Source: Alphaproteobacteria bacterium (GTDB lineage Bacteria; Pseudomonadota; Alphaproteobacteria; MPNO01; UBA830). From it: a stretch of DNA of 64,000 nt. Location: contig OZ251539.1 in NCBI GenBank assembly GCA_965243135.1, positions 4,864,001-4,928,000 on the forward strand, in the 5' to 3' direction. The notes under the pieces are model-generated. The model searched no databases. It saw only the letters and a program-made list of their open reading frames with translations, and had not been told where the DNA came from. Numbering within the stretch: position 1 is the first letter of the stretch; the number at the start of each line of letters is the position of its first letter. The position numbers were made by a program, and so were the translations under genes. Below are positions 1-64,000 of the stretch, piece by piece.

Positions 1-176
1 GGGATTTGTAACCCTTGATATGTGCGCGCTTCAACATGTCGCGTCCCCGGTAGCCGCAAGGGTGGACCTCCTGTCGCGGCCTGCATGCCGCGGCCGTCTC
101 GGCAGTCGCAGGCCGCAAGGCGCTCGCTGGCGTCGAAGATACGGCGCCCGGTCTCGGCCGTCGCGACGAAACTTCA

Positions 177-3100
177 TCAATCCGACTCCGCGGACGAAGC
201 GATCTCGGAAGCGGCAATCATTACGCCGCCCTTCGTTTTCGCGAGCAGCTTGCCGAACGGATCGCGGACCTTCAGCAGGCAAGGACGGGGCGACGCGCAG
301 TCGAACGCGACGTACAGCCAGTACCGCTCGCGCAGGTTGCACGCTTTCGCCCATTCGTTCTCGCTGACCTCCACCCATCCTCTGCCCGCGCGGCCCTTCA
401 CTTCGATGGCGCGTTCCTCGTCCGGACCGTCGGCGTTCGCCGGACGCGATGAACGCAGATCGAAACCCGGCCAGTCCCCGAGACCGGCCCGCCGCGACAG
501 TTCCGGGCGCGACACGTCGCAGACCTCGGCTCCTGCCGCTTCTTCGTGCGCGCGGGCAAGCTGCATGGCGACCGCCTCGACCTCGGCATCGTGACGCAAC
601 CGTTCTTCCCGGTCTTCCGTCGGCACGACGAGCGCATGCGCGAGGATCGCGGCCTCTCCGGGGACGATCAGGGACGGTTCCGTCTCGAGGAGCGACAATC
701 GCTCTTCCTTTTCGGCGGCGATATGGCGCTGCTCCTTCCGGACCCGGGCGAGCAGCGCCTCGGCCTCGGGTTCGCCTCTCCCGGCTTTCTCGCTCAGATG
801 ACGTCGCCTCGCCATCAACTCGGCGATCCTGTAATCGTAACCGCGGGCGAGCCAATTGCGACGCTCCGGCAACTCGCTTTCGATGCGGGCGCGGCATTCC
901 TCCGCCATGCGAACCAGCGTCTCTCCCGTCAGCCATTCCTTCGCGCCCTCCAGGAGACTCCGCGCCAAACGCGCCAACGGCACGTTTCCGGGCGCGACGT
1001 CGCCCGCTCCGCGCAGCAACAGCAAGTGCTCCAGCGGGCAAGGCGCGATAGCGCCCTCGGCTTCCTGCCGCAGGCCGATTAGCCGGCTTTCGACCGTTCG
1101 CTCCCGGCCGCCGTCCGGCGCGCCGAAGAAACCGGTCCGCTCCCGGCGCATCACCGACGCTCTCGCGAGATGAAAAAGATAGGGCGTTTCCGCATGAGGA
1201 TCGACGAAGATGGCGCCGCGCAAGGCGTCGTCGCCGCGGCGCTCGATCAGTAGGGCGCGAAGACGATCGAACACCGGCTCGCCGGGGTGCAACCAGATGG
1301 CCGCGGCGCGTTCTTCGGGACGGCGGACCGTCAGGCGGCCTCTCGCCTCCGCCGGATAGGCTTCGGTCGCATCGAGAATGGAATCGTCGGCGAGCGGTCG
1401 TACCGGCGCGAGACCGAATATCCCGTCGGGGTCGCCTTCGATACGGAGGTCGAGCAGGGGAGCCGCAGTCTCGACGAAACGGCGGATATATCCGGGCAGC
1501 AAACGCCGGTATTGCTCCCGTTCCAGCGCTTCGTTGAGGTCGGGCAGGCGCTTGGCGACGTCGCCGCCCCCGAACAGGCTGCGCTCGCGAACGTCGAGCG
1601 CGCGTACCTGATCCTCGGTCAGGCTGCCTTCGATCTCGTCCATGGCTTCGCGGGCGCCGTCCTCCGTCACGGCCTTCTCCAGATAGGCTCTCATGGACAC
1701 GTTCTCGAACAGGCGTCCGATCACGTCGAACACCTTTTCCGACTTGAGCTGCTTGCGGATCAGTTCGAGCTTGTCGAGAAGTGTTTTGAGAACCCTCCCC
1801 TCGCGCGTCTCGCTGGCGATCAGATTGACGATCACTACCGGGTCGCGCTTCTGGCCGTAGCGGTGTATGCGGCCCATCCGCTGCTCGAGGCGCGCGGGAT
1901 TCCAGGGCACGTCGTAATTCACCATCAGCCAGCAAAACTGAAGATTGATGCCTTCGCCGGCCGCATCCGTAGCGATCAGGCAATTGGCTCCGCTTTCCGC
2001 AGCCGGGCGGCGGAACGACTCGACCTGCGCCTCCCGTTCGCGGTAGTCGAAGCCGCCGTGGATCAGGGCGATTTCTCCGGTGAAGCCGAGCCCTTCCAGA
2101 CGCCGCACCAGAAACTCCGCGGTGTCGCGGTGCTCGGTGAATACGATGAATTTCTCGTGGGCGAACGCAGGATCGCGCATGACGTCGCGAAGTTTTTCGA
2201 ACTTCGAATCTTCTCCGGCGTCGGCAAGAACGCGGGCCTGCGCGAGCAGGCTCTCCACTATGCCGCGCTCTTCGCGAAGCTCCGCCAGCGCGCATGCGGC
2301 GAAGCCTCCGAGGGCGGTCGTTTCGAACGTTTCGGACCGCTCCCGGTCGCCGACGTCCCGGCCGTCCTCGTCGGCCGTCCGGGTCTCGAAGAAATCCGGC
2401 GTTTTCCCGATGCGCTGCTGACGCCGCTCCAGCTCGTCGGCGCGGCCCGCGGCGACGAGTTCGATCGCCTCGTCCAGCCGCTCCAGGCGGCGCTCGAAAG
2501 AGCGCGTCAGCGCATAGGTCGAACTGGCGAGCCGGCGCTGGAATACGCTCATGGCGAGGCGGGCCGCGGACCGATTCAGAACGCGCGCCCTGTTGTAGGT
2601 CTCGAAGATGTACTCGGTCGTCGCGTCGTAAAGCTCCCGCTCCTCCGGACTCAGATCGTAGCCGAGCGTGTCGCAGCGCCGCTGCGGATACAGGGGCCGG
2701 CCGTCGAAATGGAGCATTTCCTCCTTGGTTCGACGGATGAAATGACTGCGGCGACGCTTTTCCGGGAAGGCTTCGAACGCGTCGAAGGTGGAAAGCGCAT
2801 CGGGCAAGAGCAGCCGCCAAAGGCAGTAATAGGGAAAATCCTTTCCCATATGCGGCGTCGCGGTCAGAAGCAGGAGGTTCGCCGCGGACCAGCCGAGATC
2901 CCAGCGGGCATCGTCCGCGGGCAGGCCGGCCATCGCTTCGGCGAGACGATACCGGCCGGTCTTGCGAACGTAGAGGTCCTGGTCGCGGTCGGCCGCCAGC
3001 TTGTGGGCTTCGTCGAACACGACGATGTCGTAGGGCCGCGCGGATCCCGAGGCGACGGCTTCGCGCATCCGCGCGAACATCCGCTCGGTGGCGAGCGTGT

Positions 3101-3746
3101 CGATGCTGACGATGAGGCGATCGCTTTCCGGCCCGGCGAACGGGTTTCCGCTGCGGGCGTCGGAGCCGCGCGCGATCCCGAACTGAAGGCGGAACAACGT
3201 GCGCATCTCGCGTTCCCAGTTGCCCACCAGCCCGGCCGGGCATGCCACGAGGATCCGGGCGAGATGACCGCGCGCGATCATTTCCCGGAGATACAGTCCC
3301 GTCATGATCGTTTTTCCGGCGCCGGCGTCGTCCGCCAGCAAGAAGCGTAACGGCGACTGTCTCAGCATGTGCTCGTAGACCGCGATTCGTTGATGCGGAA
3401 GCGGGTCGACCGAGGAAATCTCCGTAGCGAACGCAGGATTGAAAAGATGCCCGCGCGCGAGGCGATGGGCCTCGACCACGGCGGCGACGGCGCCCGGATC
3501 GGCGCCGAAGTCCAGCTTCGGCGGAGCGGCGGCCTGCGCGGCAAGCCGGTCCGGCCCTTCGGCTTCCAGATCGCCGATCCGCCGCCAGGCCAGGCGCGCC
3601 GGCTTCGACTGCCCGTTCTCCCACCGGTTCACGGTAGCGAACGACACGCCGATGCGCTCGGCGAGCTGGGTCTGCGTCAGAGAAAGCCGCAAGCGCAGTT
3701 CCTTGACGCGAACCGGGTAGTCCTCTGGAATCTCGTCGTGTCTCAT
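177..3746 (-). CDS. XRE-HTH + SNF2-family helicase + C-terminal DUF3883-like nuclease domain protein
   Basis: N-terminal HTH (LTQTQLAERIGVSFATVNRWENG); helicase motifs LLADDAGAGKT, DEAH, LTATPH, TDAAGEGINLQ, EQRMGRIHRYGQ; C-terminal GFDLRS...IEVKGR...SENEW. Confidence 0.9.
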   Translation of the reverse strand: MRHDEIPEDYPVRVKELRLRLSLTQTQLAERIGVSFATVNRWENGQSKPARLAWRRIGDLEAEGPDRLAAQAAAPPKLDFGADPGAVAAVVEAHRLARGHLFNPAFATEISSVDPLPHQRIAVYEHMLRQSPLRFLLADDAGAGKTIMTGLYLREMIARGHLARILVACPAGLVGNWEREMRTLFRLQFGIARGSDARSGNPFAGPESDRLIVSIDTLATERMFARMREAVASGSARPYDIVVFDEAHKLAADRDQDLYVRKTGRYRLAEAMAGLPADDARWDLGWSAANLLLLTATPHMGKDFPYYCLWRLLLPDALSTFDAFEAFPEKRRRSHFIRRTKEEMLHFDGRPLYPQRRCDTLGYDLSPEERELYDATTEYIFETYNRARVLNRSAARLAMSVFQRRLASSTYALTRSFERRLERLDEAIELVAAGRADELERRQQRIGKTPDFFETRTADEDGRDVGDRERSETFETTALGGFAACALAELREERGIVESLLAQARVLADAGEDSKFEKLRDVMRDPAFAHEKFIVFTEHRDTAEFLVRRLEGLGFTGEIALIHGGFDYREREAQVESFRRPAAESGANCLIATDAAGEGINLQFCWLMVNYDVPWNPARLEQRMGRIHRYGQKRDPVVIVNLIASETREGRVLKTLLDKLELIRKQLKSEKVFDVIGRLFENVSMRAYLEKAVTEDGAREAMDEIEGSLTEDQVRALDVRERSLFGGGDVAKRLPDLNEALEREQYRRLLPGYIRRFVETAAPLLDLRIEGDPDGIFGLAPVRPLADDSILDATEAYPAEARGRLTVRRPEERAAAIWLHPGEPVFDRLRALLIERRGDDALRGAIFVDPHAETPYLFHLARASVMRRERTGFFGAPDGGRERTVESRLIGLRQEAEGAIAPCPLEHLLLLRGAGDVAPGNVPLARLARSLLEGAKEWLTGETLVRMAEECRARIESELPERRNWLARGYDYRIAELMARRRHLSEKAGRGEPEAEALLARVRKEQRHIAAEKEERLSLLETEPSLIVPGEAAILAHALVVPTEDREERLRHDAEVEAVAMQLARAHEEAAGAEVCDVSRPELSRRAGLGDWPGFDLRSSRPANADGPDEERAIEVKGRAGRGWVEVSENEWAKACNLRERYWLYVAFDCASPRPCLLKVRDPFGKLLAKTKGGVMIAASEIASSAESD

Positions 3747-3775
3747 CGCGACCGCCGGTTGCCGCCGAACGCTCG

Positions 3776-3807
3776 AATATATAACAGATGTTATATCGGC
3801 CTGTCAA
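3776..3807 (-). promoter_or_regulatory. sigma70-like promoter with overlapping palindromic operator for the helicase gene
   Basis: TTGACA at 3807-3802 on minus, AT-rich -10 region near 3783-3776, perfect inverted repeat ATATAACA-GA-TGTTATAT at 3779-3796. Confidence 0.65.
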
Positions 3808-3989
3808 GCCGCTTTTCTTCGTCCGCATGTCTCGCCCCGGCCCGCGAACGGAGGCGGAGGATTCCTTCGCGGGATCCAACCCGACCCGCTTCCGGCCGAC
3901 GGTCTCTCCCGAAGGATGCGCGGCAAGCGAACGGCGGGACGGAGCTGCGCGGACCGACTGTTGAGCCTTGCGCAAAACGAGCTGATGCG

Positions 3990-4455
3990 AGCGGAAGTGA
4001 GCTCCACGTTCAGGAGATCCGGTTCGCCAAGTCCCTGCGGCCCGGCCGGTCACCCGACCGCTCGCCGAGGCGTTGGCGGCGGCGGTGCCGGACGACGCGG
4101 ACGATGGGATGCCGTCCGCCGCCGCGACCGAGGTGGCGATGGGCGAGCATTCCGAAGCTTGGCTCAAGCTGCTCGGACGCGCCTGCGGCCGGGATCTGGA
4201 ATAGCTGGGGCGCCTGTCTGACGCCGATGGCGCCGCGCTCTCCATGGCGACGTGGGAGGCGAACGGCCCTTTTTTCGTCCGTCTCGCGACGGAGGCGCTC
4301 CAAGGCCGGGCGGCGGCAGAAAGGCTGTTCCGCTCGCTCGCGTCCTCGACGAGCTCGTCCGCGCTGGACACGGAACCGGACACGCCGACCCCGCCAGCCG
4401 CCTGATCTGGCGTCAGATCGAGCTGTTCCGGAAGGTCAGGAGAGCAGAAGGATGA
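3990..4455 (+). pseudogene. decayed Mu-like phage tail assembly chaperone and its frameshift extension
   Basis: Fragments LHVQEIRFAKSL, WLKLLGRACGRDLE*LGRLSDADGAAL...WEANGPFFVRL, and VLDELVRAGHG...RLIWRQIELF in a shifted frame; internal stop. Confidence 0.5.
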
Positions 4456-4572
4456 TGCCGACCAAGACGCCGCCCGCCGCGACGCCCCAGAGCGCCGCGC
4501 CGAACGCGAGCCCCGCGAAGACGCCTTGGAAAAGACCGGTCATGACTTCCCTGAACATGGGCGCATTCTAGC

Positions 4573-4690
4573 ATGGCCGGAGAGGACATCATCCTCGTCC
4601 TGCGCGTCCGGGCCCAGTTCGACGACGCCATCCGCCAGCTCGACCGGCTAGAGAAGGAGACGTGGGACGCCGGCGGTGCCGCCTCCGGTC
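4573..4690 (+). pseudogene. N-terminal fragment of a phage tape measure protein
   Basis: MAGEDIILVLRVRAQFDDAIRQLDRLEKE directly after the chaperone remnant; truncated. Confidence 0.45.
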
Positions 4691-4897
4691 CGGACGCTTG
4701 CCTTCCCGCCGTCTCTGCGTGACCTCCGACAACGGCGCCCACGGCGCGCCGTCCGGCGATGTCTGCCGCTCGAAGGACTCGGCGACGCTATCGGCGAGGT
4801 GGCTGGCGGCATGGCGGGTTCGAGGTCGCGTCCGGAGCGGAGCAGCCGGTCGAGTTCCTTCCGCAGGGCGCTGTCGTCGCACTTGACTTCGGGTCAT
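4690..4897 (-). pseudogene. phage virion morphogenesis protein (Mu gpG-like) fragment
   Basis: Frameshifted EVKCDDSALRKELDRLLRSGRDLEPAM / HLADSVAESFERQTSPDGAPWAPLSEVTQRRR. Confidence 0.65.
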
Positions 4898-5032
4898 GCT
4901 ACCTTCCCCTTGAAGCGCCGCCGGGGGCGCGGAAAGCGCGGCTTCGACCGCGCCGGTGGGCAAGCGCACACGGCCCGTTCCGTGAGTCCGCGCACCCGGA
5001 TCGATGCAGGCTCTGGTCCTGTGCTGGCGGCG

Positions 5033-5400
5033 CTATCGCCCCCCTTCTCCGCGTTGATAGAGCAGGTGGCCTTCCCGAAGCCGGCTCGGGTCGTCCCTCG
5101 GAAGCATCGTCCAGGACAGCTGGCCGTACAGGTCCTCCTGGACGATGACGGCCGTGGTCATCTCTGGCCGGCGATGCGACGAAGCGCCGCCGGTAGAAGG
5201 CGTCGCCGGTGCGCCTGTCCGTCCTCGCCTGCAGCCAGACCTCGCCGGGAGCGTCGGGAGGACGAATTCCGCGAACCGTTCCCGCCGGTCCGCGTCGACG
5301 ACCGACGTAACCTGACGGTCAGCATGTCGTCCACGGGCGTCCGGACCCGGGCAACGTCCCCGGCGACCCCGCGCCGCCAAAGTCTCGTGGCGGCCGGAAT
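5033..5400 (-). pseudogene. probable C-terminal PBECR-type domain of a Mu gpF-like head morphogenesis protein
   Basis: Fragments VRTPVDD, DRRERFAEFVLPTL, FEVWLQAR...FYRRRFIA, RLREGHLLYQRG across frames, directly upstream of the gpG-like fragment. Confidence 0.45.
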
Positions 5401-5412
5401 CTCTCGCAAGCT

Positions 5413-6085
5413 CTATCGGACCGTCCTCTCGAGCTGCCGCGCCCGGTTCCGAACGCGCTCCGCGAAACCGGCGAGCGCATCCATCCCCGGAACGGCCAAT
5501 TCTTCCGCGGCGTCTCCGGCCCGTTCGATCGCGAGGCCGGCGAGTTCCCTGACGCGCCGCTTCGCGAAGGGCGCGCTGACCCCGGCGCTGTTCGCGAAAC
5601 GACTCCAGTCGTCCGTCCGGATCTCCGGCAGAGTGCCGCGCCCCGCGATTTTCATGGCGAACCCGGAAGACAGTTCGGGATAAGCGACGGTCGAGAGAAG
5701 ATCGTAAAGGGGGGCGAGCTCGATCGCCTCTTCGTTATGCAGAAGGCTGTAGTTCTGGGCGTCTGCGTTCCCGATCAATGCCTGAAAGATGGCCGCGTCG
5801 AGCAGCTTGAGCACCCCGACGGCGGGTCTGGAGCAAACGCGCCGGACGAGTTCGAAGCATTGCGGGAAGCCCGGTCCTCCGTCGGACGCGTATTTGCGTT
5901 CGGAGGAAATTCCGAGCGCCTGACAGAAGTCTTCCTGATGAAGCCGGCGCGCGATGCCGTCCGCTCGGCGGTCGTACCTTTCGACCAGCAAGCAGGCCTG
6001 CTCTGGGGCGACGGCAAGGATTTCGACGCGCGCCGCCGCAAGGCCGATGCGGGCGGCAAGGACCTTGGCGGCGCGGACTCCGGAG
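5413..6085 (-). pseudogene. hipA: HipA-family kinase toxin, C-terminal remnant
   Basis: LLVERYDR...RLHQEDFCQALG...KY...LAPLYDLLST; catalytic-loop GNxDxHxKN reduced to GNADAQNYS; N-terminus missing. Confidence 0.8.
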
Positions 6086-6379
6086 AGCCGTAAGGCTCGC
6101 GTCTCGCCCAGCTCCGCATTTCGGCAGAATAGCGCTTTTTCGCGAGCGCAAATCCGGCGAAGGAATATTATCCGTCGGCGCAGGTGGAACGGAGAGGCGG
6201 GGAACTTTCGTCGAAAGGCGAAGCTCCTGACGGGCGGTTCCTGCCAACCCCGGCGCGACCGCTCGGCAGCGTTCTGCAGACATTCCCAAACTCCATAAAA
6301 TTCCCCGAATCGATTTCTTAAACCGCCTTTTTTCCCTATTCTGGCGCACGAGAAGCCGTTAACGCCGGAAACTTCCACG

Positions 6380-7843
6380 ATGTTGATCGACGATATGCCC
6401 GAAGCGTTCGTGTCCGACGCGACGACGAGCCGCGCGGTTTCGCGGGCCCTGAAGGCCGGCAAGATTCGCAAGCTCGCCTCCCGGCTCTATACCGGCAACC
6501 TCGCCGACCCTCCCGAGGAGGTGGTGAAACGCAACCTCTGGAACATTGTCGCCGGCTATTTCCCGGGAGCGCTCGTCGCCGACCGAACGGGATTGGAGGG
6601 CGTTCCCGCTGGCGACGGATCGGTCTGCTTGGTGTCCGGGACGGGTCGCGACGTCGAACTGCCTGGACACGTTCTGCGGCCGCGGCGCGGCGTCGCGCCC
6701 TTGCCGTCGGACAGGCCCTTCGTCTCCGGGCTGTTCCTGAGTTCGCCGGCGCGCGCCTATCTGGAAAACATGCGCCCGTCGCGCGCCCGGGGAGGGCGGG
6801 TCGCGCGCGCGCTTTCCCGAAGCGAGATCGAGGAACGACTCGACACGCTGATCCGCCGTTCCGGGGAGGAAGCGGCGACGCGTCTGCGCGACGAAATCCG
6901 CGCTGTCGCGGCCGCTCTCGACATGAAAGGAGAAGCGGCGGAACTCGACGCCCTGATCGGCGCATTGCTCGGCACGAAAAAAGCGGATCCGAGCGCGGCG
7001 CCTGCCGTCGCGCGAAGTCTCGGGCGACCTTACGACCCGGAGAGGCTCACGCTGTTCCAGACGCTGCACAAGGCGCTGCGGGACCACCCGCCGTTCCCGC
7101 GACCCGCGCCCGCAGCAAGCCCTACGCTCGCCTTCTACGAAGCCTATTTCTCCAACTTCGTCGAAGGCACCGAGTTCGCCGTGGAGGAAGCCGTCGATAT
7201 CGTGTTTCGAGGCGTCATTCCCGAAGAGCGTCCGCAGGACTCCCAAGACGTGCTCGGCACTTGGCGCCTCGTTTCCGACGACCGCGAAATGAGCCGAATC
7301 CCGGGGGACTTCTCCGCGTTCGAGGATCGTCTCAGGTCGCGGCACGCGGCGATCATGGCAGGGCGTCCGGACATGCGGCCCGGCGCGTTCAAACGCTCCG
7401 CCAACCGGGCGGGATCGACCGTTTTCGTCGCCCCCGATCTCGTGGAAGGCACGCTCGAGCAAGGCTTCGCCTTGCGGCAAAGCCTGGACGCGCCTTTCCA
7501 GCGCGCCGCGTTCGTCATGTTTCTGGTCGCCGAAGTCCACCCCTTCGTCGATGGCAACGGACGCACGGCGCGAGTGACGATGAACGCCGAACTCGTCGCC
7601 GCCGGCGAGCAACGCATCGTCATTCCGACGATATTCCACGTCAATTACGTCGCTGCACTGAAGGCCCTTTCGCAAGGCGGACATCCCACGCCGCTGATCG
7701 ACGTGCTCGATTACGCCCAGCGCTGGACCGCAGCCGTCTCTTGGCGTTCGATCGAAGCGACGAGACGCGAACTCGACGCCTGCAACGCTTTTCTCGACTC
7801 CTTGGCCGCCGAACAGGCGGGCCGAAGGCTCAGGATGCCGTGA
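6380..7843 (+). CDS. Fic family protein with N-terminal wHTH-like region
   Basis: HPFVDGNGRTAR motif; AYFSNFVEGTEF. Confidence 0.9.
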   Translation: MLIDDMPEAFVSDATTSRAVSRALKAGKIRKLASRLYTGNLADPPEEVVKRNLWNIVAGYFPGALVADRTGLEGVPAGDGSVCLVSGTGRDVELPGHVLRPRRGVAPLPSDRPFVSGLFLSSPARAYLENMRPSRARGGRVARALSRSEIEERLDTLIRRSGEEAATRLRDEIRAVAAALDMKGEAAELDALIGALLGTKKADPSAAPAVARSLGRPYDPERLTLFQTLHKALRDHPPFPRPAPAASPTLAFYEAYFSNFVEGTEFAVEEAVDIVFRGVIPEERPQDSQDVLGTWRLVSDDREMSRIPGDFSAFEDRLRSRHAAIMAGRPDMRPGAFKRSANRAGSTVFVAPDLVEGTLEQGFALRQSLDAPFQRAAFVMFLVAEVHPFVDGNGRTARVTMNAELVAAGEQRIVIPTIFHVNYVAALKALSQGGHPTPLIDVLDYAQRWTAAVSWRSIEATRRELDACNAFLDSLAAEQAGRRLRMP

Positions 7844-7918
7844 GCCGCGGTCGATTGCGGCGCGGCGGCCGCGAAGGGGGCGGCGCGAACGCCGCCGACC
7901 GGTTTCTCCGGCAGGCGT

Positions 7919-8518
7919 TCAGTCGCCGAGAAACCTCGCGCGGCCCTGCAACTCCGTTTCGATCGGAATGTCCAGGGCCTCGTGTATGGAGTTGTACATC
8001 TTCCAGAACCCGACGACGCAGGCGAGCTCCACGACTTGGGGAGGCGTCATGCATTCCGCGAGTTCGCCGAGCAATTCCTGCGGCACGTCCGTGGGATCCT
8101 CCGTCGCCGCCCGAGCGTACCGGATCGCCACCTTCTCGGCGGGATCGTCGGGCGCGTAAGAAGGATCGAGAAGCTTCATCACGTCGTCGTCGGAAAAATC
8201 CCATCCTTCGCTGTCGCCGTCCGCGCCCGTCATCAGCGTGTTCGTATTGTGCGCGACGCAATAGGCGCTCTTGTTGAGAAACGAGCAGATGGCGGAGAGT
8301 CGGCGCTTGAGTCCCGAGTCGAGGCTGCTCGAGGGATCGCGCATCACCGCGTTGTTGAGCTGAATCAGGAGCGTAAGAATCTCCGGGCGATGCATGTAGA
8401 GCTTGAGCGCGTTGGGCATGAAGCCCATGCGCCGTTCGTAGTCCGCAAGCGGCGCCTTGAGGGCTTCCGGCAGCGCGTCTCGGTTCGCGTAGGGAATGAA
8501 GGGGGATTTCTCGCTCAT
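7919..8518 (-). CDS. carboxymuconolactone decarboxylase/AhpD-like protein
   Basis: GFMPNALKLYMHRPE, CSFLNKSAYCVAH, QVVELACVVGFWKMYN. Confidence 0.75.
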   Translation of the reverse strand: MSEKSPFIPYANRDALPEALKAPLADYERRMGFMPNALKLYMHRPEILTLLIQLNNAVMRDPSSSLDSGLKRRLSAICSFLNKSAYCVAHNTNTLMTGADGDSEGWDFSDDDVMKLLDPSYAPDDPAEKVAIRYARAATEDPTDVPQELLGELAECMTPPQVVELACVVGFWKMYNSIHEALDIPIETELQGRARFLGD

Positions 8519-8591
8519 CGCTCGTCTCCTGCTCTGTTTCCTGCGGAAGAACGGAGCCGGCTCCGCGTCTTCCTCCGGTCAGCCGCAACGC

Positions 8592-10007
8592 TCACAGATA
8601 GTCTTCCAGCTTTACCTTGCCCCAGTTCAACGGGAAAGCCTCCTGAAAGTCGGTCTCGCCGCGATGCGGCTTCGCGGTGGCGTCGATCCCGATCTTGCCG
8701 ACGAGTCGGAAGGGTTCGTGACCGGGAATGATCGCTCCTGAAGGTTCGTACAGCGATCCCCGCGTCGCGGGGACGACGAAGATGTCGCGGGCCGGATCCA
8801 CCCGCGTCGCCATCGCGCGGTAAACCGCTCCAGGATCGTCGATGTCGGTGTCGGGGCTGACGGCGACGACCATCTTGGTGTTCAGCCAAGGCGCTCCCAT
8901 GGCCTGCATCAGCGCGTCGTTGACGAACCCCGGCCGGGGATATTCGACCTGGATTACGCAGCTGACCGCCGCGCCCCACGGCGGAAATCGCACGTCGTGG
9001 ACGGTCAGTCCGATCTCGCTGATCCGGTTGTAGAGCACCGCCTCGTGACAAAGGCGCGGCAACGGCTGGTGATCGGTGTCCGGCACCGTCTGGTGATTGC
9101 GGTAGATCGGCCGGTCCGAACGCTTCGTTATCGCCGTTACGTTGAGGCGGGGAATCTTCTGCTTCTTGGGAAGGAAATAGCCGGTCGGCGCGTTGACGCC
9201 GCCCGCATCGTGCGTTTCCGAGAGATCGACCAAGGCCTCGACCACGATTTCCGCATGGGCCGGCACCCGGAGATCGATCGTCTCGCAGGGAACCATTTCG
9301 ACGTCCCGGTCCATGACGGTGCCGACCATCTCCATCTCGCCCCAGAGATCCATGTGCAGGCCCGAGAAGTTCGCCGTGATCTCGTAGGCCGGGTGGACGC
9401 CGAAAACGAGGGCGATCGGCATCTCGTTCAAGCCCATGTCGCGGTATTTCCGCATGATGAGGTGGGTATGCGGCGTGGCGAAGCTTATGAAGCCGTGGCG
9501 GGGTCCGACCGGCGTGGTTCCGGCATGCGACGAATTGTAGAAACCCGTTTCAGGATCCTTCACGATATTCATCGCCGAGATGTAGCGCTCTCCTTCCTCG
9601 GCGGAATGAACGGGAACCGGCAGCTTGAGCCAGTCGACGTCCTTGCCGGTGAGGATCACCTCCTTGACCGGTCCCGTCGCGACGTCGACGAGACCGCGCG
9701 GCGGCTTGCGCAATCGCTGCGCGAGGGTCGGCAGGTAATCCTCCCGTGCCACGCCGAGAGCGCGGCATTGGGACCACCGATGCTTGACGAGGATGTCGCA
9801 CAGCCGGAAATCCGGGTATTCGACGATGTTCTCGAACAGGATCGGTCCTTCCGACTGGGCCGACAACGCCCCGATGTCGTCGATCGAAACCGGTTTTTCG
9901 ACCACTGTCAGGATATCCGAGTTCGTGTCGAGATATCCTCTCAGGTCCGCGTCGATAGGACGATTGCGCCCTGCCGCGGCCTCGCGGGCGGATCCGTCGG
10001 CGGCCAT
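8592..10007 (-). CDS. UbiD-family (prFMN-type) decarboxylase-like protein with atypical active site
   Basis: ILFENI, VATGPVKE, LPVPVH, VPAHAEIVVEA, KMVVAVSPDTDI, KIGIDAT. Confidence 0.88.
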   Translation of the reverse strand: MAADGSAREAAAGRNRPIDADLRGYLDTNSDILTVVEKPVSIDDIGALSAQSEGPILFENIVEYPDFRLCDILVKHRWSQCRALGVAREDYLPTLAQRLRKPPRGLVDVATGPVKEVILTGKDVDWLKLPVPVHSAEEGERYISAMNIVKDPETGFYNSSHAGTTPVGPRHGFISFATPHTHLIMRKYRDMGLNEMPIALVFGVHPAYEITANFSGLHMDLWGEMEMVGTVMDRDVEMVPCETIDLRVPAHAEIVVEALVDLSETHDAGGVNAPTGYFLPKKQKIPRLNVTAITKRSDRPIYRNHQTVPDTDHQPLPRLCHEAVLYNRISEIGLTVHDVRFPPWGAAVSCVIQVEYPRPGFVNDALMQAMGAPWLNTKMVVAVSPDTDIDDPGAVYRAMATRVDPARDIFVVPATRGSLYEPSGAIIPGHEPFRLVGKIGIDATAKPHRGETDFQEAFPLNWGKVKLEDYL

Positions 10008-10329
10008 TGACGCTCTCCTCTCCGAATTCGGCGAGCGCAGAGGCTACCATACCGCGCCGGGGAATGCGCTAAGCGTTTTCGGTGCGCCATTTTTTGCCAG
10101 CTGCCCGTCCGTTCGGCGCCGTGCGGTTCGCTCCGGCCGTTCGATGACGGATCTGCGTGCGTCACGCGGATGCTCGACTTTCAGAACAAACGCGGAAATT
10201 GCTGCGACGCCGCACGGCGAATCCAGGTCAGCCGGACCGTGGCCTGAGCGAGCGCGACGGTTCGCCCCTCATGCCTGGATCAACCATGGCGTCGTCTCCA
10301 GCGACGGGTGCAGCTCGAACGGCTGGCGC

Positions 10330-10760
10330 AGGAACGCCGCCGTCGGCCGTAATCGGCAAGCGGCGCGCCCCTGAAAGGCCTTCACCCGCCGATGCTTGAA
10401 TTGCGCGTCCCGGCGCTGGCTGCCATCCAGCGGTTTGGCCTGCAGGCTGCAGCCCGCATGGTGAAGCGTTCACCGTCCGCTCGCTGACGCCCGGCCGCCC
10501 GAAACTCCTCCGCCAACGCGCTGCTGCATGTCCAGCGCAACGGCCCCGACGGGTCGCCGTGCGTCGCTGGGTCCACCACTTCTCGAGAGCGGCCGGCAGG
10601 CCCGGTCATGTTCGGCGAGCGACTTCCGGCCGCCGTCCGGACCACATGTCCGGCTGATCGAGTTCCCCCGGCCTTGGTTCTCGGCATTCCAATCGCTTCG
10701 GCGATCCGTGCCCCGCCGTCCCGGCACTTCGACTCACCGGCCAAACATCCCTTACTGCCC
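10330..10760 (-). mobile_element. ISAzo13-family transposase remnant
   Basis: VDPATHGDPSGPLRWTCS..ALAEE and GARRLPITADGG fragments; heavily deleted. Confidence 0.7.
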
Positions 10761-10787
10761 CGAGGCAGAGATTGCCGAACGCCAAGG

Positions 10788-10819
10788 TTGCATTTCGGGG
10801 GGGGGGGGGGGGGTACGGT
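10788..10819 (+). promoter_or_regulatory. putative promoter with G17 tract in the -35/-10 spacer
   Basis: TTGCAT (10788-10793), TTC, G17 (10797-10813), TACGGT (10814-10819); AGGAG RBS-like sequence downstream. Confidence 0.5.
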
Positions 10820-10847
10820 TGTCGTGCACGGTCAGGAGAGGAATGAC

Positions 10848-13445
10848 ATGACGCATTGTACAGCTAAAGCTTGTTTGGTGATCATCTGCGGTGCCGTGCT
10901 GGCGCTCGGGGCCTGCACGTCGAATCAGGCAAAGGACACGCTCAGGGCCGAACGCGATGCGGCGCGGGCCGAACTGATGGTCGCGCGGGACATGTTGGCC
11001 CAACTGCAGGACGCCCAGAAAAGGGTGATCGACAATCCGAACGACGAGCAGGCGCAGGCGGCGCTGCGGGAGACGCTCACCGACGCCGAGGACGCCTTGA
11101 AGACGGCGGAGACAGGGGTCGAGGCGCTGCCCGCCACGGCCGGCACGGCCGCGGTACGGAAGGCGCTGGCATCGACCCGGACGGCGCTCATCCAGGTGAG
11201 GAGGCTCTATACCTCAACCTCGTCCGAGCGGATCTCGTTGGCCCAGGCGCAAGCCGCCCAGATGGACGATTTGCTGAGCATGGCGCGGGCCGCGGTGGCC
11301 CAGGCGCAGACCGATCTGGCCGCCGCGCAGGGGGCGCTGGAGGAGATGCCGAACGACGCGGCGCGGATGTTCCTGGCGACGGCGCAAAATGCGCTCGCCG
11401 TCACCCAGCTCTCGCTGTTGCCCCAGCTCGCCAGAGCGCTGGATCAGTCGACGCCGCGGCCGCCGGAACCACCGGCGCCGACCGCGGAGGAGCAGGCGTT
11501 GCGTTCGGCGCAAACCGGTTTGACGGATGCGCAGACCGCGACCGGGCAGGCCAGGACGGCGCTGGCGGCGGCCCAGGCGGATCTGGAGAAGGTGGAGGCG
11601 GATTTCCAGGCGACCGCCGATGCCTGGGACGCCGACACCACGGACGAGCAGAAAACGGCGGATCGCGAGGCCGCCCAGATGCGGAGACAGGCGGCGCAAA
11701 CGGCGCTGGCGGCCGCGCAGACGGCCTTCGTGAATGCGCGCGAGGCGGAGAGGATGGCCGCGGCGACGCTCGCAACGGCCGCGGCCGCGGCCCTGGCCGA
11801 GGCGGCCACGGACGACCAGCGGACGGAGGCCAACGCAGGTGCGGCGGCGGCCGCGGCGGCCGAAACCGCAACGCGCGCCTGGGCCGCCACCCGCATCGCC
11901 GCCGACGCCGGGTTGGCGGCGCCTCCCCTCATCCTGAACCAGGTCCCCCCCGGATCGACGGGGGGCGCACCCTTCACCGCGCGGGTCACGCTCACGCCCA
12001 GGGAGGCGGCGTTTGCTGACTGCACCGTGAACATGCCCTGCCCGAACCCGAACGGGCTGGACATCGCGACGGAGGCGGTCGCCTGGGCCGCCGGCAAGAC
12101 GGTGCTCTCGCCCGGCGCGACGGGCGAGAGCGATCACTTCCCGCTGCGGGCGGTCTCCATGCGCGGCGACATAAGGCCCAGCCCCGAAGGCGCCACCGAC
12201 GACGAGGGCGGCACCACGCCGAAGATCCCGGTCGTCCAGGGGGCGACGACCGACACCGACGGCAACGCCATCACCCCGTCGGGCAGCTACCAACGCCATT
12301 ACCTGAATCCGGTGACCAGCTCGATCCGCTTCACGCCCGACGGCATGGTCTTCAGGACCGGCGGGGAAGGCACCGTCATGAGCCTCTTCAAGCACGATCT
12401 CGACAGGTCGTCGAGCCGGGGCCGGGACGGGATCAACTCGCCGGGAAATTGGGGGACGCAGGACTCCGGGAACAACGTGATGTCGGACGATTGCAGCGGG
12501 GCCTATCCGGCATATTGCTACGACTTCAACCGCAGCGACGCGGAGATCTCCTGGGGCGCGCCCTACGCCGACCCCGACGGCGAGCCCAACTACTACTGGG
12601 CCTCGCGCTACGGGTTGAGCGGAAACCAGCCCCAGCCCGATCCCGAAGACAGCGACGGCCGTCGGCTCGCGGCCCATGGCGCGCTGGGCGACCTTCGGGT
12701 CTGGCTGTCGAACCATGGCGGCCTCGACGCGGGCGCGCTTGCGGACGATGCGGGCGACGACGCCGACCGCTACCTGTCCTATGCGGCCTACGGCCTGTTC
12801 GTGTTCACCGACTATATCGACGAGTATCCTCGGCCGGGCCTCTTGCAGGGCTTCCACTTCGGTTACGACGCCTTCCGGGACGCGGACAACATGAGGACGA
12901 CCGACCGTGCGGCCTCGATCGAGGCCACGTTCCGGGGCAGGACTATGGGGATGATCCTGCATCCCAGGAGCAATTCGGTGGGCAGCGAAAGTGCGCCCCA
13001 TGTCCTCCACTTCACCCGCTTGCGGGGCGACGTGACCCTCAACGCCTGCATCGGCGCCGGCGCCTGCACGGGCACAGGCATTCCCACCGGCTCCAACAAG
13101 ATCATGGGCAACATCGCCAACCTGCAATCGCTCGAAAACGGCATCTGGCAGAAGAACCAATTCCTCAGAAATGGGGGGGACGGCCATTCCCATGAAGGGT
13201 TCGCGATCCTGTTGGCGGAGGGCGACATCGCAGTCGACGGCAGCTACAAGGGCCATGCGGATCCGTGGGATACTTCGTGGAACAAGGGCGAGTACAGCGG
13301 TGTCCTCTACGGCCCCGCGGACAAGCTCGAAACCGCCGGCTGGTGGCGCATCGAGACGGACTCCACCCACCAGAACCGGCGTGTGGCCGCGTTCGGCAGC
13401 TTCGGGGCCTGCCAGCCGGATGATTGCCGCGTGACGGCGCCGTAG
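10848..13445 (+). CDS. large surface lipoprotein: Ala-rich coiled coil plus C-terminal TbpB-like beta-barrel region
   Basis: Signal peptide and lipobox LALGAC from ATG 10848; YLSYAAYGLF...ATFRGRTMG...GEYSGVLYGP..ETAGWW...FGSFGA resembles TbpB-like barrels. Confidence 0.7.
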   Translation: MTHCTAKACLVIICGAVLALGACTSNQAKDTLRAERDAARAELMVARDMLAQLQDAQKRVIDNPNDEQAQAALRETLTDAEDALKTAETGVEALPATAGTAAVRKALASTRTALIQVRRLYTSTSSERISLAQAQAAQMDDLLSMARAAVAQAQTDLAAAQGALEEMPNDAARMFLATAQNALAVTQLSLLPQLARALDQSTPRPPEPPAPTAEEQALRSAQTGLTDAQTATGQARTALAAAQADLEKVEADFQATADAWDADTTDEQKTADREAAQMRRQAAQTALAAAQTAFVNAREAERMAAATLATAAAAALAEAATDDQRTEANAGAAAAAAAETATRAWAATRIAADAGLAAPPLILNQVPPGSTGGAPFTARVTLTPREAAFADCTVNMPCPNPNGLDIATEAVAWAAGKTVLSPGATGESDHFPLRAVSMRGDIRPSPEGATDDEGGTTPKIPVVQGATTDTDGNAITPSGSYQRHYLNPVTSSIRFTPDGMVFRTGGEGTVMSLFKHDLDRSSSRGRDGINSPGNWGTQDSGNNVMSDDCSGAYPAYCYDFNRSDAEISWGAPYADPDGEPNYYWASRYGLSGNQPQPDPEDSDGRRLAAHGALGDLRVWLSNHGGLDAGALADDAGDDADRYLSYAAYGLFVFTDYIDEYPRPGLLQGFHFGYDAFRDADNMRTTDRAASIEATFRGRTMGMILHPRSNSVGSESAPHVLHFTRLRGDVTLNACIGAGACTGTGIPTGSNKIMGNIANLQSLENGIWQKNQFLRNGGDGHSHEGFAILLAEGDIAVDGSYKGHADPWDTSWNKGEYSGVLYGPADKLETAGWWRIETDSTHQNRRVAAFGSFGACQPDDCRVTAP

Positions 13446-13472
13446 AACCGAACCGCCCGCTCGGGCGAAGCG

Positions 13473-13508
13473 GGCCCGCCGCGTTCCTCGGAGCGCGGCG
13501 GGCCTTTT
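13473..13508 (+). terminator. intrinsic terminator
   Basis: GGCCCGCCGCGTTCC...GGAGCGCGGCGGGCC hairpin followed by TTTT, just after the lipoprotein stop. Confidence 0.7.
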
Positions 13509-13907
13509 CGCAAGGCGACTCGGCTCCGCGCATGGTGCGCATGCAGGATGCGCCCGGCGTCGCGCATATCGCGACTCCGACGTGAAGACCCGCGCTCGCC
13601 CGCTTCCGCTATTACGAGACGCCGCCGCCGCCGCTCTCGGGCCGGCGGGGAATGGTCCTCCAAAGCGCAAGGTGGCGCCACTCGGGTTACTGCGGGTCGC
13701 GGCCCTGGAATCGGCCGGTATCGAGGCAGACTCCGTGAACCAGCGCTTGAAGCGTCTGCCGACATTGCGGCTGAAGCGTCTGGACGGCCGATCCGAGCGC
13801 ACGCGATAGGGAACGCCCGCGAGCGGGCTTCGGCTCCCGAATGCGCCTGGAACCAGCATCCGTCGTCGATCTCAGCGGGAGCGGCGCGGTAGCGAACGCG
13901 CGTCCGA

Positions 13908-14633
13908 TCAAAAGATCTCCGAAAAGAAATCCCGCATCATCCGGTACGACTGGTTCTTGAGTTTCTCGTCATAGCGCAGCGCGTCGCTGTCCTGATCCTT
14001 GTCGCAGAAGGAGTGGACCGCATGGCCGAACGTCATGACCTGCCAATCGACCCCGGCTTCCGTGAGTTCTTCCTGGAGGGCGTCCATCTGGTCTTTGGGA
14101 GTCACCGGATCGGCGGAACCGTGGAGGGCGAGCACGCGGCCCTTGATGTCGATCTTCGCGTCCGGGTCGACCGGATTGGGAAGCGTGACGTGAAACACGA
14201 CCGTGCCCTGAAAATCCGCGCCGGCCCGCGCCTGTTCGAGCGCGAATCCGCCGCCGATGCAGTAACCGATGGCGCCTTTCCTGGATCCGTCGACAAGGCC
14301 GAGCTCGCTCGCCCTGACGGTAAGCGCTGCGTCGGCGGCCGCGCCGCAGCCCAGCAGGAACGGCAGATCGGCCCGCACCTGACGCGATACCTTCATCAGT
14401 TCGTCATGGGTTTTTTCGCGTTCGCCGTACCCCGCGCCCCACATGTCCGCCATCATCACCACATAGTCTCCTGCCGCGACCTCGTGGGCCATCTCGATGG
14501 AATGACGGCAGACGCCGAGCCAGTCCGGATGCATCAGGACCGCCGGCCGCTTCGCCGCCGCGCTTTCGTCGAAGACCAGCATGCCGACGAAATCCCTGCC
14601 GTCGTATCGATAGGTCACCTCTATCTCGGCCAT
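13908..14633 (-). CDS. dienelactone hydrolase family protein
   Basis: GYCIGG nucleophile elbow, HGSADP, AVHSF. Confidence 0.9.
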   Translation of the reverse strand: MAEIEVTYRYDGRDFVGMLVFDESAAAKRPAVLMHPDWLGVCRHSIEMAHEVAAGDYVVMMADMWGAGYGEREKTHDELMKVSRQVRADLPFLLGCGAAADAALTVRASELGLVDGSRKGAIGYCIGGGFALEQARAGADFQGTVVFHVTLPNPVDPDAKIDIKGRVLALHGSADPVTPKDQMDALQEELTEAGVDWQVMTFGHAVHSFCDKDQDSDALRYDEKLKNQSYRMMRDFFSEIF

Positions 14634-15004
14634 TGCGTTCCTCCCGTCCGTCGTTCGCCTCAGTCGAATATAGCGCGACTACGTGCGCTGCGATTTCCTG
14701 CGCCGCGCCCGTTCGGCGGAGAGGCTATCCTTTCGCCGCTTCGCGCGGCCCGCTCTCGGACGGCCTTTTCGCTGTCGTCGAGAATCGGCGGCAAGACGCT
14801 CCCCCGTTACCTCCGAAGGGCGGCAAGGGCGGCCGTTCCGCAACGACATGCCTGCGTTCGAGGGTTGTCGGCTCACCGTCAACGCTGCCTTCGCGTGCAG
14901 CCCTTCCGCCTTGGAAAATCCTTGGCCAAAAGAATTGTCCAAGGATCCGGCTCCATATATCGCGCTTCGCCGTTTTTCGGACGCAACCGATGTGTCTCAT
15001 GTAA

Positions 15005-15069
15005 TTGACACAAAAGCGTTTGTGTAAAGCAATTCCGCGATATACGTTACACAATCTGTTTTGCGTCAA
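15005..15069 (+). promoter_or_regulatory. two 24-bp imperfect palindromes (putative operators) upstream of the Fic gene
   Basis: TTGACACAAA-AGCG-TTTGTGTAAA (15005-15028) and GTTACACAAT-CTGT-TTTGCGTCAA (15046-15069). Confidence 0.6.
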
Positions 15070-15084
15070 ATAGACGAGACACAA

Positions 15085-16200
15085 ATGCAACCGTTCAGGC
15101 CGCAAGAGCTCCCGATCAGGGATATCGAATGGGAACCTCTTATCCCGCTGATAGGGCGAGCCAACCGTTCGCTCGCCCTCTATGACGGGATTCTGCATAG
15201 CGTGCCCAACCCCGAAGTCCTGTTGTCTCCGCTCGCGACCCGGGAAGCGGTGCTTTCGTCGCGCATAGAAGGTACGCAGGCAACGCTCTCCGAGGTCCTG
15301 AAATCCGAAGCTGGCGAAGAACCCGAGCACGAAATGCGACGCCAGGACATCGTGGAGATCGTCAACTACCGCCGTGCGCTTCTCCACGGCGAAAAAGCGC
15401 TTGTCGGAAAGCCGTTCAACCTCAACCTGCTGCTGGAGCTTCACTCGATACTCCTCGAAAGCGCGCGCGGCCGAAACATGGGGCGAGGCCGGTTCCGCAA
15501 TGTCCAAAACTGGATCGGCGAATTCGATTCCCCGATCGAGCGAGCCGAGTTCGTCCCGCCGGCCCCGGAGGCTCTGATGCCCGCGCTGGACGCGTGGGAG
15601 AAGCACTACCACGCGGAATCCCCCGACGGCCTCGTCCAAATTGCCGTGATCCACGCCCAGTTCGAAATCATCCACCCCTTCCTCGACGGCAACGGGCGCA
15701 TCGGACGCATCGTGATACCGCTGTTCCTCGCGGAAAAAGGGCTCCTTTCGCGTCCGATGTTCTATCTGTCGTCGTATTTCGAACGGCACAGGGACGAATA
15801 CATAGCAAGGCTGCGCGAGATCAGCCGACGGAGCGACGGCTGGAACCGCTGGATAGGATTCTTTCTGCGCGCAGTCGAAAAGGAAGCGCGAGCGAACGCC
15901 GACAAGGCGAAAGCGATCATCGACCTCTACGCGGATCTGAAGGAGAGGGTGCTGGTTCTCACGCACTCGCAATACGCCATTCCGCTTCTCGACCAGATGT
16001 TCGAGCGCCCGCTGTTCGGAAGCAGGATGATTCGGTTTCCCGACGGCATCGCGCCGAGTCGGCAAGCCGTATCCGGTCTGCTTCGCCAGTTGCGCGACAA
16101 CGGCATACTGGAAGTCGTGCGGGACGCCCGGGGAAGACGCTCGCAAATCCTGGCCTTGGCCGAGCTCATCGACATCTGCGAACGTGAAGAGGCCGTTTAG
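15085..16200 (+). CDS. Fic/DOC family protein with C-terminal wHTH-like region
   Basis: EAVLSSRIEGTQ, HAQFEIIHPFLDGNGRIGR. Confidence 0.92.
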   Translation: MQPFRPQELPIRDIEWEPLIPLIGRANRSLALYDGILHSVPNPEVLLSPLATREAVLSSRIEGTQATLSEVLKSEAGEEPEHEMRRQDIVEIVNYRRALLHGEKALVGKPFNLNLLLELHSILLESARGRNMGRGRFRNVQNWIGEFDSPIERAEFVPPAPEALMPALDAWEKHYHAESPDGLVQIAVIHAQFEIIHPFLDGNGRIGRIVIPLFLAEKGLLSRPMFYLSSYFERHRDEYIARLREISRRSDGWNRWIGFFLRAVEKEARANADKAKAIIDLYADLKERVLVLTHSQYAIPLLDQMFERPLFGSRMIRFPDGIAPSRQAVSGLLRQLRDNGILEVVRDARGRRSQILALAELIDICEREEAV

Positions 16201-16936
16201 CGGCAATCCCCAGCGACCGGGCCGCCACGAAGAGGTCCGAGCGTTCTTCGTCGGCCAAAGCTTGTCGATGGCGCCCATAACTCCCCGACGCCGCAACGCC
16301 CGCGCATTCGTAGAGAGGCGCCCTTTCGACGAGCGCATCCTTCCTGCGGGCGCCGAACTTCGCGGCGTCCCATCGCCAGCCAAGTCCGCTCGCCGGAGAA
16401 CTCCGGCCGAGGGCGGCTCCGGAATTCCCCGTTCCCGTCAACCTGCTCGAAGCCGTCGACGTGGGGATAGGCGGACCGGAACCCGGCTCGGCGACCGAAC
16501 CGGAGTTTCTGATTTGAACGAAAACGAACGTTCGCGATTGCGGCAGAATTCGACGCGGAGGAGCGGCAAGCGCCGCCGTCCTGTGGACGGCGCTCCGGTC
16601 ATCGACAGGCGCGGTCGCAGCCGCCCGCAGGTTCGCCGGGCCCCGGGCGGGCTGTCCTGCGGGGAACGGGTCGAAAAAACGAGAGCGGATTCCGTGTCCG
16701 CATCGACAGGTTGGACAAGACGACGTCTCTGACGGGGCCGCTCCACGCCGAATCCTGCGCCCCGAAAGAATTTCGGAACGTTCCGCTGCGCTCGAGGCAA
16801 TGCTTTCCAAAACTCCAGTATAGCCGCAATGCCGTCGCCTTACGGCAATTGCAGGCCCGTTTTTCGTCCTACCGTAGGACAAAGGCCATAAAGCAACGGT
16901 CTCGGGCATAATCGAGCGGCCATGCCGCTGCCCGCT

Positions 16937-17197
16937 TCAGCGGCGCTTGTCGAAATACGCGAAGAGTTCCTCGGCGGTCCGGCTGGTTCTGACGTGGCCC
17001 CTCGCTTCTTGGAAGTCCTCGAGGTCGACGATGCCGTCGAGCATGGCCTTCAAGCGTTTTCCTGTTTCGTCGTCGAACCTTTCGGCCGCGAGATCGGCCA
17101 AGAGTTCGCGGCTCGCGGCCCTGAACCCTTCGGCCCGCGCGTCGGAGGCAAGGGCCCTTTCCACGGCTGCGTCGTAATGTTGAGCGAATCCGGTCAT
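16937..17197 (-). CDS. stand-alone copy 2 of the Rpn C-terminal domain (RpnS-like), 86 aa, 1 heptad repeat
   Basis: GGAGGA RBS then MTGFAQHYDAAVER...ELFAYFDKRR, near-identical to the C-terminus of 17718-19106. Confidence 0.75.
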   Translation of the reverse strand: MTGFAQHYDAAVERALASDARAEGFRAASRELLADLAAERFDDETGKRLKAMLDGIVDLEDFQEARGHVRTSRTAEELFAYFDKRR

Positions 17198-17285
17198 CGA
17201 TCCTCCAAGTGCGGTCTCGGGGGAGACCAACTCTGCAGCCGGGCGTTTTCGCAGTCCCGCGGTGTCGGCCGGAAAGACGCTCGCT

Positions 17286-17630
17286 TCATCGGCGCTTGTC
17301 GAAATACGCGAAAAGCTCCTGGGCGGTCCGGCTGGTTCTGACGTGGCCCCTCGCTTCTTGGAAGTCCTCGAGGTCGACGATGCCGTCGAGCATGGCCTTC
17401 AAGCGTTCTCCCGCTTCGGCGTCGAATCTTTCGGCCGCGAGATCGGCCAGGAGTTCGCGGCTCAAGGCCCTGAACCCTTCGGCCCGCGCGTCGGATGCCG
17501 CCGCCCGCGCGTCAGATGCCTTTGCTCGCGCGTCGGAGGCTTCGGCCCGTGCGTCGGACGCCTTGGCCCGCGCGTCGGAGGCAAGGGCCCTTTCCACGGC
17601 TGCGTCGTAATGTTGAGCGAATCCGGTCAT
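17286..17630 (-). CDS. stand-alone copy 1 of the Rpn C-terminal domain (RpnS-like), 114 aa, 5 heptad repeats
   Basis: GAAGGA RBS then MTGFAQHYDAAVER-AL-(ASDARAx)5-GFR...FDKRR. Confidence 0.75.
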   Translation of the reverse strand: MTGFAQHYDAAVERALASDARAKASDARAEASDARAKASDARAAASDARAEGFRALSRELLADLAAERFDAEAGERLKAMLDGIVDLEDFQEARGHVRTSRTAQELFAYFDKRR

Positions 17631-17717
17631 CGATCCTTCAAGTGCGGTCTCGGGGGAGGCCAACTCTGCAGCCGGGCGTTTTCGCAGTCCCGCGGTGCCG
17701 GCCGGAAAGATGCTTGT

Positions 17718-19106
17718 TCAGTGGCGCTTGTCAAAATATGCGAAAAGCTCCTGGGCGGTCCGGCTGGTCCTGACGTGGGCCGTCGCCTCCTGAAATTGTT
17801 CGGGGTCGACGATGCTGTCGAGCATGGCCTTCAAGCGTTCTCCCGCTTCGGCGTCGAACCTTTCGGCTGCGAGATCGGCCAAGAGTTCGCGGCTTGAGGC
17901 CCTGAACCCCTCGGCCCGTGCGTCGGACGCCTCGGCCCGTGCGTCGGAGGCTTCGGCCCGTGCGTCGGACGCCTTGGCCCTTGCGTCGAAGGCGTCGGCC
18001 CGCGCGTCGGATGCCGCCGCCCGTGCGTCGGAGGCGTTGGCCCTTTCCACGGCCGCATCGTAATGTTGAGCGAATCCGGTCATAAAAGGCACTCCTTTCA
18101 GCGCGGCTTCGGGAAAATGTCTGGCTCCCAGTGCCGCTGTCGTCATGAGAAGATGGCGTAACGGGCGATACTTGTCCAACGGAAGCAGCCTGTCCAGTTC
18201 CTCGGCGGCCCGGAGCGTGTCGGCGCGATCGCCCCGGCACAACCGGAAATAAGCCGCCGCAGGGTTGTCCCTGTAACGGGAATAATCCGTCCGGTGGACA
18301 TCCTGGACAGCGTACCGCACGTGCGGCCTGTGGTGGAAATCCAGCTCGGGCTCCTCCGGCGGATCCGCGAGGTCGTCCGCATCCCCCGTGGCGTTCCATG
18401 GCTGCGTTCCGGTATGGACGACCGTCGTAACGATGGAGGGGATCCGTCCGGTTGGGCCGACGAGCTCCGCATGGTTCTTGCGGATGGTCTGCCACAGCTC
18501 GCTGCGGTAGCAGCCCATGCGTTCCGCCATCCTGTGGTCGACGCCGGACTGGAATTCGACGACGACTACGACGGGCCGGCGGTCCCGCCGCTCCAGAACG
18601 AGAATCATGTCGCTGCGGAGGGTTCGGCTGAGCGCGTGGGAGACGAGTTCGCCGTCGATCCTGCGGATGACCGCATCGTCCGGCACCATGTGAGCAGGCA
18701 GGATCGTCCGCAGCAGGCCTCTCGCCATGACGGGATAACCGAAAGTGAACCGGGCGATCGCGTCGTGAGGATAGCGCCCCGGCATGCTCAGCAACTGCAA
18801 GGGCGTCCGCCCGCGTCCGTCCGGCAGGCCCGGGTTCGCGCCGCGTTCGACGAGAGCGGTGAAGTCCGCGTAGTTCTCGTCGCCGGCGGCGTAGTGAAGC
18901 GGCGAGAACCCCTCGTTGTCCGCGACGTCGAGATCGGCGCCGGCCGCGGCCAGAGCTTCGATGGCGGCCGTGTACCCGCAATCGACGGCGTGGTGAAGGA
19001 GCCTTCGACCGTCCGGTTCGACCGGATCGTTCAGCCGGTGGAACAGCTCCACGATGCTTTCCGGCGAACCTGTCCTGACGGCGTCGGCGAGCGTTCGTTC
19101 GTTCAT
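17718..19106 (-). CDS. ankyrin-repeat + Rpn/YhgA-like PD-(D/E)XK nuclease
   Basis: Ankyrin repeats (LLHHAVDCG, SPLHYAAG, GRTPL); Rpn motifs HD..., RSDMIL, VEFQSGVDHRMAERMGCY, VVHTGTQPW; C-terminal (ASDARAx)6. Confidence 0.85.
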   Translation of the reverse strand: MNERTLADAVRTGSPESIVELFHRLNDPVEPDGRRLLHHAVDCGYTAAIEALAAAGADLDVADNEGFSPLHYAAGDENYADFTALVERGANPGLPDGRGRTPLQLLSMPGRYPHDAIARFTFGYPVMARGLLRTILPAHMVPDDAVIRRIDGELVSHALSRTLRSDMILVLERRDRRPVVVVVEFQSGVDHRMAERMGCYRSELWQTIRKNHAELVGPTGRIPSIVTTVVHTGTQPWNATGDADDLADPPEEPELDFHHRPHVRYAVQDVHRTDYSRYRDNPAAAYFRLCRGDRADTLRAAEELDRLLPLDKYRPLRHLLMTTAALGARHFPEAALKGVPFMTGFAQHYDAAVERANASDARAAASDARADAFDARAKASDARAEASDARAEASDARAEGFRASSRELLADLAAERFDAEAGERLKAMLDSIVDPEQFQEATAHVRTSRTAQELFAYFDKRH

Positions 19107-20365
19107 TTCGTCGTCTCCTTGCGTTGTCTTTCCGACCCGGCCCCTGCCGTCTCCGGCGTCGCCCGCCCGCCGCCACCCCGTTTTGGCAAGCCGACTGCGT
19201 TCCCCTTTATACCATCGTTCTCCGTTTTACCATAGCGTGGATTGCCGCGTCCAGCTGAAATCGACGGACGCGCGAATTTCTGCTTCCGCGAGCGCGCGTC
19301 TTCCCCCGCCAATCTCGCGACCTTCTTCATCACCGTCGGCAACGCGTGATCCTCCAGCCTGCGGCACCAGACGCCTTCTATGCCGTCCGTCCGAGGCACG
19401 TGCGCCGCCAATACGGAAAGCTCCAGCCGGAAATGGGTGAAAGCGTGGCGCACGATTCCGTCGACCGGGCGCCAGTCCGCTTCGACCGGCGCTTCCTTCT
19501 CGGCGGCGGCGCGGGACCACCCCTCCTCGCGCCACGCGGTGGATGGAACCTCCATCAACCCGCCCAACAGGCCGTTTTCGGGCCGGCGGCGAAGAAGCAC
19601 GTCTCCATCCGGCGACGTGATCCAGAACGCGACCCCTCGCCGCGTCGGGAGTTCCGGTTTGGGGGGCCTGCGCGGCAGCGCCGCGGCGTCGCCCCGGGCA
19701 TGCGCGGCGCACGCTTCCTTCAGGGGGCAGACGGAGCAGGCAGGCGTTCCCGGCGCGCAAACCGTCGCCCCGAGATCCATGACGGCCTGCGCGTAGTCCC
19801 CGCAGCGGCTTTCCGGCGTCAGCGACGCCGCCATGTCGCGCAGAATCCTCTTCGCCGCCGGCAACGGCGCGTCGACCGCGAACAGCCGGGCCATGACGCG
19901 CTCCACGTTGCCGTCGACCGGCGTCGACCGGCGTTCGAACGCGATGGCCGCGATCGCGGCGGCGGTGTAGGGACCGATGCCCGGCAACGCTCGCAGATCT
20001 TCCTCGCGATCGGGAAACGCGCCGAGATCGACGACCGACATCGCGCATTTGTGGAGGTTCCGCGCCCGCGCGTAGTATCCGAGCCCCGCCCAGGCGTGCA
20101 GAACCTCGTCGAGGCTCGCGGCGGCGAGATCTCGGACGGTGGGCCACCGCCGAATGAACGTCTCGTAATAGCGCGCCACGGCGGCGGCCGTCGTCTGCTG
20201 CAGCATCACTTCGCTGAGCCATACCGCGTAGGGATCGGGCCGAATGCCCGGCGGAGCACGCCAGGGAAGGACGCGGCGCTTCCGGTCATACCAGGCGAGC
20301 AGCGCCCGCGCGCAATCTTCCGTTGCCCGGGGCGAGCCCGTCTCGCGCGTAAGTTGCTGATTCAC
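19103..20365 (-). CDS. mutY: A/G-specific adenine glycosylase
   Basis: WLSEVMLQQT, LGYYARARNLH, LPGIGPYTA, VDGNVERV, Fe-S motif C-x6-C-x2-C-x5-C; long non-conserved C-terminal tail. Confidence 0.95.
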   Translation of the reverse strand: MNQQLTRETGSPRATEDCARALLAWYDRKRRVLPWRAPPGIRPDPYAVWLSEVMLQQTTAAAVARYYETFIRRWPTVRDLAAASLDEVLHAWAGLGYYARARNLHKCAMSVVDLGAFPDREEDLRALPGIGPYTAAAIAAIAFERRSTPVDGNVERVMARLFAVDAPLPAAKRILRDMAASLTPESRCGDYAQAVMDLGATVCAPGTPACSVCPLKEACAAHARGDAAALPRRPPKPELPTRRGVAFWITSPDGDVLLRRRPENGLLGGLMEVPSTAWREEGWSRAAAEKEAPVEADWRPVDGIVRHAFTHFRLELSVLAAHVPRTDGIEGVWCRRLEDHALPTVMKKVARLAGEDARSRKQKFARPSISAGRGNPRYGKTENDGIKGNAVGLPKRGGGGRATPETAGAGSERQRKETTK

Positions 20366-20388
20366 GATCCCGAGAATAACATGCCGGC

Positions 20389-20877
20389 ATGGCCGGAAAA
20401 CGACATGACGACCAGCGGCGCAGGGCGAGCGGCCTGTTGGGCATCTCCGTCAGCCTGCCCGCGATCGCCTCGGTCGCCTTGCGGAAGCGCGGGTTCGTCC
20501 AGGCCCGTCTCGCGACCGACTGGCCCGCGATCGTCGGCGAGGAAATCGCGGAAAAAGCGATCCCGCAAAAACTCGTCGCGCCTCCGAAGGGCGGCGCGAG
20601 GCTCCACGTTCGCGTGGAATCCGCGTTCGCGGTCGAACTCAAGCACATCGAGCCGCAGGTTCTCGAACGAATCAACGCCTTCTTCGGATACCGCGCCGTC
20701 GAGAAGTTGTTCCTGGAGCACGGGGCCGTGCCGCCCCGGAAGAAACCCCGGCCGAAGATCCTCCAGGCCGAACCGGCGGCGAACCCGCTTCTGGAACGAA
20801 TCGAGGATGCCGGCCTCCGCGAATCGCTCCGGCGGCTCGGACGGGCGGTGGGCGCCGGGCGCGGCCCGCAACTCTGA
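20389..20877 (+). CDS. DUF721/DciA-family protein
   Basis: RGFVQARLATDWPAIVG...ERINAFFGYRAV; conserved position between mutY and dsbA. Confidence 0.85.
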   Translation: MAGKRHDDQRRRASGLLGISVSLPAIASVALRKRGFVQARLATDWPAIVGEEIAEKAIPQKLVAPPKGGARLHVRVESAFAVELKHIEPQVLERINAFFGYRAVEKLFLEHGAVPPRKKPRPKILQAEPAANPLLERIEDAGLRESLRRLGRAVGAGRGPQL

Positions 20878-21003
20878 GTTCTCCCTGTCGGCGGGCGCCC
20901 GGAAGCGGCGCGGACGCGCATCCGGGAAACCGTCGATCATGCGGTAGACGATTCAATCTCTGCCATATATGGTGTGAAACGAGCTGAAGAGGAGTTACCG
21001 GAC

Positions 21004-21627
21004 ATGTGGAAAACGCTGTTCGCTGCAACGGTCGCCCTCGCGGTGTCGGCCGGGGCGCCGCAGGCGCAAGAGCCGCCGGCGCCGTCCGGCGAGGTCCCCG
21101 ATCTCAGGATCGACGATTCGGACTATGCGCTGGGTCCGGCCGACGCGAAAGTCGTGGTGGTGGAGTATGCGTCGCTCACCTGCCCGCATTGCGCCGACTT
21201 CCACAAGAACGTGCTGCCCGGCATCAAGAAGGGCTTCATCGACGCCGGCAAGGTCCGTTACGTCTATCGCGATTTCCCGCTCGACCGCGTCGCGCTCGCC
21301 GCCGCCTCTGTCGCGCGCTGCGCCGGCCGTCCGAACTTCTTCGGCTTCATCGAAACCTTCTACGCGACGCAGGATCGATGGGCGCGCGCGTCCGACCCGA
21401 TCGCCGCCCTGGAGAAGCTCGCCCGCCTCGGCGGCATGTCGAAAGAGAAATTCGACGGCTGCTTCGGAGACGCCGCCGTCGGCGACGAAATCCTGAAGCG
21501 GCGGCTGGAAGCGTCCGAGGATTTCAAGGTGACGGGCACGCCGACCCTGTTCGTGAACGGGAAACGGTACGGCGCCATGTCGCTCGACCAGTTCGAAACG
21601 CTTCTCGGCCGCTTGCTGTCGGAATAG
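21004..21627 (+). CDS. DsbA-family thioredoxin-fold protein
   Basis: Signal peptide, EYASLTCPHCADFH, YRDFPLD, GTPTLFVNG. Confidence 0.9.
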   Translation: MWKTLFAATVALAVSAGAPQAQEPPAPSGEVPDLRIDDSDYALGPADAKVVVVEYASLTCPHCADFHKNVLPGIKKGFIDAGKVRYVYRDFPLDRVALAAASVARCAGRPNFFGFIETFYATQDRWARASDPIAALEKLARLGGMSKEKFDGCFGDAAVGDEILKRRLEASEDFKVTGTPTLFVNGKRYGAMSLDQFETLLGRLLSE

Positions 21628-21655
21628 CGGACCGACGGAAGGGAGATCCTGAAAG

Positions 21656-24600
21656 TTGCAGTTCGACCGCATGCGAATCGCCGGATTCAAGTCCTTCGTC
21701 GAGCCGACCGAACTCCTCTTCGAGGAAGGCTTGACCGGCGTCGTGGGACCGAACGGCTGCGGTAAATCGAACCTCGTCGAAGCTTTGCGCTGGGCCATGG
21801 GCGAAACCTCCGCAAGGCAGGTGCGCGGCAGCGAGATGGACGACGTCATCTTCTCCGGCGCGGCCAACAGGCCTCCGCGCAACCTTGCCGAGGTGATTCT
21901 CACGCTCGACAATTCCGATCGACGCCTGCCCGCGCAGTTCAACGACTCCGACCAGATCGAAGTGGCCCGGCGCATCGAACGCGGTCACGGGTCGGCATAC
22001 AGGGTTAACGGAGTCGACGTCAGGGCCCGCGACGTCCAGACGCTGTTCGCCGACGCGGCGAGCGGCGCGCGCTCGATGGCGCTGGTCAGCCAGGGCCGCG
22101 TCGGCGCGATCATCGCCGCGAAGCCGACCGAGCGCCGCGCCTTGCTGGAGGAAGCGGCGGGCATCTCCGGGCTGCATGCCCGGCGCCACGAAGCGGAACT
22201 CCGGCTCCGCGCCGCCGAAGCGAATCTGGAGCGGCTGGAAGACGTCATCGGCGCGCTCGAAGAGCAGCACCGGCAGTTGAAACGGCAGGCGCGGCAGGCC
22301 ACGCGCTACCGCAATCTGTCCGACCACATTCGCAGGCACGAAGCGATTCTTCTCCACCTGCGCTGGACCGCGGCCGGCGCGGAGAAAGAGCGCGCCGCCG
22401 AAGAATTCGCGGCCGTCGAGGCGCAGGTCGCCGAGCGGACGCGATCGGTCGCCGCGGCCGCGACCGCCCAGGCGAACGCGTCGACCGCCCTGCCCGGCCT
22501 GCGGAACGACGAAGCGGAGGCGGCCGCGGCGCTGCAGCGCCTGACGGCGGCGCGCAACGCGCTCGATGCCGAGGAACGGCGCATCGACGCCGCGCGAAAC
22601 GAAACCGCGACGCGCATCGCCCAGATAGACGGCGACGCCGAACGCGAGCGCGGCATCGGCGCCGAGGCGAAAAAAACGGCCGCCGAACTCGAGACGGAGG
22701 CCGAAGGGATCGAAACGGCGCGGCGGCGCGAAGCCGGAGAGATCGAGGAATCGGGAAAACGGCTGGCGAACGCGGAACAAGGAGTCGGCGAAAGCGAGCG
22801 AACGCTTGCCGAGCTCATGCGCTCGGTGGTTGCGGACGAGACTCGCGAAGCGGCGCTGAAGCGGCAACTCGCGGAATTTGGGGACCGCCGCAAACGGCTT
22901 GACGAGCGCCTCGGCGGAATCGCGGCGGAACGCCGCGCGGCCGAGGCGGAAGCGGACGACGACGGCGCGCTCGACGAGGCGCGCCGGGCCGTGTCGGAAG
23001 CGCGGCGCGTTCTGGAGGCGCGCCGGGCCGTGTCGGAAGCGGAGGAAACGCGCGCGGCGGAAGCCCGCGCCGCCGACAACGACGCGCGCGAGGCGCATCA
23101 GGCCGCCGAAACGGCGGCAGCCAAGCTGCGCGCGGAAAAGGAGGCGCTTACGGAACTTCTGGAAGTCGCGGACCCGCAGCTATGGCCGCCCATGATCGAC
23201 GCGGTCGCGGTGCAGCCCGGATACGAAGTGGCGCTCGGAGCGGCGCTCGGCGACGATCTCGTCGCGTCGTCCGACGAGGCGTCGCCGGTTCACTGGCGCA
23301 ACCTGCCCGCCCTGTCCGACGCGCCCGAATTACCCGAAGGGGTCGAAGTTCTCGGCGACAATGTCGCAGGACCGCCCGGTCTCGCCCGCCGACTTTCGCA
23401 GATCGGTGTCGTCGGCGACGACGAACAGGGATGGGCGCTGTTCGGGCGTCTCGCGCAGGGACAGCGGCTGGTTTCGAAGAACGGAGCCCTCTGGCGCTGG
23501 GACGGCTTCACGGCGACCGCCGGCGCGCCGACCGCGGCCGCGACGCGCCTCGCGCAGCGTAACCGCCTGGAGGCGATGCGCGGCGATTTCGCCGCCGCCG
23601 AACGCTGCGAGGAGGAAACGAGCGCGCGGCGCGAAGAAACCGGCCTCGCCGCGCAAGCCGCGTCGGAACGCGAGCGCGCGGCGCGGACGGCGGCGCGGGA
23701 AGCCGACGAGGCGTTCCAGAAGGCCCGCGACGCCGCATCGTCCCTGGCGGAAAAGACGGCCGAGGCGCGCTCCCGCGTCAACGGCCTGATCGAAGCCGGC
23801 GAACGGATCGGAACCGACCTGACCGAACTGGCCGACCAGGAAAAAACCGCAAGGGAACAGCTCGAGACCCTCTCCGACGTCGGCGAGCGGCGATCCATGG
23901 TCGAACGCCGGCAGCGAGAGCTCGCCGAGCGCCGCGCGCGGCTCACGGAAGCCCGCAGCGCCCACGACCGCTTGAGCCGGGAAGCCGCGAGCCGCGCCCA
24001 ACGTCTCAAGATGATCGCGAACGAGCTCCAGTCATGGCGCAACCGTTCGGAAAACGCGGCGCAGCAGCTTGACCGCCTGGCGGAACGACGGGCGCTGGAA
24101 GTCGCGGAACTGGACAAGCTTCGGGCGCGGCCGAGGGAAATCGCCGAAGAGCGGACCGCCCTGCTCGACCGCAGCGAGGCGGCGGAAAAACGGCGCAACG
24201 AGGCCGCCGACGCCCTTGCCGTCGCCGAAACGCAGCTCGACGAGCTTACCCGCGACTTGCGCCGCAGCGAAGCGCGCCTCGCCGAAACGCGGGAAGAACG
24301 GATCAGAAAGGAAGCCGCGATCGGACAGGTCGAGCAGAAGCTCGCCGCGATAGCGGAACGCGTCGCGGAACGTCTGGAATGCTCGCCGGAAAACGCGCTG
24401 GCCTCGGTCGGCCTTTCCTCAGACGAGGAACTGCCGCCGCAGGACGCGGCCGAAACCAAGCTGGAACGGCTGCAGCGGGAACGGGACAACATGGGACCGG
24501 TCAATTTGCGCGCCGAGCCGGAAGCGGCGGAGCTCGACGGCAAGATCCGGAGCATGGAGGCCGAGCGCGGCGACCTCACCGCCGCGATTTCCAAGCTGCG

Positions 24601-25117
24601 TCACGGAATCTCGGGCCTCAACCGCGAAGGCAGGGAGCGGCTGCTCGCCGCCTTCAGCGAGGTCGACGAACATTTTCGGGAACTGTTCGGCAGGCTGTTC
24701 GGCGGCGGGCGGGCTCACCTGCAGCTCACGGAAGCGGCGGATCCATTGGAAGCCGGCCTCGAAGTCTACGTGAGTCCTCCCGGAAAGCGGCTGCAAAGCA
24801 TGACGCTGCTGTCGGGCGGGGAACAGGCGCTCACGGCGCTCGCTCTGCTGTTCGCGGTCTTCCTCACCAACCCCGCGCCGGTCTGCGTCCTCGACGAGGT
24901 GGACGCGCCGCTGGACGACAGCAACGTCGATCGCTTTTGCGCGCTGCTGGACGAAATGACGCGCCAGTTGCGGACGCGCTACCTGCTGGTGACCCACCAC
25001 CGCCTGACGATGGCGCGCATGGACCGGCTGTACGGCGTGACGATGGCGGAACCCGGCGTGTCGCAAATCGTTTCCGTCGACCTGCAGACTGCCGAACGAC
25101 TCCGTCAATCCGCCTGA
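21656..25117 (+). CDS. smc: chromosome segregation protein SMC
   Basis: GFKSF, GPNGCGKSN, long coiled coils, LLSGGEQ, LDEVDAPLD. Confidence 0.97.
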   Translation: MQFDRMRIAGFKSFVEPTELLFEEGLTGVVGPNGCGKSNLVEALRWAMGETSARQVRGSEMDDVIFSGAANRPPRNLAEVILTLDNSDRRLPAQFNDSDQIEVARRIERGHGSAYRVNGVDVRARDVQTLFADAASGARSMALVSQGRVGAIIAAKPTERRALLEEAAGISGLHARRHEAELRLRAAEANLERLEDVIGALEEQHRQLKRQARQATRYRNLSDHIRRHEAILLHLRWTAAGAEKERAAEEFAAVEAQVAERTRSVAAAATAQANASTALPGLRNDEAEAAAALQRLTAARNALDAEERRIDAARNETATRIAQIDGDAERERGIGAEAKKTAAELETEAEGIETARRREAGEIEESGKRLANAEQGVGESERTLAELMRSVVADETREAALKRQLAEFGDRRKRLDERLGGIAAERRAAEAEADDDGALDEARRAVSEARRVLEARRAVSEAEETRAAEARAADNDAREAHQAAETAAAKLRAEKEALTELLEVADPQLWPPMIDAVAVQPGYEVALGAALGDDLVASSDEASPVHWRNLPALSDAPELPEGVEVLGDNVAGPPGLARRLSQIGVVGDDEQGWALFGRLAQGQRLVSKNGALWRWDGFTATAGAPTAAATRLAQRNRLEAMRGDFAAAERCEEETSARREETGLAAQAASERERAARTAAREADEAFQKARDAASSLAEKTAEARSRVNGLIEAGERIGTDLTELADQEKTAREQLETLSDVGERRSMVERRQRELAERRARLTEARSAHDRLSREAASRAQRLKMIANELQSWRNRSENAAQQLDRLAERRALEVAELDKLRARPREIAEERTALLDRSEAAEKRRNEAADALAVAETQLDELTRDLRRSEARLAETREERIRKEAAIGQVEQKLAAIAERVAERLECSPENALASVGLSSDEELPPQDAAETKLERLQRERDNMGPVNLRAEPEAAELDGKIRSMEAERGDLTAAISKLRHGISGLNREGRERLLAAFSEVDEHFRELFGRLFGGGRAHLQLTEAADPLEAGLEVYVSPPGKRLQSMTLLSGGEQALTALALLFAVFLTNPAPVCVLDEVDAPLDDSNVDRFCALLDEMTRQLRTRYLLVTHHRLTMARMDRLYGVTMAEPGVSQIVSVDLQTAERLRQSA

Positions 25118-25602
25118 CCTCGGCAAGACGCTGCCGCCGGCCTCGCGGAGATGCGGACAGCGGGCGAGGAACCGCCCGGAAGCGCAAGCCTTGGCGCCCC
25201 GGGCTTGGCCTTCTGCAGGCGGCCGAGCGTATGCGCGACCGGTTGCCGGACAGGCGCGCGGCTTGAAGCGGCGCCGCGATCATTGGCTTAGAATGGCGGT
25301 TCGGCAGTTTTGACGAGCTCCGTCAAAGCGAGCCTCGACTCGCCGTCGGTCGATTTCCGAAGGTCGCGAGAATATTCCGGCTCGGCACCGACGCCCGGAC
25401 CGTTCGACTTGCTTCGGCTGAAAATTCCGGCTGCGCTGCCCGATGTCATGGACGGTCGGCACGTGGACGATTCGTTGAAGCGGGATAAGCGAGACCATGA
25501 ACGGCCGTTTCCGTCCCCAGTCTCGCGTCCCGGCGGACACGCCGTAACGGAACTCGAAAAAGGGGCACTTTCGTCTGTGGACGATCAACCGAGGAACGGA
25601 AA

Positions 25603-25881
25603 ATGACCACGCGCAAAATCACTATCGACATTCCGGAAAGCGCGCTGACGGCCGCAAAGACGGACGAGCGCGCTTTCGCTCGCGAACTCCCCGTGCTGGC
25701 CGCGATCAAGCTTTACGAGCTTGGGCGTCTTTCATCCGGACAGGCTGCGGAACTCGCCGGAATGGCCCGTGCCGAATTCCTGTTTGCGCTTGATCGTCAC
25801 AAGGTCTTTCCATTCGAGACGGAGTTGAGCGACCTGGAGGATGGTCGGCGGCGGGGGCCGCGCCGGATATCCGAAGGTTGA
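25603..25881 (+). CDS. UPF0175-family (putative antitoxin) protein
   Basis: LAAIKLYELGRLSSGQAAELAGMARAEFL. Confidence 0.8.
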   Translation: MTTRKITIDIPESALTAAKTDERAFARELPVLAAIKLYELGRLSSGQAAELAGMARAEFLFALDRHKVFPFETELSDLEDGRRRGPRRISEG

Positions 25882-25939
25882 CTGGGCTGCGTGTGCGTCC
25901 CGGGCTGCGGATGGCGGAGCCTGCTCGTCCGTGAAAGGG

Positions 25940-26060
25940 CTTGCGCCGCGCCGTAGCGGCGACATGGTTCTCGTTGTGGGCGGCGTGGTGAAGCGGCGAG
26001 TGCTCCCGGTTGTCCGCGGCGTCGAGATCGGCGGCCGGGGAGGCGACGATCGGCGCGCCC
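25940..26060 (-). pseudogene. ankyrin-repeat gene remnant paralogous to the Rpn N-terminus
   Basis: ADLDAADNREHSPLHHAAHNEN; 25967-26033 matches 18873-18939 at 57/67 nt by hand alignment. Confidence 0.7.
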
Positions 26061-26447
26061 CTTTCCGGACCTCGGCGGCGTAGAGGGCACGACCCTTTCG
26101 GTCTTTCGGGTCGTTCGGCGCGGCACGCAGGTTTCGTCTCTTCCGAAAGCCGACCGTTGCCCGGCGTGGCTGCCTCGAAACCTGCGTTCGCGCCGCGGAA
26201 CGACGGCGCGCTCGAGGAGAGCTCGCCGACAGAGCCGGAAGCTGCGCCCCGACCGGCGACTCCGCCGACAGGCGGTTCCCCTCGAAGCGCAGCCGCGCCT
26301 CGCGAAACTTCCCGCATTCCCGCTGTCCGGGTCGTCTCCGTTCTTCTTTCGGAGACGCTCGGCGGGACGACTCGTGGACTGCCTGAACCGGAAAGATCGT
26401 CCGGCGCGCGGACCGTCGTCCGTTAACGACGTGCAGTCGCGTCAGGG

Positions 26448-27795
26448 TGTCAAGAACATTTTGAACTGACCGGATTATGTACCAAATTAATTGACCGCTT
26501 CCGTTGTAGTGGTTGGGCCTGTGGGGAAGTGGTCAGGCGCGAAGCGGCTGTCCACTTCAGGCCTCCGGAGAATCGCGTCGAAGCGGGTCACGCGGCCTTC
26601 CGGGTTGCGGTTTCGAACGGAGCCCCGTCGGCCCGGTAGAGAGCGAGGCGTCTGGGGCCGTGGAAGACGGCAAGGGTGTGGTCGGGGTACTCGTGGACCC
26701 GGACCCTGGCCTTGACGTAGTGGTGACGGTCGGCCGGGATCTGCAGAGTGCGTCCCTTGTACCGCACCGTGTTGTCGTTCGAGCCGCTCCTCGTGGACAC
26801 AGAGGATGTCGTCCAAGGTGCCGGCGAAGGGCACGAAGGCCGCCCCCTCGACCTCGGGCGGGGTAGCGAAGCGCCGGTTGTGGTCCGGCAGGTAGACCTG
26901 CTTGAGGAAGCGGTTGGCCTCGGCCATGTCGGAGATGCCGGCGAGCCTGAGTTCCTGGGGCAGGCGCTTCTGCAGGGTGCCGAACCTCCGAGCGCCCCCG
27001 AGCCTCGGGCGAGTAGGCGGCGACGTGCTCGATGCCGAGCTGGCGAAGGGCGCGCCCGACCTGGGTCGGGTTGTCCTTGTCGACCTTGCCGCCGGCCTCG
27101 GGCGTGTGGAAGTAGTGGCTGCCGCGGTCGGTGTAGAACGAGCAGAACAGCCCGCGCTCGCCGACCACCTCGCGAAGCGCCTGGAAAGTCGACATGGTGC
27201 CTTCCTCGGCGACGAAGAAGGCCGAGTAGACCTCGCTGGTGGCGTCGTCCATGGTGACGCCCACTGCCGACCCGACACCCACTCGTGGCGCGAGCCGTCC
27301 TGGTGCAGCGCCGGGCAGCGCCCGCCGCGGGCGCTTGCGCCGGTGGGCGCCGCGCCGCGGAGCGGCTCGCACGCGGCCATGGGCCTGCAAAGTCAGCCGG
27401 ACCCAGTTGTAGCTGCGCTGGACGCCATGGCAGGCGACCAGCTTCTCGTGAAAGTGCTTGGCGTTGAAGTCCCAGTACCGGGTGTCGAACAATTCCAGAA
27501 CCTGCGCCACCTCGTCCACGTCGGCCCGGCGCGCCGAGACCCGGCCCAGGCGGCGGTCGTACAACCCTTCCGCGCCCTCCGCCTCGTAGCGATCGCGCCA
27601 GCGCCGGAAGGTGCGTTCCGAAACGCCCTCCGCCGCCTCGCCTTGGCTCAGCACCACGGGTGCGACCGTATACCTCTTCGAACTTCATCAATCTCAGTCC
27701 CTGTCGTTGTTCCGTCCGCCGCCACCTCCTTTGGTCTGGAAGCCTTCTAAGAGATCATTTGGTACATGGACCGGACATATCATCTGTTACTGACA
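26448..27795 (-). mobile_element. IS1202-family (ISNCY) insertion sequence, frameshifted transposase, 17-bp target duplication
   Basis: TGTCA...TGACA ends with imperfect ~40-bp IRs sharing ATGTACCAAAT; GTGCAGTCGCGTCAGGG at 26431-26447 and 27796-27812; HQDGSRHEW, MDDATSE, FYTDRGSHYF, AYSPEARGRSE. Confidence 0.9.
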
Positions 27796-27812
27796 GTGCA
27801 GTCGCGTCAGGG

Positions 27813-27841
27813 TTGACAGCGTCCTGATCGCCCCGTATTTT
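27813..27841 (+). promoter_or_regulatory. sigma70 promoter of the atp F0 operon
   Basis: TTGACA-17 bp-TATTTT. Confidence 0.65.
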
Positions 27842-27892
27842 GCGCGGGTTTTCGCAGGCGCGGAATCGCAGCGGGATCTTGCGCAATTTTCA

Positions 27893-28216
27893 ATGGCGGA
27901 GCGTGATTCACCGGAGCCCGGCGGTGGTCTGGACGAACGGTTGCGCCGATTTCGGGAGGATCGGGCGCCCGTCGAAACGCCCAGGCCGCAGGGGCTGGGC
28001 TTCGCGATGCGCATCGGCACGGAGCTGGTGGCGGCGTTGATCGTCGGAACCGGTCTCGGTTACCTGCTCGACGCCTGGATGGAAACCCTGCCGCTGATGT
28101 CGCTGCTGGGCTTCTTCTTCGGCGCGGCGGCGGGAATGTTGAACGTCTACCGGATCGCCACGGGCCGCAGCGGGGCCGTGGGATGGCGGTCGGGGCCTGG
28201 AAGCAAGGAGGGCTGA
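27893..28216 (+). CDS. atpI: ATP synthase protein I (AtpZ/AtpI)
   Basis: [21 protein letters not shown]...GMLNVYR; first gene of the operon. Confidence 0.88.
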
Positions 28217-28219
28217 CTG

Positions 28220-28957
28220 TTGGCAGCCAGGGAAGGAGACGGGCACAGCCCGCTGGCGCAGTTCGAAATCCGGGAACTGATCCCGCTCGATGTCGCCGGC
28301 CACGACATCTCGTTCACCAATTCCGCGCTGACGATGGTGGTCGCGGTCGCGCTCGTGATCGTGGTCGTCGGCTGCGGCCGGCGAGCGCTGGTGCCCGGGC
28401 GCTGGCAGGCGCTGGCCGAAATCTGCTACGAATTCTGCGCCAACCTGCTCCGCGATACGGTGGGCAACGACGGCCGCAAGTACTTCCCCTTCATCTTCAC
28501 GCTCTTCATGTTCATCCTGTTCGGAAACATGCTAGGCATGATTCCGTACAGCTTCACCTTCACCAGCCACATCATCGTGACTTTCGTCATGGCGATCGTC
28601 GTGTTCGCGGGCGTCACGGTGCTCGGATTCGTGAAGCACGGCGTCCGCTTCTTCGGGTTCTTCGTCCCGCCGGGCGTCTCGCTCGTGATGTGGCCGCTGA
28701 TGATCCCGATCGAAATCATTTCCTACCTGTCGCGCCCCATCAGCCTCGCCGTCCGCCTGTTCGCCAACATGACGGCCGGGCATACGATGCTGAAGGTGTT
28801 CGCGGGTTTCGTGCCGGCGCTCGGCGCCGCGGGAATTTTCCCGCTGGCGTTCGCGACCGCGCTGACCGGGCTGGAGCTGCTCATCGCTTTCCTGCAGGCT
28901 TACGTTTTCACCGTGCTGACTTGCCTGTACATCTCCGACGCCCTGCATCTTCACTGA
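28220..28957 (+). CDS. atpB: F0 ATP synthase subunit a
   Basis: [30 protein letters not shown]. Confidence 0.97.
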
Positions 28958-28980
28958 ACGACCGAACGAAAGGATGGAAC

Positions 28981-29208
28981 ATGGACGCAGCAGCAGCCAA
29001 ACTGATCGGCGCGGGACTCGCGGCGATCGGAGTGATCGGGGCCGGCATCGGCATCGGCAGCATTTTCTCTTCATTCATCTCCGCGGTGGGACGGAACCCC
29101 GCCGCGGCGCCGAACGTCACGCAGATGACCTGGATCGGCTTCGCGTTGGTCGAAGCCATCGCGCTGTACGCTCTGGTCATCGCTTTCCTGATCCTCTTCG
29201 TCTTCTAG
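28981..29208 (+). CDS. atpE: F0 ATP synthase subunit c
   Basis: [23 protein letters not shown]. Confidence 0.96.
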
Positions 29209-29212
29209 TGCC

Positions 29213-29707
29213 GTGCCGCAGATAGAACAGGCCGATACCTTCCTCAGCCAGGCTTTCTGGCTGATCGTGACCTTCGGCTTTCTATACGTCGTCCTCTGGA
29301 AGGCGGTGCTGCCCCGGTTGTCCTCCGTCCTCGTCGAACGTCAGGAACGGATCGACGAGGACGTCCGCATGGCCGAAACGTTCAAAAGGGAAGCGGACGA
29401 GGCGATGGCCGCCTATGATCGCATGATCGCCGAGGCCCGGGACGAGTCCCAGGCGATCATGCGCAAGGCGAACCAGGAACTCGCCGATGCGGCGGCAGCG
29501 CGGCAGGCGGCGTTGACCGCCAAAATCAAGGAGAACGCCGACGCTGCCGAGGCGCGGATCGAGACCGCTCGCGCCGAAGCCGTCGCGCACGTCAAGATCG
29601 TCGCCGCCGAGGTCGCGCAGGCCGCCACCGCCCGGCTGAGCGGCATGGAAGTCTCCGCGGAAGACGCCGAAGCGGCCGTCGCCGACGCAATGCGGGAAGG
29701 AAACTGA
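29213..29707 (+). CDS. atpF2: F0 ATP synthase subunit b'
   Basis: MPQIEQADTFLSQAFWL followed by coiled coil. Confidence 0.9.
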   Translation: MPQIEQADTFLSQAFWLIVTFGFLYVVLWKAVLPRLSSVLVERQERIDEDVRMAETFKREADEAMAAYDRMIAEARDESQAIMRKANQELADAAAARQAALTAKIKENADAAEARIETARAEAVAHVKIVAAEVAQAATARLSGMEVSAEDAEAAVADAMREGN

Positions 29708-30180
29708 TGGACCTTCACGATCCCAATCTCTGGGTCGCGGTCGGCTTCGTCATTCTCGTCGCCGGCGTCTGCCGGCCCGCCGGCAGAGCGTTCGCCGCCA
29801 TGCTCGACCGCCGAACCGAAGGGATACGGAAATCCCTGGACGAAGCCGCCGGCCTTCGCGAGGACGCGCAGCGCCTCCGAACCGAGTGCCAGCGCAAGCA
29901 GCGCGACGCGGCGAAGGAAACGGCGGCGATGATCGAAAGGGCTCGGGCGGATGCCGAGCGGCTCTCGAAGGAGGGCATGGCGAAGATCGACGAGTCCTTG
30001 AAACGGCGCGAACGGGCGGCGCTGGACAAGATCGCCCGGGCCGAAGACGAAGCGTTGCGCGAGGTCCGCGCAGCTTCGGTCGAGATCGCGCTGGCTGCCA
30101 CCCGCAACCTGATCGCTTCGCGCATGGACGAGTCGATGTCCGAAGCCATGATCGACGAAGCGATCGCCCGCTTGCGCTGA
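29707..30180 (+). CDS. atpF: F0 ATP synthase subunit b
   Basis: LWVAVGFVIL...LDRRTEGIRKSLDEA. Confidence 0.9.
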   Translation: MDLHDPNLWVAVGFVILVAGVCRPAGRAFAAMLDRRTEGIRKSLDEAAGLREDAQRLRTECQRKQRDAAKETAAMIERARADAERLSKEGMAKIDESLKRRERAALDKIARAEDEALREVRAASVEIALAATRNLIASRMDESMSEAMIDEAIARLR

Positions 30181-30186
30181 AGGCCG

Positions 30187-31668
30187 CTACGCCTCCTCCG
30201 GCGTCCAGCGCAACGTCGGACGGCGCGCCGCGGCGGTTTCGTCGAGGCGGCGGCGCGGCGCGCGGAAAGGCGCGGCCCGAAACGCCGCGGCGCCCTCCCG
30301 TCTGGCGCGCGCCGCGAGACGGGCTACGGCGTCCGCGAACCTGTCGAGGCTTTCGCGGCTTTCGGTTTCCGTCGGCTCGATCAACAGCGCGCCCCGAACC
30401 ACGAGCGGAAAGTACATGGTCATCGGGTGGAAGCCCTCGTCGATCAGCGCCTTCGCGAAATCCAGCGTGGTCACGCCGGTGCCGTCCAGGAAGCGGTCGT
30501 CGAACAGCGCCTCGTGCATGCACGGTCCCTCGAAAGACGGGCTCAACGCGCCGGACAGCCGCGCCATAAGGTAGTTGGCGTTGAGCACGGCGTCCTCCGA
30601 GACGCGGCGCAGCCCGTCCGAGCCGTGGCTCATCATGTAGGCGAGCGCGCGAACGAACATGCCCGTCTGGCCGTGAAACGCCTTCATGCGCGGCGCCTGT
30701 TCCCCGGCGCCGGCGCGTTCGGCCAGCCGGAAACCGTTTTCGTCGCGCACCACCCATGGAAGCGGCGCGAAGGGCGCAAGCTCCGCCGACAGCGCCACCG
30801 GCCCGCTGCCCGGCCCGCCGCCGCCATGCGGCGTCGAGAACGTCTTGTGCAGATTCAGATGCATGCAATCGACGCCGAAATCGCCGGGACGCACCCGCCC
30901 GACGATGGCGTTGAAGTTCGCGCCGTCGCAGTAGAAGAACGCGCCGGCGTCGCGCACCGCCGCGGCCTGTTCGAGAACCTCGTCCTCGAACAGGCCGCAA
31001 GTGTTCGGATTGGTCAGCATGAACGCGGCGACGTCGCCGTCCAGCGCGGCGCGCAGGGCCGAAAGGTCCACGCGTCCGCGGTCGTTGAGCGGAATCGCTT
31101 CGACCTCGTATCCGCAGGCGGCGGCGGTGGCGGGATTGGTGCCGTGCGCCGAATCCGGAACCAGAACGCGGCGGCGGGCGTCTCCGCGAGCCTCCAGCGC
31201 CGCCCGCACCGTCATCAGGCCGCAGAGTTCGCCGTGGGCGCCGGCCGCGGGCGACATGGCGACCGCCGGCATGCCGGTCAGCGTCGAGATCCAATGCGCG
31301 AGCGTGTCGATCAGCCGCAGCGCTCCCTGAACCGTGGAAACCGGTTGCAAGGGATGAACGTCGGCGAAGCCCGGCAATCGGGCCAGCTTTTCGTTAAGCC
31401 GCGGATTGTGCTTCATGGTGCACGACCCCAGCGGATAAAGTCCGGCGTCGATCGCGTAGTTGTTCCGGCTCAGCCGCGTGTAATGGCGGACGACCTGCGG
31501 CTCGGACAGACCCGGAAGGCCGATGGAGCCGGTTCTTTCCAATCCTCCCAACCGGCGATCGGCTTCCGGCGGAGGCGGTAAATCCACGCCGGCGCGGCCT
31601 GCGGCGCCCTGCTCGAAAATCAGCGGCTCCTCGACCCGCAAGGCGTCGCCGGTTCTCTCGTCCGTCAT
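30187..31668 (-). CDS. gcvPB: glycine dehydrogenase subunit 2
   Basis: [38 protein letters not shown]; start at ATG 31668. Confidence 0.96.
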
Positions 31669-33005
31669 CGCAATGCCTCCGTAAGCGCCGCGCACAGCTT
31701 GTCGACGTCGTCGTCGGTGACCGTCTCCGTGGCGGCGACCAGCAGCAGCCTCCGGGCTTCCGGATGCCCGGGCAGCAGCCGCGACGCGGGAACGCCCGCA
31801 AGAACGCCCCGTTCGGCGAGCGCATCGACGACTTCCGCCGCGTCCGCCGGCAACTGGACGGTGACCTCGTTGAAGAACGCTTCGTTCAGAACCCGGACGC
31901 CCGGCAGTTGCGAAATGCGGTCGACGAGGCGAACCGTCTTCGCGTGGTTGATCGCGGCCAGCCTGCGGAAGCCGTCCTCCCCGAGCAGGGACAGGTGAAT
32001 CGAGAACGCGAGCGCGCACAGCCCGGAATTCGTGCAGATGTTGCTGGTCGCCTTTTCGCGCCTGATGTGCTGCTCCCGCGTCGACAACGTCAGGACCCAG
32101 CCGCGCCGCCCCTGGACGTCCGCGGTCTGGCCCGCGAGGCGCCCCGGCATCCGGCGGACGAAATTCGCGCGCGTGGCGAACAGGCCTACGCACGGTCCCC
32201 CGAAATTGAGCGGATTGCCGAGAGAGCGTCCCTCCGCGGCGACGACGTCCGCGCCCATCTGGCCGGGCGCGCGAAGCGCGCCGAGGGCGACGATCTCGGT
32301 GACGACCGCCACCAGCAACGCCCCCGCTTCGCGGCACGCTTCGGCAAGCGGCCGCAGGTCGCGTATTCGCCCGAACACGTCCGGATACTGAACGACGACG
32401 CAGGCGGTCTCGGGGCCGACGGAGACGCTCTCCGTCCCGTCGATGTCGGGCGGCAGCGTCTCGACCGATCCGTCGAGGTAGCGAAGCAGGGTGTCCGTCG
32501 TCTCGGCGTAATGCGGATGCAGCCCGCCGGACAGGAGAACGTCCGGCCGCCCGGTGATCCGCCGAGCCATCGCGGCCGCCTCCGCGCAGGCGGTCGCGCC
32601 GTCGTACATGGAGGCGTTGGCGACGTCCGCGCCGGCGATCATCGCCACCTGGGTCTGGAATTCGAAGAGATATTGCAGGGTGCCCTGCGAGATCTCCGGC
32701 TGATACGGCGTGTAGGAAGTCAGGAATTCCCCCCGCTGGATCAGGTGATCGACGGCCGCGGGGACGTGATGGCGATACGCGCCGGCGCCCAGGAAAAACG
32801 GCCCGCTGCCGGCATGGACGTTTTCGGCGGCCATGGCGGCGAGCGCCCGTTCCACCTCCAGCTCGCCTTGGCACGGGGGCAGCTCGACCGGCGAGTCGAG
32901 CCGAACGCTTTCCGGGACGTCGCGAAACAACCGGTCGACGGAAGGCTCGCCGACCGCCGCGAGCATGTCGCGGCGGTCGGCGTCGGTGAGCGGCAGATAG
33001 CGCAT
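31665..33005 (-). CDS. gcvPA: glycine dehydrogenase subunit 1
   Basis: [38 protein letters not shown]. Confidence 0.96.
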
Positions 33006-33376
33006 CAACCGGCGACGAAGGCGCCGTAGGCCGCCTCGTCCATCAGTTCGTCCAACTCAGGGGGATTGCTCACGCGAATCTTCATGAACCAACCCTTGTC
33101 CACCGGCGACCGGTTGACCAGGGCCGGGTCGTCTTCGAGCGCGCCGTTCACTTCGACCACCTCGCCCGATACCGGCGCGTAGACCTCGCTCGCGGCCTTC
33201 ACCGACTCCACCACCGCCGCTTCCTCGTCGCGAACCACCGCCGCGCCGACTGCGGGAAGTTCGACGAACACCACGTCGCCAAGTTGGTCCTGGGCGAAGT
33301 CGCTGATGCCGACCGTGGCGATGTCGCCGTCGACCCGCACCCATTCGTGCTCCTTCGAGTATCTCAGCTCGCTCAT
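33005..33376 (-). CDS. gcvH: glycine cleavage system H protein
   Basis: [21 protein letters not shown] (lipoyl lysine). Confidence 0.96.
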
Positions 33377-34488
33377 TTCGTCCTCCCGGCGCGATGGTAT
33401 CGGTGCGGCACGAAGGGCATCTGCCCCACCTTCGCAGGCCTCGGTTTCCCGCGAATCAGAAGCCGAACCGGCGTGCCCGGCGCCGCCGCTTCGGCATCGA
33501 CGTACCCCATGGCGATCGGGCCGCCGACGGACGGCCCGAAGCCCCCGGACGTGACCCTGCCGATCGGGCGATCCTTCGAGTCGACGATCTCCGTGCCTTC
33601 GCGGGCCGGCGCCCTGCCGTCGGGAACGAGGCCGACCCGCCGCCGCGACGGGCCGTCGCGGAGCTGCCCGAGGATGGCGTCGGCGCCGCGGAACCCGCCC
33701 TCCTCCCGGCGCCTGCGCGAGACGGTCCATGCAAGGCCCGCCTCGACCGGAGTGGTCGATTCGTCGATGTCGCGGCCATGCAGGCAGAGTCCGGCTTCCA
33801 GCCGCAGCGAATCCCGGGCGCCGAGTCCGGCGGGTTCGACTTCCTCCTCGGCAAGCAGCGCCTCCGCGATCCTGACGGCGTCTTCGGACGGAACGGAGAT
33901 TTCGTACCCGTCTTCGCCGGTATAGCCGGACCGCATGATCGCAAGCCGGCTGCCGTCGATCTCGGCCGGCAGCGCGCTCATGAACGGCATCGACGCGGCC
34001 TGAGGCGCGAAGCGCGCCATGACGCCCGGCGACGCGGGCCCCTGAAGCGCGATCAGGGATCTGTCTTCGAGCGGTTCCACCTGAACGCCGCCGACAGCGC
34101 GAAGGAGAGCGATATCCGCTTCCTTGCGCGCGGCGTTGACGACGGCGAAAAGATACTTGCCCACGTTGACGACGATCAGGTCGTCGAGAATTCCGCCTTC
34201 CTCGCCGGTCAACATCGTATAGCGCATGCGGCCCGGCGCCAGATCTCGAATGTCTCCGGGAACGAGAGCCTCCAGCGCTGCCGCGGGGTCGCTTCCGCGA
34301 AGCGCCACTTGGCCCATGTGAGAAACGTCGAACAGGGAAGCGGCGGCGCGGGTATGAAGGTGTTCGGCAAGAATGCCCGCGGGAAACCGGACCGGCAGCG
34401 CGTATCCGGCGAACGGAACCATCGCGCCGCCGCGTTCGACGTGCGCGCCGTGCAGCGCGGTTCGCTTCAGTGACTGGCTTCCGGAAAT
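33373..34488 (-). CDS. gcvT: glycine cleavage system T protein (start uncertain, possibly ATT)
   Basis: [35 protein letters not shown]. Confidence 0.95.
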
Positions 34489-34544
34489 GGCACGCCCTCC
34501 CCACGGGTAAGAGGCCTCACGCGATACCGCCTGAGACTGTCGTG

Positions 34545-34712
34545 CCCCCTCTGTCCGGAGACCTGAGAGATTCACCCTTTCGGGCTTACTCCTTCGGTGA
34601 GGCGCTGCCTGCTTTCCAGAGTCGCATCCCCCTGCGGTCCGTTCGCCTGAGAGTTTCCGGGGCGGTTGCTCCTTCGGCGGCGGCTTGCCCGCCTCTCCCG
34701 CAGGGTTCGTCT
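34545..34712 (-). ncRNA. tandem glycine riboswitch
   Basis: Two aptamers on minus: GGAGAG...GCCGAAGGAGCAA...AAACTCTCAGG and CTGGAAAG...ACCGAAGGAGTAA...ATCTCTCAGG, upstream of gcvT. Confidence 0.93.
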
Positions 34713-34809
34713 GCGCGGCCGCATTCCCGCGGCAGCGGGAACCTACCTGTTTGTTCGCATGTTACAGCAGACATCCGTCCGATCAAGTCGGTTGGCCGTC
34801 CCTGCGCCG

Positions 34810-35310
34810 TCATCTCCGGTTGAACGCGACCTCTTCGGGCGTAAGCTGCAACCCCAGCAGGATCAGCGTCGCGGGGCCGTCGTCGGGCTCGGCGAGCGGG
34901 ACGAATACCGCGACGTTGTCGCGGAAGGTCGCGGCGCCGTTTTCGAATCGCCCCTTCACCGGCAATATGCGCTTGCCGCCGGGCCGGGAGAGATGCGCGG
35001 GAACGGCGACGAAATACTCGAACGCCGCCTCGAGGTCCTCGTTTTCGGGGCCTCGCTCCACCGCGATCTCGACCAGCATCTCGACTTCGACGCCGTTATC
35101 GTCGTAGTCGCAGGAGCCGCGGAAATCCGCGATCCTCGCCTCGAAGGCGACGTTCTCGCGGCCGGAGCCCTCGGCAAATCGAACGAGCCTGCCCGCATCT
35201 CCGAGTATGAGCACTTCGGGGCAGGGAAGCTTCCGCTGCTCTCCGACCAGTTCGCACCCTGCGAGCGCCAACCCCGCGATCAGAACGGCCGCGCCTGCTT
35301 TCGGGCGCAT
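34810..35310 (-). CDS. hypothetical lipoprotein
   Basis: Lipobox LAGC; CPEVLILGDAGRL. Confidence 0.75.
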   Translation of the reverse strand: MRPKAGAAVLIAGLALAGCELVGEQRKLPCPEVLILGDAGRLVRFAEGSGRENVAFEARIADFRGSCDYDDNGVEVEMLVEIAVERGPENEDLEAAFEYFVAVPAHLSRPGGKRILPVKGRFENGAATFRDNVAVFVPLAEPDDGPATLILLGLQLTPEEVAFNRR

Positions 35311-35314
35311 GGCG

Positions 35315-35554
35315 TCAGACGTTCTTGTGGGAGCCGTCGCAAAGCGGCGCGGAACCGGTGCGCTTGCATCCGCAAAACCAGACCGTTTCCGCTTCGGCAG
35401 CGGCGTACTGCGCCGGACTTATGCCCGTTCCCTTGTGGGAACCGTCGCAAAACGGCTGGCTCCCGCTGCGCCCGCACGCGCACCACCAGTAGTCCTTGCC
35501 CGCTTCGACCTCGACGCCGAACGGAGATTTTTGCGCAACAACCGGTTCCGACAT
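35315..35554 (-). CDS. CDGSH iron-sulfur domain protein (two motifs)
   Basis: WCACGRSGSQPFCDGSH and FCGCKRTGSAPLCDGSH. Confidence 0.93.
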   Translation of the reverse strand: MSEPVVAQKSPFGVEVEAGKDYWWCACGRSGSQPFCDGSHKGTGISPAQYAAAEAETVWFCGCKRTGSAPLCDGSHKNV

Positions 35555-35925
35555 GTGGTCCTTCCCTTTCGATGCCGCGCCCTCGGGCGCACGGTTGCGC
35601 GAATGTATTCAAGGCGGCGCGTTCGGGCAAGCGGCGCTATCGTCAAGGGATCCGGCGGCGGGCGGACGAAAGGCCGGTTCTCGCCGGGGCCGCCGCTTCC
35701 CGCCCGACGCCCGCCGTGCGCCCGCCAAGGTTCTCCCGTCGGTCGACGGAAGCCCGGCCTCCGCAGGGAGTTCCGAATCCTGCGCCGCCGGTCTCCTTTC
35801 CCAAAGAATTCGGCCGGCGAAAGAGTCCGGGCGCCGTTCCGCGCGCGCCGAAGAATGCGATCGGTCGTTGTCGCCGTCGGACGATCCTCCTAAAATCGGG
35901 CGGCGATCGTCCGAACGAGGATGCA

Positions 35926-36138
35926 ATGACGGAACGACAGGAGCGGCCGGTTGCCGTCGGCGGAAGCGACGACCCTCATCTGGCCTTCCGGCGGCAACTC
36001 GCGGAAATTCTGGATCGGGCGGATCTCACCGAAGAGCAGCGCCAGAGGTTCCTGATCGCCGCCTCATGTCCGTGTTGCGGCGCCGGCGGGCTGTCGTTCA
36101 GTTTGCCGCTCAAATCCCGCGCCGGGCCGGGATTCTAG
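35926..36138 (+). CDS. small hypothetical protein with CPCC motif
   Basis: GAGG RBS; MTERQERP...ASCPCCGAGGLSFS, 70 aa. Confidence 0.55.
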   Translation: MTERQERPVAVGGSDDPHLAFRRQLAEILDRADLTEEQRQRFLIAASCPCCGAGGLSFSLPLKSRAGPGF

Positions 36139-36695
36139 CCTTCGGAAGCGCGAGAGTCGCCGCTCCCTTTCGAGAATGGTTTCGGCAACGGCGGCCCAAG
36201 CGACGAGATCGGCGCCGCAGTCTTCGGTGGCGGTTCAACGGTCGGCGGACGTTTGCGAACCATGCCGGCCGGTACCCGCGACGAACCTGCGCTCGACATC
36301 TCCGGAAGCGCCGGTCGGCGTGAAGCGGAGGCCGTACTCCGCGCGGACGACTTTCCGTTCCCCCTTCCGAAGCGCTATCCAGGCGATCCTCCGTCGTGGA
36401 GGCAGGGGCGGGTTGTCCGGCGAGTCGAGGCGCCGAACGTCGCGGGCCGGACGCTGGCGGCTGGGGCCCGGTCTCCGCACCGCGTTTCTCGCGCGCCCTC
36501 CCGCCGACGCCGGGGTTCCGAATGTCCGCTCCGAACTCCGCCGCCGGGCCAGCCTCCGCACCGCTCAGCCGGGCATCTTTCGAGCCGCTCCGAGGCTGCG
36601 CCTCGTTCCGCGCCTGCCGGGCGACGGTGGCCGCCAGTCGGCGGTCCATGCTATAGTGCGCGTCCTTCGCAGGCCGCCCGTGTCGGGAACGCTCC

Positions 36696-37634
36696 ATGAT
36701 CGCCCCTCCGATGAAAATCCTGCTGGCCGGACCGCGCAGCTTCTGCGCCGGCGTCGACCGAGCCATCAGGATCGTGGAACTCGCGCTCGAAAAGCACGGC
36801 GCTCCCATCTACGTCAGGCACGAGATCGTCCACAACCCGCATGTCGTGAAGGATCTCGAAGGCAAGGGCGCGGTGTTCGTCGATGAACTCGACGAGGCGC
36901 CGCCCGGCGTTCCGGTGGTCTTTTCCGCGCACGGCGTGCCCAAATCCGTCGTTGCGGACGCCGAACGACGCGGAATGCCTTATCTTGACGCGACCTGTCC
37001 CTTGGTCACCAAGGTGCATGTCGAAGCGGCGCGTCGCCGCAAGGAGGGCCGAAACGTCATCCTGATCGGACATGCGGGGCATCCGGAGGTCGTCGGCACG
37101 ATGGGACAGTTCGGCGAGGGCGAAACGATCCTCGTGGAGGACGCCGCGCAGGCCGAGACGGTCCAGGTTCCCGACCCCGGAAAGCTCGCGTACGTCACCC
37201 AAACCACGCTCTCGGTCGACGACACGGCGGAGATCGTCGCGGTTCTCCGGCGCCGTTTCCCGACGATCGCCGCCCCGCGCAAGGACGACATCTGCTACGC
37301 GACCACCAACCGGCAAGCCGCCGTCAAGGCGCTGGTCGGCGATTGCGACGCCATGGTCGTCCTCGGCGCCCGGAACTCGTCCAACTCCAACAGGCTGGTG
37401 GAGGTCGCGCGCTCGGCCGGCTGTCCGAAGGCGATCCTCGTTCGGGACGCCGCCGAAATCGAGGATGCATGGTTCGAGGGCGTCGGAACGCTCGGCGTCA
37501 CCGCGGGAGCGTCCGCGCCGGAAAGTCTCGTCCAGGATCTGATCGCGTCGCTGCGCGACCGCTACGACGTGACCGTCGAGGAACGGCGGGTCGCGGAAGA
37601 GGACATCGAATTCAGCCTGCCGCGGTCGCTCTGA
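36696..37634 (+). CDS. ispH: 4-hydroxy-3-methylbut-2-enyl diphosphate reductase
   Basis: [36 protein letters not shown]. Confidence 0.97.
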
Positions 37635-37641
37635 GACAACG

Positions 37642-38580
37642 GTGGCGGTCTATACCGAAATCGACCGCGCGGCGCTCGACGAGTTCCTCGAGGGCTTTTC
37701 GATCGGCGCCGCCGTCCGCAGCTCCGGCATCGACGAAGGGATCGAGAACACCAACTACCTCCTGGAGACCGCTTCCGGCAAGTTCATCCTCACCCTGTTC
37801 GAGGCGCGCACGAAACGCCGCGACCTGCCTTACTTTCTGGCGCTGATGGAGCATTTGGCCGGACGCGGCGTTCCCTGTCCCTTGCCGGTGCCCGACCGGG
37901 CGGGCGAGACGCTCCACGCGCTGTGCGGACGGCCCGCCGCCGTTACGACCTTCCTCGACGGCGCCTGGCCGCGAAATCCCGCCGGCCGCCACTGCCGCGC
38001 CGCGGGCCGGGCGCTCGCGAATCTGCACCTCGCCGCAAGGGATTTCGGGATGCGCCGGGCCAACGACCTGTCCGTGACCGCGTGGCGGAGCATGTTCGGC
38101 CGGCTGGCGGACGCCGCCGACGAGCTGAAGCCCGGGCTGTCGGATTGGCTCTCGGACGAGATCGGCGCGCTGGAGAACGAATGGCCTTCCGGCCTGCCGT
38201 CGGGCGTCATTCACGGCGACCTCTTTCCGGACAACGTCTTCTTCGCCGGCGGCGAACTCTCCGGCCTGATCGATTTTTACTTCGCCTGCGAAGACTTTCT
38301 CGCCTACGATCTGGCGATTTGCCTCGACGCTTGGTGCTTCGACCGGCGCGGCGGATTCGACGCGGAAGCGGCGAACGCCCTGATCGAAGGCTACCGCGCC
38401 GGCCGCGAGCCGGAGCCGGGCGAGCTCGAAGCCCTGCCGACGCTCGCGCGCGGCGCCGCTGTCCGGTTCCTTCTGACGCGCCTCGACGATTGGCGCCGCG
38501 ACGGCGCCTGCCGCAAGGATCCCCTCGACTTCGTGCCGGTCGTCGAATTTCTCCGAAGCGCGCCGCGATTGACGCCGTGA
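37642..38580 (+). CDS. thrB: homoserine kinase type II
   Basis: [31 protein letters not shown]. Confidence 0.93.
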
Positions 38581-39098
38581 GCGGAAAAAGACGCCGGGCG
38601 GGCGGGTCTTCCGGGACCGTCGTCAGGATATTCACCGACGGCGCCTGCCGCGGAAACCCCGGCCCCGGAGGCTGGGGCGCTCTTCTGCAATGGAAGGAGG
38701 CCGAACGCGAACTGACCGGCGGCGAACCGATGACCACCAACAACCGGATGGAACTGATGGCCGCCATCGCCGCGCTCGAAGCCCTCAAGCGGGGCGTCGA
38801 GGCGGAAATCTACACCGACAGCCAGTACGTCAAGAACGGCATCACGCAATGGATCGGCAACTGGAAGAAACGCGGATGGGTGAGCGCCGACAGGAAGCCG
38901 GTGAAGAACCAGGATCTTTGGCGGCGGCTCGACGACGCTCTGAAGCCGCACGCCGTCACCTGGCACTGGGTGAAGGGACACGCCGGCCACCCGGAAAACG
39001 AACGCGCCGACGGGCTCGCCCGCAAGGGACTCGAGAACGCGCAAGCCGCCGGCGAAGAAAAGGTCAGAGCTGGCCGAGGATCGTCCCTGCGTCGCTGA
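38577..39098 (+). CDS. rnhA: ribonuclease HI
   Basis: [39 protein letters not shown]. Confidence 0.96.
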
Positions 39099-39549
39099 CC
39101 TCGAACGCGCCGCCTTCTTCGAGATTGATCCGGGTCACGGCGCCGTCGTCCACGATCATCGAATACCGCGACGACCGCACGCCGAGGCCGCGTTCGGTCA
39201 GATCGAGAACCGTTCCGAGCGCTTTGGTGAGCTCGGCGCTGCCGTCGGCCAGCATCTCGACCTTGCCGGCAGCGTTCTGATCCTTGCCCCAAGCGTCCAT
39301 CACGAACACGTCGTTGACCGAAAGGCACGCGACGGTGTCCGCGCCCTTCCCTTTGATCTCGTCGGCCTTCTCGACGAAGCCGGGAAGGTGCTTGGCGGAA
39401 CAGGTCGGCGTGAACGCGCCCGGCACGGCGAAAAGAACCACCTTCTTGCCGCCGAAAAGCTCCTCCGTCGTAACCTGCTCGGGACCGTCAGCGCCCATTC
39501 TCGTCAACTTGCCCGATGGAATCTTGTCTCCAACGCCGATCGCCATGAT
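39064..39549 (-). CDS. peroxiredoxin (Prx5 type)
   Basis: [24 protein letters not shown]. Confidence 0.93.
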
Positions 39550-39614
39550 GTTCTCCAAGTCTTGATGGGCCGCAGCCCGCGAAGCCGATCAAATAAACTA
39601 CTCGCCCCCGTTTG

Positions 39615-41708
39615 TCACCCCGAACCGTCCGGCGCGGACGGCATGCGCGCGGTTCCGCCGGCGCCGGCTCCGCCCGCTTCGTCGACCGCCTTCAGCACGG
39701 CGGATTCCGAAAGGATTTCGGGCAGGACGACGCCGCCGGGAGCCGCCGGACCGTAGACGACGTTGAAGGGAATCCCGAAACGGCCGAAGCTTTCGAGATA
39801 GGCGGCGATCCGGTCGTCGGGACTGGTCCAGTCGGCGCGCATCGCGACCACGCCGCCGCCGCCGAGCAACTCGGCGACCCGTCCTCGTTCGAGCACCAGG
39901 GACTTGTTGATCTGGCAGGTCAGGCACCAGTCGGCGGTGACGTCCACGAGAACGCTCCTTCCGGCGGCGACCTCGGTCCCGATCCGGGCTGCGTCGAACG
40001 GCCGCCACGGCGGCGCGTTCTTCGCGACCGAAGGCCCGTCGACCGGGAAGGCGCCCGCGCCGGCCATGGAAACCGCCGCGAGAAACGCCGCGGTCCCGCC
40101 CGCGGCCAACCGGGCCCTGCCGCCGAGCTCCCTGCATTGCCTGGTCGCGAAGGCCATGGCCCCCAACAGAAGCGCGACCATGACGGCGCCCGGTCCGCCG
40201 ATCTGGAACCACAGGACGCTGAGCAGCCAGGCCGCAGTGCCGATCAACGCGAACGACAAAACGCGTTTCACCGTCGCCATCCACGAACCCGGCTTCGGCA
40301 GATGCCTCACCAAGACCGGGAACGCCGCCACGAGGAGCCACGGCAAGGCGAGGCCGAAGCCGACCGCGAGGAATACGGCGTAGATCTCGAATACGCCGCG
40401 CGCCAGCGCGAACCCCACCGCGGTGCCGAGAAACGGGGCGGTGCAGGGCGTCGCCAGCAGCGTCGCGAAAGCGCCCGTCAGGAAGTGTCCCCGCAGGCTT
40501 CGTCCCGTATCCCCGGACGCCGCGTCGGCCACGGCTCCGGGCAGGCGGATCTCGAAGAAGCCCCACATGTTGCAGGCGAACAGGACGATCACCGCAGCCA
40601 TGAAGGTCACGAACACGGGTTGCTGGAACTGTATCCCCCAACCGGCCGCCAGACCGGCGGCCTTGAGGCCGGCGGCGACGGTCCCCAGAATCGCGAAGCA
40701 CGCGAGGATGCCGGCCGCCGAAGCGACGAACCCGGCGCGAATGCGGCCCCGCGACTCGCCGCCGTGATCGATCACGGTCATGAGCTTGAGGGAAAGAACG
40801 GGGAGCACGCAAGGCATGAGATTGAGAATCAGGCCGCCCAGCACGGCGAGGCCGAGAATCGCGAGCAAAAATCCCGGAGCTTGCGGCGACGCTCTCGGAA
40901 GCGTGACGCGGCGTTCGATCGCCCGGTCGCCGTCGACGAGAGTCAGGATGGCTTCCCGGCCTTCGAGGCGGGCGTTCCCGGGCGGCTGAACGTCCATCCG
41001 CATCGTCGCCGTCGCGCCGGTCGAATCGATCTCGGGCCGCCCGAAGCGAAATCCCGGCGGCCCTTCCACGAAGAGGTCCGGCTTCCCGAAGCCCCCTTCG
41101 GCGGACGCGACGACCGCGAAAGTCCGTCCCGCGATCTCTATCCGGTCTATGGAAAGCGGGCCGCCGTCCCCCGAACGCGGAACGCGGGCGCGCCACCGGT
41201 CGATCAGCGCCGCCTCCCGCGCGTCCGCGCCGGACGGCAGAGCGAGCGCCAGATCGGCTTCGTAAGGAACGCAGATGTCGTCGCAGGTGAGAAAGCGCAC
41301 GCGGGCGCGCAGCGCCATCTCCTTGCCGGGTTCGAACGGCGAGGCGGCTATCGGCAGAACGACCTCGTTCCTGTAGCCGAGCGTCTCGAGCCCCAGCACG
41401 GAGAACCGTTCGGGCGCCGGCCAGGCCATTTCGGCGCCGGCGAGATTGACGGAGCCGGCCCAGTTCGCCTGCGGCGGGAACCCGGCGTCGCCGGGCGACC
41501 TCCAATAGATTTTCCATCCCGGCTTCATGCGAAACTGAAGTCCGAGATCGACCTCGTCGCCTCCCGCCGCGCCGCCGACCAGGCGCACCGCGCCGTGTTC
41601 GTGGACGAACCAGGGGGACGCCGCGGCGAACGCGGAAGGCGCGCAGGTCGCGGCCAGCGCGAGGCACGCCAGACCCGAGAGAAACCGTTCGACGGAGGAC
41701 ATCGACAT
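39615..41708 (-). CDS. dsbD: protein-disulfide reductase DsbD family
   Basis: GWKIYWRSPGDAG, LNLMPCVLPVLSLK, LATPCTAPFLG, ADWCLTC. Confidence 0.9.
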   Translation of the reverse strand: MSMSSVERFLSGLACLALAATCAPSAFAAASPWFVHEHGAVRLVGGAAGGDEVDLGLQFRMKPGWKIYWRSPGDAGFPPQANWAGSVNLAGAEMAWPAPERFSVLGLETLGYRNEVVLPIAASPFEPGKEMALRARVRFLTCDDICVPYEADLALALPSGADAREAALIDRWRARVPRSGDGGPLSIDRIEIAGRTFAVVASAEGGFGKPDLFVEGPPGFRFGRPEIDSTGATATMRMDVQPPGNARLEGREAILTLVDGDRAIERRVTLPRASPQAPGFLLAILGLAVLGGLILNLMPCVLPVLSLKLMTVIDHGGESRGRIRAGFVASAAGILACFAILGTVAAGLKAAGLAAGWGIQFQQPVFVTFMAAVIVLFACNMWGFFEIRLPGAVADAASGDTGRSLRGHFLTGAFATLLATPCTAPFLGTAVGFALARGVFEIYAVFLAVGFGLALPWLLVAAFPVLVRHLPKPGSWMATVKRVLSFALIGTAAWLLSVLWFQIGGPGAVMVALLLGAMAFATRQCRELGGRARLAAGGTAAFLAAVSMAGAGAFPVDGPSVAKNAPPWRPFDAARIGTEVAAGRSVLVDVTADWCLTCQINKSLVLERGRVAELLGGGGVVAMRADWTSPDDRIAAYLESFGRFGIPFNVVYGPAAPGGVVLPEILSESAVLKAVDEAGGAGAGGTARMPSAPDGSG

Positions 41709-41803
41709 TCCGACTGCAATTCGGCATATAATATAGAGCTTGGAATCGGCCGGTACAGGCTGCCGGCCGTCGCGGCGAGCTCCGGACGCGAGGAACGGGA
41801 CAG

Positions 41804-42379
41804 ATGAGCGACGAAAAGAGTGCCGGCGGCTATCTGACGGGACAGCTCCTTGTGGCCATGCCCCAAATGCTGGACCCCCGGTTCGCCAGATCGGTGATCT
41901 ACATGTGCGCCCACACCGAGGACGGCGCGATGGGCCTGGTCGTCAACAAGCTGATGGACAAGATCAGTTTTCCCGACCTTCTGGAGCAGCTCGGCCTTGA
42001 GGCGGCGTCCAGGGACAACGACCTCCGGGTCCATTTCGGCGGACCGGTCGATAGCGGCAGGGGTTTCGTGCTGCATACGGCGGATTACGTCCAGGATGCG
42101 ACGATGGTCATCGACGAACGGGTCGCGCTGACCGCGACCACCGACATCCTGAAGGACATTGCCGACGGCCAGGGACCTCGCAACAGCCTTTTCGCGCTGG
42201 GTTACGCCGGCTGGGGGCCGGGGCAGCTCGACGGCGAAATCCAGGCCAACGGCTGGCTGTCCGTCGTCGCCGACGACGGACTGGTGTTCGCCAGCGACCC
42301 GGAAGCGGCATGGGACGCGGCGCTCGCCAAGATCGGCGTCACTCCCTCCATGCTGTCGGGAGATGCGGGGCACGCCTGA
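41804..42379 (+). CDS. YqgE/AlgH family protein
   Basis: LLVAMPQMLDPRF, FGGPVDSGRGFVLH, GYAGWGPGQL. Confidence 0.93.
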   Translation: MSDEKSAGGYLTGQLLVAMPQMLDPRFARSVIYMCAHTEDGAMGLVVNKLMDKISFPDLLEQLGLEAASRDNDLRVHFGGPVDSGRGFVLHTADYVQDATMVIDERVALTATTDILKDIADGQGPRNSLFALGYAGWGPGQLDGEIQANGWLSVVADDGLVFASDPEAAWDAALAKIGVTPSMLSGDAGHA

Positions 42380-42400
42380 CTGCCGCCGCGCCGCCGCGGG

Positions 42401-43663
42401 TCACGGCTCCAAGCGCCCCCTTACGGCTTCGTAGTCGTCCAGACCCTGCACGGGTCCGAGCGCCGCCAGCGTAGGCGGCGAGGCGAGGAGTCGGCGCGCG
42501 ACCCGGCGTACGTCTTCGGCCGAAACGGCTTCGATGAGTTCCACCGTCTCCGCGACCGGCACGATCCGGCCGCGGATCTGCACCTGCCGCGCAAGACGTT
42601 CCGCGCGCGCGGTCGTGTTTTCCAGCGTCATAAGGATGCCCGCCTGCATCATGGTGCGGGCGCGGACAAGTTCCGGCTCGGACATCGGGTCGCTCGCGAC
42701 CTTCGCGAGCTCGCCGCACACGACGGCGGCGAGCTCGCTTATCTCGGCCTGCCCCGTTCCCGCATAGATCCCGAAGACGCCGCCGTCGGCGTAATGCGAC
42801 GCGAAAGGGTAGATCGAATAGACGAGGCCGCGCTTCTCGCGCGCTTCCTGGAACAGGCGCGACGACGCGCCGCCGCCGAGCGCCGTCGAGAGGACGGAAA
42901 GCGGGTAGTAATCAGGGTCGGAGAACCCGACTCCATCGAAACCCAGCGCCAGATGAGCCTGTTCGAGATCGCGAACCTCCCGCCGGTCGCCGCCGGCATA
43001 GGAGGCCGGCTCCGGATCGCTGTCGCCAGCTTCGGCGACGCTCCCGAACGCGTCCTCGGCGAGGCGTAAAATCCGGTCGTGGTCGAGATTCCCCGCCGCG
43101 GCCAGAATCATGCGATCGCTCCCGTAATGGGAGGCCATGTAGTCGATCAGCGTCCGGCTGGACATTCGACCGACGACGTCGGCGGTCCCCATGACGGGAC
43201 GCCCGAGCGGCTGGTCCGGATAGGCCGCCTCCTGAAACCAGTCGAAGACGACGTCTTCCGGCATATCCGCCGCCTGGCCGATCTCCTGGAGCACGACGCC
43301 GCGTTCCCGGTCGAGTTCGGCCTCGTCGAAGGCGGAGTTCAGCAGGATGTCGGCAATGATGTCGATCGCCAGCGGAACGTGCCGCTTGAGGACCGACGCA
43401 TGATAGACCGTCGCCTCGGCGGACGTGTGGGCGTTGAGGTAACCGCCGACGTCCTCGATTTCGCAAGCGATGTCGAAGGCCGACCTCCTTCGGGTTCCCT
43501 TGAAGGCCATATGCTCCAGGAGGTGGGAAACTCCGTTCGCTTCCGCCGGCTCGTTCCGCGTGCCGACATCGACCCAGATGCCGAGCGAAACGGATTCGAC
43601 CGATTCCATGCGGTCGGTGACGACTCGCAAGCCGTTCGGCAAATTCGCGGTCGTTATGCTCAC
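42401..43663 (-). CDS. M16 family zinc peptidase
   Basis: HLLEHMAFKGT (HXXEH). Confidence 0.93.
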   Translation of the reverse strand: MSITTANLPNGLRVVTDRMESVESVSLGIWVDVGTRNEPAEANGVSHLLEHMAFKGTRRRSAFDIACEIEDVGGYLNAHTSAEATVYHASVLKRHVPLAIDIIADILLNSAFDEAELDRERGVVLQEIGQAADMPEDVVFDWFQEAAYPDQPLGRPVMGTADVVGRMSSRTLIDYMASHYGSDRMILAAAGNLDHDRILRLAEDAFGSVAEAGDSDPEPASYAGGDRREVRDLEQAHLALGFDGVGFSDPDYYPLSVLSTALGGGASSRLFQEAREKRGLVYSIYPFASHYADGGVFGIYAGTGQAEISELAAVVCGELAKVASDPMSEPELVRARTMMQAGILMTLENTTARAERLARQVQIRGRIVPVAETVELIEAVSAEDVRRVARRLLASPPTLAALGPVQGLDDYEAVRGRLEP

Positions 43664-45054
43664 CGGTTCCGCCGTCGCTGGACGAGATCCCGAACGGCGT
43701 CCGACCGGTTGGGGACGACCTCGAACCGTTCCTCGCGCTCGAACAGATCCGCCATGGCCTCAGGGAGCGGCGGACGGACGCCTGTCGCCGCCTCGACGGC
43801 GTCGGGAAATTTCGCCGGATGCGCGGTCGCGAGGCAAACCATGGGCCTCGCGGGATCGCCGCGCTCGCGCCGCGCCGCGTCCACTCCGATCGCGCTGTGC
43901 GGGTCGAGCAGTTCGCCCGCGCTCTCGAAAACTTCCCGCATGACGCGCGTCGTTCCTTCGTCGTCGAGCCGCGCGGCGGCGAACGCCGCCCGCGCCTTCG
44001 AAAGGCGGGCGTCGTCGAGCGCCATGCGCCCGCGGCCGCGGAACTCGTCCATCCAGCGCGCGACCGCCGGGCCGTCGCCGTCGAACAGATCGAACAAGAT
44101 GCGTTCGAAATTGCTGGAAACCTGGATGTCCATGCTGGGAGAGAGCGTAGGCCGGACCTCCGAGATCGCCATGTCGCCGGTTTCGAAGAACCGGTACAGA
44201 ATGTCGTTGCGATTGACGCCGACGATCAGCTTCTCGACCGGGATCCCCATCTTCCCGGCCGCCCATCCGGCGAGGGCGTTGCCGAAATTGCCGGTGGGAA
44301 CCGAGAACCGGACGGCCCGTCCGGGCGCGCCGAGCCGCGCGGCGGCGAACGCGTAATAGACGATCTGGGCCATTACCCGCGCCCAGTTGATGGAGTTCGC
44401 GGCGGAAAGGCCGTGCGCCCTGGAAAACTGCGCATCGGCGAACAGGGCCTTAACGATGTCCTGGCAATCGTCGAACGTGCCCTGGACGGCGATCGCATGA
44501 ACGTTGTCCGCGCAAGCGGTCGTCATCTGCCGCCGCTGCACCGGCGACACCCGGCCTTCCGGAAAGAGAACGAACACGTCGACGTTGTCGCGCCCCCGGC
44601 ACGCCTCGATCGCCGCCGACCCCGTGTCCCCCGACGTCGCGCCGACGATCGTTATCCGTCCGCCCCGGCGAGACAGCGCGTGATCGAACATGCGTCCGAC
44701 GAGCTGAAGCGCGTAGTCCTTGAACGCCCATGTGGGCCCGTGAAAAAGCTCCATCAGCCAATCGTTGGACGCGATTTGCCGGAGCGGCGCGACCGCCGGA
44801 TGGCGAAAGTCAGCGTAAGCTTCCCCGATCATGCGTTCCAGATCGGAGTCCGGGATTGCGCCGTCCACGAACGGCCGCAATATCCGAAACGCGACGTCGG
44901 CATAGGACAACGCCGCCATCTCCGCGATCTCGCCTTCCTGCAGCCGCGGCCATTGCGAGGGCATATAGAGTCCGCCATCGGCGGCGAGTCCCGTCAGCAA
45001 TACGTCGTCGAACGCGAGAACGGGCGCGTTGCCGCGCGTGGAAACGTATTTCAC
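43660..45054 (-). CDS. thrC: threonine synthase
   Basis: MKYVSTRG, FHGPTWAFKD, ATSGDTGSA, PTGNFGN, TAHPAKF. Confidence 0.96.
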   Translation of the reverse strand: MKYVSTRGNAPVLAFDDVLLTGLAADGGLYMPSQWPRLQEGEIAEMAALSYADVAFRILRPFVDGAIPDSDLERMIGEAYADFRHPAVAPLRQIASNDWLMELFHGPTWAFKDYALQLVGRMFDHALSRRGGRITIVGATSGDTGSAAIEACRGRDNVDVFVLFPEGRVSPVQRRQMTTACADNVHAIAVQGTFDDCQDIVKALFADAQFSRAHGLSAANSINWARVMAQIVYYAFAAARLGAPGRAVRFSVPTGNFGNALAGWAAGKMGIPVEKLIVGVNRNDILYRFFETGDMAISEVRPTLSPSMDIQVSSNFERILFDLFDGDGPAVARWMDEFRGRGRMALDDARLSKARAAFAAARLDDEGTTRVMREVFESAGELLDPHSAIGVDAARRERGDPARPMVCLATAHPAKFPDAVEAATGVRPPLPEAMADLFEREERFEVVPNRSDAVRDLVQRRRNR

Positions 45055-45439
45055 AAGCGGAATCTCCTGGATGCGCGGAATGTAGAGGGGGAGCGGCGCG
45101 TGTCAAACGGCCTCGTGCCGCTCGGTAATTATTGCGAGTCAGGGAAAAAGGGAACCGAATTCCCCGGCGGTTGGACGACAGCGACGCATAAGGCGTCGTT
45201 CCGGCAAGGCCCGCGGTTCGTCGCCGAACTTCGCGGAATCGGCGCGACGTCCGCCCCTGCTTGCGCTCGGCAAGGGTCTTGCGGCGGAAGCGCGCGAGCG
45301 GTTGTCGAGATTGCCGCGGAGATGCTTGACCGCTTCGGGCGCCGGTCGTTCCGGCGACCGGCGAAGCGTCCGGCGGCTCCGCGGTTGTTGATTCGCCGCA
45401 TGGAGCGCTCGTTTCCTCAGCCGACGCGTTACCCGCCGC

Positions 45440-46924
45440 TCAGAGATAACGCGCCTCCAGATGCGCCTTGAAGGCCGCCGTGCCAAGGTGCGCGCCGGTG
45501 GTTTCCTCAAGAAGCTCGCCGGTCGAGCGGGAGGAGGCCTTGGCATGCAAATGCACGCGCATCCATTCGAGCAGCGGCGCGAATTCTCCCTTCGCCAGCG
45601 CCTGCGGCAGCCCGGGATTGGCCGCCTTCGCGGCGGCGTAGAGTTGCGCGGCGGCGAGCGCGCCCAGCGTGTAGGTGGGGAAGTACCCCCATGCGCCGTC
45701 GTACCAGTGAATGTCCTGCAGGCAGCCCAGCCGGTCGTTCGGCGGGCGTATGCCGAGAAGCCGCTCCGACGCGTCGTTCCAGGCGCCGGGCAAATCGGAA
45801 ACCGCCAGATCCCCTTCGATCATCGCGCGCTCCAGGCGGTACCGCAGAACGACATGCGCGGGATAGGTGATCTCGTCCGCGTCGACCCGGATGAAACCCG
45901 GTTCGACGCGCGTATACAGGCGGTGGAAGTTGTCGGCGTCCCAGCCCTCGCCGGCGCTGTCGAACGCTTCGCGCATCTCGGGAACCGCGTACTCGAGGAA
46001 ATCCCGGCCGCGACAGACCTGCATCTCGACGAGCAGCGACTGGCTTTCGTGCAGAACCATGCCGCGCGCCCCGCCCACGGGCTGGTACCGCCAGTCCTCC
46101 GGCAGGTTGGTCTCGTAGAGCGCGTGACCGGTTTCGTGCAGGACGCCCATCAGGCTTTCCGTGAAATCCTCCTCGCTGTAGCGCGTGGTCACCCGCACGT
46201 CTCCGGGAACGCCGCCGCAAAACGGGTGCAAGCTGACGTCCAGCCGTCCGCGGTCGAAGTCGAACCCGAAAGCGCGCATCAGGCGTTCCGCCAACGCCCG
46301 TTGCCGATCGATCGGAAAAGGCCCTTCCGGCAGCTTTCCCCGCCCGTTTTCCGCCTGGACGGACAGCGCCCGGTCGAGAACGTCCGGCAAGAACGCTTCG
46401 AGGTCGGAAAACAACGCCTCGATGCGGTCCGCCCGGCCGCCCGGTTCGTACTGATCGAGAAGCGCGTCGTAGGGAGAGCAGCCGAGCAGTGCCGCCTTCG
46501 CCGCGGCGGTCTCGCGCGCGAGCGTCAGCACTTCGCCGAGCAAAGGCGCGACGCTCGCGAAGTCGCCGGCCGGCCGCGCGTCCCGCCAGGCCAGTTCGCA
46601 GGATGCGCAGGCGCGGGTCGTCATCTCGACAAGCCGGGCGTCGACCGCATTCGCGTGAATCCAGCTGCGGCGCATCTCGCGAAGATTGGCCTTTCGCCAA
46701 GGATCGTCGATCTCCGCCCGTTCGGCGTCGTCGAGCAGTTCTGCCAGGCGCGGGTCCGTCTTCATCTCGTGAACGACAAGGCGCAGGGCGGAGAGTTGCT
46801 CGGTGCGCGCCTGCCCGCCGCCCGGCGGCATCAGCACCGACCTGTCCCAATGCAGCACGGCCGCGGCCTGGCCAAGCGCTCCCATTTGCCGGAAGCGCTT
46901 CTCGAGTTCCGAATACGCGGACAA
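45440..46924 (-). CDS. carboxypeptidase M32
   Basis: HPFC, HETGHALYE, HESQS, IRVDADE, QDIHW, GYFPTYTLG. Confidence 0.95.
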   Translation of the reverse strand: MSAYSELEKRFRQMGALGQAAAVLHWDRSVLMPPGGGQARTEQLSALRLVVHEMKTDPRLAELLDDAERAEIDDPWRKANLREMRRSWIHANAVDARLVEMTTRACASCELAWRDARPAGDFASVAPLLGEVLTLARETAAAKAALLGCSPYDALLDQYEPGGRADRIEALFSDLEAFLPDVLDRALSVQAENGRGKLPEGPFPIDRQRALAERLMRAFGFDFDRGRLDVSLHPFCGGVPGDVRVTTRYSEEDFTESLMGVLHETGHALYETNLPEDWRYQPVGGARGMVLHESQSLLVEMQVCRGRDFLEYAVPEMREAFDSAGEGWDADNFHRLYTRVEPGFIRVDADEITYPAHVVLRYRLERAMIEGDLAVSDLPGAWNDASERLLGIRPPNDRLGCLQDIHWYDGAWGYFPTYTLGALAAAQLYAAAKAANPGLPQALAKGEFAPLLEWMRVHLHAKASSRSTGELLEETTGAHLGTAAFKAHLEARYL

Positions 46925-46934
46925 GGTCCCTCTC

Positions 46935-47606
46935 TTACCGCCGAAGGTGATAAACTACGTAGACGACCGCGAGGACGAGGGCCAGGCCGAACCAGGTCAG
47001 CGCGTATCCCAGATGCCTGTTGGGGATCTCGCCGAGCGCGGGGGCCGCTACGGGGTAGCCTTCGCGGCCGTCCCGCATCAGAACGGCGTAAAGCGGACGT
47101 GCGTCGGCAAGACCGGCATGCGCGGCCATGCGGGCGACATCGACGAAGAACCACTGGCCGGAGCCGGGATCGTTGTCCGGCACCCAGCGATTCGGCCGCC
47201 CGCCGCGGCGCAGCACGCCGACCGTTTCCACGAGTCCCTTCGGACGCGAAACCGGCGTCCGATCAAGCGGCGCCCAACCCCGGTCGACGAGAATGCCGCC
47301 GCCCGCCTCCAGCCGCATCGGCGTCAGCAGCCCGTGTCCCGCCATGCCCCGAAGGGTGCGGTTGAGAACCGGCAATTCCCGATCATGAAGATACCGGCCG
47401 CGCAGGATCACGCGTCTGCCCTCGTCGCCGCTTGCGGCGGTCTCGGCCCGCACAGGGGGCTCGGCAAGGCGCGCTGCGCGTTCGGCGATCAGTTTTTCCT
47501 TCCAGTCCAGGCGCTCGACCTGCCAGACTCCGAGACCCGCCAGCACCGCCATCGCCGGTATGGCGCAGGCGGTCAGCCGGAGGTCGATGCGACGCCCGGC
47601 CGTCAT
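46935..47606 (-). CDS. SURF1 family protein
   Basis: LGVWQVERLDWK, LVDRGW, NRHLGYALTWFGLA. Confidence 0.9.
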   Translation of the reverse strand: MTAGRRIDLRLTACAIPAMAVLAGLGVWQVERLDWKEKLIAERAARLAEPPVRAETAASGDEGRRVILRGRYLHDRELPVLNRTLRGMAGHGLLTPMRLEAGGGILVDRGWAPLDRTPVSRPKGLVETVGVLRRGGRPNRWVPDNDPGSGQWFFVDVARMAAHAGLADARPLYAVLMRDGREGYPVAAPALGEIPNRHLGYALTWFGLALVLAVVYVVYHLRR

Positions 47607-47900
47607 GCCCTGACGTTCCTGCAATGCGGCGCCGCCGGAACGCCCATGAAGGAGCGGAGCGGGACGATGGAGAGAAACACGGGGACTGCCGGCCGGACCG
47701 GAGGCGCAGAGGCGGTTTTGAAGCCCAAGGCAAGACCGGCGGCGCCGGCCAGGAAGACGGCGAAAACGGCGGAACCTTCGCTGGCATCCGGCGGACTGCA
47801 CGCTTCGCAGTCTTCCCGAATTTCAAGGAGTTCTTTCAGAAGCTTTCTGCGCCCTGCCCGACCGGGTTTCGCTCCAAAACAGGTTATCGTCTTCGAGGCC
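47603..47900 (-). pseudogene. degraded DUF983 gene
   Basis: KLLKELLEIREDCEAC...DASEGSAVFAVFLAG resembles DUF983; first CxxC lost; overlaps the SURF1 start as in alphaproteobacterial cox operons. Confidence 0.5.
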
Positions 47901-48021
47901 GGAGGACAGGTGGCGAATTCGCGAGAGCCGTCGCCGGGATGCTCGGTCCGGCGCGGTGCCGGAGTACGGCGCCAAGCGCCTGTCGCGGAGCTGGCCGGAA
48001 CTTCGTCGGCGACCTCGCGCG

Positions 48022-50163
48022 TTACCGGCAAGGGAAGGCCTCGGGCAGGTACTCCAGCAGCGCCGTCGTCCCGATCATCTCGATGAAACGCACGGACATG
48101 TCGGTTCCTCCGACGTCCGTCAGTCGCAACGGCTGTTTCAGCTTGAAATGGACAGGCTGCTGTTTGCCCTCGTCGATCGCCACGTTATTGGCGTATAGAT
48201 GCATGCGGTCGAGATTGTCGAGGACAGGATCCAGTCTCCCCTGCAGGCGGGGCAACCGGCCGCCTTCTTCAGTGAACACGGCCGAGCCTCCCGAAGGCAG
48301 CTCGCGGAGTTCGATCGCAAGCGCTTCCGGCGGCAACCAGCGGCGCTCGACATGCGCGGCATACCCGGGCGTCGCGCAAAAAACGGTTATCGGAAGCTGC
48401 GAGTGAAACTCGAAATGGACGCGGCCGAACGTATCGGTGTCCCGCTGTATCCGGGTCTTGTTCGGATAAAGCGCAACGACCGTCACCCCAGGTAGCGGCC
48501 GGCGGCCGCAGAACACGGTCAACTCGCCCGCGATACCTTCCGTCGGCGGGCGAGCGGAGGGAAGCGTCAAGCGAAGTTCCGCGCCTCCCAACAGTTCGTA
48601 GAACGGGTCGTTTCCCGCAAGGGCCCAAGTTCGTTCATAAATGATCGGCACTCCTTCCCCGCGCTGCTCAAGGAAGTACTGCCGGTTTCCCGCTCCATCG
48701 ACGTCTCCGGCCGGGAGTCGACGAAACACCGAAGCCAGAACCTCGTTCCTCGTAGCCTGACGGTCGCGCATATCTTCGATTCGCAACGCGTTGGGCAGAG
48801 CGCCGGGCGAGTACAACTCCATCCGGTCATCGAAGATGAAGAGCCGCGTTCTCGCATTTTCCATCGAATAGTCACGATGAACCACGGCGTTGACGATCGC
48901 TTCGAACACAGCTCCTGGATCGAATTGCGGCGTTTCCATACGCCCGGGCGCTTTCCGCGCCGCGACATGCGTGTTGAACCTGACGAATCTGACGGCGTCC
49001 CGGATCTGCTGATCCAGCGGACCGACGATGGTTGCGGCATCAAGCTGACCCGCCGCACCGAGGACCGTGCCGTCATAGCGCACTGCCTCGATTACGGCCC
49101 CGCCTATGTATCTGTCCGGACGTTCGGCGCAGAGCAGCACTCCAGCGACAGTCGCGCCCGTTGCGCCATTGTCTGCTTCGCGCAACAAACCCAGCTTCAG
49201 GAGCTGCGCGTCAACGGCCTCCGTCACGCGCGAACTCGTCAACCTGTCGACAAGCGCCGCCTCGAGGGTGTTACGGCCCGTGCCGACGACGACCGCTTCG
49301 TCCGGTCCCAGCCGCCCGGAACGCCCGCGCTTCTGAAACAGACGGTCCAGCGCGACGGACGACAGTTGTCGCTTCTCGCTGCCATGCCTGTGCATGTAGC
49401 CGCCGGGACTCCTGTGAACGCTCGTGCTCTGCTGGACTTCCACGACAAGTACCGACCGGTTGTCCGGCAGGGCCACCCGCTGGTTTATTATCGACAGTTC
49501 CGGCTTGATGCTGTCCCGACAAATTTCCCTTATCCCATCTTCACCATTTTTCACAGGATCTATCCTATAATACATTGAATATAAAAACAGAAAAAATTTT
49601 GGTGACGCTGTATGTCACTACATTTTGTTGCGTTGCCCGTGCCGGTCGGTTCCGACGCCGACAGTACGCACATGCAATCCGCCAGCCCGTTTCGGATTTA
49701 CCCCGACTTTCGTGATACCGTGAGCCGCTAAACATGTTCCGCATATGCGAATGTCACATGTCGGAATTTTAGCGGACTGCGCAGCTTATTTCAAGGTGAA
49801 TTTTGGCAAAATCTGAAATTATGGCACTACAACGAAGAATCCAGAATTGGTTTTCAGCTATATCAACAGGTTATACATGTAGGATTGGCCGAAAACGCCC
49901 GATTCAGCCAGAAAGTGGCGAAGATGGGTTATGAACTTTTCCAGTTCATCCATCTGCTCCCTGCTCATCGGGCGAACCTCGCCGGCTACGCTGAAAATCA
50001 ACGTACCCCCGACAGTGTTTCCCAAAGCGGCCAATTCGTCGGCAACGTCCCGACGCTCTGGAGCGTTGACGCGGTTGGTTCCGAAAAAAACTTCTTTGAA
50101 CTCCACCCGGCTGTCTTCGCCGAGTTCGAACTGCTTCAGCACGCGCGCTTCCGTCCAAGGCAT
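48022..50163 (-). pseudogene. Schlafen/AlbA_2 + HATPase_c_4-type protein interrupted by a MITE
   Basis: GEDSRVEFKE...LAALGNTVGGTLIF, then after the insert REICRDSIKP...EAIVNAVVHRDY...YSPGAL; removing 399 bp restores a 1743-bp frame. Confidence 0.85.
49533..49929. mobile_element. 397-bp AT-rich non-autonomous element (MITE) with TA duplication
   Basis: Terminal IRs TCCCATCTTCACCATTTT and AAAGTGGCGAAGATGGGT, flanked by TA at 49531-49532 and 49930-49931. Confidence 0.85.
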
Positions 50164-50466
50164 CGCAACCAACCCAGCGTTGTGTACGGTCAAAACGGCA
50201 TCGACCAACGGCCCGGTTACGCTGCCGCGCTCGTTCGGTTCCCGGGCTGGCGCGGAGCCGAGGTCCGCGTGCTCGGCAAGCGGACAAGACAATACCGCCT
50301 GTCGCGCTCATTGCGAAACCGCTCTGCCGGTCCGTCCCCGGCGCGCCGGCCGCGGACGAGCCGCAAACGCGGCCGGCTCGGGAAAGCGGAGTCGCTTACG
50401 GCGCCGAAACTCGCGGCTTCGCGCGTCCCAAACGCCGACCCTTCATCGGCTCGGCCGAAGGGCCGC

Positions 50467-51528
50467 CTACGATTCAGTGTTGTCGGGATCGTCGAGATAG
50501 TCTTCCATCTTCGAGGTCAGCTTCTCGGAATCGCCAGCTGTCAGCATGTAACTCCAACCCTTTACTCTCGCGTTGATTTCGTCGACGGCCTTCTTCGCTG
50601 TCTTTCTGGCTTCTGGATCGGTCACGCTGTCGTCCACCGCCGCCGAGAAACGGCCCCAGTGGTCATCCCCGAACTTCGCGACATCGATCCGCACGGTAAA
50701 CCCGTTCCAGACGGTATAATGCGCGGTCCAGATCTCGGAGGGCCATTCTTGGTTTTCGGCCGCTTTCACGTCGTCCAGCATCATGCGCCACATCACGCCG
50801 CCGAGGGGATTCGCCTCGTCGTCGTTCTTCATCTTGCGGCCTTCGGGAATGTCCAGCAGCCTGAAGTTCTTGTCTTCCTCCTTGTCCTTGGCGACGATGA
50901 ACCGGTCGCCGTCGGGTTGCAGGATCGAAACGCGGCGGACATGCTCCTGGCCGTAGTCGACGATCTGCCGTTCCATCCAGTCGATCGGCTCCGCGCCGAT
51001 CCGGATCTCGCCGCGGACCAGCCACGTTTCCTTCTCGTCCGCGCGCCGGATATAGGTGCCGGCGCCGCCGGCGCCGAACAAGTCGGCGTTGAGCTTGCCG
51101 ACCACGACGTCCGCGAGGACGTCGCCGGTTCCGGTTGCGAAGACAAGCTTTCTCGATTTAGCCTCGGGTCCGGTCGGCGGCTCGAGCTCCAGACGGACAT
51201 AACGCTCCGGATCGGCGGTTTTGCGTTCGATCAGCTTGAAGTTGGCCACCCCGACGATCGCGGACTTGACCTTTTCGAACGCCGCGGGATAGCCGTCCTT
51301 CTGGTCGACTCCCCAACCGTCGCCGTCCCGCGTCAGCGTGAACTGGCCCTTGGCGGTCCGCACCTCGATCCTGGCCGCGTCGTTGACCTTCCCGGCCAGA
51401 TCGGGAAACGCGGCCTCCGTTCCCGCCGTGAGCGACGTCGTTTGCAGCTTGCCGGAAACGGCGACGGCTGCGGCCGCGACGGCGGCGGCCGTGAGGCCGG
51501 CGAAAACGTAAAAAGTTGCGGGTTTCAT
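50467..51528 (-). CDS. DUF4340 domain protein
   Basis: N-terminal membrane anchor, KDGYPA, TYIRRADE..TWLVRG; last gene of the Gld-like ABC operon. Confidence 0.8.
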   Translation of the reverse strand: MKPATFYVFAGLTAAAVAAAAVAVSGKLQTTSLTAGTEAAFPDLAGKVNDAARIEVRTAKGQFTLTRDGDGWGVDQKDGYPAAFEKVKSAIVGVANFKLIERKTADPERYVRLELEPPTGPEAKSRKLVFATGTGDVLADVVVGKLNADLFGAGGAGTYIRRADEKETWLVRGEIRIGAEPIDWMERQIVDYGQEHVRRVSILQPDGDRFIVAKDKEEDKNFRLLDIPEGRKMKNDDEANPLGGVMWRMMLDDVKAAENQEWPSEIWTAHYTVWNGFTVRIDVAKFGDDHWGRFSAAVDDSVTDPEARKTAKKAVDEINARVKGWSYMLTAGDSEKLTSKMEDYLDDPDNTES

Positions 51529-51541
51529 CTGCCCCTCCGTT

Positions 51542-53458
51542 CTACGCGCGCTCGCGCTTCCGGTTGCGCCGAGCGAGCAGGACGACGACGGCGAATACGG
51601 CGACCGCCGCCGGCATCGCGGCGATATTGACGAGTTTGAGACCGGCTTCGAGACGGTCGATGTCGCGGCGCAGGTCGAGCTGCACCTGGCGCAGTTCCTG
51701 CCTGATCTCGCGCATCCGCTTCCGGAACTTGCCGATTTCCTCCTGCTGTTCCTGCGACAGAACTGCGGCGCCTCCGGCGCGTTCCTTCGTTTCGAGGTCG
51801 TTCACCTTTTTCTGGACGTCATCGAGCTCCCTGGCGAGCTCGCGTTCCTGCGCGCGGTACTTGTCTTCGGCCTCGCTCTGCATGCGCTCGACGACGTCGA
51901 AAGGACGCGCGGACAACCCGCGGCCGCGCAGGCTGATCAACGCCGTCGAACCAGCCAGATTGTCGGCCGCGTTCACCACGAAGTCCCCGTTGTGCGCGGT
52001 CGGCACGACGACCTGCTGGCCGAACAGATCCTGGGTCTGCACCCAGAACGCGTCGGCGATGACGTCGGTGTCGGCGACGACGATCAGGTTCACGGGATCG
52101 GCGGACTCGGCGAGATGCGGACGCTCCTCTTCCTTCTCGGCGCTTTCCTTCTTGTCGGCGTCTTCGTCGTCGGACTTCGGAGGACCGTCGGGAAAGGCGC
52201 TCTTCACCTTGCCGGTCACCCGCGCCGCCAGAATGTACGTCCTGTTCTGGGGCTTGAACTCCTTCAGGATTTCCGCGGGTTGCGGGTTGCGCCGCACCAT
52301 GTTGGCGTCGAACGGGCCGGACGAATCGGTGGACCAGATCAGCGGCTCGATTTCGACGTCCGCTCCTTCCGCCTTCTCGAAGAATCCGGGAGTCGCGAAA
52401 TTCACGACCCGCAACCGGGAGGCGACGACGTCGCCGGTGGCGATGTTCTCGGGACCGTAGGTCGTCCACGCGACGTATCGGGTGATGATCGGCCGGCCGA
52501 AGGAATCGACCGAAGCCTGAACCCGCTGCCCGGCCTTGAGGTCTCCCAGAACCTTGTCCTTGTCGTAGGCGAGTCCCCACGCCTCGAAGAGTTCGGGAAG
52601 GTCGGAGCCCACGCCCGGCGGCAGCCTCAGCTGGGCATTGCTGCGCGCGCCCTCTTCCGCGTGCGGATCGACGAACACGATCGCCTTGCCGCCGCCCACC
52701 ACGTACTGGTCGATCAGGTAGCGCGATTCTTCGCTAAGGCCGAAGGGATGCACGATCATGAGCAGGTCGACATCGTCGTCGAGCTTGGGCGTAAGGCCCT
52801 GCGCCCTCACATCGAAGAACTGCTTGAGTTGCTCGATCAGTTCCCAGGGCCGGTATCTCTTGAGCGGATCCGAATCCACCGGAAGCCCGGACACCAAAGC
52901 GATCACCTTCTTTTTGGGATTCCCGAGATTGTGGATCATTCGGGTCAGATCGTACTCGAGGAACCGCTCGCGCTGCGGCGTGAGGAAGGCGATCACGTCG
53001 GCGTCGTCGGTGGAATTGGTCGCGGCCAGACCGAAATATCCGAGATCGCCGGCTTCGGTGATGGGAACGCCGCTCAGACCGAAGCCGACCGCCCGGTCCT
53101 CTTCGGGAGAAAAAGGCTCGGGATCGACCAGTTCGAGGCTGATCTTGCCGCCGGAAAGCGCGACGTAGCGCTCGAGAAGCTCCTGCACCCGGGCGCCGTA
53201 GCCGACGAGGCCCGGCGTCGTGTCGAGCAGCTTGCGGGTGGAAAAGAAGCGCAGCGCGATGGGCTCCTCGAGCGCGGCGAGCGTCCGCTTCGTGCCTTCG
53301 GAAAGCGTGAAGAGTTGTCTATCGGTCAGGTCGGCCTGAACGCCCCGGATGGCCGATTCGGAAAAGACGTTCACCGCGAGAAAGAGAATCGCCGCGAGAA
53401 CGAGCGCGCCGACGCCCAGCGCGCGGCTGTCGCCGGCCGGGGAGTGTTTCCTTGCCAT
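51542..53458 (-). CDS. GldG-like ABC transporter auxiliary component
   Basis: DLTDRQLFTLSEGT, DPEPFSPEED, LEYDLTR, VVADTD. Confidence 0.85.
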   Translation of the reverse strand: MARKHSPAGDSRALGVGALVLAAILFLAVNVFSESAIRGVQADLTDRQLFTLSEGTKRTLAALEEPIALRFFSTRKLLDTTPGLVGYGARVQELLERYVALSGGKISLELVDPEPFSPEEDRAVGFGLSGVPITEAGDLGYFGLAATNSTDDADVIAFLTPQRERFLEYDLTRMIHNLGNPKKKVIALVSGLPVDSDPLKRYRPWELIEQLKQFFDVRAQGLTPKLDDDVDLLMIVHPFGLSEESRYLIDQYVVGGGKAIVFVDPHAEEGARSNAQLRLPPGVGSDLPELFEAWGLAYDKDKVLGDLKAGQRVQASVDSFGRPIITRYVAWTTYGPENIATGDVVASRLRVVNFATPGFFEKAEGADVEIEPLIWSTDSSGPFDANMVRRNPQPAEILKEFKPQNRTYILAARVTGKVKSAFPDGPPKSDDEDADKKESAEKEEERPHLAESADPVNLIVVADTDVIADAFWVQTQDLFGQQVVVPTAHNGDFVVNAADNLAGSTALISLRGRGLSARPFDVVERMQSEAEDKYRAQERELARELDDVQKKVNDLETKERAGGAAVLSQEQQEEIGKFRKRMREIRQELRQVQLDLRRDIDRLEAGLKLVNIAAMPAAVAVFAVVVLLARRNRKRERA

Positions 53459-53461
53459 GCC

Positions 53462-54196
53462 TCACGATCCCTTCTTGAGGTCGACGATGACGACGTTCGC
53501 GAACAGAAAGACGCAGATCACGGACGCCAGATAGATGAAGTCCCTGAGATCGAAGATTCCCTGGGTGATCGCGTCGAAATGCGTCAGAAAGCTGAGCGAC
53601 GCCACGAGATCGGTCACGAACGCCGAGGTCCAGCCGCGAAACGCCGACTGGACCGGCTCGAGTCCGCTCATCATGAACAGAAAACAGGCGGCCGCGGAGA
53701 CGACGAACGCGATCACCTGATTGCGGGTCAGCGCGGAGACGAAGCTGCCGACGGCGAGAAACGCGCCCGCCATCAGGAAGCTGCCGACATAGCCCGCGAA
53801 GACCACGCCGTTGTCGGGAGCGCCGAGATAGTTGACCGTTATCCAAACGGGAAACGTGAGCGCAAGCGCGATTCCCGTGAAGATCCAGGCGGCGAGGAAC
53901 TTCCCGAGCACCGCCTGCGCCGTGGACACCGGCAGGGTCATCAGCAGTTCGATCGTGCCCGACTTCCGCTCCTCCGCCCACAGCCGCATCCCCACGGCCG
54001 GGATCAGGAACAGGTAAAGCCAGGGATGAAAAGAGAAAAACGATTGCAGGTCGGCCTGGCCGCGCTGGAAAAAGCCGCCGAAGTAGAACGTCGTCGCCCC
54101 GGCGAGCGCGAGGAAGATGACGATGAAGACGTAAGCCAGCGGGGTCGAGAAATAGGCCGCGAGCTCCCGCTTCAGGATGACGAGAACCGTGTTCAC
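53462..54196 (-). CDS. GldF-like ABC transporter permease
   Basis: RELAAYFSTPLAYVF, MRLWAEERKSGTIELLMTLP. Confidence 0.9.
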   Translation of the reverse strand: MNTVLVILKRELAAYFSTPLAYVFIVIFLALAGATTFYFGGFFQRGQADLQSFFSFHPWLYLFLIPAVGMRLWAEERKSGTIELLMTLPVSTAQAVLGKFLAAWIFTGIALALTFPVWITVNYLGAPDNGVVFAGYVGSFLMAGAFLAVGSFVSALTRNQVIAFVVSAAACFLFMMSGLEPVQSAFRGWTSAFVTDLVASLSFLTHFDAITQGIFDLRDFIYLASVICVFLFANVVIVDLKKGS

Positions 54197-55140
54197 TGCG
54201 CGGCCTCCCCTATGGTGATCTCCCGGAACACGTCCTCGAGCCGGCCGCGCTCCACGTAGAGCTGGTCGACGGACAGCCCGGTCTTCGCGACGCGCTCGTT
54301 CACGATGTCGAGGATGGCCGCGCCGTCGCGCGGAATCACGACCGCATGGGCGCGGTCGCCGCGGTCGTCGCCGCTTTCGACGTCGGCGATTTCGTCGACG
54401 CCCGCAAGGGCGCTCCGCAGCGCCGGAACGCTGTCCCGGGAAAGCCGCACCGACACGGCGTTGCGGTAGCGGGACCGGCGTTCGAGGTCGGCGGGAGTTC
54501 CGTCCGCCACCATGCGGCCGCGCGCGATGACGATGGCGCGCGTGCACACGGCGTCCACTTCTTCCAGGATGTGGGTCGAAATGATGACCGCCTTGTCCGC
54601 CGACATCCGGCGGATCAGCTGGCGCACCTGGTGCTTCTGATTCGGATCGAGTCCGTCGGTCGGCTCGTCGAGAATGAGCACGTCGGGATCGTGAAGGATG
54701 GCCTGGGCGAGGCCCACCCGCCGCTTGAAGCCCTTCGACAGCGTCCCGACCTGCTGGTGGTACACCTCGTCGAGCTGGAGCCTGTCCACCGCCTCGTCGA
54801 CCGCCCGCCGACGGGCGGCGCCGTTCAGCCCGCGGACCCCGGCGGCGAAGGACAGCAACCCTCCCGCCGTCATGTCCTCGTAGAGGGGCGCGCCCTCCGG
54901 CAGGTAACCGATCCGCCTCTTCACGGCGATGGGATCGCTGTTGACGTCGCTGCCGCACACGACCGCGGTGCCGGACGTCGGGGGAAGGAAACCCGTCACC
55001 ATCTTCATGGTCGTGGACTTGCCGGCGCCGTTGGGCCCGAGAAAACCCAGCACCTCGCCGCCGTCCAGCGAAAAGCTCACGTCGTCGACGGCGGTAAAGC
55101 GGCCGAAACGCTTCGTAAGGCCGCGAATGTCGAGCATCAT
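54193..55140 (-). CDS. GldA-like ABC transporter ATP-binding protein
   Basis: GPNGAGKST, LSKGFKRRVGLAQ, LILDEPT. Confidence 0.93.
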   Translation of the reverse strand: MMLDIRGLTKRFGRFTAVDDVSFSLDGGEVLGFLGPNGAGKSTTMKMVTGFLPPTSGTAVVCGSDVNSDPIAVKRRIGYLPEGAPLYEDMTAGGLLSFAAGVRGLNGAARRRAVDEAVDRLQLDEVYHQQVGTLSKGFKRRVGLAQAILHDPDVLILDEPTDGLDPNQKHQVRQLIRRMSADKAVIISTHILEEVDAVCTRAIVIARGRMVADGTPADLERRSRYRNAVSVRLSRDSVPALRSALAGVDEIADVESGDDRGDRAHAVVIPRDGAAILDIVNERVAKTGLSVDQLYVERGRLEDVFREITIGEAAQ

Positions 55141-55264
55141 GCCGTACCAAACCTCCCGAATTCTTGCGCCATTCTCGCCTCCGAGCGGCAAGGGACGGTC
55201 CCTTGCCGGCGACCTCGCGGCATGCGGAAACCGGGCCCGCGGGCCCGGTTTCCCTCCGTCGCCG

Positions 55265-55723
55265 TCAGGCCGCCTCGGCGGACCGGTCGTCGATGACCTT
55301 GCCGGCGCCGCGAATGGCGATCCGGCGCGGTTTCAGGGCTTCGGGGATCTCCCGCTCCAGATCGACGACGAGCAATCCGTCGTTCAGGTCGGCGCCCTTC
55401 ACCTCCACGTGGTCGGCGAGCTGGAAGCGCCGCTCGAAGGCGCGCCGCGCGATCCCGCGATGGAGATAGGCGGCGTCGCCGTCCGCCTTCTCGATCTTGC
55501 CCGCGATGACGAGCTGGCCGTCGCGGACCTGGACATCGAGATCGTTCGGGCCGAAGCCGGCGACGGCCACCGTCACCTGATAGGCGTCCTCTCCCGTCTT
55601 CTCGATGTTGTAGGGCGGGTATCCGTCGTCGCCGGAGGTCTTCTGGGCCGCGTCCAGAACGGACATCAGCCGGTCGAAGCCGACGGCGCTGCGGTAAAGG
55701 GGGGAAAAATCGAACGTGCGCAT
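55265..55723 (-). CDS. ibpA: small heat shock protein (Hsp20)
   Basis: MRTFDFSPLYRSAVGFDRL, YPPYNIE, YLHRGIARRAFERRF. Confidence 0.95.
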   Translation of the reverse strand: MRTFDFSPLYRSAVGFDRLMSVLDAAQKTSGDDGYPPYNIEKTGEDAYQVTVAVAGFGPNDLDVQVRDGQLVIAGKIEKADGDAAYLHRGIARRAFERRFQLADHVEVKGADLNDGLLVVDLEREIPEALKPRRIAIRGAGKVIDDRSAEAA

Positions 55724-55812
55724 CTCACATATCCTCCTGTCGAGCAACATGTCTGGCGGATCGCCGCGATGGCCGATCCTCGGTCCGCCCGGTCCCGTTC
55801 GGGCACCGGACA
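55721..55812 (-). ncRNA. ROSE-type RNA thermometer in the ibpA 5' UTR
   Basis: CAUGUU-G-CUC-GACAG-GAG-GAUAUG hairpin: UUGCU motif with bulged G pairing over the SD. Confidence 0.8.
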
Positions 55813-55816
55813 GCCG

Positions 55817-55846
55817 ATATGTAAGGGCGGAAAACGATATTTCAAG
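55817..55846 (-). promoter_or_regulatory. RpoH (sigma32)-type promoter
   Basis: CTTGAA...CCTTACATAT upstream of ibpA. Confidence 0.7.
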
Positions 55847-55939
55847 ACCCGGCGGCGGGCGGCCTTCTCCGGCGCGAATCGGGCGGCCGGCATCGGCTTT
55901 CCGGCGGCGCGCCGAAGAGGGAAGCCGGAAACGAGGCGT

Positions 55940-56410
55940 TGCGGACCGGAGTCCGGGATCCCGAGGACTGCGCGACTTCCGCGATTGCCCGTCGATCCGC
56001 CCCGTCAGACGAGCATCGGACCGAACGGGCAGTCGGTCCGTCGTCGTCGCACCATTTCATGAGGTCGTCGCGGCAGAAGCCGTTGTCGCCGCGAACCCCG
56101 GTTTCCGGCCAACGTCGGCGCTCGACGATCGGCACCATCTCTTCCGTCGAACCCGCCGCAGGATGGAGTTCGGGTGCTGCGAAAGCGAGTTCGCCACCAA
56201 GTCGCAGCGGACGAGCGGCAGGCAGCGGTAGCCGTGGAAGCGACGCTCCTCCTTGCCCCCGTGCAGCGGCTCGTCCGTGTTGTCGAGGTCCGGAACGATC
56301 TCCTTCGGCGGCGACGGCCAAGCATCGAGGAACAGGTTGATCTTGAGATCGGCCATCGCCTGAGGGACGGCGACGGGCCGCACCGGGCGTCCCGGCTCGA
56401 ACCGGTCGAC
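55940..56410 (-). mobile_element. IS1380-family transposase remnant
   Basis: LFLDAWPSPPKEIVPDLDNTDEPLHGGKEERRFHGY..LPL and RWPETGVRGDNGFCRDDLMKWC. Confidence 0.8.
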
Positions 56411-56419
56411 GGCCTCAGC

Positions 56420-57203
56420 GCCTGGCGCATCACGCGCACCCTGTTCGGCGTCGAGCGCACCGTGCTGGTCACACGAGAAACTCTTCGCCGCGCAGTCCCA
56501 AACCCTGCTGCGTGAAATCGCGAAGCGGCGACAGCGGCTGCGGGAACTCCAGAACCAGTTGCGGCGCTGGCGCACCGGGCGCGTTCGCAACGGCAAGCCG
56601 CCGACCGCGGAGGGGACCGCCAAGAAGGTGGCCGGCTGGCTCGAGGCCCGTGAAGGAACCGTTCAAGGTGACGGTCGAAGCCGACGGCGGCCGGCCGGCC
56701 CTTCGTTACCGTTTCGACCGGCGCGCATGGCAGCGGTTGCAACGCACGTTGCTCGGCAAGACCCTCGTCTTCACCGACAACGCCGACTGGAGCGACGTGG
56801 AAATTGTCCGCGGCTACCGGGCTCAGCATCACGTCGAGAGCGCGTTCCGCTCCATGAAGAACACCTGCCACCCTGAGGCCACAGTATCACTGGACGGACC
56901 AGAAGATCGCAGTGCACGTCTTCTGCTGCGTCCTCGCCCTGTTGCTGTGCAATCTTTTGGAGCGCACCGCCGCGGCTCAACGAAGTCGGCGCTGCTCGAC
57001 CAACTCGGTCGAATCCGGGAAATCGGCGTCGTTTATCCCGGCAAGAAGCCCTTTGTGACGTTGTCGCAGATGACCGACGGCCAGCGCGCCCTTTACGAGG
57101 CCCTCGACCTGAAGCGATACCTGTCCGACCTCGCCTGACCGTTAGGCTATACGAAAATCGTGTGATTAAGTGAATCGACTATAAATCTCGCGGTAAACTC
57201 GGG
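56420..57203 (+). mobile_element. IS1634-like transposase 3' remnant with probable right end
   Basis: LGKTLVFTD..WSDVEIVRGYRAQHHVESAFRSMK, frameshift, QYHWTDQKIAVHVFCCVLALLL; AT-rich tail ending GTAAACTCGGG. Confidence 0.7.
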
Positions 57204-57340
57204 CTAGACGCTGATGTCCTGAGCCGCATTTCCCGCACCGGCAGGGATCGAGGATCGCGCCAGGAGGAAGAGCGCGGAACGGCCCCTGCGGTGCCTCCGT
57301 CGACGCGTCCGCCCCTCGCTCGGGAGGCGTGAAATTAGGG

Positions 57341-57370
57341 TTTACCCCCCCCCCCCGCGCTACGTACGAT
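57341..57370 (+). promoter_or_regulatory. putative promoter with C12 tract in the spacer
   Basis: TTTACC-18 bp-TACGAT; C12 at 57345-57356. Confidence 0.45.
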
Positions 57371-57449
57371 GCCGAAGACTCGATGACGGGTTCCGGCGTC
57401 TCGAACCACGGGATGGAGCATCCGTCCGAACCTTGCAGAGGAGACGATC

Positions 57450-57869
57450 ATGCGCGACGACGTTTACGGGGGTATCCACGATGGCATGCGCCAGCAAGGC
57501 GTCATCCTTCAGGATCTCGCCAATGCCTGCCATTCCGACGAGGATCTGCTGCGCGCGCTTGAGGAGCGTCCGGAGGAAATTCTGCGGGATCGCGGGATCG
57601 ACGTGCCGATGGATGAGGGCATGGACGTGAAGGTCGTCCTCAACACCCGCGACACCTTCCACCTGGCCATGATTCCCGACCCGAACCAGGAGCTCCAGGA
57701 CGAGGCGCTGATGGCGGTCGCCGGCGGCAAGACCAATGGCTGTGCGAGCTCGGGGGGAACCGTCGGGAGCATTCCTTCCACCGCGAGTTCGATCAGCTCC
57801 CTGGGCTGCGCCAGCAGCCAGTCGGGCTGCGCCAGCAGCGTGTCGGACGCGTCGAGGACGAGGCAGTAG
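57450..57869 (+). CDS. NHLP-leader (proteusin-like) RiPP precursor peptide
   Basis: GGAG RBS; leader VKVVLNTRDTFHLAM..DPNQELQDEALMAVAGG; 46-aa Ser/Gly/Cys/Thr-rich core. Confidence 0.85.
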   Translation: MRDDVYGGIHDGMRQQGVILQDLANACHSDEDLLRALEERPEEILRDRGIDVPMDEGMDVKVVLNTRDTFHLAMIPDPNQELQDEALMAVAGGKTNGCASSGGTVGSIPSTASSISSLGCASSQSGCASSVSDASRTRQ

Positions 57870-57917
57870 TCCGCATTTTCTCGTGCCGGCAGGGATCGAG
57901 GGTTGCGGGGCGGCGAT

Positions 57918-57958
57918 CCCAACCCGACCCTCCCCTTGCAGGGGGAGGGTCGAGTGGA
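57918..57958. repeat. strong REP-like hairpin downstream of the precursor
   Basis: CGACCCTCCCC...GGGGAGGGTCG inverted repeat. Confidence 0.55.
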
Positions 57959-58673
57959 GGGCGCCAGGAGGGGGAGGAGCGCGTCAGTCACGAATGGATC
58001 CGCCAGCGTCCGGAACCGCGCAATGAGTTTGCGCGCACGACCGAAAGCGGCAAGGAAGTCGCTGCCCACGGGATAGGTGTCAAGGCCTGCGTTCTTCTTC
58101 GCCGCACCGGGAACGCGGCCTGAACGTGCGCACCTGTCCACCAGTACTTCGCGAAAGCGACCGACAGGTGGATCCTGCCGAACTGGCATGCGTCGAGGAC
58201 CTGCTCAATAATGGGTCGCCAAGGCGCTGGGCGATCAAATTTTCTGCGGAAGCGTTCCACCGGGAGACGAGCCGGGCGGAGTGACCGGTTCGGGGCTTCG
58301 AGCGTGACCTGCCCGGACGGCGCCCGGCTGCTCGTCGAGGGCCGGCCTGCAGGTGAAGCTGGCGTCCGGGGTCCGACTCGGCGGGCTGAAATCGACCGGA
58401 CAGCTGCGCCTAGGAGCGCACTCTGCGCGTCGGCATTCGGGAAAGCAAGGGACTGCGCCGCCGGGGGGCGGTCGGACCGTGTCGGTTCGCGTTTCCGGGC
58501 AGCAGCATCCCGACAGGGCGAACGGCCTCAGGATAGAAGATGAGGAATTTTCGTGGCGGTGGAACGTTCGCCGCGAGGAGGGCGTAGCCCTGACCGCCGC
58601 GCGCACTGCGGCTCAGCCCCGTCGACCGCCGCTCGGAACGGCCAACAACGTCGACGGAAACGGTTCGGTCAAG

Positions 58674-59777
58674 TCAGGACGCTCTCGACGCAACCCAATC
58701 CGCAATGGCGAGAGCGGAAGTCATGCCGGGAGATTCGATTCCGTACATGTTGACGAGGCCGGGAACGCCGTGATCATCGACCGTCTGGATCAGGAAATCG
58801 CGCGCCGCCTCGCCCGGCGCCTGCAGCTTGGGGCGGATGCCGGCGTAACCCGGCTCGATCGTCCCGTCGGCAAGCTCCGGATAGTACTTCCGCACGGCCC
58901 CGTAGAACTTGCCGGCGCGGGCCGGATCGACGTCGTAATCGATCCCGTCGACCCACTCGACGTCCGGTCCGAACCTCACGCGCCCGGCGAGATCGACCGT
59001 GACGTGCACGCCGAGGCCCGCCTTTTCGGGAACCGGATAGACCGGACGCGTGAAGGGAGGCTTGCCGGACAGCGTATAGTAGTTGCCCTTGCAGTAGTGA
59101 AGCGGCGGAACCGTCCCGGAAGGCAAGCCGGAGATCGAGGCGGCGACATCCTGCGCCCACAGCCCGGCGCTGTTGATCACGACATCCGCGGTCACCGACA
59201 TGGGCGAAGCGCCGCCGCAATCGAGGCGAATGCCGTCGTTCGCCACCTGCCCGCCCGTTACCGGCGTCAGAAGGGCGACGACCGCGCCGGCGGACTCGGC
59301 GTCGCCCTGCAACGCAAGCATCATGGCGTGGCTGTCGACGATTCCCGTGGACGGCGACCAGAGCGCGCCCACGCAGCGAACCGAAGGCTCCATGTCCGAG
59401 GCCTGCGACGGCGTCATTCGCTCCAGGTCCGTCACCCCGTTCGCCGCGGCATTGGCCTGAAGCCGATCGAGTTCGGATAGCTGATCCTCGCTCGTCGCAA
59501 CGATGATCTTGCCGCAACGGCGATATTCGACCCCGCGCGAGTCGCAAAAATCATACAGCTTGCGCTTGCCCTCGACGCAGAATTTCGCCTTCAGGCTGCC
59601 TGGAGGATAGTAGATTCCGGCATGTATTACTTCGCTGTGCCGCGAACTGGTCTCCGATCCGATGAGATCCGCCCGTTCGAGCACGATGACTTCCCGGCCG
59701 GAAATCGCCAGCGCCCGCGCGACCGCCAGCCCGACGACTCCGGCGCCGATAACGACGCACTCCACGCGCTCGGTCAC
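58674..59777 (-). CDS. LhgO-family FAD-dependent oxidoreductase
   Basis: IGAGVVG, ETSSRHSEVIHAG, YAGIRPK, GIESPGMTSALA. Confidence 0.9.
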   Translation of the reverse strand: MTERVECVVIGAGVVGLAVARALAISGREVIVLERADLIGSETSSRHSEVIHAGIYYPPGSLKAKFCVEGKRKLYDFCDSRGVEYRRCGKIIVATSEDQLSELDRLQANAAANGVTDLERMTPSQASDMEPSVRCVGALWSPSTGIVDSHAMMLALQGDAESAGAVVALLTPVTGGQVANDGIRLDCGGASPMSVTADVVINSAGLWAQDVAASISGLPSGTVPPLHYCKGNYYTLSGKPPFTRPVYPVPEKAGLGVHVTVDLAGRVRFGPDVEWVDGIDYDVDPARAGKFYGAVRKYYPELADGTIEPGYAGIRPKLQAPGEAARDFLIQTVDDHGVPGLVNMYGIESPGMTSALAIADWVASRAS

Positions 59778-60117
59778 GCTCCGGTTCCCGACCGCCAGTC
59801 GCAAGGCGCCGACCGGACCGCCTCGTCCGGCAGGTTCCCGTTTCCCGGCTCGGGGGCGCGGCGGCGCCTGGAAAGCCGGCGAGAAAACCGGCGCTTCGCC
59901 GGAGCGTTCGGTTCGACGGCGGAACGGTCCGTTTCGCCATGCGCGCGCGCCGTGCGGGCGGGGAACGTGGCTTGACGCTCCGGTTTCCCGCCTTTCGGTC
60001 CTGCGAGCGACCCGCGCCAGCCCCCTCGCTTCGAAGCGCGCCGCACCGCGGCGTCCCGTTCGCCGGATTCCCGGTCTCGCTCCCCGTGCCTCTCCAACTC
60101 CGGCATCCTCCGTCCGC

Positions 60118-60918
60118 TCACCTCCGCAATCCGCCGCGAATATAACCGCCGACGACGATCATCCGGCAGATTGCCGGAAGGAAGAGCGCGATCGCCGACG
60201 ACAGGGTCTCGCGCATCGCGTCGTCCGGACCGGCTCCGTCGCCGGAAGGCAGAACGGCCGCTGCGGCGATTTCTCCCGCTAACGCCTCCACCCGGTCGCC
60301 CGCCGCTGCGAAACCGTCGGAAACGTCCTCCAGAATCTCCAAAAACGCGCGCAGCAAGTCCGGCCAGTCCGTGAAATGCCGGAATATCGAAGGGACGATC
60401 GTTCCGCCCACCGTCAACCTGGCCAGATCGTGGAGGAGTTCGAGCGTCGATGCCGGAAGCCCGTCGAGCGGCGCCATCGGAAGCAGGACGTCCAGCCGGC
60501 GCGCGGCCGCCGACGGAGGCCGGAACCGCGGCGCCCCGCGCGCGTCCCGGACGGCCCGCCCCAGCGCTTGCAGGCAGATGGCGTTGATCGGATTGGCGCG
60601 GTTGTAGGCATCGACGGTGCGCAGCGCGCCTTCGGCTTCGGCCCGCCGCAGCCCGAGCTCGGAAAGGGATCGACCGGCGCCGGCGGCATGCTGCGCAAGC
60701 GGCGCGACGAGACGTTGCGCATCCTGCGCGAAGGTTCCCGTTCGAAGGCCGGACTCCAGGATCGACCATGACCACTCGAGACAGCCCGGCTTCGTCGCGA
60801 GATGCCTGAAAACAAGGTTCACCAGCCTTACGCCGAGAGCGTCCGCGATCGCGTCGTAGACCAGACGGACGTCGCCGGTCGCGTCGGCCAGAGGGATTTC
60901 GGCGGGGGAAGAAGTCAT
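60118..60918 (-). CDS. hypothetical AhpD/halocarboxylate-dehydrogenase-like protein
   Basis: ADATGDVRLVYDAI...VNLVFRHLA and internal repeat VPSIFRHFTDWP. Confidence 0.6.
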   Translation of the reverse strand: MTSSPAEIPLADATGDVRLVYDAIADALGVRLVNLVFRHLATKPGCLEWSWSILESGLRTGTFAQDAQRLVAPLAQHAAGAGRSLSELGLRRAEAEGALRTVDAYNRANPINAICLQALGRAVRDARGAPRFRPPSAAARRLDVLLPMAPLDGLPASTLELLHDLARLTVGGTIVPSIFRHFTDWPDLLRAFLEILEDVSDGFAAAGDRVEALAGEIAAAAVLPSGDGAGPDDAMRETLSSAIALFLPAICRMIVVGGYIRGGLRR

Positions 60919-61351
60919 GCAGTGTCCAAGAATGCCTCCCCGGCTTGTAATGCCGTCCCGCGCCGCTGCCAAATGCGCGGAACGCCGGCGACGGCCCCTG
61001 GCGCAGGAAAGGCGGCGCACTGCGTGGCGAAAGAAGGCGACGCGCCGATCATGGCGCCCGCCGCGAAACGCAAGACCGCAGCCAGTGCGACGCTGCGCGC
61101 CGCCGACGTTTCGCAACCAGCGGCGGGTTCGGCGTTCAGTCCGTCGGTTCGCCGGATCCTCCGCGATTGGCGGCGCGGGCGCCGGGACTCGCCGCTTGCG
61201 CAGCGGCGCCCGGGGCTCCAACGCAGGCGCGTTCCGCGCCGGCTGCCGGCTTTCGCCCGGGACGAGGATTTTCTGGCCGCGAGCGAAATCAGTTGCTGCG
61301 CCGCGAGCGGGAACGCCTGCGGGCGGACTTGCCGACCCGGCATCGACCGCC

Positions 61352-62503
61352 TCAGATGCCCGGGACGCCGTCGAGAAGCGCCGCGGTCGCCGCCGCGATC
61401 ACGGCCTCCTCGTCGGTCGCGATCACGTGCGCAGATCGGTTCGACAGGGTGATCGTCGGCGCGTGCGCCGCGTTGGCCGCCGGGTCGAGTTCGAATCCAA
61501 GCCAGGCGAGAGCCTGGATCGTCCGCTCGCGGATCGGGGCCGCGTTCTCGCCGATGCCGCCGGTAAAAACCAGGGCGTCGAAGCCTCCCAGAGCCGCCGC
61601 GGCCGCCGCGACCTCCTGCGCGAGGCGATCTACGAACATGGTCACCGCGAGGCTGGCGGACGCATCGTCGCTCGCCAGCAGGTCGCGCATGTCCGACGAG
61701 ACGCCCGAAACGCCCAGCAGGCCCGATTGCCGATTGAGCAGGGCGTCGACCTTATCGACGTCGCCGCCGTGCCTGCTCACCAGCCAGAGCACGGCGCCGG
61801 GATCCAGCCGGCCCGGCCGGCGGCCCATGACGAGGCCGTCCAGAGGCGTGAACCCCATCGACGTATAGGCCGATTTTCCGTCGGCGACTCCCGCGAGGCT
61901 GCAGCCGTTGCCCAGATGGCAGATCACGATCCTTCCGCTCGCCCGCGCGCCGAGGACCTCCGGCAGGCGCGAAACGACGCGCTCGTAGGACAACCCGTGG
62001 AATCCGAACCGGCGGAGCCCCTCGCGCGCGTACGTCTGCGGCAACGGCATGAGTTGCCGGTGCTCGGGAATCGCGCGGTGAAACGCGGTGTCGAAGCAAG
62101 CGACCTGCGGCAGGCCGGGCAAGGCGGCGTCGACGGCGTCGATGCCAGCCAGATTGTGAGGTTGATGCGACGGGGCCAGCGGCGCCAGGTTTTCGATCTG
62201 CTTGCGAACTTCCCGATCGATCCGCACCGGTCCGGCGAACCGGGTGCCGCCGTGCACGACCCGATGCCCCACCGCGGCGATCCTTCCCGCCCGCGGCGCG
62301 ATGCGGTCGCGGATCAGATGGGCGACGATGGCGTCGTGGCGCTCGATGCCGGCCGGCAGGCCGCTTCCGTCGTCGAAACGCGGTTCGAGCCCGCTGCCGA
62401 TATTCTCCACGTAGCCGCGATGCAGCGGCGCGCGCCGAAGGTCGAATAAGGCGAACTTGACCGAGGACGAACCGCAATTGATCGCCAGCAGGGTTTCGGT
62501 CAT
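61352..62503 (-). CDS. ackA: acetate kinase
   Basis: INCGSSSVKF, GHRVVHGG, FDTAFH, HLGNGCS, VFTGGIGEN, TDEE. Confidence 0.95.
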   Translation of the reverse strand: MTETLLAINCGSSSVKFALFDLRRAPLHRGYVENIGSGLEPRFDDGSGLPAGIERHDAIVAHLIRDRIAPRAGRIAAVGHRVVHGGTRFAGPVRIDREVRKQIENLAPLAPSHQPHNLAGIDAVDAALPGLPQVACFDTAFHRAIPEHRQLMPLPQTYAREGLRRFGFHGLSYERVVSRLPEVLGARASGRIVICHLGNGCSLAGVADGKSAYTSMGFTPLDGLVMGRRPGRLDPGAVLWLVSRHGGDVDKVDALLNRQSGLLGVSGVSSDMRDLLASDDASASLAVTMFVDRLAQEVAAAAAALGGFDALVFTGGIGENAAPIRERTIQALAWLGFELDPAANAAHAPTITLSNRSAHVIATDEEAVIAAATAALLDGVPGI

Positions 62504-62656
62504 CCGAACTTCTCCCGAACGGGCCGACGCGCCATCCAATCAGCCGAACCGCCGGTCCGCAAGGCCGACGGCGGGCCCGGTCGGCAGCGTCGCCTCGCGG
62601 CGGCCGCGAATTCGCGCTATTTTGGAGATATCGGGTCCGCAGCAGGGAGTGTCGCC

Positions 62657-63778
62657 ATGGCGAGCAGCGAGGGTCTGCGCGAAGTCGGGTTCTTCGACTG
62701 CGCTGGAGGAGGGCAGGTGCGCGTCGACGGCGCCACCGCCTATATCGGACACATGGCCAATCCGTTCGGCACCAGCATCGTCGACGTCTCCGATCCGGCC
62801 AACCCCGCGCTTCTTTCCCATGTCGGCATGCCGGCCGGAACGCATGCGCACAAGGTGCACGGGCGCGGCGACATCATGGTTCGCAACCACGAACTGATCG
62901 GTCCCGGCAAGCCGGACGATTTCGCGACCGGCATCGGAATCTACGACGTATCGGACAAGCGCAATCCAAGGCCGATAACGACCTGGGACACGGTCGGCCG
63001 CGGCGTGCATCGCTTCGATTTCGACGGCCGGTACGTCTACTTCTCGTCGACCGTCGAGGGCTTCAGGGGTCCGATCATGGTGGTGCTGGATCTGCAGGAT
63101 CCGGCGAACCCGGAAGAGGTCTGCAAATGGTGGATTCCGGGCCAGTGGGAAGCGGGCGGCGAGGAATACGCGTGGGCGAACGGTCCCGAGCCGCGCTGCC
63201 ATCACCCGCTGCGGATGGGCGACCGCCTGTACGTCAGCTACTGGCATCACGGCTTCTTCATCCTCGATATCGCCGATCTGGCCAATCCGCGCCTTGTGTC
63301 GGGCTTCAACACCGGCCCGACCTTTCCGCACCCGACGCACACCGCGCTGCCGATTCCTTTCGAGGTCAAGGGCCACAGGATCCTCGTCGTCGCCGACGAG
63401 GACGTCGCCAAGTTGCGTCCGCATGCCCCTGCGTTCGCCTGGATCGTCGACGTCACCGACGAATCCAACCCGATCCCGATCTCCACCTTTCAGGTCGCAG
63501 GGCTCGACCCCGACGGCGCGCCGCAGCAGCCCTATACCGGCTGCCATCAACCCTGCGAAATCGTGACCGGAGAGGTCATTCCCTTCGCCTGGTTCGCGAA
63601 GGGTCTCAGGATGATCGACATCTCGGAGCCGCATGCGCCCCGCGAAACGGGTCATTTCGAGCCGGATCCGCAGCCGGGCTGCGACCGCCTCTGCGCGAAC
63701 GACGTCACCGTCGACGACCGCGGATTGATCTACGTGATCGACAGGCTGCGGGGCATGCACATCGTCGAGCCCGCGTAG
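62657..63778 (+). CDS. LVIVD-repeat beta-propeller protein
   Basis: Repeats IVDVSDPANP, IYDVSDKRNP, VLDLQDPANP, ILDIADLANP, IVDVTDESNP. Confidence 0.85.
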   Translation: MASSEGLREVGFFDCAGGGQVRVDGATAYIGHMANPFGTSIVDVSDPANPALLSHVGMPAGTHAHKVHGRGDIMVRNHELIGPGKPDDFATGIGIYDVSDKRNPRPITTWDTVGRGVHRFDFDGRYVYFSSTVEGFRGPIMVVLDLQDPANPEEVCKWWIPGQWEAGGEEYAWANGPEPRCHHPLRMGDRLYVSYWHHGFFILDIADLANPRLVSGFNTGPTFPHPTHTALPIPFEVKGHRILVVADEDVAKLRPHAPAFAWIVDVTDESNPIPISTFQVAGLDPDGAPQQPYTGCHQPCEIVTGEVIPFAWFAKGLRMIDISEPHAPRETGHFEPDPQPGCDRLCANDVTVDDRGLIYVIDRLRGMHIVEPA

Positions 63779-64000
63779 AGGAGGCCGGCGTCCCGTCGGC
63801 GGGCGACGCCCGCCCGTCCATCCATCTTCCCCATTGCCGGGCGTCGTGAGGAAAAATCTCCGCGTATTGGCGCAGTCACGAAAAATTATTTCTAAAATCG
63901 ATGAAGCACTCAGAAAATTAGAATTTATTTTCAATAGTACCGTTTTTTGCGGTTGAATTTTGCGATTGCCGTTCTTAACTTCGCGGCACGGGCGAAAATC

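Follow-up and report, generated by a model that had tools for sequence, protein, structure and literature searches.

On the reverse strand of the window (the whole 64,000-nucleotide stretch of DNA that was analysed), a gene for an ankyrin-Rpn protein, here termed rpnL, was found to have behind it two free-standing ORFs that repeat its C-terminal module. The features of the locus and its neighbours are as follows, with the basis for each in brackets.

15061..16200, plus strand: Fic gene, a neighbour given for context (PADLOC SoFic, E 1.9e-106; Pfam Fic_N and Fic)
16937..17197, minus strand: free-standing module copy 2, 86 aa, 1 heptad (ORF)
17198..17285, minus strand: spacer 2, 88 bp (alignment to spacer 1)
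17286..17630, minus strand: free-standing module copy 1, 114 aa, 5 heptads (ORF)
17631..17717, minus strand: spacer 1, 87 bp, with the shared block CCCGAGACCGCACTTGAAGGATCG at its end (alignment)
17718..19106, minus strand: rpnL, ankyrin plus Rpn (YhgA-like PD-(D/E)XK) protein, 462 aa (ORF, Pfam and BLASTP)
17718..18083, minus strand: intragenic RpnS-type module, 121 aa from M342, 6 heptads (ATG at 18083-18081)
17909..18043, minus strand: 21-bp tandem repeat (ASDARAx) within the first helix of the module (TRF, 6.4 copies)
18092..18098, minus strand: Shine-Dalgarno (SD)-like AAAGGAG 5' of the internal start (direct reading)
18264..18770, minus strand: PF04754 nuclease domain, residues 113-281 (Pfam)
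18792..19088, minus strand: ankyrin repeat region, residues 7-105 (Pfam Ank families)
19103..20365, minus strand: mutY, its stop sharing ATGA with the start of rpnL; the insertion is bounded here on the upstream side

Comparison of RpnL to Pfam identified residues 113-281 as Transposase_31 (PF04754; 38.8 bits, with a cut-off (gathering score) of 21), and an Ank_2 match at residues 7-95 (E 2.6e-10). BLASTP aligned residues D115, D166, E184 and Q186 with D11, D63, E82 and Q84 of E. coli RpnA, mutation of which inactivates the nuclease (PMC5350276); the first three were unchanged in 17/17 family members. All four RpnA catalytic residues are thus conserved, and the matches support the assignment of the product as an ankyrin-Rpn nuclease, in agreement with the first-pass annotation of this DNA. 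A Foldseek search with the model of full-length RpnL returned ankyrin/DARPin structures only, and the ankyrin N-terminus is probably a protein-binding or sensor part. Similarity to the mutY of four genomes of the same genus was found to stop near 19298-19360, and a close Ank-Rpn homologue was present in none of these four.

Within rpnL, the AAAGGAG site lies before M342, from which a 121-residue C-terminal product could be read. L336 and G338, encoded at this site, and M342 were unchanged in 17/17 sequences, and the Gly codon at the SD is GGA in every copy of the module, while GGA accounts for 15.7% of Gly codons genome-wide. Among the eleven copies listed in this genome, ten are preceded by an SD-like sequence (GAAGGA, AAAGGAG or GGAGGA), the exception being the third copy of a further locus, C, in which Lys replaces Met and the ATG is lost. 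Modelling of RpnL with AF2 gave a low-confidence linker (328-357), a long helix (340-416) and then three short helices, the disordered linker falling exactly at the internal start. The conservation of the internal SD and ATG suggests that the module is, in all likelihood, translated on its own as well, as an RpnS protein. No sigma-70-like promoter and no Rfam match were found at the locus, and the sole terminator-like match inside the gene overlaps the SD.

Both downstream ORFs begin with MTGFAQHY, at the Met that corresponds to M342, and are 89% (114 aa) and 86% (86 aa) identical to the 121-residue module. Each has its own SD, GAAGGA (17639-17634) for copy 1 and GGAGGA (17206-17201) for copy 2, although the gap to the ATG is just 3-4 nt, which is short and counts against the reading preferred below. 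The two spacers are identical at 82/88 aligned columns; neither a terminator-like site nor a significant fold was identified in them (z 0.23 for the RNA fold of spacer 1). Over the locus, TRF reported a period of 432 bp (2.1 copies, 89% matches), along with the 21-bp arrays of 6.4 copies at 17909-18043 and 4.8 copies at 17479-17579. The three modules were found to differ by whole 7-residue units (ASDARAx), of which they contain 6, 5 and 1. This difference in heptad number is an observation absent from the first-pass annotation. A CRISPR-like array was ruled out, as the units are coding cassettes of 260-345 bp.

The duplicated unit begins approximately 22-30 nt 5' of the internal ATG (CCCGAGACCGCACTTGAAGGAT against CCCGAAGCCGCGCTGAAAGGAG, 16/22 nt), and the SD was thus carried along with the module. 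The first-pass annotation had placed the duplication boundary at the internal start itself, and in this respect it was in error. Its description of the sequence was otherwise confirmed: the coordinates of the Rpn gene, internal ribosome binding site, Met codon and both ORFs, the 121-residue internal product, a ribosome binding site and common start for each free-standing ORF, a conserved spacer of about 87 bp, and amplification of the C-terminal module downstream with its translation signals included.

That the array is an assembly artefact, with a repeat collapsed or expanded, was considered extremely improbable. The region is repetitive and the whole array is spanned by no short-read contig, but contigs of runs X1, X2 and X4, three samples in which one organism is represented, recovered the three distinct cassette 3' ends, each with its own junction and 0 mismatches. 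This argues that the array is real and against the artefact that the first-pass annotation had named as a possible refutation. Furthermore, the copies diverge at 6-13% of positions in the core, and the genome was assembled as one 6.1-Mb contig (65% GC). The organism's sequence is present in sponge metagenome runs. Joints within contigs (skips of 792 and 786, a step back of 722, and others) were rejected as rearrangements, the intervening letters being those of the spacer of another locus, B; a loose end at 18083 was likewise rejected, as it matches locus C and reflects cross-mapping from paralogous loci. In one sponge metagenome contig (X5 record 26) the sequence resembles a cassette that has lost some heptads, a weak hint, and of strain variation only.

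The relationship of the module to known families was investigated with a profile built from 22 modules; run against 1.84 billion proteins, it identified 39 at E<=1e-3. Fifteen of these 39 were scanned; three match DUF4351 (PF14261), one above the cut-off and two slightly below it, and a fourth is a PF04754 protein carrying the module at its C-terminus. Comparison with P0060 by hhalign gave a probability of 95.7% (E 1e-8), and the module of this genome's classical Rpn matches a cassette of locus B directly (E 5e-6). The module shares with DUF4351 small proteins and Rpn C-termini the core pattern R-E-L-L..L-A..R-F-(G/D)-x-E-T..R-L...L..I.D...L......, as found by the profile search and hhalign. 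By these indirect comparisons it is probably a divergent DUF4351/RpnS domain, lacking a direct Pfam match, which supports the earlier proposal that the C-terminal domain is an RpnS module.

Unlike these relatives, the window modules are not reached by the Pfam model: PF14261 gave no match to them even at E<=10, and none in 121 genomes of the class. As the genome under study was included in that search, the Pfam model is blind here. Searches of the small ORFs against Pfam and NCBIfam, and of PDB sequences with the module profile (best E 0.15), returned nothing meaningful. The AF2 model of the 86-residue copy 2 is all-helical (pLDDT 80.4); in a Foldseek search of this model against the PDB nothing was obtained at E<=0.001, and 7TH0 was therefore not recovered. 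The module profile did not align with E. coli RpnA-S, and the module has no direct match to RpnA-S by sequence or Foldseek.

The arrangement was found to recur in this genome, with RpnL and two downstream copies present at four loci, namely A (the window), B, C and E, and a nuclease with a single downstream copy at one further locus. Modules of one locus have core identities of 87-98%, against 79-86% for modules of different loci, and by both identity and tree the downstream copies group with the module of the rpn gene that they follow. At loci A-C the reading frame is open in each of the six downstream copies, and the ATG and SD are retained in five. Loci B, C and D sit among housekeeping genes, outside a defence-island setting. 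The first-pass annotation had proposed a search of related genomes for Rpn loci with downstream copies; among 60 related genomes searched, such an array was found in none. Free-standing homologues of the module are present in other assemblies, and 20/23 of them are 72+7k aa in length. Longest contigs of equal size were reported for P0004 (long) and P0046 (small), for P0047 and P0052, and for P0044 and P0049.

Two repeat chemistries were identified in this genome: ankyrin-type Rpn genes have heptads, and classical ones have tetrads or octads of the EGRELGLS type. The heptads begin at residue 17 after the Met, in the predicted long first helix. Repeat number differs between copies and between strains, and varies within most arrays of this genome, heptad counts in three of them being 6/5/1 (A), 2/1/4 (B) and 0/0/1. 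The modules of the other three ankyrin-type RpnL proteins are 93, 72 and 103 aa long. At neither A (6 against 5 and 1) nor B (2 against 1 and 4) does a downstream copy have the repeat number of its own RpnL. According to the published accounts, the E. coli toxin is no longer neutralised once the repeat numbers differ by one (PMC10400941; PMC10400984). Should this rule be valid here, the copies at A and B would not be cognate antitoxins, and the same would apply to most of the free-standing modules.

The age of the copies and the selection acting on them bear on whether they have a function. At locus A, dN/dS was 0.17 for copy 1 against the intragenic module (dS 0.34) and 0.18 for copy 2 against copy 1, with a range of 0.17-0.23; overall the range was 0.17-0.45, at dS up to 0.34. 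The copies are therefore old and under purifying selection, from which it follows that they are probably expressed, functional proteins rather than debris. These values argue against the copies being functionless products of slippage or unequal crossing-over, to which Rpn genes are prone through their repeats and which the recombinogenic nuclease might itself favour. Such an origin would be in keeping with a genome rich in Rpn genes (16 PF04754 matches) that contains broken copies and fragments, such as a solo cassette next to a fragment interrupted by a TGA (C1:5976567-5977067), truncated cassette heads at the 3' ends of the arrays of loci B, C and C0, after the final cassette, and the third copy of locus C with its lost ATG. 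It is nonetheless improbable, as the frames are intact, every length change is a multiple of 21 bp, the arrangement of RpnL with two copies is repeated at four loci, and free-standing homologues occur in other assemblies.

In silent-cassette variation systems of the pilE/pilS type, an expressed gene is accompanied by silent donor cassettes that have no expression signals of their own. The locus resembles these in that partial copies of the variable 3' part follow the gene and are flanked by conserved blocks, and the downstream modules may serve mainly as donors that replace the RpnL C-terminus by recombination. Exchange would take place between a conserved 5' block of approximately 66 nt, which covers the SD region and the initial 14 codons, and a conserved 3' stretch made up of the final codons and TGAAGCGGGC. 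As RpnS would be nested in RpnL, a swap of the C-terminus would replace RpnS too and so reset the specificity of toxin-antitoxin pairing. This reading is compatible with the preferred one given below, and as the main role of the copies it is credible but unlikely. All copies have a variable middle between the conserved blocks, the repeat numbers at A and B make a cognate role unlikely if the E. coli rule is valid, and the truncated heads noted above would also fit. At locus B the RpnL module and first downstream copy have 98% core identity (dS 0.025), while the third copy differs. In addition, trees of the nuclease domain and the module disagree: a clade of P0004, B, P0005, C and P0006 with support of 100/100 on the N-terminal part was rejected by the module data at p-AU 0.0085, although this clade had been picked after the module tree was viewed, and a clade of A1 and P0002 was not rejected (p 0.335).

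Unlike silent cassettes, however, all copies but one keep their start signals (at loci A-C, five downstream copies out of six) and evolve as proteins, with dN/dS well below 1. At locus A, dS between RpnL and the copies (0.34) is about equal to that between loci, indicating no recent exchange there. No transfer of a donor into the expressed gene was seen within strains among the short-read contigs, in which the joints are cross-mapping of paralogs and not rearrangement. Gene conversion was also considered for the 42-nt head of the locus A RpnL module, which is identical to the heads at locus B, and was set aside for having too few sites.

A related and rather doubtful suggestion is that the arrays are small libraries of dimerisation helices of differing length, the modules being alternative specificity units that could be recombined into rpnL via the flanking blocks, or else trans-acting agents directed at phage mimics or at Rpn toxins other than their cognate one. 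If repeat number sets RpnL-RpnS pairing, mismatched modules would not be spare antitoxins. Were this suggestion true, toxin and nested antitoxin would be switched together, possibly aided by a recombination-promoting nuclease, and the four or five loci would represent programmed diversification of a defence toxin-antitoxin pair.

The preferred reading, to which a probability of roughly 0.65 is given, is that of an Rpn-family defence locus of the toxin/antitoxin type in expanded form, the extra copies being additional or variant RpnS proteins. RpnL would consist of ankyrin repeats, a PD-(D/E)XK nuclease and a DUF4351-like helical C-terminal module, with RpnS made separately from the internal SD and ATG. 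By analogy with E. coli, RpnS would pair with the RpnL C-terminus via the long first helix and silence the nuclease. The two further rpnSs-type genes would have arisen by tandem duplication of a unit of SD, module and 3' flank; they probably share a transcript with rpnL, and purifying selection has preserved them as proteins. Changes in the 21-bp repeat, by slippage or recombination, would then have left each copy with a first helix of different length, and the resulting proteins may buffer or tune the toxin. The lack of direct matches to PF14261, RpnA-S and 7TH0 and the mismatched repeat numbers at A and B weigh against this reading. A predicted complex of full-length RpnL with the 86-residue cassette scored 0.29 against a mark of 0.32, and no conclusion was drawn from it. 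The SoFic match of the adjoining Fic gene was counted in favour of a defence locus, and the position of loci B, C and D against it.

Published work found on Rpn and RpnS consists of Kingston 2017 and Zhong 2023 with a commentary. The background given in the first-pass annotation, that Rpn nucleases are toxic and are held in check by an RpnS made from an internal start, agrees with the main text of Zhong et al. 2023 (PMC10400941). Its statement that the architecture was undescribed does not stand, since the same text reports single free-standing rpnSs genes in E. coli, 3' of rpnE (ypaA, or rpnESs) and rpnC (rpnCSs). As described there, these loci share with the present one a PF04754 nuclease in which the catalytic residues are conserved, with a helical module at its C-terminus behind an internal SD and ATG. 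Also shared are a short repeat that varies in number and begins 8-20 residues beyond that Met, and a free-standing downstream copy derived from the gene's own module. The present locus differs from them in having two downstream copies where E. coli has one, repeats of 7 aa (21 bp) instead of 4 aa (12 bp), an ankyrin region fused N-terminally, and downstream repeat numbers unlike that of its own RpnL. RpnA-S is described as a three-helix bundle (PMC10400941), whereas the module here is modelled as a long helix and three short ones. In the EcoR124I/II HsdS TAEL system, cited in PMC10400941, the number of in-frame short repeats in a helix likewise sets specificity, though of DNA-target spacing and not of toxin-antitoxin pairing, and with no cassette array. 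The two copies, the heptads, the ankyrin N-terminus and the recurrence at further loci go beyond the main text of Zhong et al., although multi-copy arrays or other repeat lengths may be given in its supplement. The ankyrin fusion, of which no description was found in the Rpn literature as covered by these papers, suggests that an Rpn nuclease may here receive a protein-sensing input. Zhong et al. left open how RpnS repeats expand, how downstream rpnSs genes arise and what their role is (PMC10400941); with four loci having two modules and a fifth having one, this genome provides natural replicates for those questions.

An ankyrin-Rpn gene was found to be followed, on the same strand, by two free-standing copies (cassettes) of its own C-terminal module. 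The positions in the window are:

17718-19106, minus strand: long ORF, 462 aa
17286-17630, minus strand: free-standing module copy 1, 114 aa
16937-17197, minus strand: free-standing module copy 2, 86 aa
15061-16200, plus strand: Fic-domain gene, matching the PADLOC SoFic anti-phage model (E 1.9e-106)

The sequence MTGFAQHY opens both small ORFs as well as the C-terminal 121 aa of the long ORF (Met codon 18083), with the three versions of the module sharing 86-89% identity and the spacers of 87 and 88 bp being identical at 82 of 88 aligned columns. The long ORF carries a Shine-Dalgarno (SD)-like AAAGGAG at 18098-18092. DNA similarity within the array begins about 22-30 nt 5' of each ATG, the shared block there reading CCCGAGACCGCACTTGAAGGAT in the free-standing copies and CCCGAAGCCGCGCTGAAAGGAG within the long gene, and the duplicated unit therefore brought the ribosome-binding region along; the distance from SD to ATG is just 3-4 nt in the free-standing copies. 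The main difference among the three is the number of units (6, 5 and 1) of a 21-bp repeat encoding ASDARAx. Alanine occupies positions 1 and 4 of this heptad, as in "Alacoil"-type packing. No terminator-like site or significant fold was identified in the two spacers, which fits possible co-transcription of the array. Downstream of the last cassette, the next 87 nt (16850-16936, minus strand) gave a better fold than 199 out of 200 shuffled sequences (z -2.16) and are not followed by a U-tract; the transcript may end here, or the putative insertion may have a structured border at this point.

Pfam placed ankyrin repeats at residues 7-105 of the long protein and Transposase_31 (PF04754, YhgA/Rpn family) at residues 113-281 (38.8 bits; cut-off 21). 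A weak BLASTP match to E. coli K-12 RpnA (E 0.001) aligned D115, D166, E184 and Q186 with RpnA D11, D63, E82 and Q84, residues whose mutation is reported in the text of Kingston et al. 2017 (PMC5350276) to abolish RpnA phenotypes. The first three of these are unchanged in 17 of 17 family members. The Rpn nuclease assignment made in the first-pass annotation is thus borne out by the above-cut-off PF04754 match and the aligned catalytic residues; the feature is genuine and its placement in the Rpn family correct. The AF2 model (pLDDT 73) combines an ankyrin domain with an alpha/beta core and a helical region, with a low-confidence linker (328-357) covering the internal Met and a C-terminus of one long helix (340-416) followed by three short helices.

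Rpn proteins are described in the main text of Zhong et al. 2023 (PMC10400941) as toxic nucleases (RpnL) blocked by their own C-terminal domain, RpnS, which is translated from an internal start and can also be encoded on its own, by a gene annotated DUF4351. The dimer interface is reported there to be the long first helix of RpnS, which bears 4-aa repeats that start 8-20 residues past the Met and vary between strains, with one repeat added to one partner only abolishing neutralisation. Such variation, according to a commentary (PMC10400984), should prevent inhibition in trans between paralogues. By analogy, the long protein would be a toxic PD-(D/E)XK nuclease, and an RpnS predicted to be made from its internal start would use the heptad-bearing helix to pair with the C-terminus of RpnL, silencing the nuclease. 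The downstream genes would be expressed rpnSs paralogues arising from tandem duplication, in which repeat slippage may have produced helices of varied length. The analysis establishes the anatomy, the homology, the conservation of the start, selection on the copies and the recurrence of the array; translation, binding, toxicity and a role in defence are inferred.

The module itself gave no Pfam match even at E<=10, its profile gave no alignment to E. coli RpnA or to any PDB sequence, and a Foldseek search with the 86-aa model (pLDDT 80) gave no match at E<=0.001 and did not recover RpnA-S (PDB 7TH0). Indirect links were more successful. When a profile built from 22 modules was run against 1.84 billion representatives, 39 proteins matched at E<=1e-3, the distant ones appearing DUF4351-like, with tetrad repeats of the form (E/Q)G(R/K)x ahead of LL.RQAARKF... 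Among 15 matches scanned, three hit PF14261 (25.8, 24.9 and 23.9 bits, cut-off 25) and one further match was a PF04754 protein with the module at its C-terminus; hhalign to two of the matches gave probabilities of 95.7% and 94%. Classical (non-ankyrin) Rpn paralogues of the same genome have clearly DUF4351-like C-termini, and one such module cross-matches a locus B cassette (E 5e-6). Because these transitive links succeed, the module is filed as a putative divergent DUF4351/RpnS domain. Two or three tandem modules in one predicted protein were found in 19 of the 39 matches, and tandem RpnS-type modules therefore exist outside this genome too. In these 19 proteins (P0059, P0061, P0064, P0065, P0069, P0071 and 13 others) the modules are DUF4351-like and a nuclease domain is absent; either the arrays are fused, or gene callers have read through them.

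The genome is a single contig of 6.1 Mb. An assembly artefact was ruled out, as the three distinct cassette 3' ends, each with its own junction, were covered mismatch-free by short-read contigs of one organism in three samples; none of these contigs crosses the whole array. Joints in the short-read contigs were rejected as rearrangements and attributed to cross-mapping from paralogous loci, because the intervening letters come from the spacer of locus B and the sequence of locus C accounts for the loose end at 18083. Near-identical sequence is present in sponge metagenome runs, one run being 90-99% alike across the stretch.

Four full ankyrin-Rpn paralogues were identified in the genome, of which the window locus (A), B and C are each followed by two free-standing modules and D by none. 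Sites elsewhere on the contig (G000:C1) are:

2731355-2733600, minus strand: locus B, ankyrin-Rpn and two modules
5979591-5981422, plus strand: locus C, ankyrin-Rpn and two modules
5976567-5977067, plus strand: broken ankyrin-Rpn fragment with one internal TGA, and a solo 72-aa module, 2.5 kb upstream of locus C
6100048-6102336, minus strand: locus E, classical Rpn and two back-to-back copies
165736-168290, plus strand: classical Rpn with a downstream DUF4351-like C-terminal copy

Counted from the conserved Met, the modules measure 121/114/86 aa at locus A, 93/86/107 at B and 72/72/79 at C, all differences being multiples of 7 aa, with spacers of 56/56 bp at B and 109/19 bp at C. The RpnL modules of the four ankyrin paralogues are all unequal (121, 93, 72 and 103 aa), and no downstream copy at locus A or B agrees with its RpnL in repeat number. 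Downstream copies of the gene's own C-terminus were found at 2 of 11 non-ankyrin PF04754 places examined; those at locus E, with a DUF4351-like C-terminus, differ in the number of EGRELGLS-type units. At the broken-fragment site and at loci B and C, the last cassette is followed by truncated cassette heads (FLMTGFARHA..., running into unrelated sequence). Three near-identical classical paralogues (2076060-2077092, 4060058-4061054 and 5641994-5643009, plus strand) have the nuclease domain in an open frame of 158-166 aa with the same end residues in all; the C-terminal module lies some 400 nt further downstream in a different frame, so that the three are frameshifted copies or have a split in common.

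Nei-Gojobori comparison of module copies on the 57-codon core (small counts; 1, module within RpnL; 2 and 3, free-standing copies 1 and 2)
A1-A2: dN/dS 0.17, dS 0.34
A1-A3: dN/dS 0.23, dS 0.37
A2-A3: dN/dS 0.18, dS 0.175
B2-B3: dN/dS 0.45, dS 0.106
C2-C3: dN/dS 0.23, dS 0.29

These values, from small counts all in the same direction, point to old copies retained as proteins. The ATG is kept in five of the six downstream copies at loci A-C; the third copy at locus C has Lys for the start Met, with a GTG one codon upstream. The Gly of the SD-encoding LEG motif is GGA in every copy (15.7% of Gly codons genome-wide); as the copies are related, this counts as weak evidence of function.

Cassettes group by locus, both in the core comparison and in the tree. 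The clade of loci B and C with the homologous proteins P0004, P0005 and P0006 has 100/100 support on the nuclease part and is rejected by the module data (p-AU 0.0085; 57 columns only, the clade having been picked after seeing the module tree), because the P0004 module groups with that of P0003. Locus A and its homologue P0002 have N-terminal parts 90% identical and cores 70% identical, and the module data do not reject this pair (p 0.335). Recent duplication or conversion at locus B is indicated by the 98% identity of the RpnL core to the first copy (dS 0.025). From the tree discordance and the locus B similarity, exchange of modules during the history of the family therefore appears likely. 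It is improbable that the mismatched copies constitute a specificity library for recombinational switching; this reading is kept open because the repeat-number mismatch remains the main unexplained point.

The array lies between mutY and the Fic gene. The mutY stop overlaps the rpn start codon as ATGA. Similarity to mutY of four same-genus genomes stops near 19298-19360 and no close ankyrin-Rpn was found in these four; the array therefore appears to have been inserted in this lineage. The mutY ORF extends about 60 aa past the end of this similarity (window 19103-19360, minus strand), and its native 3' end may have been replaced by the insertion. Loci B, C and D each occur singly amid housekeeping genes, in agreement with the movement of rpn genes as single units described in the main text of PMC10400941. 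No close homologue of the long protein was found in 40 relatives (best 27% identity over the Rpn part). The classical module was matched in 7 of 60 relatives, any two matches being at least about 2 kb apart. The invariant Met is shared by some 20 ankyrin-Rpn proteins, almost all of them from metagenome assemblies, and lengths follow the series 72+7k aa in 20 of the 23 small free-standing homologues.

The first-pass annotation knew of no description of this architecture. The main text of Zhong et al. (PMC10400941) describes a second RpnS copy downstream of rpnE (ypaA = rpnESs) and of rpnC in some strains; every such copy stems from the module of its own upstream gene, and the architecture is therefore known in single-copy form. 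The recurrence, repeat mismatch and rarity of the array, the metagenome family and the tandem modules elsewhere go beyond that main text. As described there, E. coli rpnE and rpnC have one downstream RpnS copy, whereas locus A has two, and the E. coli RpnS repeat is of 4 aa, whereas that of the ankyrin-Rpn module is of 7 aa.
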